This document shows positions 1-64,000 of a stretch of DNA of 64,000 bases, piece after piece. The translations under genes and the position numbers were made by a program. Origin of the DNA: Eledone cirrhosa (Eukaryota); assembly GCA_964016885.1 (NCBI GenBank), contig OZ024740.1, positions 423,584,001-423,648,000 on the forward strand. Reading direction: 5' to 3'. Under the pieces are notes generated by a model. It was not told where the DNA came from. It saw nothing but the letters and a program-made list of their open reading frames with translations, and did no database searches. Within the stretch, counting starts at the first letter, position 1; each line of letters opens with the position of its first letter.

Positions 1-370
1 GTAAGATTAAAAACATCAACAGGGACTGAGTGTCAAATATTTCACTTACTAAATTTTATACCCCGTAACTCTACATTGAGTTTATGATGAACCAATGGAG
101 AAGTCTCTACATGGTCGTTTGATATACTAGACATACCAGCCAAATCGCCCTCAAATCACTCCCCAGTATCTTAGAATACCCGCCAGCCCCCCCAAAAAAG
201 ACAAGATTATGGGTTGGAATTCCTTTGATCAAAGGTAATTTCAGTCAGGAGATTTGGGTGGGAGCCAAACAACAGGTTTATCATGTTGTTGTTGTTGATT
301 TGTCAGTTGTAAAAAAGTAATTAAATTATTACCTGGTAAGATCTTAAATATAAATGTCTTCTATTGTTTT

Positions 371-1880
371 ATAATAATAATATAATAATAATAATAATGA
401 AATTATTGTGTACAGTGCTCAGGTGCACTACAACTCATCAAAGGTGCATGTATAGTACATAGAATAATATACAAATGTCAGGAAAGTGAACAGTGTATGA
501 GTCATGATATACATGTGTGTATGTGTATGGAGGGGGAATATTAGGTGTAGTGTTGGCGAATCTCAGGAAGCATGGAAGTTTTAAAGGATGCAGTGTCTCG
601 GCAGCTAATAACTGATGCAGGTAGTTTGTTCCATGGAGGTTTTAAAGGATGCAGTGTCTTGACAGCTAACAACTGATGCAGGTAGTTTGTTCCATGGAGG
701 TTTTAAAGGATGCAGTGTCTCGACAGCTAACAACTGATGCAGGTAGTTTGTTCCATGGAGGTTTTAAAGGATGCAGTGTCTTGACAGTTAACAACTGATG
801 CAGGTAGTTTGTTCCATGGAGGTTTTAAAGGATGCAGTGTCTCGACAGCTAACAACTGATGCAGGTAGTTTGTTCCATGGAGGTTTTAAAGGATGCAGTG
901 TCTCGACAGCTAACAACTGATGCAGGGAGTTTGTTCCATGGAGGTTTTAAAGGATGCAGTGTCTCGGCAGCTAATAACTGATGCAGGTAGTTTGTTCCAT
1001 GGAGGTTTTAAAGGATGCAGTGTCTTGACAGCTAACAACTGATGCAGGGAGTTTGTTCCATGGAGGTTTTAAAGGATGCAGTGTCTCGACAGCTAACAAC
1101 TGATGCAGGTAGTTTGTTCCATGGAGGTTTTAAAGGATGCAGTGTCTCGACAGCTAACAACTGATGCAGGTAGTTTGTTCCATGGAGGTTTTAAAGGATG
1201 CAGTGTCTCGACAGCTAACAACTGATGCAGGTAGTTTGTTCCATGGAGGTTTTAAAGGATGCAGTGTCTCGACAGCTAACAACTGATGCAGGTAGTTTGT
1301 TCCATGGAGGTTTTAAAGGATGCAGTGTCTTGACAGCTAACAACTGATGCAGGTAGTTTGTTCCATGGAGGTTTTAAAGGATGCAATGTCTCGACAGCTA
1401 ACAACTGATGCAGGTAGTTTGTTCCATGGAGGTTTTAAAGGATGCAGTGTCTCGACAGCTAACAACTGATGCAGGTAGTTTGTTCCATGGAGGTTTTAAA
1501 GGATGCAGTGTCTCGACAGCTAACAACTGATGCAGGTAGTTTGTTCCATGGAGGTTTTAAAGGATGCAGTGTCTCGACAGCTAACAACTGATGCAGGTAG
1601 TTTGTTCCATGGAGGTTTTAAAGGATGCAGTGTCTTGACAGCTAACAACTGATGCAGGTAGTTTGTTCCATGGAGGTTTTAAAGGATGCAGTGTCTCGAC
1701 AGCTAACAACTGATGCAGGTAGTTTGTTCCATGGAGGTTTTAAAGGATGCAGTGTCTCGACAGCTAACAACTGATGCAGGGAGTTTGTTCCATGGAGGTT
1801 TTAAAGGATGCAGGTAGTTTGTTCCATGCTTCAGCAACTGTGAGCATGAAAAAACGTTTCCGATAGTCATGGGAGCTGTT
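371..1880 (-). mobile_element. 3' end of a CR1/L2-clade LINE (ORF2 C-terminus, 3' UTR, (TTA)n-type tail), internally expanded by a minisatellite
   Basis: Minus-strand translation of 1880-1821 joined to one repeat unit and 541-570 gives NSSHDYRKRFFMLTVAEAWNKLPASVVSCRDTASFKTSMLPEIRQHYT*. This fits the RxxFFxxRVxxxWNxLPxxVVxxxxxxxFK motif of CR1/L2 ORF2 C-termini. Stop at 541-543, (ATA)n tail at 371-397. Confidence 0.8.
571..1828. repeat. 61-bp minisatellite, 20 full units plus one internally deleted unit
   Basis: Unit CATGGAGGTTTTAAAGGATGCAGTGTCTCGACAGCTAACAACTGATGCAGGTAGTTTGTTC. The register shifts +1 per 60-nt line, and unit 21 starts at 1791 (571+20x61). Confidence 0.97.
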
Positions 1881-2059
1881 ATGGTATATTCTGTTGATGT
1901 TTCAATAGAATTGTTCCATATTTACCTCAAATTCTTTGTTTCCTTGAAAAATGTCTTCACACTTTTCATATAGTTTTAGGCAGCTTTTGCTGTTTGAAGG
2001 TTTTCTTTGTTTCAAAGGGGTCCCCTTTCTTTCTATATTACAACACCACTACCATGAAT

Positions 2060-2114
2060 AACCCATGCATACATGGAAAAATGGATGTAAAAACGATGAT
2101 AATGACAATGATGT
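2060..2114 (+). mobile_element. Degenerate RTE-type 3' tail fragment ending in (GAT)n-like repeats
   Basis: ACCCATGCATACATGGAAAAATGGATGTAAAAACGATGAT resembles the reverse complement of the tails at 5197-5250 and 5682-5745. Confidence 0.5.
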
Positions 2115-2334
2115 ATAAACCATAAAATTAAATATGTCGGTGTATGTTCATTTCATTTACATGTGAAAAAGGCAGTTTTTCCTTTTTGTGTCAATGTATA
2201 CATTGATGTATATACTGATGATATATTGATATATATATCAATATATACACACACTCACCCAATGAAAGCACCCAATCCATCTTATAATGGTGGTTGTATT
2301 TGTAACAGGACAAAAACACCTTGTTAAATGGTCA

Positions 2335-2496
2335 TTTGGGTGCCATAACAAAAAGCATCCAGTCCACACTGCAACGTGGTTGGTGCTATGACGGACATTC
2401 AGCCAAGAAACAAAGTCCAGATGAGCATGACATTGTCTCTGGACCTGACTTGTCTCATAACATAACAACCCATCTAAGTCAAGTTAAATGATGATA
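2335..2496 (+). mobile_element. Degenerate SINE-like fragment with RTE-type tail
   Basis: GTGGTTGGTGCTATGACGGACATTCAGCC resembles the reverse complement of GGATGCCCTTCCTAACACCAAC (5285-5306, 5826-5847). It ends in AACCCAT...TTAAATGATGAT. Confidence 0.45.
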
Positions 2497-2551
2497 TATA
2501 TATATATATATAAATAGCTCTTTTTTCCTTGCTTTTCCTTTGGAATTACGT

Positions 2552-2552
2552 A

Positions 2553-2643
<91 letters not shown>

Positions 2644-2646
2644 TAT
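2552..2646. repeat. (CA)n(TA)n microsatellite
   Basis: Direct dinucleotide runs. Confidence 0.95.
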
Positions 2647-2801
2647 TGTTATACTTTGGGAGGGTCATGTTGCCAATAAGAAACACACGCACCAGTTGCT
2701 TTCACTTCAATTTAATTTATTATATATTTATAAATTTACAAATTTATAAATTTCTGGTTGGTTGGTTGGTTCCACAACCAGATAGTTGTTTATATATATA
2801 T

Positions 2802-2846
2802 AGTCATAGTTCTTTCGTCACACACTCTGTGACCTCTTCAGTGACT
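2802..2846 (-). ncRNA. Minimal type I hammerhead ribozyme motif (inverted copy)
   Basis: Reverse complement of 2913-2957 in the left palindrome arm. Confidence 0.8.
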
Positions 2847-2912
2847 GGGGATTTCTTTCTTCGTTTCTGTGGGAAAGAAAGGAAAGGCACAGAAACGAAG
2901 AAAGAAATCCCC

Positions 2913-2957
2913 AGTCACTGAAGAGGTCACAGAGTGTGTGACGAAAGAACTATGACT
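2913..2957 (+). ncRNA. Minimal type I hammerhead ribozyme motif
   Basis: Stem I AGTCA(2913-17)/TGACT(2953-57); core CTGAAGA+G; stem II GTCACA/TGTGAC with GAGTG loop; GAAA; 2-bp stem III AG-aa-CT; cleavage triplet CUA (2950-52). Confidence 0.8.
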
Positions 2958-3222
2958 ATATATATATAAACAACTATCTGGTTGTGGAACCAACCAACCA
3001 ACCAGAAATTTATAAATTTGTAAATTTATAAATATATAATAAATTAAATTGAAGTGAAAGCAACTGGTGCGTGTGTTTCTTATTGGCAACATGACCCTCC
3101 CAAAGTATAACAATATCGGTTTCAACACACGATTTCAGATAAAGAATCTTGCTAAACAAATTCAGAAACGAAATATATATATATATATAAATATTTTGTA
3201 TCTCCAAAGAAATACACTTTTA

Positions 3223-3405
3223 GGAAGCCGTAGCTATGCAAACACCGGGAAGGCTAACGCCCTCTGGTGATGTCCAGCAGAAGCAAGGGGGACAACCGTC
3301 TATGCATTTCAGGCTTAACTGGCCTTCGTCAGGTCCCTCCTTGCTTCTGCTGGACATTACCAGAGGGCGTTACCCCTCCCCCCGTGTTTGCATAGCTACG
3401 GATCC
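3223..3405. mobile_element. Foldback/MITE-like element with ~70-bp imperfect inverted arms, flanked by TA on both sides
   Basis: CCGTAGCTATGCAAACAC...CTCTGGTGATGTCCAGCAGAAGCAAGGGGGAC (to 3293) pairs with GTCCCTCCTTGCTTCTGCTGGACATTACCAGAG...GTGTTTGCATAGCTACGG (from 3333). TA at 3221-22 and 3406-07. Confidence 0.6.
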
Positions 3406-4587
3406 TAAAGCTGTAAGGTCGTAATTTATCAAATCGTCCCAGGTTTTTCTGAGTCTACCTACTCTGTAACTACCATCAATTTTGATCGCCCTATACTTTT
3501 TTATACAGCTGTCGTCTTTCATGCGCATCATGTGACCATACCAACGCAGTCTTCTCTCAAGTAAATAGCATCTGATCCCTCTTATTCCTAATTTCTCACT
3601 TAATTCATTTATGCTTTGCCGTTCATGTATATTACTATTACACATCCAACGGAGCATGCACGCTTCGTTCCTTTCCAGTCTGCGCAGGTCCTCTGCACAC
3701 AATGCCCATGTCTCACTGCCATGTAGCATTGCTGTTCGTATACAGGCATCATACAATCTGCCTTTCATTTTTAGAGAGAAACCTTTTGTGGCCAACAGCG
3801 GTATAAGCTCTCTGAACTTTTTCCACCCCGTTCTGACTGTACTTTCAGAGCACCCTCCACCAATGCTGATTTTGTCACTCAGGTAACGGAAAGTGTCAAC
3901 TATTTCTGTAGAAACATCTGGGCAATAGGAGCTAGTATCCTGTGGACACTTGCTACTTATTGCACCTGAGCATCGGCCACATATGAAATCTATGTTCTTA
4001 GATAGTTTACCTGTGATCCCACTACAATTTTTATGTACCCATACTTTGCATTTGGGACATAAAATGGAATTTCTGCCTACTCCTTTCCTACACACTGAGC
4101 ATGGCCATTTCCCTGAGGGTACCTGTGCCCTATTTTCCTTTCTACAAACTAGAACTTTAGTCTTAGACAAGTTAACTTTAAGGCCTTTTGATTCTAGGCC
4201 ATTCTTCCTTGTTTGGAATCTCTTCTCTAGTTCAGCCATAGATTCAGCTATGAGAGTTAGATCATCTGCGTATAGGAGTTCCCATGGGCAGCCGGTCTTG
4301 AACTCCTCTGTTATAGCCTGAAAGGCAATAATAAATAGGAGGGGGCTAAGGACAGAGCCTTGATGAACACCAACTTTTACACTAAATTCTTCACTATATT
4401 CGTTGTTAATTCTAACCTTGCTGACTGTTTCTTTATACATGGCTTGTATAGCTCTCCCAAGCCATTCATCTACACCTAGTTTTCTAAGAGCCCACCAGAT
4501 AATGGAGTGGGGGACTCTGTCAAAGGCTTTCTCCAAGTCAACAAAGGCTAAGTATAGGGGTTTACTTTTAGCTAGGTACGTCTCCTG
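3406..4587 (-). mobile_element. 5'-truncated RTE-clade LINE: partial reverse transcriptase, PHD-like zinc finger and C-terminal region (open frame)
   Basis: ORF 3370..4680 contains LYLAFVDLEKAFDRVP, GVHQGSVLSPLLF, LLYADDL, GLKVNLSKTK, MLHGSETW and RRLRWYGHMMR, typical of RTE-clade ORFs. No endonuclease domain. The N-terminal MCIYVCVCV stretch is microsatellite read-through. Confidence 0.93.
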
Positions 4588-4622
4588 TTCAATAAATGAG
4601 AAATATATAGTGTTCCTGTTTC

Positions 4623-4624
<2 letters not shown>

Positions 4625-4675
<51 letters not shown>

Positions 4676-4680
4676 CACAC
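4625..4680. repeat. (AC)n microsatellite
   Basis: Direct dinucleotide run. Confidence 0.95.
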
Positions 4681-4876
4681 TTACACATCATATATATTAC
4701 AAGCATTGTGTGAATCTCTGGTATTGCAGAAAATACACAGGCCTTGCAGAAAATGGCTAAAAGTTCAAATTTTGTAAATCTAACCATTTATATTATTGAA
4801 AATACCCATTTGAGGATTACACTTCATTTCTGACCCAACACATATTTATATTCTCATTTCATCTCTCTAGTTGCCT

Positions 4877-5217
4877 CACACACACACACACACATACACA
4901 CACACACTCACATATCATCCACGTCATTTAATCATTTAATGTCCACTTTTCTGCTATCAGTATCTATACAATATATACACACACATATATATATATATGA
5001 ATATATACATATATATGCATATATACACACCTATATATATATGTATATATTGTATATATACATATATATATATATATACATATACAATATATACATATCT
5101 ATATATATTATTGTATATATATATATATACAATACATATATATATCTGCATATATATAATATATACATATATATATATGTATATATTGTATATATACATC
5201 ATCATCATCATCATCAT
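4877..5217. repeat. Compound low-complexity tract: (CA)n, degenerate (TA)n/(TACA)n and (CAT)n
   Basis: Direct inspection. It explains the IY-rich ORFs at 4939-5299. Confidence 0.9.
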
Positions 5218-5345
5218 TTTACATCCGCTTTTCCCTGCTTGCAAGGGTGGGACAGGAACTGATTCTGGCTTGATTTCTACAACTGGATGCCCTTCCTAAC
5301 ACCAACCTCATTTGCAGTGAGTGCTGGGTGCTATTTTTCCGTGGC
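5197..5345 (-). mobile_element. SINE/RTE-type 3' end with (GAT)n tail
   Basis: (CAT)n followed by TTTACATCCGCTTTTCCCTGCTTGCAAGGGTGGGAC and GGATGCCCTTCCTAACACCAAC. A paralogous copy lies at 5682-5875. Confidence 0.6.
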
Positions 5346-5443
5346 GCCTACACGTCCTCTTTAAAGTGTGGGCTGGGTGCTTTTTTGCTGTGGCACCTCC
5401 ACGACCACTTTGCAGTGGAATGATAGGGACCCCAGTCCTATCA

Positions 5444-5568
5444 TCTCATTTCTAAAGCTGAGTAAACTGGAGCAATGTGAAATAAAGTGTCTTGCTCAAG
5501 GACATAACGCATCGAACTCACAACCTCAAGATTGTGAATCCAATTCTCTAACCACTCAGCCACACGCC
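5444..5568 (-). mobile_element. tRNA-derived SINE, 5' part
   Basis: Minus strand reads GGCGTGTGGCTGAGTGGTTAG (A box) ... GAGTTCGATGC (B box), then the core GTCCTTGAGCAAGACACTTTATTTCACATTGCTCCAGT. A related core is at 6240-6290. Confidence 0.7.
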
Positions 5569-5681
5569 GTGTATATATATATATATATACACACACACAC
5601 AATATATATATATCATCATCTTCATCATCATTTAATATATATATATACATATATTAACGTTTCTTTTCTTGAAATGATATA

Positions 5682-5875
5682 TCATCATCATCATCATCAT
5701 CATCTTCGTTTAACGTCCATCTTCCATGCTAGCATGGGTTAGACGGGAGTTGTTCCACTTGAAGCAAGGTTGGTCGGGTGACCGTGTTTACTCATATAGG
5801 ACTATCTGGCAGGTTTTCTATGGTTGGATGCCCTTCCTAACACCAACTACATTTACTGTGTGAACTGGGAACTTT
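5682..5875 (-). mobile_element. SINE/RTE-type 3' end with (GAT)n tail
   Basis: (CAT)n, TTTAACGTCCATCTTCCATGCTAGCATGGGTTAGACGG, then GGATGCCCTTCCTAACACCAAC shared with 5285-5306. Confidence 0.6.
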
Positions 5876-5959
5876 TTATATATGCATTTTTAAGATGTAT
5901 ATAATATGAACATACACCAATATACATCGTCTTTTGATATAAAGGAAGGATCATCCCCA

Positions 5960-6108
5960 GTACATGACTGGTACTTTTTTTTATCAACTTTGAATGGATG
6001 AAATGCAAATTTAACCTCAGTGGGATTTGAACTCAGAGAATAAAGAACCAGAAGAAATACCAGAAAGCAATCTACCAAATGTTCTAACTCTGCCAATTCA
6101 CCATCTTG
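5960..6108 (-). mobile_element. Degenerate tRNA-derived SINE, second family
   Basis: Minus strand GGTGAATTGGCAGAGTTAGA (A-box-like) ... GAGTTCAAATCCC (B box) ... TTTCATCCATTCAAAGTTGATAAAAAAAAGTACCAGT. It resembles an abundant octopus SINE as I recall it; not verified by a search. Confidence 0.55.
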
Positions 6109-6161
6109 CCTGGTACCTTTCATGAAATTCCCATTTAGTTTATATTCTCATATTAGTGTAG

Positions 6162-6424
6162 TGTTTGGCCTAGTGGTTAAGGTGTTGGACTTGTGACCAT
6201 AATATTGTTGGTTTGATTCTTGGACTCAGTTGTGTGTTGTGTTCTTGAATAATACATTTCATTTCACGTAGCTCCAGTATACTTAGCTGAAAATGGTTAC
6301 CAGAAATAGGTTGGGTTAACCCTGCAATGGACTAGCATTCTGTCTTGTACTCTCAGAAGCTTAACACCGTGGAAACCAGGATAAGCAGCGGCCTGATGAG
6401 TCTCCGGGCTTGTGACAGACTTTT
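6162..6424 (+). mobile_element. Degenerate tRNA-derived SINE, near full length
   Basis: TGGCCTAGTGGTTAAGG (A box), GGTTTGATTC (B-box-like), core GTGTTCTTGAATAATACATTTCATTTCACGTAGCTCCAGT, AACCCTGCAATGGACTAGCAT, and tail GGAAACCAGGATAAGCAGCGGCCTGATGAG...GACTTTT. Confidence 0.65.
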
Positions 6425-6468
6425 GACACATTAGTGTAACCTCCACAGCTGTATACAATGTTCTTGTG

Positions 6469-9400
6469 TAATTCTATATAAGATTGTAGTGGTATTGACT
6501 AATGTAGTCCAATCTAATTCTATATAAGACTGTAGTGGTATTGACTAATGTATTCCAATCTAATTCTATATAAGACTGTAGTGGTATTGACTAATGAACT
6601 CCAATCTAATTCTATATAAGACTGTAGTGGTATTGACTAATGTAGTCCAATCTAATTCTATATAAGACTGTAGTGGTATTGACTAATGAACTCCAATCTA
6701 ATTCTATATAAGACTGTAGTGGTATTGACTAATGTATTCCAATCTAATTCTATATAAGACTGTAGTGGTATTGACTAATGTACTCCAATCTAATTCTATA
6801 TAAGACTGTAGTGGTATTGACTAATGTAGTCCAATCTAATTCTATATAAGACTGTAGTGGTATTGACTAATGAACTCCAATCTAATTCTATATAAGACTG
6901 TAGTGGTATTGACTAATGTAGTCCAATCTAATTCTATATAAGACTGTAGTGGTATTGACTAATGTACTCCAATCTAATTCTATATAAGACTGTAGTGGTA
7001 TTGACTAATGTACTCCAATCTAATTCTATATAAGACTGTAGTGGTATTGACTAATGTACTCCAATCTAATTCTATATAAGACTGTAGTGGTATTGACTAA
7101 TGTACTCCAATCTAATTCTATATAAGACTGTAGTGGTATTGACTAATGAACTCCAATCTAATTCTATATAAGACTGTAGTGGTATTGACTAATGTACTCC
7201 AACCTAATTCTATATAAGACTGTAGTGGTATTGACTAATGTACTCCAATCTAATTCTATATAAGACTGTAGTGGTATTGACTAATGTACTCCAATCTAAT
7301 TCTATATAAGACTGTAGTGGTATTGACTAATGTACTCCAATCTAATTCTATATAAGATTGTAGTGGTATTGACTAATGTACTCCAATCTAATTCTATATA
7401 AGATTGTAGTGGTATTGACTAATGTACTCCAATCTAATTCTATATAAGACTGTAGTGGTATTGTCTAATGTACTCCAATCTAATTCTATATAAGACTGTA
7501 GTGGTATTGACTAATGTACTCCAACCTAATTCTATATAAGACTGTAGTGGTATTGTCTAATGTACTCCAATCTAATTCTATATAAGACTGTAGTGGTATT
7601 GACTATTGTACTCCAATCTAATTCTATATAAGACTGTAGTGGTATTGACTAATGTACTCCAATCTAATTCTATATAAGATTGTAGTGGTATTGACTAATG
7701 TACTCCAGTCTAATTCTATATAAGATTGTAGTGGTATTGACTAATGTACTCCAATCTAATTCTATATAAGACTGTAGTGGTATTGTCTAATGTACTCCAA
7801 TCTAATTCTATATAAGACTGTAGTGGTATTGACTAATGTACTCCAACCTAATTCTATATAAGACTGTAGTGGTATTGTCTAATGTACTCCAATCTAATTC
7901 TATATAAGACTGTAGTGGTATTGACTAATGTACTCCAATCTAATTCTATATAAGACTGTAGTGGTATTGACTAATGTACTCCAATCTAATTCTATATAAG
8001 ACTGTAGTGGTATTGACTAATGTAGTCCAATCTAATTCTATATAAGACTGTAGTGGTATTGACTAATGTAGTTCAATCTAATTCTATATAAGACTGTAGT
8101 GGTACTGACTAATGTAGTCCAATCTAATTCTATATAAGACTGTAGTGGTATTGACTAATATACTCCAATCTAATTCTATATAAGACTGTAGTGGTATTGA
8201 CTAATGTACTCCAATCTAATTCTATATAAAACTGTAGTGGTATTGACTAATGTAGTCCAATCTAATTCTATATAAGACTGTAGTGGTACTGACTAATGTA
8301 GTCCAATCTAATTCTATATAAGACTGTAGTGGTATTGACTAATGTACTCCAATCTAATTCTATATAAGACTGTAGTGGTATTGACTAATGTAGTCCAATC
8401 TAATTCTATATAAGACTGTAGTGGTACTGACTAATGTAGTCCAATCTAATTCTATATAAGACTGTAGTGGTATTGACTAATGTAGTCCAATCTAATTCTA
8501 TATAAGACTGTAGTGGTATTGACTAATGTAGTCCAATCTAATTCTATATAAGACTGTAGTGGTACTGACTAATGTAGTCCAATCTAATTCTATATAAGAC
8601 TGTAGTGGTATTGACTAATGTACTCCAATCTAATTCTATATAAGACTGTAGTGGTATTGACTAATGTACTCCAATCTAATTCTATATAAGACTGTAGTGG
8701 TATTGACTAATGTACTCCAACCTAATTCTATATAAGACTGTAGTGGTACTGACTAATGTAGTCCAATCTAATTCTATATAAGACTGTAGTGGTATTGACT
8801 AATGTAGTCCAATCTAATTCTATATAAGACTGTAGTGGTACTGACTAATGTAGTCCAATCTAATTCTATATAAGACTTTAGTGGTATTGACTAATGTACT
8901 CCAATCTAATTCTATATAAGACTGTAGTGGTATTGACTAATGTACTCCAATCTAATTCTATATAAGACTGTAGTGGTATTGACTAATGTACTCCAATCTA
9001 ATTCTATATAAGACTGTAGTGGTATTGACTAATGTACTCCAATCTAATTCTATATAAAACTGTAGTGGTATTGACTAATGTAGTCCAATCTAATTCTATA
9101 TAAGACTGTAGTGGTACTGACTAATGTAGTCCAATCTAATTCTATATAAGACTGTAGTGGTATTGACTAATGTACTCCAATCTAATTCTATATAAGACTG
9201 TAGTGGTATTGACTAATGTAGTCCAATCTAATTCTATATAAGACTGTAGTGGTACTGACTAATGTAGTCCAATCTAATTCTATATAAGACTGTAGTGGTA
9301 TTGACTAATGTAGTCCAATCTAATTCTATATAAGACTGTAGTGGTATTGACTAATGTAGTCCAATCTAATTCTATATAAGACTGTAGTGGTACTGACTAA

Positions 9401-12400
9401 TGTAGTCCAATCTAATTCTATATAAGACTGTAGTGGTATTGACTAATGTACTCCAATCTAATTCTATATAAGACTGTAGTGGTATTGACTAATGTACTCC
9501 AATCTAATTCTATATAAGACTGTAGTGGTATTGACTAATGTACTCCAACCTAATTCTATATAAGACTGTAGTGGTACTGACTAATGTAGTCCAATCTAAT
9601 TCTATATAAGACTGTAGTGGTATTGACTAATGTAGTCCAATCTAATTCTATATAAGACTGTAGTGGTACTGACTAATGTAGTCCAATCTAATTCTATATA
9701 AGACTGTAGTGGTATTGACTAATGTACTCCAATCTAATTCTATATAAGACTGTAGTGGTATTGACTAATGTACTCCAATCTAATTCTATATAAGACTGTA
9801 GTGGTATTGACTAATGTACTCCAACCTAATTCTATATAAGACTGTAGTGGTACTGACTAATGTAGTCCAATCTAATTCTATATAAGACTGTAGTGGTATT
9901 GACTAATGTAGTCCAATCTAATTCTATATAAGACTGTAGTGGTACTGACTAATGTAGTCCAATCTAATTCTATATAAGACTGTAGTGGTATTGACTAATG
10001 TACTCCAATCTAATTCTATATAAGACTGTAGTGGTATTGACTAATGTAGTCCAATCTAATTCTATATAAGACAGTAGTGGTATTGACTAATGTACTCCAA
10101 TCTAATTCTATATAAGAATGTAGTGGTATTGACTAATGTACTCCAATCTAATTCTATGTAAGACTGTAGTGGTATTGACTAATGTAGTCCAATCTAATTC
10201 AATATAAGACTGTAGTGGTACTGACTAATGTACTCCAATCTAATTCTATATAAGACTGTAGTGGTACTGACTAATGTACTCCAATCTAATTCAATATAAG
10301 ACTGTAGTGGTATTGACTAATGTACTCCAATCTAATTCTATATAAGACTGTAGTGGTATTGACTAATGTACTCCAATCTAATTCTATATAAGACTGTAGT
10401 GGTATTGACTAATGTACTCCAATCTAATTCTATATAAGACTGTAGTGTTATTGACTAATGTACTCCAACCTAATTCTATATAAGCCTGTAGTGGTATTGA
10501 CTAATGTACTCCAATCTAATTCTATATAAGACTGTAGTGGTATTGACTAATGTACTCCAATCTAATTCTATATAAGACTGTAGTGGTACTGACTAATGTA
10601 CTCAAATCTAATTCTATATAAGACTGTAGTGGTACTGACTAATGTAGTCCAACCTAATTCTATATAAGACTGTAGTGGTATTGACTAATGTACTCCAATC
10701 TAATTCTATATAAGACTGTAGTGGTATTGACTAATGTAGTCCAATCTAATTCTATATAAGACTGTAGTGGCATTGACTAATGTACTCCAATCTAATTCTA
10801 TATAAGACTGTAGTGGCATTGACTAATGTACTCCAATCTAATTCTATATAAGACTGTAGTGGTATTGACTAATGTACTCCAATCTAATTCTATATAAGAC
10901 TGTAGTGGTATTGACTAATGTACTCCAATCTAATTCTATATAAGACTGTAGTGGTATTGACTAATGTAGTCCAATCTAATTCTATATAAGACTGTAGTGG
11001 CATTGACTAATGTACTCCAATCTAATTCTATATAAGACTGTAGTGGTATTGACTAATGTACTCCAATCTAATTCTATATAAGACTGTAGTGGTATTGACT
11101 AATGTACTCCAATCTAATTCTATATAAGACTGTAGTGGTATTGACTGATGTAGGCCAACCTAATTCTATATAAGACTGTAGTGGTATTGACTAATGTACT
11201 CCAATCTAATTCTATATAAGACTGTAGTGTTATTGACTAATGTAGTCCAATCTAATTCTATATAAGACTGTAGAGGTATTGACTAATGTAGTTCAATCTA
11301 ATTCTATATAAGACTGTAGTGGTATTGACTAATGTACTCCAATCTAATTCTATATAAGACTGTAGTGGTATTGACTAATGTACTCCAATCTAATTCTATA
11401 TAAGACTGTAGTGGTATTGACTAATGTAGTTCAATCTAATTCTATATAAGATTGTAGTGGTATTGACTAATGTAGTCCAATCTAATTCTATATAAGACTG
11501 TAGTGGTATTGACTAATGTAGTCCAATCTAATTCTATATAAGACTGTAGTGGTATTGACTAATGTACTCCAATCTAATTCTATATAAGACTGTAGTGGTA
11601 TTGACTAATGTACTCCAATCTAATTCTATATAAGACTGTAGTGGCATTGACTAATGAACTCCAATCTAATTCTATATAAGACTGTAGTGGTATTGACTAA
11701 TGAACTCCAATCTAATTCTATATAAGACTGTAGTGGTATGGACTAATGTAGTCCAATCTATTTCTATATAAGACTGTAGTGGTATTGACTAATGTACTCC
11801 AATCTAATTCTATATAAGACTGTAGTGGTATTGACTAATGTACTCCAATCTAATTCTATATGAGACTGTAGTGGTATTGACTAATGTACTCCAATCTAAT
11901 TCTATATAAGACTGTAGTGGTATTGACTAATGTACTCCAATCTAATTCTATATAAGACTGTAGTGGTATTGACTAATGTAGTCCAATCTATTTCTATATA
12001 AGACTGTAGTGGTATTGACTAATGTAGTCCAATCTATTTCTATATAAGACTGTAGTGGTATTCACTAATGTACTCCAATCTAATTCTATATAAGACTGTA
12101 GTGGTATTGACTGATGTACTCCAATCTAATTCTATATAAGACTGTAGTGGCATTGACTAATGAACTCCAATCTAATTCTATATAAGACTGTAGTGGTATT
12201 GACTAATGTACTCCAATCTAATTCTATATAAGACTGTAGTGGTATTGACTAATGAACTCCAATCTAATTCTATATAAGACTGTAGTGGTATTGACTAATG
12301 TACTCCAATCTAATTCTATATAAGACTGTAGTGGTACTGACTAATGTAGTCCAATCTAATACTATATAAGACTGTAGTGGTATTGACTAATGAACTCCAA

Positions 12401-15400
12401 TCTAATTCTATATAAGACTGTAGTGGTATTGACTAATGTAGTTCAATCTAATTCTATATAAGACTGTAGTGGTATTGACTAATGTATTCCAATCTAATTC
12501 TATATAAGACTGTAGTGGTACTGACTAATGTACTCCAATCTAATTCTATATAAGACTGTAGTGGTACTGACTAATGTACTCCAATCTAATTCTATATAAG
12601 ACTGTAGTGGTATTGACTAATGTAGTTCAATCTAATTCTATATAAGACTGTAGTGGTACTGACTAATGTAGTCCAATCTAATACTATATAAGACTGTAGT
12701 GGTATTGACTAATGAACTCCAATCTAATTCTATATAAGACTGTAGTGGTATTGACTAATGTAGTTCAATCTAATTCTATATAAGACTGTAGTGGTATGGA
12801 CTAATGTAGTCCAATCTATTTCTATATAAGACTGTAGTGGTATTGACTAATGTAGACCAATCTAATTCTATATAAGACTGTAGTGGTATTGACTAATGTA
12901 CTCCAATCTAATTCTATATAAGACTGTAGTGGTATTGACTAATGTAGTTCAATCTAATTCTATATAAGACTGTAGTGGTACTGACTAATGTACTCCAATC
13001 TAATTCTATATAAGACTGTAGTGGTACTGACTAATGTACTCCAATCTAATTCTATATAAGACTGTAGTGGTACTGACTAATGTACTCCAATCTAATTCTA
13101 TATAAGACTGTAGTGGTACTGACTAATGTACTCCAATCTAATTCTATATAAGACTGTAGTGGTACTGACTAATGTACTCCAATCTAATTCTATATAAGAC
13201 TGTAGTGGTATTGACTAATGTAGTCCAATCTAATTCTATATAAGACTGTAGTGGTATTGACTAATGTAGTCCAATCTAATTCTATATAAGACTGTAGTGG
13301 TACTGACTAATGTACTCCAATCTAATTCTATATAAGACTGTAGTGGTACTGACTAATGTACTCCAATCTAATTCAATATAAGACTGTAGTGGTATTGACT
13401 AATGTACTCCAATCTAATTCTATATAAGACTGTAGTGGTATTGACTAATGTACTCCAATCTAATTCTATATAAGACTGTAGTGGTATTGACTAATGTACT
13501 CCAATCTAATTCTATATAAGACTGTAGTGTTATTGACTAATGTACTCCAACCTAATTCTATATAAGCCTGTAGTGGTATTGACTAATGTACTCCAATCTA
13601 ATTCTATATAAGACTGTAGTGGTATTGACTAATGTACTCCAATCTAATTCTATATAAGACTGTAGTGGTACTGACTAATGTACTCAAATCTAATTCTATA
13701 TAAGACTGTAGTGGTACTGACTAATGTAGTCCAACCTAATTCTATATAAGACTGTAGTGGTATTGACTAATGTACTCCAATCTAATTCTATATAAGACTG
13801 TAGTGGTATTGACTAATGTAGTCCAATCTAATTCTATATAAGACTGTAGTGGCATTGACTAATGTACTCCAATCTAATTCTATATAAGACTGTAGTGGCA
13901 TTGACTAATGTACTCCAATCTAATTCTATATAAGACTGTAGTGGTATTGACTAATGTACTCCAATCTAATTCTATATAAGACTGTAGTGGTATTGACTAA
14001 TGTAGTCCAATCTATTTCTATATAAGACTGTAGTGGTATTGACTAATGTAGTCCAATCTATTTCTATATAAGACTGTAGTGGTATTGACTAATGTACTCC
14101 AATCTAATTCTATATAAGACTGTAGTGGTATTGACTAATGTACTCCAATCTAATTCTATATAAGACTGTAGTGGTATTGACTAATGTAGTCCAATCTAAT
14201 TCTATATAAGACTGTAGTGGTATTGACTAATGTAGTCCAATCTAATTCTATATAAGACTGTAGTGGTACTGACTAATGTAGTCCAACCTAATTCTATATA
14301 AGACTGTAGTGGTATTGACTAATGTAGTCCAATCTAATTCTATATAAGACTGTAGTGGTATTGACTAATGTAGTCCAATCTAATTCTATATAAGACTGTA
14401 GTGGTATTGACTAATGTACTCCAATCTAATTCTATATGAGACTGTAGTGGTATTGACTAATGTACTCCAATCTAATTCTATATAAGACTGTAGTGGTATT
14501 GACTAATGTACTCCAATCTAATTCTATATAAGACTGTAGTGGTATTGACTAATGTAGTCCAATCTATTTCTATATAAGACTGTAGTGGTATTGACTAATG
14601 TACTCCAATCTAATTCTATATAAGACTGTAGTGGTATTGACTAATGTAGTCCAATCTAATTCTATATAAGACTGTAGTGGTATTGACTAATGTAGTCCAA
14701 TCTATTTCTATATAAGACTGTAGTGGTATTGACTAATGTACTCCAATCTAATTCTATATAAGACTGTAGTGGTATTGACTAATGTAGTCCAATCTAATTC
14801 TATATAAGACTGTAGTGGTATTGACTAATGTAGTCCAATCTATTTCTATATAAGACTGTAGTGGTATTGACTAATGTACTCCAATCTAATTCTATATAAG
14901 ACTGTAGTGGTATTGACTAATGTAGTCCAATCTAATTCTATATAAGACTGTAGTGGTATTGACTAATGTAGTCCAATCTATTTCTATATAAGACTGTAGT
15001 GGTATTGACTAATGTACTCCAATCTAATTCTATATAAGACTGTAGTGGTATTGACTAATGTAGTCCAATCTAATTCTATATAAGACTGTAGTGGTATTGA
15101 CTAATGTAGTCCAATCTATTTCTATATAAGACTGTAGTGGTATTGACTAGTGTACTCCAATCTAATTCTATATAAGACTGTAGTGGTATTGACTAATGTA
15201 GTCCAATCTATTTCTATATAAGACTGTAGTGGTATTGACTAATGTAGTCCAATCTATTTCTATATAAGACTGTAGTGGTATTGACTAATGTAGTCCAATC
15301 TAATTCTATATAAGACTGTAGTGGTTATGACTAATATACTCCAATCTAATTCTATATAAGACTGTAGTGGTATTGACTAATGTACTCCAATCTAATTCTA

Positions 15401-18400
15401 TATGAGACTGTAGTGGTATTGACTAATGTACTCCAATCTAATTCTATATAAGACTGTAGTGGTATTGACTAATGTACTCCAATCTAATTCTATATAAGAC
15501 TGTAGTGGTATTGACTAATGTAGTCCAATCTATTTCTATATAAGACTGTAGTGGTATTGACTAATGTACTCCAATCTAATTCTATATGAGACTGTAGTGG
15601 TATTGACTAATGTACTCCAATCTAATTCTATATAAGATTGTAGTGGTATTGACTAATGTAGTCCAATCTATTTCTATATAAGACTGTAGTGGTATTGACT
15701 AATGTACTCCAATCTAATTCTATATAAGACTGTAGTGGTATTGACTAATGTAGTCCAATCTAATTCTATATAAGACTGTAGTGGTATTGACTAATGTAGT
15801 CCAATCTAATTCTATATAAGACTGTAGTGGTATTGACTAATGTAGTCCAATCTAATTCTATATAAGACTGTAGTGGTATTGACTAATGTAGTTCAATCTA
15901 ATTCTATATAAGACTGTAGTGGTATTGACTAATGTAGTCCAATCTAATTCTATATAAGACTGTAGTGGTATTGACTAATGTACTCCAACCTAATTCTATA
16001 TAAGACTGTAGTGGCATTGACTAATGTACTCCAATCTAATTCTATATAAGACTGTAGTGGTATTGACTAATGTACTCCAATCTAATTCTATATAAGACTG
16101 TAGTGGTATTGACTAATGTAGTTCAATCTAATTCTATATAAGACTGTAGTGGTATTGACTAATGTAGTCCAATCTAATTCTATATAAGACTGTAGTGGTA
16201 TTGACTAATGTACTCCAACCTAATTCTATATAAGACTGTAGTGGCATTGACTAATGTACTCCAATCTAATTCTATATAAGACTGTAGTGGTATTGACTAA
16301 TGTACTCCAATCTAATTCTATATAAGACTGTAGTGGTATTGACTAATGTAGTTCAATCTAATTCTATATAAGACTGTAGTGGTATTGACTAATGTAGTCC
16401 AATCTAATTCTATATAAGACTGTAGTGGTATTGACTAATGTACTCCAATCTAATTCTATATAAGACTGTAGTGGTATTGACTAATGTACTCCAATCTAAT
16501 TCTATATAAGACTGTAGTGGTATTGACTAATGTACTCCAATCTAATTCTATATAAGACTGTAGTGGTATTGACTAATGTAGTCCAATCTAATTCTATATA
16601 AGACTGTAGTGGTATTGACTAATGTAGTTCAATCTAATTCTATATAAGACTGTAGTGGTATTGACTAATGTAGTCCAATCTAATTCTATATAAGACTGTA
16701 GTGGTATTGACTAATGTAGTTCAATCTAATTCTATATAAGACTGTAGTGGTATTGACTAATGTAGTCCAATCTAATTCTATATAAGACTGTAGTGGTATT
16801 GACTAATGTAGTCCAATCTAATTCTATATAAGACTGTAGTGGTATTGACTAATGTACTCCAATCTAATTCTATATAAGACTGTAGTGGTATTGACTAATG
16901 TACTCCAATCTAATTCTATATAAGACTGTAGTGGTACTGACTAATGTACTCCAATCTAATTCTATATAAGACTGTAGTGGTACTGACTAATGTACTCCAA
17001 TCTAATTCAATATAAGACTGTAGTGGTATTGACTAATGTACTCCAATCTAATTCTATATAAGACTGTAGTGGTATTGACTAATGTACTCCAATCTAATTC
17101 TATATAAGACTGTAGTGGTATTGACTAATGTAGTCCAATCTAATTCTATATAAGACTGTAGTGGTATTGACTAATGTAGTTCAATCTAATTCTATATAAG
17201 ACTGTAGTGGTATTGACTAATGTAGTCCAATCTAATTCTATATAAGACTGTAGTGGTATTGACTAATGTAGTCCAATCTAATTCTATATAAGACTGTAGT
17301 GGTATTGACTAATGTACTCCAATCTAATTCTATATAAGACTGTAGTGGTATTGACTAATGTACTCCAATCTAATTCTATATAAGACTGTAGTGGTACTGA
17401 CTAATGTACTCCAATCTAATTCTATATAAGACTGTAGTGGTACTGACTAATGTACTCCAATCTAATTCAATATAAGACTGTAGTGGTATTGACTAATGTA
17501 CTCCAATCTAATTCTATATAAGACTGTAGTGGTATTGACTAATGTACTCCAATCTAATTCTATATAAGACTGTAGTGTTATTGACTAATGTACTCCAACC
17601 TAATTCTATATAAGCCTGTAGTGGTATTGACTAATGTACTCCAATCTAATTCTATATAAGACTGTAGTGGTATTGACTAATGTACTCCAATCTAATTCTA
17701 TATAAGACTGTAGTGGTACTGACTAATGTACTCAAATCTAATTCTATATAAGACTGTAGTGGTACTGACTAATGTAGTCCAACCTAATTCTATATAAGAC
17801 TGTAGTGGTATTGACTAATGTACTCCAATCTAATTCTATATAAGACTGTAGTGGTATTGACTAATGTAGTCCAATCTAATTCTATATAAGACTGCAGTGG
17901 CATTGACTAATGTACTCCAATCTAATTCTATATAAGACTGTAGTGGCATTGACTAATGTACTCCAATCTAATTCTATATAACACTGTAGTGGTATTGACT
18001 AATGTACTCCAATCTAATTCTATATAAGACTGTAGTGGTATTGACTAATGTAGTCCAACCTAATTCTATATAAGACTGTAGTGGTATTGACTAATGTACT
18101 CCAATCTAATTCTATATAAGACTGTAGTGGTATTGACTAATGTACTCCAATCTAATTCTATATAAGACTGTAGTGGTATTGACTAATGTACTCCAATCTA
18201 ATTCTATATAAGACTGTAGTGGTATTGACTAATGTAGTCCAATCTAATTCTATATAAGACTGTAGTGGTATTGACTAATGTAGTCCAATCTATTTCTATA
18301 TAAGACTGTAGTGGTATTGACTAATGTAGTCCAATCTATTTCTATATAAGACTGTAGTGGTATTGACTAATGTACTCCAATCTAATTCTATATAAGACTG

Positions 18401-21400
18401 TAGTGGTATTGACTAATGTACTCCAATCTAATTCTATATAAGACTGTAGTGGCATTGACTAATGAACTCCAATCTAATTCTATATAAGACTGTAGTGGTA
18501 TTGACTAATGTACTCCAATCTAATTCTATATAAGACTGTAGTGGTATTGACTAATGAACTCCAATCTAATTCTATATAAGACTGTAGTGGTATTGACTAA
18601 TGTAGTCCAATCTAATTCTATATAAGACTGTAGTGGTATTGACTAATGTACTCCAATCTAATTCTATATGAGACTGTAGTGGTATTGACTAATGTACTCC
18701 AATCTAATTCTATATAAGACTGTAGTGGTATTGACTAATGTACTCCAATCTAATTCTATATAAGACTGTAGTGGTATTGACTAATGTAGTCCAATCTATT
18801 TCTATATAAGACTGTAGTGGTATTGACTAATGTAGTCCAATCTATTTCTATATAAGACTGTAGTGGTATTGACTAATGTACTCCAATCTAATTCTATATG
18901 AGACTGTAGTGGTATTGACTAATGTACTCCAATCTAATTCTATATAAGACTGTAGTGGTATTGACTAATGTACTCCAATCTAATTCTATATAAGACTGTA
19001 GTGGTATTGACTAATGTAGTCCAATCTATTTCTATATAAGACTGTAGTGGTATTGACTAATGTACTCCAATCTAATTCTATATGAGACTGTAGTGGTATT
19101 GACTAATGTACTCCAATCTAATTCTATATGAGACTGTAGTGGTATTGACTAATGTACTCCAATCTAATTCTATATGAGACTGTAGTGGTATTGACGAATG
19201 TACTCCAACCTAATTCTATATAAGACTGTAGTGGTATTGACTAATGTACTCCAATCTAATTCTATATAAGACTGTAGTGGTACTGACTAATGTACTCCAA
19301 TCTAATTCTATATAAGACTGTAGTGGTATTGACTAATGTAGTCCAATCTAATTCTATATAAGACTGTAGTGGTATTGACTAATGTAGTCCAATCTAATTC
19401 TATATAAGACTGTAGTGGTATTGACTAATGTACTCCAATCTAATTCTATATAAGACTGTAGTGGTATTGACTAATGTACTCCAATCTAATTCTATATAAG
19501 ACTGTAGTGGTACTGACTAATGTACTCCAATCTAATTCTATATAAGACTGTAGTGGTACTGACTAATGTACTCCAATCTAATTCAATATAAGACTGTAGT
19601 GGTATTGACTAATGTACTCCAATCTAATTCTATATAAGACTGTAGTGGTTTTGACTAATGTACTCCAATCTAATTCTATATAAGACTGTAGTGGTATTGA
19701 CTAATGTACTCCAATCTAATTCTATATAAGACTGTAGTGTTATTGACTAATGTACTCCAACCTAATTCTATATAAGCCTGTAGTGGTATTGACTAATGTA
19801 CTCCAATCTAATTCTATATAAGACTGTAGTGGTATTGACTAATGTACTCCAATTTAATTCTATATAAGACTGTAGTGGTACTGACTAATGTACTCAAATC
19901 TAATTCTATATAAGACTGTAGTGGTACTGACTAATGTAGTCCAACCTAATTCTATATAAGACTGTAGTGGTATTGACTAATGTACTCCAATCTAATTCTA
20001 TATAAGACTGTAGTGGTATTGACTAATGTAGTCCAATCTAATTCTATATAAGACTGCAGTGGCATTGACTAATGTACTCCAATCTAATTCTATATAAGAC
20101 TGTAGTGGCATTGACTAATGTACTCCAATCTAATTCTATATAACACTGTAGTGGTATTGACTAATGTACTCCAATCTAATTCTATATAAGACTGTAGTGG
20201 TATTGACTAATGTAGTCCAACCTAATTCTATATAAGACTGTAGTGGTATTGACTAATGTACTCCAATCTAATTCTATATAAGACTGTAGTGGTATTGACT
20301 AATGTACTCCAATCTAATTCTATATAAGACTGTAGTGGTATTGACTAATGTACTCCAATCTAATTCTATATAAGACTGTAGTGGTATTGACTAATGTAGT
20401 CCAATCTAATTCTATATAAGACTGTAGTGGTATTGACTAATGTAGTCCAATCTAATTCTATATAAGACTGTAGTGGTATTGACTAATGTACTCCAATCTA
20501 ATTCTATATAAGACTGTAGTGGTATTGACTAATGTACTCCAATCTAATTCTATATGAGACTGTAGTGGTATTGACTAATGTACTCCAATCTAATTCTATA
20601 TAAGACTGTAGTGGTATTGACTAATGTAGTCCAATCTATTTCTATATAAGACTGTAGTGGTATTGACTAATGTAGTCCAATCTATTTCTATATAAGACTG
20701 TAGTGGTATTGACTAATGTACTCCAATCTAATTCTATATGAGACTGTAGTGGTATTGACTAATGTACTCCAATCTAATTCTATATGAGACTGTAGTGGTA
20801 TTGACTAATGTACTCCAATCTAATTCTATATGAGACTGTAGTGGTATTGACTAATGTACTCCAATCTAATTCTATATAAGACTGTAGTGGTATTGACTAA
20901 TGTACTCCAATCTAATTCTATATAAGACTGTAGTGGTATTGACTAATGTAGTCCAATCTAATTCTATATAAGACTGTAGTGGTACTGACTAATGTAGTCC
21001 AATCTAATTCTATATAAGACTGTAGTGGTATTGACTAATGTACTCCAATCTAATTCTATATAAGACTGTAGTGGTACTGACTAATGTACTCCAATCTAAT
21101 TCTATATAAGACTGTAGTGGTACTGACTAATGTACTCCAATCTAATTCTATATAAGACTGTAGTGGTACTGACTAATGTACTCCAATCTAATTCTATATA
21201 AGACTGTAGTGGTACTGACTAATGTACTCCAATCTAATTCTATATAAGACTGTAGTGGTATTGACTAATGTAGTCCAATCTAATTCTATATAAGACTGTA
21301 GTGGTATTGACTAATGTAGTCCAATCTAATTCTATATAAGACTGTAGTGGTACTGACTAATGTACTCCAATCTAATTCTATATAAGACTGTAGTGGTACT

Positions 21401-24400
21401 GACTAATGTACTCCAATCTAATTCAATATAAGACTGTAGTGGTATTGACTAATGTACTCCAATCTAATTCTATATAAGACTGTAGTGGTATTGACTAATG
21501 TACTCCAATCTAATTCTATATAAGACTGTAGTGGTATTGACTAATGTACTCCAATCTAATTCTATATAAGACTGTAGTGGTATTGACTAATGTAGTCCAA
21601 TCTAATTCTATATAAGACTGTAGTGGCATTGACTAATGTACTCCAATCTAATTCTATATAAGACTGTAGTGGCATTGACTAATGTACTCCAATCTAATTC
21701 TATATAAGACTGTAGTGGTATTGACTAATGTACTCCAATCTAATTCTATATAAGACTGTAGTGGTATTGACTAATGTACTCCAATCTAATTCTATATAAG
21801 ACTGTAGTGGTATTGACTAATGTAGTCCAATCTAATTCTATATAAGACTGTAGTGGCATTGACTAATGTACTCCAATCTAATTCTATATAAGACTGTAGT
21901 GGTATTGACTAATGTACTCCAATCTAATTCTATATAAGACTGTAGTGGTATTGACTAATGTAGTCCAACCTAATTCTATATAAGACTGTAGTGGTATTGA
22001 CTAATGTACTCCAATCTAATTCTATATAAGACTGTAGTTGTATTGACTAATGTACTCCAATCTAATTCTATATAAGACTGTAGTGGTATTGACTAATGTA
22101 CTCCAATCTAATTCTATATAAGACTGTAGTGGTATTGACTAATGTAGTCCAATCTAATTCTATATAAGACTGTAGTGGTATTGACTAATGTACTCCAATC
22201 TAATTCTATATAAGACTGTAGTGGTATTGACTAATGAACTCCAATCTAATTCTATATAAGACTGTAGTGGTATTGACTAATGTAGTCCAATCTAATTCTA
22301 TATAAGACTGTAGTGGTATTGACTAATGTACTCCAATCTAATTCTATATGAGACTGTAGTGGTATTGACTAATGTACTCCAATCTAATTCTATATAAGAC
22401 TGTAGTGGTATTGACTAATGTACTCCAATCTAATTCTATATAAGACTGTAGTGGTATTGTCTAATGTACTCCAATCTAATTCTATATAAGACTGTAGTGG
22501 TATTGACTAATGTAGTCCAATCTAATTCTATATAAGACTGTAGTGGTATTGACTAATGTACTCCAATCTAATTCTATATAAGACTGTAGTGGTATTGACT
22601 TATGTAGTCCAATCTATTTCTATATAAGACTGTAGTGGTATTGACTAATGTAGTTCAATCTAATTCTATATAAGACTGTAGTGGTACTGACTAATGTACT
22701 CCAATCTAATTCTATATAAGACTGTAGTGGTACTGACTAATGTACTCCAGTCTAATTCTATATAAGACTGTAGTGGTACTGACTAATGTACTCCAATCTA
22801 ATTCTATATAAGACTGTAGTGGTATTGACTAATGTAGTCCAATCTAATTCTATATAAGACTGTAGTGGTATTGACTAATGTAGTCCAATCTAATTCTATA
22901 TAAGACTGTAGTGGTATTGACTAATGTACTCCAATCTAATTCTATATAAGACTGTAGTGGTGCTGACTAATGTACTCCAATCTAATTCTATATAAGACTG
23001 TAGTGGTATTGACTAATGAACTCCAATCTAATTCTATATAAGACTGTAGTGGTACTGACTAATGTACTCCAATCTAATTCTATATAAGACTGTAGTGGTA
23101 CTGACTAATGTACTCCAATCTAATTCTATATAAGACTGTAGTGGTATTGACTAATGTAGTCCAATCTAATTCTATATAAGACTGTAGTGGTATTGACTAA
23201 TGTAGTCCAATCTAATTCTATATAAGACTGTAGTGGTATTGACTAATGTAGTCCAATCTAATTCTATATAAGACTGTAGTGGTATTGACTAATATACTCC
23301 AATCTAATTCTATATAAGACTGTAGTGGTATTGACTAATGTACTCCAATCTAATTCTATATAAGACTGTAGTGGTATTGACTAATATACTCCAATCTAAT
23401 TCTATATAAGACTGTAGTGGTATTGACTAATGTAGTCCAATCTAATTCTATATAAGACTGTAGTGGTATTGACTAATGTAGTCCAATCTAATTCTATATA
23501 AGACTGTAGTGGTATTGACTAATGTAGTCCAATCTAATTCTATATAAGACTGTAGTGGTATTGACTAATGTAGTCCAATCTAATTCTATATAAGACTGTA
23601 GTGGTATTGACTAATGTAGTCCAATCTAATTCTATATAAGACTGTAGTGGTATTGACTAATGTACTCCAATCTAACCAATCTAATTCTATATAAGACTGT
23701 AGTGGTATTGACTAATATACTCCAATCTAATTCTATATAAGACTGTAGTGGTATTGACTAATGTACTCCAATCTAATTCTATATAAGACTGTAGTGGTAT
23801 TGACTAATATACTCCAATCTAATTCTATATAAGACTGTAGTGGTATTGACTAATGTAGTCCAATCTAATTCTATATAAGACTGTAGTGGTATTGACTAAT
23901 GTAGTCCAATCTAATTCTATATAAGACTGTAGTGGTATTGACTAATGTAGTCCAATCTAATTCTATATAAGACTGTAGTGGTATTGACTAATGTAGTTCA
24001 ATCTAATTCTATATAAGACTGTAGTGGTATTGACTAATGTAGTTCAATCTAATTCTATATAAGACTGTAGTGGTATTGACTAATGTAGTCCAATCTAATT
24101 CTATATAAGACTGTAGTGGTATTGACTAATGTAGTTCAATCTAATTCTATATAAGACTGTAGTGGTATTGACTAATATACTCCAATCTAATTCTATATAA
24201 GACTGTAGTGGTATTGACTAATGTAGTCCAATCTAATTCTATATAAGACTGTAGTGGTATTGACTAATGTAGTTCAATCTAATTCTATATAAGACTGTAG
24301 TGGTATTGACTAATGTACTCCAATCTAATTCTATATAAGACTGTAGTGGTATTGACTAATGTACTCCAATCTAATTCTATATAAGACTGTAGTGGTATTG

Positions 24401-27400
24401 ACTAATGTAGTTCAATCTAATTCTATATAAGATTGTAGTGGTATTGACTAATGTAGTCCAATCTAATTCTATATAAGACTGTAGTGGTATTGACTAATGT
24501 AGTCCAATCTAATTCTATATAAGACTGTAGTGGTATTGACTAATGTACTCCAATCTAATTCTATATAAGACTGTAGTGTTATTGACTAATGTACTCCAAT
24601 CTAATTCTATATAAGACTGTAGTGGTATTGACTAATGTACTCCAATCTAATTCTATATAAGACTGTAGTGGCATTGACTAATGAACTCCAATCTAATTCT
24701 ATATAAGACTGTAGTGGTATTGACTAATGTACTCCAATCTAATTCTATATAAGACTGTAGTGGTATTGACTAATGTACTCCATTCTAATTCTATATAAGA
24801 CTGTAGTGGTATTGACTAATGTACTCCAATCTAATTCTATATAAGACTGTAGTGGTATTGACTAATGTAGTCCAATCTAATTCTATATAAGACTGTAGTG
24901 GTATTGACTAATGTACTCCAATCTAATTCTATATAAGACTGTAGTGGTATTGACTAATGAACTCCAATCTAATTCTATATAAGACTGTAGTGGTATTGAC
25001 TAATGTAGTCCAATCTAATTCTATATAAGACTGTAGTGGTATTGACTAATGTACTCCAATCTAATTCTATATGAGACTGTAGTGGTATTGACTAATGTAC
25101 TCCAATCTAATTCTATATAAGACTGTAGTGGTATTGACTAATGTACTCCAATCTAATTCTATATAAGACTGTAGTGGTATTGTCTAATGTACTCCAATCT
25201 AATTCTATATAAGACTGTAGTGGTATTGACTAATGTAGTCCAATCTAATTCTATATAAGACTGTAGTGGTATTGACTAATGTACTCCAATCTAATTCTAT
25301 ATAAGACTGTAGTGGTATTGACTAATGTAGTCCAATCTATTTCTATATAAGACTGTAGTGGTATTGACTAATGTAGTCCAATCTATTTCTATATAAGACT
25401 GTAGTGGTATTGACTAATGTACTCCAATCTAATTCTATATGAGACTGTAGTGGTATTGACTAATGTACTCCAATCTAATTCTATATAAGACTGTAGTGGT
25501 ATTGACTAATGTACTCCAATCTAATTCTATATAAGACTGTAGTGGTATTGACTAATGTAGTCCAATCTATTTCTATATAAGACTGTAGTGGTATTGACTA
25601 ATGTACTCCAATCTAATTCTATATGAGACTGTAGTGGTATTGACTAATGTACTCCAATCTAATTCTATATGAGACTGTAGTGGTATTGACTAATGTAGTC
25701 CAATCTAATTCTATATAAGACTGTAGGGTATTGACTAATGTAGTCCAATCTAATTCTATATAAGACTGTAGGGTATTGACTAATGTAGTCCAATCTATTT
25801 CTATATAAGACTGTAGTGGTATTGACTAATGTACTCCAATCTAATTCTATATGAGACTGTAGTGGTATTGACTAATGTACTCCAATCTAATTCTATATGA
25901 GACTGTAGTGGTATTGACTAATGTAGTCCAATCTAATTCTATATAAGACTGTAGGGTATTGACTAATGTACTCCAATCTAATTCTATATAAGACTGTAGG
26001 GTATTGACTAATGTAGTCCAACCTAATTCTATATAAGACTGTAGTGGTATTGACTAAAGTAGTCCAATCTAATTCTATATAAGACTGTAGTGGTATTGAC
26101 TAATGTAGTCCAACCTAATTCTATATAAGACTGTAGTGGTATTGACTAATGTACTCCAATCTAATTCTATATAAGACTGTAGTGGTATTGACTAATGTAC
26201 TCCAATCTAATTCTATATAAGACTGTAGTGGTATTGACTAATGTACTCCAATCTAATTCTATATAAGACTGTAGTGGTATTGACTAATGTAGTCCAATCT
26301 AATTCTATATAAGACTGTAGTGGTATTGACTAATGTAGTCCAATCTAATTCTATATAAGACTGTAGTGGTATTGACTAATGTACTCCAATCTAATTCTAT
26401 ATAAGACTGTAGTGGTATTGACTAATGTACTCCAATCTAATTCTATATGAGACTGTAGTGGTATTGACTAATGTACTCCAATCTAATTCTATATAAGACT
26501 GTAGTGGTATTGACTAATGTACTCCAATCTAATTCTATATAAGACTGTAGTGGTATTGACTAATGTAGTCCAATCTATTTCTATATAAGACTGTAGTGGT
26601 ATTGACTAATGTAGTCCAATCTATTTCTATATAAGACTGTAGTGGTATTGACTAATGTACTCCAATCTAATTCTATATGAGACTGTAGTGGTATTGACTA
26701 ATGTACTCCAATCTAATTCTATATGAGACTGTAGTGGTATTGACTAATGTACTCCAATCTAATTCTATATGAGACTGTAGTGGTATTGACTAATGTACTC
26801 CAATCTAATTCTATATAAGACTGTAGTGGTATTGACTAATGTACTCCAATCTAATTCTATATAAGACTGTAGTGGTATTGACTAATGTAGTCCAATCTAA
26901 TTCTATATAAGACGGTAGTGGTACTGACTAATGTAGTCCAATCTAATTCTATATAAGACTGTAGTGGTATTGACTAATGTACTCCAATCTAATTCTATAT
27001 AAGACTGTAGTGGTACTGACTAATGTACTCCAATCTAATTCTATATAAGACTGTAGTGGTACTGACTAATGTACTCCAATCTAATTCTATATAAGACTGT
27101 AGTGGTACTGACTAATGTACTCCAATCTAATTCTATATAAGACTGTAGTGGTACTGACTAATGTACTCCAATCTAATTCTATATAAGACTGTAGTGGTAT
27201 TGACTAATGTAGTCCAATCTAATTCTATATAAGACTGTAGTGGTATTGACTAATGTAGTCCAATCTAATTCTATATAAGACTGTAGTGGTACTGACTAAT
27301 GTACTCCAATCTAATTCTATATAAGACTGTAGTGGTACTGACTAATGTACTCCAATCTAATTCAATATAAGACTGTAGTGGTATTGACTAATGTACTCCA

Positions 27401-30400
27401 ATCTAATTCTATATAAGACTGTAGTGGTATTGACTAATGTACTCCAATCTAATTCTATATAAGACTGTAGTGGTATTGACTAATGTACTCCAATCTAATT
27501 CTATATAAGACTGTAGTGTTATTGACTAATGTACTCCAACCTAATTCTATATAAGCCTGTAGTGGTATTGACTAATGTACTCCAATCTAATTCTATATAA
27601 GACTGTAGTGGTATTGACTAATGTACTCCAATCTAATTCTATATAAGACTGTAGTGGTACTGACTAATGTACTCAAATCTAATTCTATATAAGACTGTAG
27701 TGGTACTGACTAATGTAGTCCAACCTAATTCTATATAAGACTGTAGTGGTATTGACTAATGTACTCCAATCTAATTCTATATAAGACTGTAGTGGTATTG
27801 ACTAATGTAGTCCAATCTAATTCTATATAAGACTGTAGTGGCATTGACTAATGTACTCCAATCTAATTCTATATAAGACTGTAGTGGCATTGACTAATGT
27901 ACTCCAATCTAATTCTATATAAGACTGTAGTGGTATTGACTAATGTACTCCAATCTAATTCTATATAAGACTGTAGTGGTATTGACTAATGTACTCCAAT
28001 CTAATTCTATATAAGACTGTAGTGGTATTGACTAATGTAGTCCAATCTAATTCTATATAAGACTGTAGTGGCATTGACTAATGTACTCCAATCTAATTCT
28101 ATATAAGACTGTAGTGGTATTGACTAATGTACTCCAATCTAATTCTATATAAGACTGTAGTGGTATTGACTAATGTAGTCCAACCTAATTCTATATAAGA
28201 CTGTAGTGGTATTGACTAATGTACTCCAATCTAATTCTATATAAGACTGTAGTGGTATTGACTAATGTACTCCAATCTAATTCTATATAAGACTGTAGTG
28301 GTATTGACTAATGTACTCCAATCTAATTCTATATAAGACTGTAGTGGTATTGACTAATGTAGTCCAATCTAATTCTATATAAGACTGTAGTGGTATTGAC
28401 TAATGTACTCCAATCTAATTCTATATAAGACTGTAGTGGTATTGACTAATGAACTCCAATCTAATTCTATATAAGACTGTAGTGGTATTGACTAATGTAG
28501 TCCAATCTAATTCTATATAAGACTGTAGTGGTATTGACTAATGTACTCCAATCTAATTCTATATGAGACTGTAGTGGTATTGACTAATGTACTCCAATCT
28601 AATTCTATATAAGACTGTAGTGGTATTGACTAATGTACTCCAATCTAATTCTATATAAGACTGTAGTGGTATTGTCTAATGTACTCCAATCTAATTCTAT
28701 ATAAGACTGTAGTGGTATTGACTAATGTAGTCCAATCTAATTCTATATAAGACTGTAGTGGTATTGACTAATGTACTCCAATCTAATTCTATATAAGACT
28801 GTAGTGGTATTGACTTATGTAGTCCAATCTATTTCTATATAAGACTGTAGTGGTATTGACTAATGTAGTTCAATCTAATTCTATATAAGACTGTAGTGGT
28901 ACTGACTAATGTACTCCAATCTAATTCTATATAAGACTGTAGTGGTACTGACTAATGTACTCCAGTCTAATTCTATATAAGACTGTAGTGGTACTGACTA
29001 ATGTACTCCAATCTAATTCTATATAAGACTGTAGTGGTATTGACTAATGTAGTCCAATCTAATTCTATATAAGACTGTAGTGGTATTGACTAATGTAGTC
29101 CAATCTAATTCTATATAAGACTGTAGTGGTATTGACTAATGTACTCCAATCTAATTCTATATAAGACTGTAGTGGTGCTGACTAATGTACTCCAATCTAA
29201 TTCTATATAAGACTGTAGTGGTATTGACTAATGAACTCCAATCTAATTCTATATAAGACTGTAGTGGTACTGACTAATGTACTCCAATCTAATTCTATAT
29301 AAGACTGTAGTGGTACTGACTAATGTACTCCAATCTAATTCTATATAAGACTGTAGTGGTATTGACTAATGTAGTCCAATCTAATTCTATATAAGACTGT
29401 AGTGGTATTGACTAATGTAGTCCAATCTAATTCTATATAAGACTGTAGTGGTATTGACTAATGTAGTCCAATCTAATTCTATATAAGACTGTAGTGGTAT
29501 TGACTAATATACTCCAATCTAATTCTATATAAGACTGTAGTGGTATTGACTAATGTACTCCAATCTAATTCTATATAAGACTGTAGTGGTATTGACTAAT
29601 ATACTCCAATCTAATTCTATATAAGACTGTAGTGGTATTGACTAATGTAGTCCAATCTAATTCTATATAAGACTGTAGTGGTATTGACTAATGTAGTCCA
29701 ATCTAATTCTATATAAGACTGTAGTGGTATTGACTAATGTAGTCCAATCTAATTCTATATAAGACTGTAGTGGTATTGACTAATGTAGTCCAATCTAATT
29801 CTATATAAGACTGTAGTGGTATTGACTAATGTAGTCCAATCTAATTCTATATAAGACTGTAGTGGTATTGACTAATGTACTCCAATCTAATTCTATATAA
29901 GACTGTAGTGGTATTGACTAATATACTCCAATCTAATTCTATATAAGACTGTAGTGGTATTGACTAATGTACTCCAATCTAATTCTATATAAGACTGTAG
30001 TAGTATTGACTAATATACTCCAATCTAATTCTATATAAGACTGTAGTGGTATTGACTAATGTAGTCCAATCTAATTCTATATAAGACTGTAGTGGTATTG
30101 ACTAATGTAGTCCAATCTAATTCTATATAAGACTGTAGTGGTATTGACTAATGTAGTCCAATCTAATTCTATATAAGACTGTAGTGGTATTGACTAATGT
30201 AGTTCAATCTAATTCTATATAAGACTGTAGTGGTATTGACTAATGTAGTTCAATCTAATTCTATATAAGACTGTAGTGGTATTGACTAATGTAGTCCAAT
30301 CTAATTCTATATAAGACTGTAGTGGTATTGACTAATGTAGTTCAATCTAATTCTATATAAGACTGTAGTGGTATTGACTAATATACTCCAATCTAATTCT

Positions 30401-33400
30401 ATATAAGACTGTAGTGGTATTGACTAATGTAGTCCAATCTAATTCTATATAAGACTGTAGTGGTATTGACTAATGTAGTTCAATCTAATTCTATATAAGA
30501 CTGTAGTGGTATTGACTAATGTACTCCAATCTAATTCTATATAAGACTGTAGTGGTATTGACTAATGTACTCCAATCTAATTCTATATAAGACTGTAGTG
30601 GTATTGACTAATGTAGTTCAATCTAATTCTATATAAGATTGTAGTGGTATTGACTAATGTAGTCCAATCTAATTCTATATAAGACTGTAGTGGTATTGAC
30701 TAATGTAGTCCAATCTAATTCTATATAAGACTGTAGTGGTATTGACTAATGTACTCCAATCTAATTCTATATAAGACTGTAGTGTTATTGACTAATGTAC
30801 TCCAATCTAATTCTATATAAGACTGTAGTGGTATTGACTAATGTACTCCAATCTAATTCTATATAAGACTGTAGTGGCATTGACTAATGAACTCCAATCT
30901 AATTCTATATAAGACTGTAGTGGTATTGACTAATGTACTCCAATCTAATTCTATATAAGACTGTAGTGGTATTGACTAATGTACTCCATTCTAATTCTAT
31001 ATAAGACTGTAGTGGTATTGACTAATGTACTCCAATCTAATTCTATATAAGTCTGTAGTGGTATTGACTAATGTAGTCCAATCTAATTCTATATAAGACT
31101 GTAGTGGTATTGACTAATGTACTCCAATCTAATTCTATATAAGACTGTAGTGGTATTGACTAATGAACTCCAATCTAATTCTATATAAGACTGTAGTGGT
31201 ATTGACTAATGTAGTGCAATCTAATTCTACATAAGACTGTAGTGGTATTGACTAATGTACTCCAATCTAATTCTATATGAGACTGTAGTGGTATTGACTA
31301 ATGTACTCCAATCTAATTCTATATAAGACTGTAGTGGTATTGACTAATGTACTCCAATCTAATTCTATATAAGACTGTAGTGGTATTGTCTAATGTACTC
31401 CAATCTAATTCTATATAAGACTGTAGTGGTATTGACTAATGTAGTCCAATCTAATTCTATATAAGACTGTAGTGGTATTGACTAATGTACTCCAATCTAA
31501 TTCTATATAAGACTGTAGTGGTATTGACTAATGTAGTCCAATCTATTTCTATATAAGACTGTAGTGGTATTGACTAATGTAGTCCAATCTATTTCTATAT
31601 AAGACTGTAGTGGTATTGACTAATGTACTCCAATCTAATTCTATATGAGACTGTAGTGGTATTGACTAATGTACTCCAATCTAATTCTATATAAGACTGT
31701 AGTGGTATTGACTAATGTACTCCAATCTAATTCTATATAAGACTGTAGTGGTATTGACTAATGTAGTCCAATCTATTTCTATATAAGACTGTAGTGGTAT
31801 TGACTAATGTACTCCAATCTAATTCTATATGAGACTGTAGTGGTATTGACTAATGTACTCCAATCTAATTCTATATGAGACTGTAGTGGTATTGACTAAT
31901 GTAGTCCAATCTAATTCTATATAAGACTGTAGGGTATTGACTAATGTAGTCCAATCTAATTCTATATAAGACTGTAGGGTATTGACTAATGTAGTCCAAT
32001 CTATTTCTATATAAGACTGTAGTGGTATTGACTAATGTACTCCAATCTAATTCTATATGAGACTGTAGTGGTATTGACTAATGTACTCCAATCTAATTCT
32101 ATATGAGACTGTAGTGGTATTGACTAATGTAGTCCAATCTAATTCTATATAAGACTGTAGGGTATTGACTAATGTAGTCCAATCTAATTCTATATAAGAC
32201 TGTAGGGTATTGACTAATGTAGTCCAACCTAATTCTATATAAGACTGTAGTGGTATTGACTAAAGTAGTCCAATCTAATTCTATATAAGACTGTAGTGGT
32301 ATTGACTAATGTAGACCAATCTAATTCTATATAAGACTGTAGTGGTATTGACTAATGTACTCCAATCTAATTCTATATAAGACTGTAGTGGTATTGACTA
32401 ATGTAGTTCAATCTAATTCTATATAAGACTGTAGTGGTACTGACTAATGTACTCCAATCTAATTCTATATAAGACTGTAGTGGTACTGACTAATGTACTC
32501 CAATCTAATTCTATATAAGACTGTAGTGGTACTGACTAATGTACTCCAATCTAATTCTATATAAGACTGTAGTGGTATTGACTAATGTAGTCCAATCTAA
32601 TTCTATATAAGACTGTAGTGGTATTGACTAATGTAGTCCAATCTAATTCTATATAAGACTGTAGTGGTATTGACTAATGTACTCCAATCTAATTCTATAT
32701 AAGACTGTAGTGGTACTGACTAATGTACTCCAATCTAATTCTATATAAGACTGTAGTGGTATTGACTAATGAACTCCAATCTAATTCTATATAAGACTGT
32801 AGTGGTACTGACTAATGTACTCCAATCTAATTCTATATAAGACTGTAGTGGTATTGACTAATGTACTCCAATCTAATTCTATATAAGACTGTAGTGTTAT
32901 TGACTAATGTACTCCAACCTAATTCTATATAAGCCTGTAGTGGTATTGACTAATGTACTCCAATCTAATTCTATATATGACTGTAGTGGTATTGACTAAT
33001 GTACTCCAATCTAATTCTATATAAGACTGTAGTGGTATTGACTAATGTACTCCAATCTATTTCTATATAAGACTGTAGTGGTATTGACTAATGTACTCCA
33101 ATCTATTTCTATATAAGACTGTAGTGGTATTGACTAATTTACTCCAATCTATTTCTATATAAGACTGTAGTGGTACTGACTAATGTACTCCAATCTATTT
33201 CTATATAAGACTGTAGTGGTATTGACTAATGTAGTCCAATCTAATTCTATATAAGAGTGTAGTGGTATTGACTAATGTACTCCAATCTATTTCTATATAA
33301 GACTGTAGTGGTATTGACTAATGTACTCCAATCTAATTCTATATAAGACTGTAGTGGTATTGACTAATGTAGTCCAATCTAATTCTATATAAGACTGTTG

Positions 33401-36400
33401 TGGTACTGACTAATGTTCTCCAATCTAATTCTATATTAGACTGTAGTGGTACTGACTAATGTACTCCAATCTAATTCTATATAAGACTGTAGTGGTACTG
33501 ACTAATGTAGTCCAACCTAATTCTATATAAGACTGTAGTGGTATTGACTAATGTAGTCCAATCTAATTCTATATAAGACTGTAGTGGTATTGACTAATGT
33601 ACTCCAATCTAATTCTATATAAGACTGTAGGGTATTGACTAATGTAGTCCAATCTAATTCTATATAAGACTGTAGTGGTATTGACTAATGTACTCCAATC
33701 TAATTCTATATAAGACTGTAGTGGTATTGACTAATGTAGTCCACTCTAATTCTATATAAGACTGTAGTGGTATTGACTAATGTAGTCCAATCTAATTCTA
33801 TATAAGACTGTAATGGTATTGACTAATGTACTCCAATCTAATTCTATATAAGACTGTAGTGGTATTGACTAATGTACTCCAATCTAATTCTATATAAGAC
33901 TGTAGTGGTATTGACTAATGTAGTCCAACCTAATTCTATATAAGACTGTAGTGGTATTGACTAATGTACTCCAATCTAATTCTATATAAGACTGTAGTGG
34001 TATTGACTAATGTAGTCCAATCTAATTCTATATAAGACTGTAGTGGTATTGACTAATGTAGTTCAATCTAATTCTATATAAGACTGTAGTGGTATTGACT
34101 AATGTACTCCAATCTAATTCTACATAAGACTGTAGTGGTATTGACTAATGTACTCCAATCTAATTCTATATAAGACTGTAGTGGTATTGACTAATGTAGT
34201 TCAATCTAATTCTATATAGGACTGTAGTGGTATTGACTAATGTAGTCCAATCTAATTCTATATAAGACTGTAGTGGTACTGACTAATGTACTCCAATCTA
34301 ATTCTATATAAGACTGTAGTGGTATTGACTAATGTAGTCCAATCTAATTCTATATAAGACTGTAGTGGTATTGACTAATGTAGTCCAATCTAATTCTATA
34401 TAAGACTGTAGTGGTATTGACTAATGTACTCCAATCTAATTCTATATAAGACTGTAGTGGTATTGACTAATGTACTCCAATCTAATTCTATATAAGACTG
34501 TAGTGGTATTGACTAATGTAGTCCAATCTAATTCTATATAAGACTGTAGTGGTATTGACTAATGTACTCCAATCTAATTCTATATAAGACTGTAGTGGTA
34601 TTGACTAATGTACTCCAATCTAATTCTATATAAGACTGTAGTGGTATTGACTAATGTAGTCCAATCTAATTCTATATAAGACTGTAGTGGTATTGACTAA
34701 TGTACTCCAATCTAATTCTATATAAGACTGTAGTGGTATTGACTAATGTACTCCAATCTAATTCTATATAAGACTGTAGTGGTATTGACTAATGTAGCCC
34801 AATCTAATTCTATATAAGACTGTAGTGGTATTGACTAATGTACTCCAATCTAATTCTATATAAGACTGTAGTGGTATTGACTAATGTACTCCAATCTAAT
34901 TCTATATAAGACTGTAGTGGTACTGACTAATGTACTCCAATCTAATTCTATATAAGACTGTAGTGGTATTGACTAATGTAGTCCAATCTAATTCTATATA
35001 AGGCTGTAGTGGTATTGACTAATGTAGTCCAATCTAATTCTATATAAGACTGTAGTGGTATTGACTAATGTAGTCCAATCTAATTCTATATAAGACTGTA
35101 GTGGTATTGACTAATGTACTCCAATCTAATTCTATATAAGACTGTAGTGGTATTGACTAATGTACTCCAATCTAATTCTATATAAGACTGTAGTGGTACT
35201 GACTAATGTACTCCAATCTAATTCTATATAAGACTGTAGTGGTATTGACTAATGTAGTCCAATCTAATTCTATATAAGACTGTAGTGGTATTGACTAATG
35301 TAGTCCAATCTAATTCTATATAAGACTGTAGTGGTATTGACTAATGTAGTCCAATCTAATTCTATATAAGACTGTAGTGGTACTGACTAATGTACTCCAA
35401 TCTAATTCTATATAAGACTGTAGTGGTACTGACTAATGTACTCCAATCTAATTCTATATAAGACTGTAGTGGTATTGACTAATGTACTCCAATCTAATTC
35501 TATATAAGACTGTAGTGGTATTGACTAATGTACTCCAATCTAATTCTATATAAGACTGTAGTGGTACTGACTAATGTACTTCAATCTAATTCTATATAAC
35601 ACTGTAGTGGTATTGACTAGTGTAGTCCAATCTAATTCTATATAAGACTGTAGTGGTATTGACTAATGTACTCCAATCTAATTCTATATAAGACTGTAGT
35701 GGTACTGACTAATGTACTTCAATCTAATTCTATATAACACTGTAGTGGTATTGACTAGTGTGGTCCAATCTAATTCTATATAAGACTGTAGTGGTATTGA
35801 CTAATGTACTCCAATCTAATTCTTTATAAGACTGTAGTGGTACTGACTAATGTACTCCAATCTAATTCTATATAAGACTGTAGTGGTATTGACTAACGTA
35901 CTCCAATCTAATTCTATATAAGACTGTAGTGGTATTGACTAATGTAGTCCAATCTAATTCTATATAAGACTGTAGTGGTATTGACTAATGTACTCCAATC
36001 TAATTCTATATAAGACTGTAGTGGTATTGACTAATGTACTCCAATCTAATTCTATTTAAGACTGTAGTGGTATTGACTAATGTAGTCCAATCTAATTCTA
36101 TATAAGACTGTAGTGGTATTGACTAATGTACTCCAATCTAATTCTATATAAGACTGTAGTGGTATTGACTAATGTAGTCCAATCTAATTCTATATAAGAC
36201 TGTAGTGGTATTGACTAATGTAGTCCAATCTAATTCTATATAAGACTGTAGTGGTATTGACTAATGTACTCCAATCTAATTCTATATAAGACTGTAGTGG
36301 TATTGACTAATGTACTCCAATCTAATTCTATATAAGACTGTAGTGGTATTGACTAATGTAGTCCAATCTAATTCTATATAAGACTGTAGTGGTATTGACT

Positions 36401-39400
36401 AATGTACTCCAATCTAATTCTATATAAGACTGTAGTGGTATTGACTAATGTACTCCAATCTAATTCTATATAAGACTGTAGTGGTATTGACTAATGTAGT
36501 CCAATCTAATTCTATATAAGACTGTAGTGGTATTGACTAATGTACTCCAATCTAATTCTATATAAGACTGTAGTGGTATTGACTAATGTACTCCAATCTA
36601 ATTCTATATAAGACTGTAGTGGTATTGACTAATGTAGCCCAATCTAATTCTATATAAGACTGTAGTGGTATTGACTAATGTACTCCAATCTAATTCTATA
36701 TAAGACTGTAGTGGTATTGACTAATGTACTCCAATCTAATTCTATATAAGACTGTAGTGGTACTGACTAATGTACTCCAATCTAATTCTATATAAGACTG
36801 TAGTGGTATTGACTAATGTAGTCCAATCTAATTCTATATAAGACTGTAGTGGTATTGACTAATGTAGTCCAATCTAATTCTATATAAGACTGTAGTGGTA
36901 TTGACTAATGTAGTCCAATCTAATTCTATATAAGACTGTAGTGGTATTGACTAATGTACTCCAATCTAATTCTATATAAGACTGTAGTGGTATTGACTAA
37001 TGTACTCCAATCTAATTCTATATAAGACTGTAGTGGTACTGACTAATGTACTCCAATCTAATTCTATATAAGACTGTAGTGGTATTGACTAATGTAGTCC
37101 AATCTAATTCTATATAAGACTGTAGTGGTATTGACTAATGTAGTCCAATCTAATTCTATATAAGACTGTAGTGGTATTGACTAATGTAGTCCAATCTAAT
37201 TCTATATAAGACTGTAGTGGTACTGACTAATGTACTCCAATCTAATTCTATATAAGACTGTAGTGGTACTGACTAATGTACTCCAATCTAATTCTATATA
37301 AGACTGTAGTGGTATTGACTAATGTACTCCAATCTAATTCTATATAAGACTGTAGTGGTATTGACTAATGTACTCCAATCTAATTCTATATAAGACTGTA
37401 GTGGTACTGACTAATGTACTTCAATCTAATTCTATATAACACTGTAGTGGTATTGACTAGTGTAGTCCAATCTAATTCTATATAAGACTGTAGTGGTATT
37501 GACTAATGTACTCCAATCTAATTCTATATAAGACTGTAGTGGTACTGACTAATGTACTTCAATCTAATTCTATATAACACTGTAGTGGTATTGACTAGTG
37601 TGGTCCAATCTAATTCTATATAAGACTGTAGTGGTATTGACTAATGTACTCCAATCTAATTCTTTATAAGACTGTAGTGGTACTGACTAATGTACTCCAA
37701 TCTAATTCTATATAAGACTGTAGTGGTATTGACTAACGTACTCCAATCTAATTCTATATAAGACTGTAGTGGTATTGACTAATGTAGTCCAATCTAATTC
37801 TATATAAGACTGTAGTGGTATTGACTAATGTACTCCAATCTAATTCTATATAAGACTGTAGTGGTATTGACTAATGTACTCCAATCTAATTCTATATAAG
37901 ACTGTAGTGGTATTGACTAATGTAGTCCAATCTAATTCTATATAAGACTGTAGTGGTATTGACTAATGTACTCCAATCTAATTCTATATAAGACTGTAGT
38001 GGTATTGACTAATGTACTCCAATCTAATTCTATATAAGACTGTAGTGGTATTGACTAATGTACTCCAATCTAATTCTATATAAGACTGTAGTGGTACTGA
38101 CTAATGTACTCCAATCTAATTCTATATAAGACTGTAGTGGTATTGACTAATGTACTCCAACCTAATTCTATATAAGACTGTAGTGGTATTGACTAATGTA
38201 CTCCAACCTAATTCTATATAAGACTGTAGTGGTATTGACTAATGTACTCCAATCTAATTCTATATAAGACTGTAGTGGTATTGACTAATGTAGTCCAATC
38301 TAATTCTATATAAGTCTGTAGTGGTATTGACTATTGTAATCCAATCTAATTCTATATAAGACTGTAGTGGTATTGACTAATGTAGTCCAATCTAATTCTA
38401 TATAAAACTGTAGTGGTATTGACTAATGTAGTCCATTTCTAATTCTATATAAGACTGTAGTGGTATTGACTAATGTAGTCCAATCTAATTCTATATAAGA
38501 CTGTAGTGGTATTGACTAATGTAGTCCAATCTAATTCTATATAAGACTGTAGTGGTATTGACTAATGTAGTCCAATCTAATTCTATATAAGACTGTAGTG
38601 GTATTGACTAATATACTCCAATCTAATTCTATATAAGACTGTAGTGGTACTGACTAATGTACTTCAATCTAATTCTATATAAGACTGTAGTGGTATTGAC
38701 TAGTGTAGTCCAATCTAATTCTATATAAGACTGTAGTGGTATTGACTAATGTACTCCAATCTAATTCTATATAAGACTGTAGTGGTATTGACTAATGTAG
38801 TCCAATCTAATTCTATATAAGACTGTAGTGGTATTGACTAATGTAGTCCAATCTAATTCTATATAAGACTGTAGTGGTATTGACTAATGTAGTCCAATCT
38901 AATTCTATATAAGACTGTAGTGGTATTGACTAATGTACTCCAATCTAATTCTATATAAGACTGTAGTGGTATTGACTAATGTAGTCCAATCTAATTCTAT
39001 ATAAGACTGTCGTGGTATTGACTAATGTACTCCAATCTAATTCTATATAAGACTGTAGTGGTATTGACTAATGTACTCCAATCTAATTCTATATAAGACT
39101 GTAGTGGTATTGACTAATGTACTCCAATCTAATTCTATATAAGACTGTAGTGGTATTGACTAATGTAGTCCAATCTAATTCTATATAAGACTGTAGTGGT
39201 ATTGACTAATGTAGTCCAATCTAATTCTATATAAGACTGTCGTGGTATTGACTAATGTACTCCAATCTAATTCTATATAAGACTGTAGTGGTATTGACTA
39301 ATGTACTCCAATCTAATTCTATATAAGACTGTAGTGGTATTGACTAATGTAGTCCAATCTAATTCTATATAAGACTGTAGTGGTATTGACTAATGTAGTC

Positions 39401-42400
39401 CAATCTAATTCTATATAAGACTGTAGTGGTATTGACTAATATACTCCAATCTAATTCTATATAAGACTGTAGTGGTACTGACTAATGTACTTCAATCTAA
39501 TTCTATATAAGACTGCTGTGGTATTGACTAGTGTAGTCCAATCTAATTCTATATAAGACTGTAGTGGTATTGACTAATGTACTCCAACCTAATTCTATAT
39601 AAGACTGTAGTGGTATTGACTAATGTACTCCAATCTAATTCTATATAAGACTGTAGTGGTATTGACTAATGTAGTCCAATCTAATTCTATATAAGTCTGT
39701 AGTGGTATTGACTATTGTAATCCAATCTAATTCTATATAAGACTGTAGTGGTATTGACTAATGTAGTCCAATCTAATTCTATATAAAACTGTAGTGGTAT
39801 TGACTAATGTAGTCCATTTCTAATTCTATATAAGACTGTAGTGGTATTGACTAATGTAGTCCAATCTAATTCTATATAAGACTGTAGTGGTATTGACTAA
39901 TGTAGTCCAATCTAATTCTATATAAGACTGTAGTGGTATTGACTAATGTAGTCCAATCTAATTCTATATAAGACTGTAGTGGTATTGACTAATATACTCC
40001 AATCTAATTCTATATAAGACTGTAGTGGTACTGACTAATGTACTTCAATCTAATTCTATATAAGACTGTAGTGGTATTGACTAGTGTAGTCCAATCTAAT
40101 TCTATATAAGACTGTAGTGGTATTGACTAATGTACTCCAATCTAATTCTATATAAGACTGTAGTGGTATTGACTAATGTAGTCCAATCTAATTCTATATA
40201 AGACTGTAGTGGTATTGACTAATGTAGTCCAATCTAATTCTATATAAGACTGTAGTGGTATTGACTAATGTAGTCCAATCTAATTCTATATAAGACTGTA
40301 GTGGTATTGACTAATGTACTCCAATCTAATTCTATATAAGACTGTAGTGGTATTGACTAATGTAGTCCAATCTAATTCTATATAAGACTGTCGTGGTATT
40401 GACTAATGTACTCCAATCTAATTCTATATAAGACTGTAGTGGTATTGACTAATGTACTCCAATCTAATTCTATATAAGACTGTAGTGGTATTGACTAATG
40501 TACTCCAATCTAATTCTATATAAGACTGTAGTGGTATTGACTAATGTAGTCCAATCTAATTCTATATAAGACTGTAGTGGTATTGACTAATGTAGTCCAA
40601 TCTAATTCTATATAAGACTGTCGTGGTATTGACTAATGTACTCCAATCTAATTCTATATAAGACTGTAGTGGTATTGACTAATGTACTCCAATCTAATTC
40701 TATATAAGACTGTAGTGGTATTGACTAATGTAGTCCAATCTAATTCTATATAAGACTGTAGTGGTATTGACTAATGTAGTCCAATCTAATTCTATATAAG
40801 ACTGTAGTGGTATTGACTAATATACTCCAATCTAATTCTATATAAGACTGTAGTGGTACTGACTAATGTACTTCAATCTAATTCTATATAAGACTGCTGT
40901 GGTATTGACTAGTGTAGTCCAATCTAATTCTATATAAGACTGTAGTGGTATTGACTAATGTACTCCAATCTAATTCTATATAAGACTGTAGTGGTATTGA
41001 CTAATGTACTCCAATCTAATTCTATATAAGACTGTAGTGGTATTGACTAGTGTAGTCCAATCTAATTCTATATAAGACTGTAGTGGTATTGACTAATGTA
41101 GTCCAATCTAATTCTATATAAGACTGTAGTGGTATTGTCTAATGTACTCCAATCTAATTCTATATAAGACTGTAGTGGTATTAACTAATGTACTCCAATC
41201 TAATTCTATATAAGACTGTAGTGGTATTGACTAATGTAGTCCAAACTATTTCTATATAAGACTGTAGTGGTATTGACTAATGTACTCCAATCTAATTCTA
41301 TATAAGACTGTAGTGGTATTGACTAATGTAGTCCAATCTAATTCTATATAAGACTGTAGTGGTATTCACTAATGTACTCCAATCTAATTCTATATAAGAC
41401 TGTAGTGGTATTGACTAATGTACTCCAATCTAATTCTATATAAGACTGTAGTGGTACTGACTAATGTACTCCAATCTAATTCTATATAAGACTGTAGTGG
41501 TACTGACTAATGTACTCCAATCTAATTCTATATAAGACTGTAGTGGTATTGACTAATATACTCCAATCTAATTCTATATAAGACTGTAGTGGTATTGACT
41601 AATGTACTCCAATCTAATTCTATATAAGACTGTAGTGGTATTGACTAATGTAGTCCAATCTAATTCTATATAAGACTGTAGTGGTACTGACTAATGTACT
41701 CCAATCTAATTCTATATAAGACTGTAGTGGTATTGACTAATGTACTCCAATCTAATTCTATATAAGACTGTAGTGGTATTGACTAATGTAATCCAATCTA
41801 ATTCTATATAAGACTGTAGTGGTATTGACTAATGTAGTCCAACTAATTCTATATAAGACTGTAGTGGTATTGACTAATGTACTCCAATCTAATTCTATAT
41901 AAGACTGTAGTGGTATTCTCTAATGTACTCCAATCTAATTCAATATAACACTGTAGTGGTATTGACTAATGTACTCCAATCTATTTCTATATAAGACTGT
42001 AGTGGTATTGTCTAATGTACTCCAATCTAATTCTATATAAGACTGTAGTGGTATTGACTAATGTACTCCAATCTATTTCTATATAAGACTGTAGTGGTAT
42101 TGTCTAATGTATTCCAACTAATTCTATATAAGACTGTAGTGGTATTGACTAATGTACTCCAATCTAATTCTATATAAGACCGTAGTGGTATTGACTAATG
42201 TACTCCAATCTAATTCTATATAAGACTGTAGTGGTATTGACTAATGTACTCCAATCAAATTCTACATAAGACTGTAGTGGTATTGACTAATGTACTCCAA
42301 TCTAATTCAATATAAGACTGTAGTGGTATTGACTAATGTACTCCAATCTAATTCTATATAAGACTGTAGTGGTATTGACTAATGTCCTCCAATCTAATTC

Positions 42401-45400
42401 AATATAAGACTGTAGTGGTATTGACTAATGTACTCCAATCTAATTCTATATAAGACTGTAGTGGTATTGACTAATGTAGTCCAATCTAATTCTATATAAG
42501 ACTGTAGTGGTATTGACTAATGTACTCCAATCTAATTCTATGTAAGACTGTAGTGGTATTGACTAATGTAGTCCAATCTAATTCAATATAAGACTGTAGT
42601 GGTATTGACTAATGTACTCCAATCTAATTCTATATAAGACTGTAGTGGTATTGACTAATGTACTCCAATCTAATTCAATATAAGACTGTAGTGGTATTGA
42701 CTAATGTACTCCAATCTAATTCAATATAAGACTGTAGTGGTATTGACTAATGTACTCCAATCTAATTCTATGTAAGACTGTAGTGGTATTGACTAATGTA
42801 CTCCAATCTAATTCTATATAAGACTGTAGTAGTATTGACTAATGTACTCCAATCTAATTCTATATAAGACTGTAGTGGTATTGACTAATGTACTCCAATC
42901 TAATTCTATATAAGACTGTAGTGGTATTGACTAATGTAGTCCAAGCTAATTCTATATAAGACTGTAGTGGTATTGACTAATGTAGTCCAAGCTAATTCTA
43001 TATAAGACTGTAGTGGTATTGACTAATGTAGTCCAATCTAATTCTATATAAGACTGTAGTGGTATTGACTAATGTACTCCAATCTAATTCTATATAAGAC
43101 TGTAGTGGTATTGACTAATGTAGTCCAATCTAATTCTATATAAGACTGTAGTGGTATTGACTAATGTAGTCCAATCTAATTCTATATAAGACTGTAGTGG
43201 TATTGACTAATGTACTCCAACCTAATTCTATATAAGACTGTAGAGGTATTGACTAATGTACTAAAATCTAATTCTATATAAGACTGTAGTGGTATTGACT
43301 AATGTACTCCAATCTAATTCTATATAAGACTGTAGTGGTATTGTCTAATGTATTCCAACTAATTCTATATAAGACTGTAGTGGTACTGACTAATGTACTC
43401 CAATCTAATTCTATATAAGACTGTAGTGGTATTGACTAATGTACTCCAATCTAATTCTATATAAGACTGTAGTGGTATTGTCTAATGTATTCCAACTAAT
43501 TCTATATAAGACTGTAGTGGTACTGACTAATGTACTCCAATCTAATTCTATATAAGACTGTAGTGGTATTGACTAATGTACTCCAATCTAATTCTATATA
43601 AGACTGTAGTGGTATTGTCTAATGTATTCCAACTAATTCTATATAAGACTGTGGTGGTATTGACTAATGTACTCCAATCTAATTCTATATAAGACTGTAG
43701 TGGTATTCTCTAATGTACTCCAATCTAATTCAATATAAGACTGTAGTGGTATTGACTAATGTACTCCAATCTATTTCTATATAAGACTGTAGTGGTATTG
43801 TCTAATGTACTCCAATCTAATTCTATATAAGACTGTAGTGGTATTGACTAATGTACTCCAATCTAATTCTATATAAGACTGTAGTGGTATTGACTAATGT
43901 AGTCCAATCTAATTCTATATAAGACTGTCGTGGTATTGACTAATGTACTCCAATCTAATTCTATATAAGACTGTAGTGGTATTGACTAATGTACTCCAAT
44001 CTAATTCTATATAAGACTGTAGTGGTATTGACTAATGTACTCCAATCTAATTCTATATAAGACTGTAGTGGTATTGACTAATGTAGTCCAATCTAATTCT
44101 ATATAAGACTGTAGTGGTATTGACTAATGTAGTCCAATCTAATTCTATATAAGACTGTCGTGGTATTGACTAATGTACTCCAATCTAATTCTATATAAGA
44201 CTGTAGTGGTATTGACTAATGTACTCCAATCTAATTCTATATAAGACTGTAGTGGTATTGACTAATGTAGTCCAATCTAATTCTATATAAGACTGTAGTG
44301 GTATTGACTAATGTAGTCCAATCTAATTCTATATAAGACTGTAGTGGTATTGACTAATATACTCCAATCTAATTCTATATAAGACTGTAGTGGTACTGAC
44401 TAATGTACTTCAATCTAATTCTATATAAGACTGCTGTGGTATTGACTAGTGTAGTCCAATCTAATTCTATATAAGACTGTAGTGGTATTGACTAATGTAC
44501 TCCAACCTAATTCTATATAAGACTGTAGTGGTATTGACTAATGTAGTCCAATCTAATTCTATATAAGTCTGTAGTGGTATTGACTATTGTAATCCAATCT
44601 AATTCTATATAAGACTGTAGTGGTATTGACTAATGTAGTCCAATCTAATTCTATATAAAACTGTAGTGGTATTGACTAATGTAGTCCATTTCTAATTCTA
44701 TATAAGACTGTAGTGGTATTGACTAATGTAGTCCAATCTAATTCTATATAAGACTGTAGTGGTATTGACTAATGTAGTCCAATCTAATTCTATATAAGAC
44801 TGTAGTGGTATTGACTAATGTAGTCCAATCTAATTCTATATAAGACTGTAGTGGTATTGACTAATATACTCCAATCTAATTCTATATAAGACTGTAGTGG
44901 TACTGACTAATGTACTTCAATCTAATTCTATATAAGACTGTAGTGGTATTGACTAGTGTAGTCCAATCTAATTCTATATAAGACTGTAGTGGTATTGACT
45001 AATGTACTCCAATCTAATTCTATATAAGACTGTAGTGGTATTGACTAATGTAGTCCAATCTAATTCTATATAAGACTGTAGTGGTATTGACTAATGTAGT
45101 CCAATCTAATTCTATATAAGACTGTAGTGGTATTGACTAATGTAGTCCAATCTAATTCTATATAAGACTGTAGTGGTATTGACTAATGTACTCCAATCTA
45201 ATTCTATATAAGACTGTAGTGGTATTGACTAATGTAGTCCAATCTAATTCTATATAAGACTGTCGTGGTATTGACTAATGTACTCCAATCTAATTCTATA
45301 TAAGACTGTAGTGGTATTGACTAATGTACTCCAATCTAATTCTATATAAGACTGTAGTGGTATTGACTAATGTACTCCAATCTAATTCTATATAAGACTG

Positions 45401-48400
45401 TAGTGGTATTGACTAATGTAGTCCAATCTAATTCTATATAAGACTGTAGTGGTATTGACTAATGTAGTCCAATCTAATTCTATATAAGACTGTCGTGGTA
45501 TTGACTAATGTACTCCAATCTAATTCTATATAAGACTGTAGTGGTATTGACTAATGTACTCCAATTTAATTCTATATAAGACTGTAGTGGTATTGACTAA
45601 TGTAGTCCAATCTAATTCTATATAAGACTGTAGTGGTATTGACTAATGTAGTCCAATCTAATTCTATATAAGACTGTAGTGGTATTGACTAATATACTCC
45701 AATCTAATTCTATATAAGACTGTAGTGGTACTGACTAATGTACTTCAATCTAATTCTATATAAGACTGCTGTGGTATTGACTAGTGTAGTCCAATCTAAT
45801 TCTATATAAGACTCTAGTGGTATTGACTAATGTACTCCAATCTAATTCTATATAAGACTGTAGTGGTATTGACTAATGTACTCCAATCTAATTCTATATA
45901 AGACTGTAGTGGTATTGACTAGTGTAGTCCAATCTAATTCTATATAAGACTGTAGTGGTATTGACTAATGTAGTCCAATCTAATTCTATATAAGACTGTA
46001 GTGGTATTGTCTAATGTACTCCAATCTAATTCTATATAAGACTGTAGTGGTATTAACTAATGTACTCCAATCTAATTCTATATAAGACTGTAGTGGTATT
46101 GACTAATGTAGTCCAAACTATTTCTATATAAGACTGTAGTGGTATTGACTAATGTACTCCAATCTAATTCTATATAAGACTGTAGTGGTATTGACTAATG
46201 TAGTCCAATCTAATTCTATATAAGACTGTAGTGGTATTCACTAATGTACTCCAATCTAATTCTATATAAGACTGTAGTGGTATTGACTAATGTACTCCAA
46301 TCTAATTCTATATAAGACTGTAGTGGTACTGACTAATGTACTCCAATCTAATTCTATATAAGACTGTAGTGGTACTGACTAATGTACTCCAATCTAATTC
46401 TATATAAGACTGTAGTGGTATTGACTAATATACTCCAATCTAATTCTATATAAGACTGTAGTGGTATTGACTAATGTACTCCAATCTAATTCTATATAAG
46501 ACTGTAGTGGTATTGACTAATGTAGTCCAATCTAATTCTATATAAGACTGTAGTGGTACTGACTAATGTACTCCAATCTAATTCTATATAAGACTGTAGT
46601 GGTATTGACTAATGTACTCCAATCTAATTCTATATAAGACTGTAGTGGTATTGACTAATGTAATCCAATCTAATTCTATATAAGACTGTAGTGGTATTGA
46701 CTAATGTAGTCCAACTAATTCTATATAAGACTGTAGTGGTATTGACTAATGTACTCCAATCTAATTCTATATAACACTGTAGTGGTATTCTCTAATGTAC
46801 TCCAATCTAATTCAATATAAGACTGTAGTGGTATTGACTAATGTACTCCAATCTATTTCTATATAAGACTGTAGTGGTATTGTCTAATGTACTCCAATCT
46901 AATTCTATATAAGACTGTAGTGGTATTGACTAATGTACTCCAATCTATTTCTATATAAGACTGTAGTGGTATTGTCTAATGTATTCCAACTAATTCTATA
47001 TAAGACTGTAGTGGTATTGACTAATGTACTCCAATCTAATTCTATATAAGACCGTAGTGGTATTGACTAATGTACTCCAATCTAATTCTATATAAGACTG
47101 TAGTGGTATTGACTAATGTACTCCAATCAAATTCTACATAAGACTGTAGTGGTATTGACTAATGTACTCCAATCTAATTCAATATAAGACTGTAGTGGTA
47201 TTGACTAATGTACTCCAATCTAATTCTATATAAGACTGTAGTGGTATTGACTAATGTCCTCCAATCTAATTCAATATAAGACTGTAGTGGTATTGACTAA
47301 TGTACTCCAATCTAATTCTATATAAGACTGTAGTGGTATTGACTAATGTAGTCCAATCTAATTCTATATAAGACTGTAGTGGTATTGACTAATGTACTCC
47401 AATCTAATTCTATGTAAGACTGTAGTGGTATTGACTAATGTAGTCCAATCTAATTCAATATAAGACTGTAGTGGTATTGACTAATGTACTCCAATCTAAT
47501 TCTATATAAGACTGTAGTGGTATTGACTAATGTACTCCAATCTAATTCAATATAAGACTGTAGTGGTATTGACTAATGTACTCCAATCTAATTCAATATA
47601 AGACTGTAGTGGTATTGACTAATGTACTCCAATCTAATTCTATGTAAGACTGTAGTGGTATTGACTAATGTACTCCAATCTAATTCTATATAAGACTGTA
47701 GTAGTATTGACTAATGTACTCCAATCTAATTCTATATAAGACTGTAGTGGTATTGACTAATGTACTCCAATCTAATTCTATATAAGACTGTAGTGGTATT
47801 GACTAATGTAGTCCAAGCTAATTCTATATAAGACTGTAGTGGTATTGACTAATGTAGTCCAAGCTAATTCTATATAAGACTGTAGTGGTATTGACTAATG
47901 TAGTCCAATCTAATTCTATATAAGACTGTAGTGGTATTGACTAATGTACTCCAATCTAATTCTATATAAGACTGTAGTGGTATTGACTAATGTAGTCCAA
48001 TCTAATTCTATATAAGACTGTAGTGGTATTGACTAATGTAGTCCAATCTAATTCTATATAAGACTGTAGTGGTATTGACTAATGTACTCCAACCTAATTC
48101 TATATAAGACTGTAGAGGTATTGACTAATGTACTAAAATCTAATTCTATATAAGACTGTAGTGGTATTGACTAATGTACTCCAATCTAATTCTATATAAG
48201 ACTGTAGTGGTATTGTCTAATGTATTCCAACTAATTCTATATAAGACTGTAGTGGTACTGACTAATGTACTCCAATCTAATTCTATATAAGACTGTAGTG
48301 GTATTGACTAATGTACTCCAATCTAATTCTATATAAGACTGTAGTGGTATTGTCTAATGTATTCCAACTAATTCTATATAAGACTGTAGTGGTACTGACT

Positions 48401-51400
48401 AATGTACTCCAATCTAATTCTATATAAGACTGTAGTGGTATTGACTAATGTACTCCAATCTAATTCTATATAAGACTGTAGTGGTATTGTCTAATGTATT
48501 CCAACTAATTCTATATAAGACTGTAGTGGTATTGACTAATGTACTCCAATCTAATTCTATATAAGACTGTAGTGGTATTCTCTAATGTACTCCAATCTAA
48601 TTCAATATAAGACTGTAGTGGTATTGACTAATGTACTCCAATCTATTTCTATATAAGACTGTAGTGGTATTGTCTAATGTACTCCAATCTAATTCTATAT
48701 AAGACTGTAGTGGTATTGACTAATGTACTCCAATCTATTTCTATTTAAGACTGTAGTGGTATTGTCTAATGTATTCCAACTAATTCTATATAAGACTGTA
48801 GTGGTATTGACTAATGTACTCCAATCTAATTCTATATAAGACTGTAGTGGTATTGACTAATGTACTCCAATCTAATTCTACATAAGACTGTAGTGGTATT
48901 GACTAATGTACTCCAATCTAATTCAATATAAGACTGTAGTGGTATTGACTAATGTACTCCAATCTAATTCTATATAAGACTGTAGTGGTATTGACTAATG
49001 TCCTCCAATCTAATTCTATATAAGACTGTAGTGGTATTGACTAATGTACTCCAATCTAATTCTATATAAGACTGTAGTGGTATTCACTAATGTACTCCAA
49101 TCTAATTCTATATAAGACTGTAGTGGTATTGACTAATGCAGTCCAATCTAATTCTATATAAGACTGTAGTGGTATTGACTAATGTACTCCAATTTATTCT
49201 ATATAAGACTGTAGTGGTATTGACTAATGTACTCCAATCTAATTCTATATAAGACTGTAGTGGTATTGACTAATGTACTCCAATCTAATTCAATATAAGA
49301 CTGTAGTGGTATTGACTAATGTACTCCAATCTAATTCAATATAAGACTGTAGTGGTATTGACTAATGTACTCCAATCTAATTCTATGTAAGACTGTAGTG
49401 GTATTGACTAATGTACTCCAATCTAATTCTATATAAGACTGTAGTAGTATTGACTAATGTACTCCAATCTAATTCTATATAAGACTGTAGTGGTATTGAC
49501 TAATGTACTCCAATCTAATTCTATATAAGACTGTAGTGGTATTGACTAATGTAGTCCAAGCTAATTCAATATAAGACTGTAGTGGTATTGACTAGTGTAC
49601 TCCAATCTAATTCTATATAAGACTGTAGTGGTATTGACCAATGTACTCCAATCTAATTCTATATAAAACTGTAGTGGTATTGACTAATGTACTCCAATCT
49701 AATTCAATATAAGACTGTAGTGGTATTGACTAATGTACTCCAATCTAATTCTATATAAGACTGTAGTGGTATTGACTAATGTAGTCCAATCTAATTTTAT
49801 ATAAGACTGTAGTGGTATTGACTAATATACTCCAATCTAATTCTATGTAAGACTGTAGTGGTATTGACTAATGTAGTCCAATCTAATTCAATATAAGACT
49901 GTAGTGGTATTGACTAATGTACTCCAATCTAATTCTATATAAGACTGTAGTGGTATTGACTAATGTACTCCAATCTAATTCAATATAAGACTGTAGTGGT
50001 ATTGACTAATGTACTCCAATCTAATTCAATATAAGACTGTAGTGGTATTGACTAATGTACTCCAATCTAATTCTATGTAAGACTGTAGTGGTATTGACTG
50101 ATGTACTCCAATCTAATTCTATATAAGACTGTAGTAGTATTGACTAATGTACTCCAATCTAATTCTATATAAGACTGTAGTGGTATTGACTAATGTACTC
50201 CAATCTAATTCTATATAAGACTGTAGTGGTATTGACTAATGTAGTCCAATCCAATTCAATATAAGACTGTAGTGGTATTGACTAGTGTACTCCAATCTAA
50301 TTCTATATAAGACTGTAGTGGTATTGACCAATGTACTCCAATCTAATTCTATATAAAACTGTAGTGGTATTGACTAATGTACTCCAATCTAATTCAATAT
50401 AAGACTGTAGTGGTATTGACTAATGTACTCCAATCTAATTCTATATAAGACTGTAGTGGTATTGACTAATGTACTCCAATCTAATTCTATATAAGACTGT
50501 AGTGGTATTGACTAATGTACTCCAATCTAATTCTATATAAGACTGTAGTGGTAGTGACTAATGTAGTCCAATCTAATTCTATATAAGACTGTAGTGGTAT
50601 TGACTAATGTACTCCAATCTAATTCTATATAAGACTGTAGTGGTATTGACTAATGTAGTCCAATCTAATTCTATATAAGACTGTAGTGGTATTGACTAAT
50701 GTAGTCCAATCTAATTCTATATAAGACTGTAGTGGTATTGACTAATATACTCCAATCTAATTCTATATAAGACTGTAGTGGTACTGACTAATGTACTTCA
50801 ATCTAATTCTATATAAGACTGCTGTGGTATTGACTAGTGTAGTCCAATCTAATTCTATATAAGACTGTAGTGGTATTGACTAATGTACTCCAATCTAATT
50901 CTATATAAGACTGTAGTGGTATTGACTAATGTACTCCAATCTAATTCTATATAAGACTGTAGTGGTATTGACTAGTGTAGTCCAATCTAATTCTATATAA
51001 GACTGTAGTGGTATTGACTAATGTAGTCCAATCTAATTCTATATAAGACTGTAGTGGTATTGTCTAATGTACTCCAATCTAATTCTATATAAGACTGTAG
51101 TGGTATTAACTAATGTACTCCAATCTAATTCTATATAAGACTGTAGTGGTATTGACTAATGTAGTCCAAACTATTTCTATATAAGACTGTAGTGGTATTG
51201 ACTAATGTACTCCAATCTAATTCTATATAAGACTGTAGTGGTATTGACTAATGTAGTCCAATCTAATTCTATATAAGACTGTAGTGGTATTCACTAATGT
51301 ACTCCAATCTAATTCTATATAAGACTGTAGTGGTATTGACTAATGTACTCCAATCTAATTCTATATAAGACTGTAGTGGTACTGACTAATGTACTCCAAT

Positions 51401-54400
51401 CTAATTCTATATAAGACTGTAGTGGTACTGACTAATGTACTCCAATCTAATTCTATATAAGACTGTAGTGGTATTGACTAATATACTCCAATCTAATTCT
51501 ATATAAGACTGTAGTGGTATTGACTAATGTACTCCAATCTAATTCTATATAAGACTGTAGTGGTATTGACTAATGTAGTCCAATCTAATTCTATATAAGA
51601 CTGTAGTGGTACTGACTAATGTACTCCAATCTAATTCTATATAAGACTGTAGTGGTATTGACTAATGTACTCCAATCTAATTCTATATAAGACTGTAGTG
51701 GTATTGACTAATGTAATCCAATCTAATTCTATATAAGACTGTAGTGGTATTGACTAATGTAGTCCAACTAATTCTATATAAGACTGTAGTGGTATTGACT
51801 AATGTACTCCAATCTAATTCTATATAAGACTGTAGTGGTATTCTCTAATGTACTCCAATCTAATTCAATATAAGACTGTAGTGGTATTGACTAATGTACT
51901 CCAATCTATTTCTATATAAGACTGTAGTGGTATTGTCTAATGTACTCCAATCTAATTCTATATAAGACTGTAGTGGTATTGACTAATGTACTCCAATCTA
52001 TTTCTATATAAGACTGTAGTGGTATTGTCTAATGTATTCCAACTAATTCTATATAAGACTGTAGTGGTATTGACTAATGTACTCCAATCTAATTCTATAT
52101 AAGACCGTAGTGGTATTGACTAATGTACTCCAATCTAATTCTATATAAGACTGTAGTGGTATTGACTAATGTACTCCAATCAAATTCTACATAAGACTGT
52201 AGTGGTATTGACTAATGTACTCCAATCTAATTCAATATAAGACTGTAGTGGTATTGACTAATGTACTCCAATCTAATTCTATATAAGACTGTAGTGGTAT
52301 TGACTAATGTCCTCCAATCTAATTCAATATAAGACTGTAGTGGTATTGACTAATGTACTCCAATCTAATTCTATATAAGACTGTAGTGGTATTGACTAAT
52401 GTAGTCCAATCTAATTCTATATAAGACTGTAGTGGTATTGACTAATGTACTCCAATCTAATTCTATGTAAGACTGTAGTGGTATTGACTAATGTAGTCCA
52501 ATCTAATTCAATATAAGACTGTAGTGGTATTGACTAATGTACTCCAATCTAATTCTATATAAAACTGTAGTGGTATTGACTAATGTACTCCAATCTAATT
52601 CAATATAAGACTGTAGTGGTATTGACTAATGTACTCCAATCTAATTCAATATAAGACTGTAGTGGTATTGACTAATGTACTCCAATCTAATTCTATGTAA
52701 GACTGTAGTGGTATTGACTAATGTACTCCAATCTAATTCTATATAAGACTGTAGTAGTATTGACTAATGTACTCCAATCTAATTCTATATAAGACTGTAG
52801 TGGTATTGACTAATGTACTCCAATCTAATTCTATATAAGACTGTAGTGGTATTGACTAATGTACTCCAATCTAATTCTATATAAGACTGTAGTGGTATTG
52901 ACTAATGTACTCCAATCTAATTCTATATAAGACTGTAGTGGTATTGACTAATGTAGTCCAAGCTAATTCTATATAAGACTGTAGTGGTATTGACTAATGT
53001 AGTCCAATCTAATTCTATATAAGACTGTAGTGGTATTGACTAATGTACTCCAATCTAATTCTATATAAGACTGTAGTGGTATTGACTAATGTAGTCCAAT
53101 CTAATTCTATATAAGACTGTAGTGGTATTGACTAATGTAGTCCAATCTAATTCTATATAAGACTGTAGTGGTATTGACTAATGTAGTCCAATCTAATTCT
53201 ATATAAGACTGTAGTGGTATTGACTAATGTACTCCAACCTAATTCTATATAAGACTGTAGAGGTATTGACTAATGTACTAAAATCTAATTCTATATAAGA
53301 CTGTAGTGGTATTGACTAATGTACTCCAATCTAATTCTATATAAGACTGTAGTGGTATTGTCTAATGTATTCCAACTAATTCTATATAAGACTGTAGTGG
53401 TACTGACTAATGTACTCCAATCTAATTCTATATAAGACTGTAGTGGTATTGACTAATGTACTCCAATCTAATTCTATATAAGACTGTAGTGGTATTGTCT
53501 AATGTATTCCAACTAATTCTATATAAGACTGTAGTGGTACTGACTAATGTACTCCAATCTAATTCTATATAAGACTGTAGTGGTATTGACTAATGTACTC
53601 CAATCTAATTCTATATAAGACTGTAGTGGTATTGTCTAATGTATTCCAACTAATTCTATATAAGACTGTAGTGGTATTGACTAATGTACTCCAATCTAAT
53701 TCTATATAAGACTGTAGTGGTATTCTCTAATGTACTCCAATCTAATTCAATATAAGACTGTAGTGGTATTGACTAATGTACTCCAATCTATTTCTATATA
53801 AGACTGTAGTGGTATTGTCTAATGTACTCCAATCTAATTCTATATAAGACTGTAGTGGTATTGACTAATGTACTCCAATCTATTTCTATTTAAGACTGTA
53901 GTGGTATTGTCTAATGTATTCCAACTAATTCTATATAAGACTGTAGTGGTATTGACTAATGTACTCCAATCTAATTCTATATAAGACTGTAGTGGTATTG
54001 ACTAATGTACTCCAATCTAATTCTATATAAGACTGTAGTGGTATTGACTAATGTACTCCAATCTAATTCTACATAAGACTGTAGTGGTATTGACTAATGT
54101 ACTCCAATCTAATTCAATATAAGACTGTAGTGGTATTGACTAATGTACTCCAATCTAATTCTATATAAGACTGTAGTGGTATTGACTAATGTCCTCCAAT
54201 CTAATTCTATATAAGACTGTAGTGGTATTGACTAATGTACTCCAATCTAATTCTATATAAGACTGTAGTGGTATTCACTAATGTACTCCAATCTAATTCT
54301 ATATAAGACTGTAGTGGTATTGACTAATGCAGTCCAATCTAATTCTATATAAGACTGTAGTGGTATTGACTAATGTACTCCAATTTATTCTATATAAGAC

Positions 54401-56194
54401 TGTAGTGGTATTGACTAATGTACTCCAATCTAATTCTATATAAGACTGTAGTGGTATTGACTAATGTACTCCAATCTAATTCAATATAAGACTGTAGTGG
54501 TATTGACTAATGTACTCCAATCTAATTCAATATAAGACTGTAGTGGTATTGACTAATGTACTCCAATCTAATTCTATGTAAGACTGTAGTGGTATTGACT
54601 AATGTACTCCAATCTAATTCTATATAAGACTGTAGTAGTATTGACTAATGTACTCCAATCTAATTCTATATAAGACTGTAGTGGTATTGACTAATGTACT
54701 CCAATCTAATTCTATATAAGACTGTAGTGGTATTGACTAATGTAGTCCAAGCTAATTCAATATAAGACTGTAGTGGTATTGACTAGTGTACTCCAATCTA
54801 ATTCTATATAAGACTGTAGTGGTATTGACCAATGTACTCCAATCTAATTCTATATAAAACTGTAGTGGTATTGACTAATGTACTCCAATCTAATTCAATA
54901 TAAGACTGTAGTGGTATTGACTAATGTACTCCAATCTAATTCTATATAAGACTGTAGTGGTATTGACTAATGTAGTCCAATCTAATTTTATATAAGACTG
55001 TAGTGGTATTGACTAATATACTCCAATCTAATTCTATGTAAGACTGTAGTGGTATTGACTAATGTAGTCCAATCTAATTCAATATAAGACTGTAGTGGTA
55101 TTGACTAATGTACTCCAATCTAATTCTATATAAGACTGTAGTGGTATTGACTAATGTACTCCAATCTAATTCAATATAAGACTGTAGTGGTATTGACTAA
55201 TGTACTCCAATCTAATTCAATATAAGACTGTAGTGGTATTGACTAATGTACTCCAATCTAATTCTATGTAAGACTGTAGTGGTATTGACTGATGTACTCC
55301 AATCTAATTCTATATAAGACTGTAGTAGTATTGACTAATGTACTCCAATCTAATTCTATATAAGACTGTAGTGGTATTGACTAATGTACTCCAATCTAAT
55401 TCTATATAAGACTGTAGTGGTATTGACTAATGTAGTCCAATCTAATTCAATATAAGACTGTAGTGGTATTGACTAGTGTACTCCAATCTAATTCTATATA
55501 AGACTGTAGTGGTATTGACCAATGTACTCCAATCTAATTCTATATAAAACTGTAGTGGTATTGACTAATGTACTCCAATCTAATTCAATATAAGACTGTA
55601 GTGGTATTGACTAATGTACTCCAATCTAATTCTATATAAGACTGTAGTGGTATTGACTAATGTACTCCAATCTAATTCTATATAAGACTGTAGTGGTATT
55701 GACTAATGTACTCCAATCTAATTCTATATAAGACTGTAGTGGTAGTGACTAATGTAGTCCAATCTAATTCTATATAAGACTGTAGTGGTATTGACTAATG
55801 TACTCCAATCTAATTCTATATAAGACTGTAGTGGTATTGACTAATGTAGTCCAATCTAATTCTATATAAGACTGTAGTGGTATTGACTAATGTACTCCAA
55901 TCTAATTCTATATAAGACTGTAGTGGTACTGACTAATGTACTCCAATCTAATTTTATATAAGACTGTAGTGGTATTGACTAATGTAGTCCAATCTAATTC
56001 TATATAAGATTGTAGTGGTATTGACTAATGTAGTCCAATCTAATTCTATATAAGACTGTAGTGGTATTGACTAATGTACTCCAATCTAATTCTATATAAG
56101 ACTGTAGTGGTACTGACTAATGTACTCCAATCTAATTCTATATAAGACTGTAGTGGTATTGACTAATGTAGTCCAATCTAATTCTATATAAGAC
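6469..56194. repeat. 46-bp satellite DNA, left array (~1,080 monomers by length)
   Basis: Consensus AAGACTGTAGTGGTATTGACTAATGTA[C/G]TCCAATCTAATTCTATAT in head-to-tail tandem, single orientation, sharp left edge. Confidence 0.99.
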
Positions 56195-56744
56195 TTTAGC
56201 AGTATTAGTTGTAGATGTTATCACCACTTTAGCAGGGTGGTAGAATCAGTGGTCGTTAGTTGCCAGTGTGGTAAGTGATAGTATCCTCGTCGGATTATCT
56301 TGTCGACATAGATGTGAGGGAAGGTCCCTCGATCTATTTACCATCTATTTACACTATTCCTTTCGTCAGGTCGCCAATTCCAGCAGCATGGATTAAAGAT
56401 GTTATTGAGACACGAGTAAAACAACGACTTCAACCGCAGTAATTAGAGATGCAATGTTTGTTTATTTATATGGTTGAAGTTACAGATAAAAAGAGGTTAC
56501 ATTAGGGAATGTGCCATTGCGCCGTTAATCCGGCGAGGCTAGTGGTGCAATATCTCACTGTTACATTATGCGTGTTACTGGCTCGAAGTTTCCGGTACAA
56601 GCTAGAGATTCTTCAAATCTTCGCGGGGAATTTCTTCCTCAGGGCGTGTAGGGATACATCCTCTTCTACTGGCGCTGATTGGCTGAACTGAGCCAAATCA
56701 CGGACAGAGAATGTATGTGAGCCCGCGGAATGTAGGTCACTACA
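56195..56744 (-). repeat. 3' LTR (550 bp)
   Basis: Direct repeat of 58322-58871 with 10 substitutions counted by eye. On the minus strand it starts TGTAGTGACC and ends CTGCTAAA; AATAAA at 56461-66. Confidence 0.95.
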
Positions 56745-56758
56745 TCACCTCCAACCAG
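56745..56758 (-). other. Putative polypurine tract
   Basis: Minus strand CTGGTTGGAGGTGA directly abuts the TG start of the 3' LTR; only moderately purine-rich. Confidence 0.55.
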
Positions 56759-58307
56759 ATTTTCAGTTGAAAATCGATAACGATGAAACCAAGGACTCAC
56801 ATATTAAATCAGCAAGAACAAATGCTGAAAGAGCGCATCAGTGAAAAAAATAATTGAGCAGAAGGTTGCATGCAAGAACAAAAAATGAGGTGCTACGGGC
56901 CGTGTTGAGCCGCTGTGTCAAATGACCAGTTGTTTTGTTGTTTATACGTGACCGCCAAAGGTCTAACAAAAAACGGATAAAGTCTGACATGGGCGAAGTT
57001 GCTGTTCTTGCATTAAATGTTAATGGTAAGCGTTGTACCAGTAGCTGTGAACGAAGCTATTATGGTAGTTTACCAGTTCTGGCGAGAAAATGATGGCCCC
57101 CAGATGTATTGTCGAATGTGCTGTGGAGCCAGGAAAAAATGGCTGGTTGCTTTGTAAAGAACAAAAGGCAAGTTTAATTTGTAGGTGGGTTGCAGTGTAA
57201 ATTCCATAATTTGGGCGAATCCACAGAAGTGGCCGAAATGCTAACAAGTCCAGTTCAATTTGTTGCTTTCCCAGCGAGTCGGGCAAAAACAACAAGACGG
57301 ATGGCCGTCATGGACGATCAGTGTACAACGAGATGCGAAGCTGTTTGAGTTCAGCGGCAATTAGTATTCTCGTGTTGCGGTGACTGTTTGAATCCAGTGG
57401 ATTAAGCTCTGTGAGCTGCCAGCATCTCAACCAGGTGAAAAGGGACTCGCAGAATATTACGTTTGAAGAACATGTACCAAGAACAACATGTTGGTGTGTG
57501 ATAAAAAAAATGTGTGCATATGCAGGCATGTAAAACAGCAAAGAATGTGAATGAACAAAAACCATGAGCAAGCAAATAGCAAAAGAACACAAAACAAGTA
57601 AATGCATTCTACAAAGAAATATGTGAATGTAACAAACTGATAATTCAAAGTCAATCTAGGGGAGCAGAGAAATTGCTCAATAAGTTCAAAGTTTTTCAAA
57701 GTCAAATAGTTCACACATCACCAGTGTACAGACACTAGTTCTATCTGAAAACTGAAAAAGAAGTTTGTTAATGCCGTTAGGGGTTAGATGTATGGTGTTT
57801 TTGTGAGATTTCGTGGCCATTTTCCCGTCCCGCCACACGGTTGTGCTGCTTATTGTTAAAGCAAAGTCAAAAAATCTTCTGTAGAGTAGGAGTCACCAAA
57901 TATGGCAGTCACGTCTGACGCCATAATGGTGAGAAAACTACTGTCTCAATTTCTCGCGTCCCTGTGGTAACGAGACAGAAGGTATGGTGGTTGCGTCGGT
58001 AAAGTTACAAGCCGTTTTGAAATTTCCGATGTGTGGTGGTTGGCGTTGGTAAGGTTATGAAGCTGCCACTCACTGTTCCCTGTATTGGTCAGTGGTTAAA
58101 CAATGCTGTCGCTGCTGCTGTCATTGTTGTTGTCAAGCGTAGCCATGACATGTCGGTAGCCATCTTGAAATTTTTTCGTGGCGAAAAAGTTTTTGAAATA
58201 CTGCTAATTTTTCAAAAATCTTAAAAGGAATATTCTGGATTTTCGCAAGTTGTGACGTGGCAATAAAAGTTAAACTGAATGAATAAGAAGGGCTGCGTGA
58301 TATTCTT

Positions 58308-58320
58308 ACGTCGGTCACCA
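58308..58320 (-). other. Primer binding site, tRNA-Trp-like
   Basis: Minus strand TGGTGACCGACGT lies 1 nt after the 5' LTR. It matches the complement of the animal tRNA-Trp 3' end (TGGTGACCCCGACGT) with a 2-nt deletion. Confidence 0.75.
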
Positions 58321-58321
58321 C

Positions 58322-58871
58322 TTTAGCAGTATTAGTTGTAGATGTTATCGCCACTTTAGCAGGGTGGTAGAATCAGTGATCGTTAGTTGCCAGTGTGGTA
58401 AGTGATAGTATCCTCGTCGGATTATCTTGTCGACATAGACGTGAGGGAAGGTCCCTCGATCTATTTACCATCTATTTACAATATTCCTTTCGTCAGGTCG
58501 CCAATTCCAGCAGCATGGATTAAAGATGTTATTGAGACACAAGTAAAACAACGACTTCAACCGCAGTAATTAGAGATGCAATGTTTGTTTATTTATATGG
58601 TTGAAGTTACAGATAAAAAGAGGTTACATTAGGGAATGTGCCATTGCGCCGTTAAGCCGGCGAAGCTAGTGGTGCAATATCTCACTGTTACATTATGCGT
58701 GTTGCTGGCTCGAAGTTTCCGGTACAAGCTAGAGATTCTTCAAATCTTCGCGGGGAATTTCTTCCTCAGGGCGCGTAGGGATACATCCTCTTCTACTGGC
58801 GCTGATTGGCTGAACTGAGCCAAATCACGCACAGAGAATGTATGTGAGCCCGCGGAATGTAGGTCACTACA
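58322..58871 (-). repeat. 5' LTR (550 bp)
   Basis: Direct repeat of 56195-56744, adjacent to the PBS. Confidence 0.95.
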
Positions 58872-61800
58872 AGACTGTAGTGGTATTGACTAATGAAGTC
58901 CAATCTAATTCTATATAAGACTGTAGTGGTATTGACTAATGTACTCCAATCTAATTCTATATAAGACTGTAGTGGTACTGACTAATGTACTCCAATCTAA
59001 TTCTATATAAGACTGTAGTGGTATTGACTAATGTAGTCCAATCTAATTCTATATAAGACTGTAGTGGTATTGACTAATGTAGTCCAATCTAATTCTATAT
59101 AAGACTGTAGTGGTATTGACTAATGTACTCCAATCTAATTCTATATAAGACTGTAGTGGTATTGACTAATGTACTCCAATGTAATTCTATATAAGACTGT
59201 AGTGGTATTGACTAATATACTCCAATCTAATTCTATATAAGACTGTAGTGGTATTGACTAATGTACTCCAATCTAATTCTATATAAGACTGTAGTGGTAT
59301 TGACTAATGTAGTCCAATCTAATTCTATATAAGACTGTAGTGGTATTGACTAATATACTCCAATCCAATTCTATATAAGACTGTAGTGGTATTGACTAAT
59401 GTACTCCAATCTAATTCTATATAAGACTGTAGTGGTATTGACTAACGTACTCCAATCTAATTCTATATAAGACTGTAGTGGTACTGACTAATGTACTCCA
59501 ATCTAATTCTATATAAGACTGTAGTGGTATTGACTAATGTAGTCCAATCTAATTCTATATAAGACTGTAGTGGTATTGACTAATGTAGTCCAATCTAATT
59601 CTATATAAGACTGTAGTGGTATTGACTAATGTACTCCAATCTAATTCTATATAAGACTGTAGTGGTACTGACTAATGTACTCCAATCTAATTCTATATAA
59701 GACTGTAGTGGTATTGACTAATGTAGTCCAATCTAATTCTATATAAGACTGTAGTGGTATTGACTAATGTAGTCCAATCTAATTCTATATAGGACTGTAG
59801 TGGTATTGACTATGTACTCCAATCTAACTCTATATAAGACTGAAGTGGTACTGGCTAATGTACTCCAATCTAATTCTATATAAGACTGTAGTGGTATTGA
59901 CTAATGTACTCCAATCTAATTCTATATAAGACTGTAGTGGTATTGACTAATGTAATCCAATCTAATTCTATATAAGACTGTAGTGGTATTGACTAATGTA
60001 GTCCAACCTATTTCTATATAAGACTGTAGTTGTATTGACTAATGTAGTCCAATCTAATTCTATATAAGACTGTAGTGGTATTGACTAATATACTCCAATC
60101 TAATTCTATATAAGACTGTAGTGGTATTGACTAATGTAGTCCAATCTAATTCTATATAAGACTGTAGTGGTATTGACTATGTACTCCAATCTAACTCTAT
60201 ATATGACTGAAGTGGTACTGGCTAATGTACTCCAATCTAATTCTATATAAGACTGTAGTGGTATTGACTAATGTAGTCCAAACTAATTCTATATAAGACT
60301 GTAGTGGTATTGATTAATGTAGTCCAATCTAATTCTATATAAGACTGTAGTGGTATTGACTAATATACTCCAATCTAATTCTATATAAGACTGTAGTGGT
60401 ACTGACTAATGTAGTCCAATCTAATTCTATATAAGACTGTAGTGGTATTGATTAATGTACTCCAATCTAATTCTATATAAGACTGTAGTGGTATTGATTA
60501 ATGTACTCCAATCTAATTCTATATAAGACTGTAGTGGTATTGACTAATGTACTCCAATCTAATTCTATATAAGACTGTAGTGGTACTGACTAATGTACTC
60601 CAATCTAATTCTATATAAGACTGTAGTGGTATTGATTAATGTAGTCCAATCTAATTCTATATAAGACTGTAGTGGTATTGACTAATGTACTCCAATCTAA
60701 TTCTATATAAGACTGTAGTGGTACTGACTAATGTAGTCCAATCTAATTCTATATAAGACTGTAGTGGTATTGATTAATGTACTCCAATCTAATTCTATAT
60801 AAGACTGTAGTGGTATTGATTAATGTACTCCAATCTAATTCTATATAAGACTGTAGTGGTATTGACTAATGTACTCCAATCTAATTCTATATAAGACTGT
60901 AGTGGTACTGACTAATGTACTCCAATCTAATTCTATATAAGACTGTAGTGGTATTGATTAATGTAGTCCAATCTAATTCTATATAAGACTGTAGTGGTAT
61001 TGACTAATGTACTCCAATCTAATTCTATATAAGACTGTAGTGGTACTGACTAATGTACTCCAATCTAATTCTATATAAGACTGTAGTGGTATTGACTAAT
61101 GTAGTCCAATCTAATTCTATATAAGACTGTAGTGGTATTGACTAATGTACTCCAATCTAATTCTATATAAGACTGTAGTGGTACTGACTAATGTAGTCCA
61201 ATCTAATTCTATATAAGACTGTAGTGGTATTGACTAATGTACTCCAATCTAATTCTATATAAGACTGTAGTGGTACTGACTAATGTAGTCCAATCTAATT
61301 CTATATAAGACTGTAGTGGTATTGACTAATGTACTCCAATCTAATTCTATATAAGACTGTAGTGGTACTGACTAATGTAGTTCAATCTAATTCTATATAA
61401 GACTGTAGTGGTATTGACTAATGTAGTCCAATCTAATTCTATATAAGACTGTAGTGGTATTGACTAATGTACTCCAATCTAATTCTATATAAGACTGTAG
61501 TGGTACTGACTAATGTACTCCAATCTAATTCTATATAAGACTGTAGTGGTATTGACTAATGTACTCCAATCTAATTCTATATAAGACTGTAGTGGTACTG
61601 ACTAATGTACTCCAATCTAATTCTATATAAGACTGTAGTGGTATTGACTAATGTACTCCAATCTAATTCTATATAAGACTGTAGTGGTACTGACTAATGT
61701 ACTCCAATCTAATTCTATATAAGACTGTAGTGGTATTGACTAATGTAGTCCAATCTAATTCTATATAAGACTGTAGTGGTATTGATTAATGTACTCCAAT

Positions 61801-64000
61801 CTAATTCTATATAAGACTGTAGTGGTATTTACTAATGTAGTCCAATCTAATTCTATATAAGACTGTAGTGGTATTGACTAATGTAGTCCAATCTAATTCT
61901 ATATAAGACTGTAGTGGTATTGACTAATGTACTCCAATCTAATTCTATATAAGACTGTAGTGGTACTGACTAATGTACTCCAATCTAATTCTATATAAGA
62001 CTGTAGTGGTATTGACTAATGTAGTCCAATCTAATTCTATATAAGACTGTAGTGGTATTGACTAATGTAGTCCAATCTAATTCTATATAGGACTGTAGTG
62101 GTATTGACTATGTACTCCAATCTAACTCTATATAAGACTGAAGTGGTACTGGCTAATGTACTCCAATCTAATTCTATATAAGACTGTAGTGGTATTGACT
62201 AATGTACTCCAATCTAATTCTATATAAGACTGTAGTGGTATTGACTAATGTAATCCAATCTAATTCTATATAAGACTGTAGTGGTATTGACTAATGTAGT
62301 CCAACCTATTTCTATATAAGACTGTAGTTGTATTGACTAATGTAGTCCAATCTAATTCTATATAAGACTGTAGTGGTATTGACTAATATACTCCAATCTA
62401 ATTCTATATAAGACTGTAGTGGTATTGACTAATGTAGTCCAATCTAATTCTATATAAGACTGTAGTGGTATTGACTATGTACTCCAATCTAACTCTATAT
62501 ATGACTGAAGTGGTACTGGCTAATGTACTCCAATCTAATTCTATATAAGACTGTAGTGGTATTGACTAATGTAGTCCAAACTAATTCTATATAAGACTGT
62601 AGTGGTATTGATTAATGTAGTCCAATCTAATTCTATATAAGACTGTAGTGGTATTGACTAATATACTCCAATCTAATTCTATATAAGACTGTAGTGGTAC
62701 TGACTAATGTAGTCCAATCTAATTCTATATAAGACTGTAGTGGTATTGATTAATGTACTCCAATCTAATTCTATATAAGACTGTAGTGGTATTGATTAAT
62801 GTACTCCAATCTAATTCTATATAAGACTGTAGTGGTATTGACTAATGTACTCCAATCTAATTCTATATAAGACTGTAGTGGTACTGACTAATGTACTCCA
62901 ATCTAATTCTATATAAGACTGTAGTGGTATTGATTAATGTAGTCCAATCTAATTCTATATAAGACTGTAGTGGTATTGACTAATGTACTCCAATCTAATT
63001 CTATATAAGACTGTAGTGGTACTGACTAATGTAGTCCAATCTAATTCTATATAAGACTGTAGTGGTATTGATTAATGTACTCCAATCTAATTCTATATAA
63101 GACTGTAGTGGTATTGATTAATGTACTCCAATCTAATTCTATATAAGACTGTAGTGGTATTGACTAATGTACTCCAATCTAATTCTATATAAGACTGTAG
63201 TGGTACTGACTAATGTACTCCAATCTAATTCTATATAAGACTGTAGTGGTATTGATTAATGTAGTCCAATCTAATTCTATATAAGACTGTAGTGGTATTG
63301 ACTAATGTACTCCAATCTAATTCTATATAAGACTGTAGTGGTACTGACTAATGTACTCCAATCTAATTCTATATAAGACTGTAGTGGTATTGACTAATGT
63401 AGTCCAATCTAATTCTATATAAGACTGTAGTGGTATTGACTAATGTACTCCAATCTAATTCTATATAAGACTGTAGTGGTACTGACTAATGTAGTCCAAT
63501 CTAATTCTATATAAGACTGTAGTGGTATTGACTAATGTACTCCAATCTAATTCTATATAAGACTGTAGTGGTACTGACTAATGTAGTCCAATCTAATTCT
63601 ATATAAGACTGTAGTGGTATTGACTAATGTACTCCAATCTAATTCTATATAAGACTGTAGTGGTACTGACTAATGTAGTTCAATCTAATTCTATATAAGA
63701 CTGTAGTGGTATTGACTAATGTAGTCCAATCTAATTCTATATAAGACTGTAGTGGTATTGACTAATGTACTCCAATCTAATTCTATATAAGACTGTAGTG
63801 GTACTGACTAATGTACTCCAATCTAATTCTATATAAGACTGTAGTGGTATTGACTAATGTACTCCAATCTAATTCTATATAAGACTGTAGTGGTACTGAC
63901 TAATGTACTCCAATCTAATTCTATATAAGACTGTAGTGGTATTGACTAATGTACTCCAATCTAATTCTATATAAGACTGTAGTGGTACTGACTAATGTAC
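58872..64000. repeat. 46-bp satellite DNA, right array (~110 monomers, runs off the window)
   Basis: Same monomer resumes in exact register after the TSD. Confidence 0.99.

What the first reader, a model, noticed from the sequence alone, without database searches (positions are those of the whole stretch)
2802..2957. Pair of divergent minimal hammerhead ribozymes at the centre of a palindrome
Seen: AGTCA-CTGAAGAG-GTCACA gagtg TGTGAC-GAAAG aa CTA-TGACT has every type I hammerhead element (stem I, CUGANGA core with a 1-nt insert, 6-bp stem II, GAAA, 2-bp stem III, NUH triplet CUA). It occurs once on each strand, reading outward. Known: such stem-III-minimal hammerheads mark the pseudo-LTRs of Penelope-like elements and are thought to cleave as dimers. 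Inference: a self-cleaving RNA motif invisible to the ORF track. A transcript crossing the palindrome in either direction would contain one ribozyme plus its full antisense, so the long hairpin could compete with ribozyme folding. The stem III here (AGAACU) is not fully self-complementary.
Basis: partly seen in the sequence, partly recalled or inferred. Interest (0 to 1): 0.75.

Follow-up and report, generated by a model that had tools for sequence, protein, structure and literature searches.

The report
Penelope retroelement ends joined back-to-back
The two mirror-image hammerhead motifs (predicted self-cutting RNAs) are real and sit in two shortened ends of one very common Penelope-type jumping gene joined back to back in a TA repeat; this is a known kind of element, and the pairing is likely a by-product of how it inserts.

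Summary
The motif is real (2 matches, 0 in 100 shuffles). It is the pseudo-LTR hammerhead of a young Penelope-like retrotransposon. Its 35-mer has 8,426 exact genomic copies, and the right arm matches a tandem copy with an intact 1,318-aa RT/GIY-YIG frame at 300 of 302 nt. Shared variants avoid core and stems, and a sister family shows two compensatory stem-II pairs. The palindrome is not a built ribozyme pair. It is two 5'-truncated copies joined head to head inside (TA)n. All 42 typed pairs have one arm with and one without a 60-nt tail. Spacing is arbitrary, and some pairs lack one ribozyme. Truncations show no spike at the predicted cut site, so templates were likely copied uncut. In a read-through RNA the 229-bp hairpin would suppress the ribozyme fold. 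Cleavage itself is untested. Opposite-strand pairs were already reported (PMC4209133), and this scan noted similar two-end patterns in other families of this genome. Known kind; modest interest.

The parts
2913..2957 (+). Minimal type I hammerhead motif (predicted ribozyme; predicted cut after 2952)
   Evidence: family conservation
2802..2846 (-). Identical hammerhead motif in the inverted arm (predicted cut between 2807 and 2806)
2875..3176 (+). 5'-truncated Penelope-like copy (pseudo-LTR only), long-end arm; begins 43 nt upstream of C3
   Evidence: 300 of 302 nt identical to the pLTR/ORF start of an intact tandem copy, no gaps
2643..2871 (-). 5'-truncated copy, short-end arm; begins 30 nt upstream of C3
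2872..2874 (.). 3-nt head-to-head junction not matched to either arm
   Evidence: row W, gap 3
3091..3176 (+). First 86 nt of the element's ORF (ATG at 3091, 173 nt after C3)
3117..3176 (+). 60-nt 'tail', present on the right arm only; both end sites read AATAT followed by CG in the full element
2562..2646 (.). (TA)n-type tract at the left end (target)
   Evidence: sequence
3173..3190 (.). (TA)n tract at the right end (target), shared with the end of a second repeat family
   Evidence: sequence

Best explanation
The palindrome is one insertion of a Penelope-like retrotransposon, made of two 5'-truncated copies joined head to head in a (TA)n tract; each copy keeps the element's predicted hammerhead, and the two arms were likely made by two reverse-transcription starts, one from each nicked target strand, on an RNA not yet cut by the ribozyme. 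Shown: identity to the element, position in the pseudo-LTR between stop codon and next ATG, (TA)n flanks, two fixed 3' ends 60 nt apart with one of each per pair, near-identical arms, variable 5' truncation, and conservation of core and stems across subfamilies. Inferred: the element's GIY-YIG nuclease nicks both strands of (TA)n; each 3' end primes at one of two AAUAU sites 26 and 86 nt into the ORF, probably helped by 4-5 nt of TA pairing; both cDNAs copy the same RNA or the same source locus, stop early and are joined end to end. The motif is under selection in the active element, where it likely cleaves slowly, as a dimer or with the element's protein, to process tandem transcripts. At this locus it is likely inert: there is no ORF and no tandem partner, and a read-through RNA would fold into a 229-bp hairpin. 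Odds: about 0.95 for identity, 0.9 for by-product of insertion, 0.6 for the two-primer, one-template detail.
For: 8,426 exact copies of the 35-mer, 0 for the reversed control; 11,656 copies of a downstream anchor. [quoted passage not shown] C3 lies 294 nt after the stop and 173 nt before the next ATG. 42 of 42 typed divergent pairs have one long and one short end; arms differ by a median 0.5% within pairs against 2.6% between pairs (861 comparisons). Among the first 100 anchor places, 24 neighbours within 6 kb are head to head and 0 tail to tail. In 36 pairs with a clean junction the long arm reaches further in 22, the short arm in 12, equal in 2 (p=0.12). Shared variants among 25 full copies fall at 0 of 35 core/stem positions, 3 of 10 tolerant ribozyme positions and 4 of 25 flank positions (p=0.006). 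Sister family C (10,335 exact hits; protein about 50-68% identical) keeps the core and swaps two stem-II pairs compensatorily. Only 3 of 35 nearby truncations start exactly at the cut site, against 3.2 expected (tallied by eye). PMC11167929 shows for another Penelope-like element that both strands are cut and extended, that two start sites delimit the tail, that uncut RNA is the substrate and that the ribozyme needs the protein.
Against: No cleavage or expression data exist for this family. The covariation is only two independent events (A/B against C), and 108 of 500 shuffles reach the observed number of covarying pairs. Stem I shrinks to 2 bp in family C. The window's helix III hexamer AGAACU gives no stable duplex in trans (+1.4 to +2.4 kcal/mol), yet it is the commoner variant (6,029 against 4,182 for AGGACU). 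Positions +33 to +35 together hold 14 of 35 truncations (p=0.07), so some cleavage before copying is not excluded. Arm identity could also come from two RNAs of one source locus or from later gene conversion. Several junctions are near-perfect palindromes, which fits fold-back priming. One further pair (L093) has an arm that ends before either fixed site and was not typed.
Confidence: 0.8

Rival explanations
1. Fold-back self-priming: one cDNA is made, its 3' end loops back and copies itself, giving the inverted arm (self-priming proposed in PMC3846280).
For: Arms are near-identical. Some junctions are palindromic with both arms stopping within a few bases of each other (L087, L090, L045, L097, L062).
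Against: A fold-back arm cannot hold sequence absent from the first strand, yet in 12 of 36 pairs the short-end arm reaches further 5' while only the other arm has the tail. It also does not explain why every typed pair ends at two different fixed sites.
Confidence: 0.12
2. The divergent pair is a functional unit, for example a bidirectional ribozyme switch held off by its own antisense.
For: Perfect 229-bp arms with two intact motifs; the hairpin dominates the fold.
Against: The perfection reflects youth (300 of 302 nt identical to an active-type copy). Spacing is arbitrary and ribozymes are lost from one arm in several pairs. The locus lies among repeats beside a satellite array.
Confidence: 0.03
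3. The motif is a conserved protein-binding or folding element of hammerhead origin that no longer cleaves in this family.
For: Weak helix III, 2-bp stem I in family C, no cut-site spike, and low activity of such motifs in vitro (PMC4209133).
Against: All catalytic positions are free of shared variants, and position 17 varies only between A and U in the families aligned, as cleavage chemistry requires (established hammerhead rules, recalled). The Anolis motif cleaves once protein is added (PMC11167929).
Confidence: 0.15
4. The palindrome is a sequencing or assembly fold-back artefact.
For: 100% identical arms.
Against: The arms end at different fixed sites and have different truncation points, the same anatomy as 41 other pairs.
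Confidence: 0.01

Closest known systems
Minimal hammerheads in pseudo-LTRs of metazoan Penelope-like elements (Cervera and de la Pena 2014, PMC4209133; parts 1-2 of 4 of the text read, supplements not seen)
   Same: Type I topology, long stem II, short stem I, extra base between 9 and 10.1, G10.1-C11.1, tiny helix III, location in pLTRs, thousands of truncated copies, and pairs on opposite strands 100-700 bp apart.
   Different: Helix III loop here is AA or GA rather than strictly palindromic. No family of this host group appeared in the passages read.
EN+ Penelope-like elements of the Nematis/Neptune type (Craig et al. 2021, PMC8557442; passages and supplement parts 54-55 read)
   Same: Single ORF with DKG-type motif, RT, CX2-5CxxC linker, C-terminal GIY-YIG with CCHH; partial tandems; inverted 5'-truncated copy; tail at one end; (TA)n bias.
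   Different: The tail is 60 nt (30-40 described). The linker is short like the Nematis rows of Fig. S2, not long like the Neptune rows (compared by eye; no phylogeny). A long Asn/Thr-rich stretch lies in the N-terminal part.
Poseidon element of Anolis carolinensis, PAc (Frangieh et al. 2024, PMC11167929; parts 1-2 of 4 read)
   Same: Two reverse-transcription start sites inside the ORF start delimit the tail; AT-rich targets; uncut RNA is copied.
   Different: Here both end sites read AATAT and run straight into target TA repeats, which suggests short pairing with the primer; PAc starts at sites reported as non-homologous. The ribozyme lies wholly upstream of the ATG here, whereas it overlaps the ATG in PAc.
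Adineta vaga Penelope elements (Arkhipova et al. 2013, PMC3846280; passages read)
   Same: Head-to-head inverted pLTRs, optional tail on one of them, pLTR reaching into the ORF, Asn-rich inserts.
   Different: Few copies there and described case by case; here a high-copy family allows counting.
Animal non-LTR retrozymes (PMC7229834 and bioRxiv 10.64898/2026.07.22.740005; passages read)
   Same: Type I hammerhead in a short repeated unit.
   Different: This piece is not a non-coding tandem unit: it is the end of a protein-coding element and has a minimal, not canonical, hammerhead.

Membership tests
Type I minimal hammerhead (PLE type) | Core C3 U4 G5 A6 N7 G8 A9, G12 A13 A14, A15.1-U16.1, H17 | tested here: met
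   no shared variants at core positions in 25 copies; invariant in 13 aligned rows of three subfamilies/families
Type I minimal hammerhead (PLE type) | Stem II closed by G10.1-C11.1, with an extra base after A9, and covariation | tested here: met
   100% of cells paired, 2 compensatory pairs between families A/B and C; only two events
Type I minimal hammerhead (PLE type) | Stem I of 4-5 bp flanking the core | tested here: met
   5 bp in the window, 4-5 in families A/B; only 2 bp in family C
Type I minimal hammerhead (PLE type) | Palindromic helix III able to pair in a dimer | tested here: inconclusive
   AGAACU duplex +1.4 to +2.4 kcal/mol, AGGACU -1.7, AGAUUU about 0; outer pairs kept
Type I minimal hammerhead (PLE type) | Self-cleavage after H17 | not testable with these tools
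   needs an in vitro assay; no cut-site spike among truncations
Rfam hammerhead families | Match to a curated covariance model | tested here: not met
   no hammerhead model among 37 hits at E<=1; 0 hits at gathering score in 5 loci
EN+ Penelope-like elements | Single ORF with RT and C-terminal GIY-YIG bearing CCHH | tested here: met
   1,318-aa frame in L081/L082; motifs read by eye against Fig. S2. Pfam gave only a weak RVT_1 hit (E 0.00096) and no GIY-YIG hit on the 863-aa L046 frame
EN+ Penelope-like elements | Pseudo-LTRs from tandem units, inverted 5'-truncated copy, tail at one end | tested here: met
Nematis or Neptune clade | CX2-5CxxC linker before the GIY-YIG domain | tested here: met
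   C-x4-C-x2-C in the family protein; definition
Nematis or Neptune clade | Placement by RT phylogeny | not tested
   no named reference proteins were available as session sequences; short linker looks Nematis-like
Non-LTR retrozyme | Non-coding 150-450-nt tandem unit with canonical hammerhead | tested here: not met
   tandem units are 4,083-4,423 nt and coding

The most novel reading that the evidence does not exclude
Head-to-head Penelope insertions are made by a fixed two-primer mechanism: the two nicked strands of a (TA)n target each prime at a different one of two AAUAU sites, 60 nt apart, on one and the same uncut RNA, so that every mirror insertion has exactly one tail. The hammerhead acts outside this step. 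The 42-of-42 rule in a family with over 10,000 copies makes the long-open origin of Penelope inverted repeats and tails testable by counting and in vitro.
Probability: 0.5. Interest if true: 0.6.

Novelty: new member of a known kind. Interest (0 to 1): 0.3.

Why it matters
As a ribozyme find it is ordinary: one of thousands of copies of a described kind. Its value is as a counted record of Penelope integration. Published work leaves open how the inverted arms and the tail arise (PMC8557442, PMC11167929, passages read). A young family with intact frames, strict end asymmetry and natural helix III variants (AGAACU, AGGACU, AGAGCU, AGAUUU) gives direct tests of both the integration model and the dimer model of minimal hammerheads.

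Tried and rejected
A DNA similarity search of the own genome with the arm returned nothing because common words are skipped; pattern searches replaced it. Rfam gave only hairpin-type microRNA models below their gathering scores, rejected as matches to any long hairpin. ORFs over the palindrome had no Pfam match (0 of 2); they are chance frames. Expression: no RNA holder listed, which is no evidence either way. Contigs of 4 runs laid on 2875-2990 showed other letters at 2930, 2948, 2949, 2952 and 2957 only. That table misses the known loop II variant at 2934, so it was not used as a test, and contigs cannot show RNA ends. Candidate extra hammerhead families at L131-L135 proved to lie in LINE-like coding sequence or lacked stems and were dropped. 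My first label 'Neptune' was softened after seeing Fig. S2. In one search, 51 of 100 listed rows were intact copies with a longer TA run, 10 were truncated inside the TA run and 4 were small indels; these 65 were dropped before the 35-row tally, and 247 further rows were not listed. In one search, 4 of 40 loci were dropped for junction gaps over 60 nt, and one counted row (L083) is probably mis-paired because of a tandem copy. In one search very short pairs have inflated substitution counts because the compared window runs into the other arm, and the end finder may have skipped a few copies. [quoted passage not shown] Subscription papers such as the 2004-2006 Penelope papers cited there are outside the library, and bioRxiv supplements are closed.

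Full report
Observation. The motif is at the stated place on both strands. A generic hammerhead core pattern matches only 2918-2952 (+) and 2807-2841 (-) in the window, and never in 100 shuffles. The two copies lie in perfect 229-nt inverted arms, 2643-2871 and 2888-3116. Stems I and II form in the predicted fold, though the isolated 45-mer is not unusually stable (z -1.12). In the context of one arm, stem II pairs have probability 0.95-0.99 and stem I pairs 0.54-0.66. Rfam has no matching hammerhead model.

What it belongs to. The window comes from a 3.0-Gb animal genome. The best named relative of the family protein is labelled Octopus vulgaris (69% identity), so the host is likely a cephalopod (inference). 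The motif's 35-mer has 4,200 + 4,226 exact copies and the reversed control none. Longer loci show it in the pseudo-LTR of a Penelope-like element. [quoted passage not shown] C3 lies 294 nt after the stop codon and 173 nt before the next ATG. The window's right arm equals that junction at 300 of 302 nt without gaps, so the insertion is young. By eye against Fig. S2 of PMC8557442 the short linker resembles Nematis more than Neptune. No phylogeny was run, so the clade stays open.

Is the ribozyme under selection? Among 30 copies picked by an anchor outside the motif, 25 cover it fully. Variants shared by two or more copies occur at 0 of 35 core and stem positions, at 3 of 10 tolerant positions (loop II, loop III, position 17) and at 4 of 25 flank positions (p=0.006; positions are not independent events). 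Subfamily B (6,829 hits) has U at position 17. Family C (10,335 hits) has a protein about 50-68% identical and clearly diverged flanks, yet keeps the core and replaces two stem-II pairs compensatorily; a subset changes G-C to G-U in helix III. Against: this is two covariation events only, stem I falls to 2 bp in family C, and the window's AGAACU helix III is not a stable duplex in trans, although it is commoner than AGGACU (6,029 against 4,182). I judge the motif a true PLE-type minimal hammerhead whose cleavage is unproven. Such motifs were inactive as monomers and weak as dimers in PMC4209133, and protein-assisted in PMC11167929.

Why a divergent pair. Among the first 100 anchor places, 24 neighbours within 6 kb are head to head and none tail to tail, at spacings of 162-5,395 nt. 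Nearly all copies end in (TA)n at one of two fixed sites, 26 or 86 nt into the ORF; both read AATAT followed by CG in the full element. Of 109 typed terminal copies in the fetched loci, 84 form 42 divergent pairs within 10 kb, and all 42 have one long and one short end. The pairs were chosen by motif position, not by end type. One more pair (L093) has an arm that stops before either site and could not be typed. Arms of one pair differ by a median 0.5% against 2.6% between pairs. The 5' truncation points vary widely between the arms (long arm further in 22, short in 12, equal in 2 of 36), and in several pairs one arm stops inside or after the ribozyme. The window is simply a very short case: truncations 43 and 30 nt before C3 and a 3-nt junction. 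The pair is therefore a product of insertion, not a conserved arrangement.

Mechanism. The inverted truncated copy and the one-sided tail are described features (PMC8557442; PMC3846280). The Anolis protein cuts and extends both strands from two start sites that delimit the tail (PMC11167929). I infer that each nicked strand of (TA)n primes at one of the two AAUAU sites on the same RNA or source locus, and that the two truncated cDNAs are joined. Simple fold-back fails for the 12 pairs in which the tail-less arm is the longer one. If the ribozyme had cut the template first, copies would stop 35 nt after C3. Most run through intact: 8,426 exact 35-mers against 11,656 anchors. Only 3 of 35 nearby truncations, tallied by eye from the 100 listed rows of 347, start exactly there, against 3.2 expected; +33 to +35 together give p=0.07. 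So uncut (or re-ligated circular) RNA is likely the template. At this locus a read-through RNA folds at -402 kcal/mol, and forcing the ribozyme costs 75.7, so the motif is likely silent here. The two motifs cannot dimerise in cis because only one is in sense in any transcript.

Novelty. Minimal hammerheads in pLTRs, including pairs on opposite strands 100-700 bp apart, are in print (PMC4209133). My searches found no printed count of the one-tail-per-pair rule, but the library lacks most subscription papers and the supplements of PMC4209133 were not seen. Earlier notes of this scan describe similar two-end patterns for other families in the same genome (unchecked AI notes, seen after my own counts). 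Verdict: new member of a known kind, interest 0.3; the end-asymmetry rule is the part worth following.

Noticed in passing
Its family has 968 pattern hits with stem II variants and looks like a non-coding unit of about 350 nt ending in (TA)n. The window copy is itself a head-to-head fold-back cut off at C3, so it lacks the 5' strand of stem I, and it abuts the Penelope long end across the TA tract.
   Followed up: partly
window 3370-4680 (-): RTE-like LINE remnant, 436-aa frame with RVT_1 and PHD matches; the family label RTE is recalled.
   Followed up: partly
window 6469-64000 and about 570-1810: A 46-bp satellite fills most of the window; a 61-bp tandem array lies upstream.
   Followed up: no
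window about 56190-58870: An LTR-like insert in the satellite, with 98% identical direct repeats 2,127 nt apart and no frame of 120 aa or more.
   Followed up: no
genome-wide, L152-L167: Several more hammerhead-like repeat families with GAAAU/GAAAC cores; 5,775 pattern rows against 546 control rows, with some places counted twice.
   Followed up: partly
L101-L115 (family C): The sister family keeps the short end site and the first codons of the ORF almost unchanged while the rest of the pLTR has diverged, pointing to a cis-element for the reverse-transcription start. Its subfamilies differ in helix III (AGAACU against AGAUUU).
   Followed up: partly
G000:C1:200207948 and C2:56942512: Two copies of different subfamilies lack the same two bases at the predicted cut site; slippage is the simple reading, cut-and-rejoin is not excluded.
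   Followed up: no
L034:5599-7200, L049:965-3893: Another, distant Penelope-like family (RT and GIY-YIG frames) lies near some copies.
   Followed up: no
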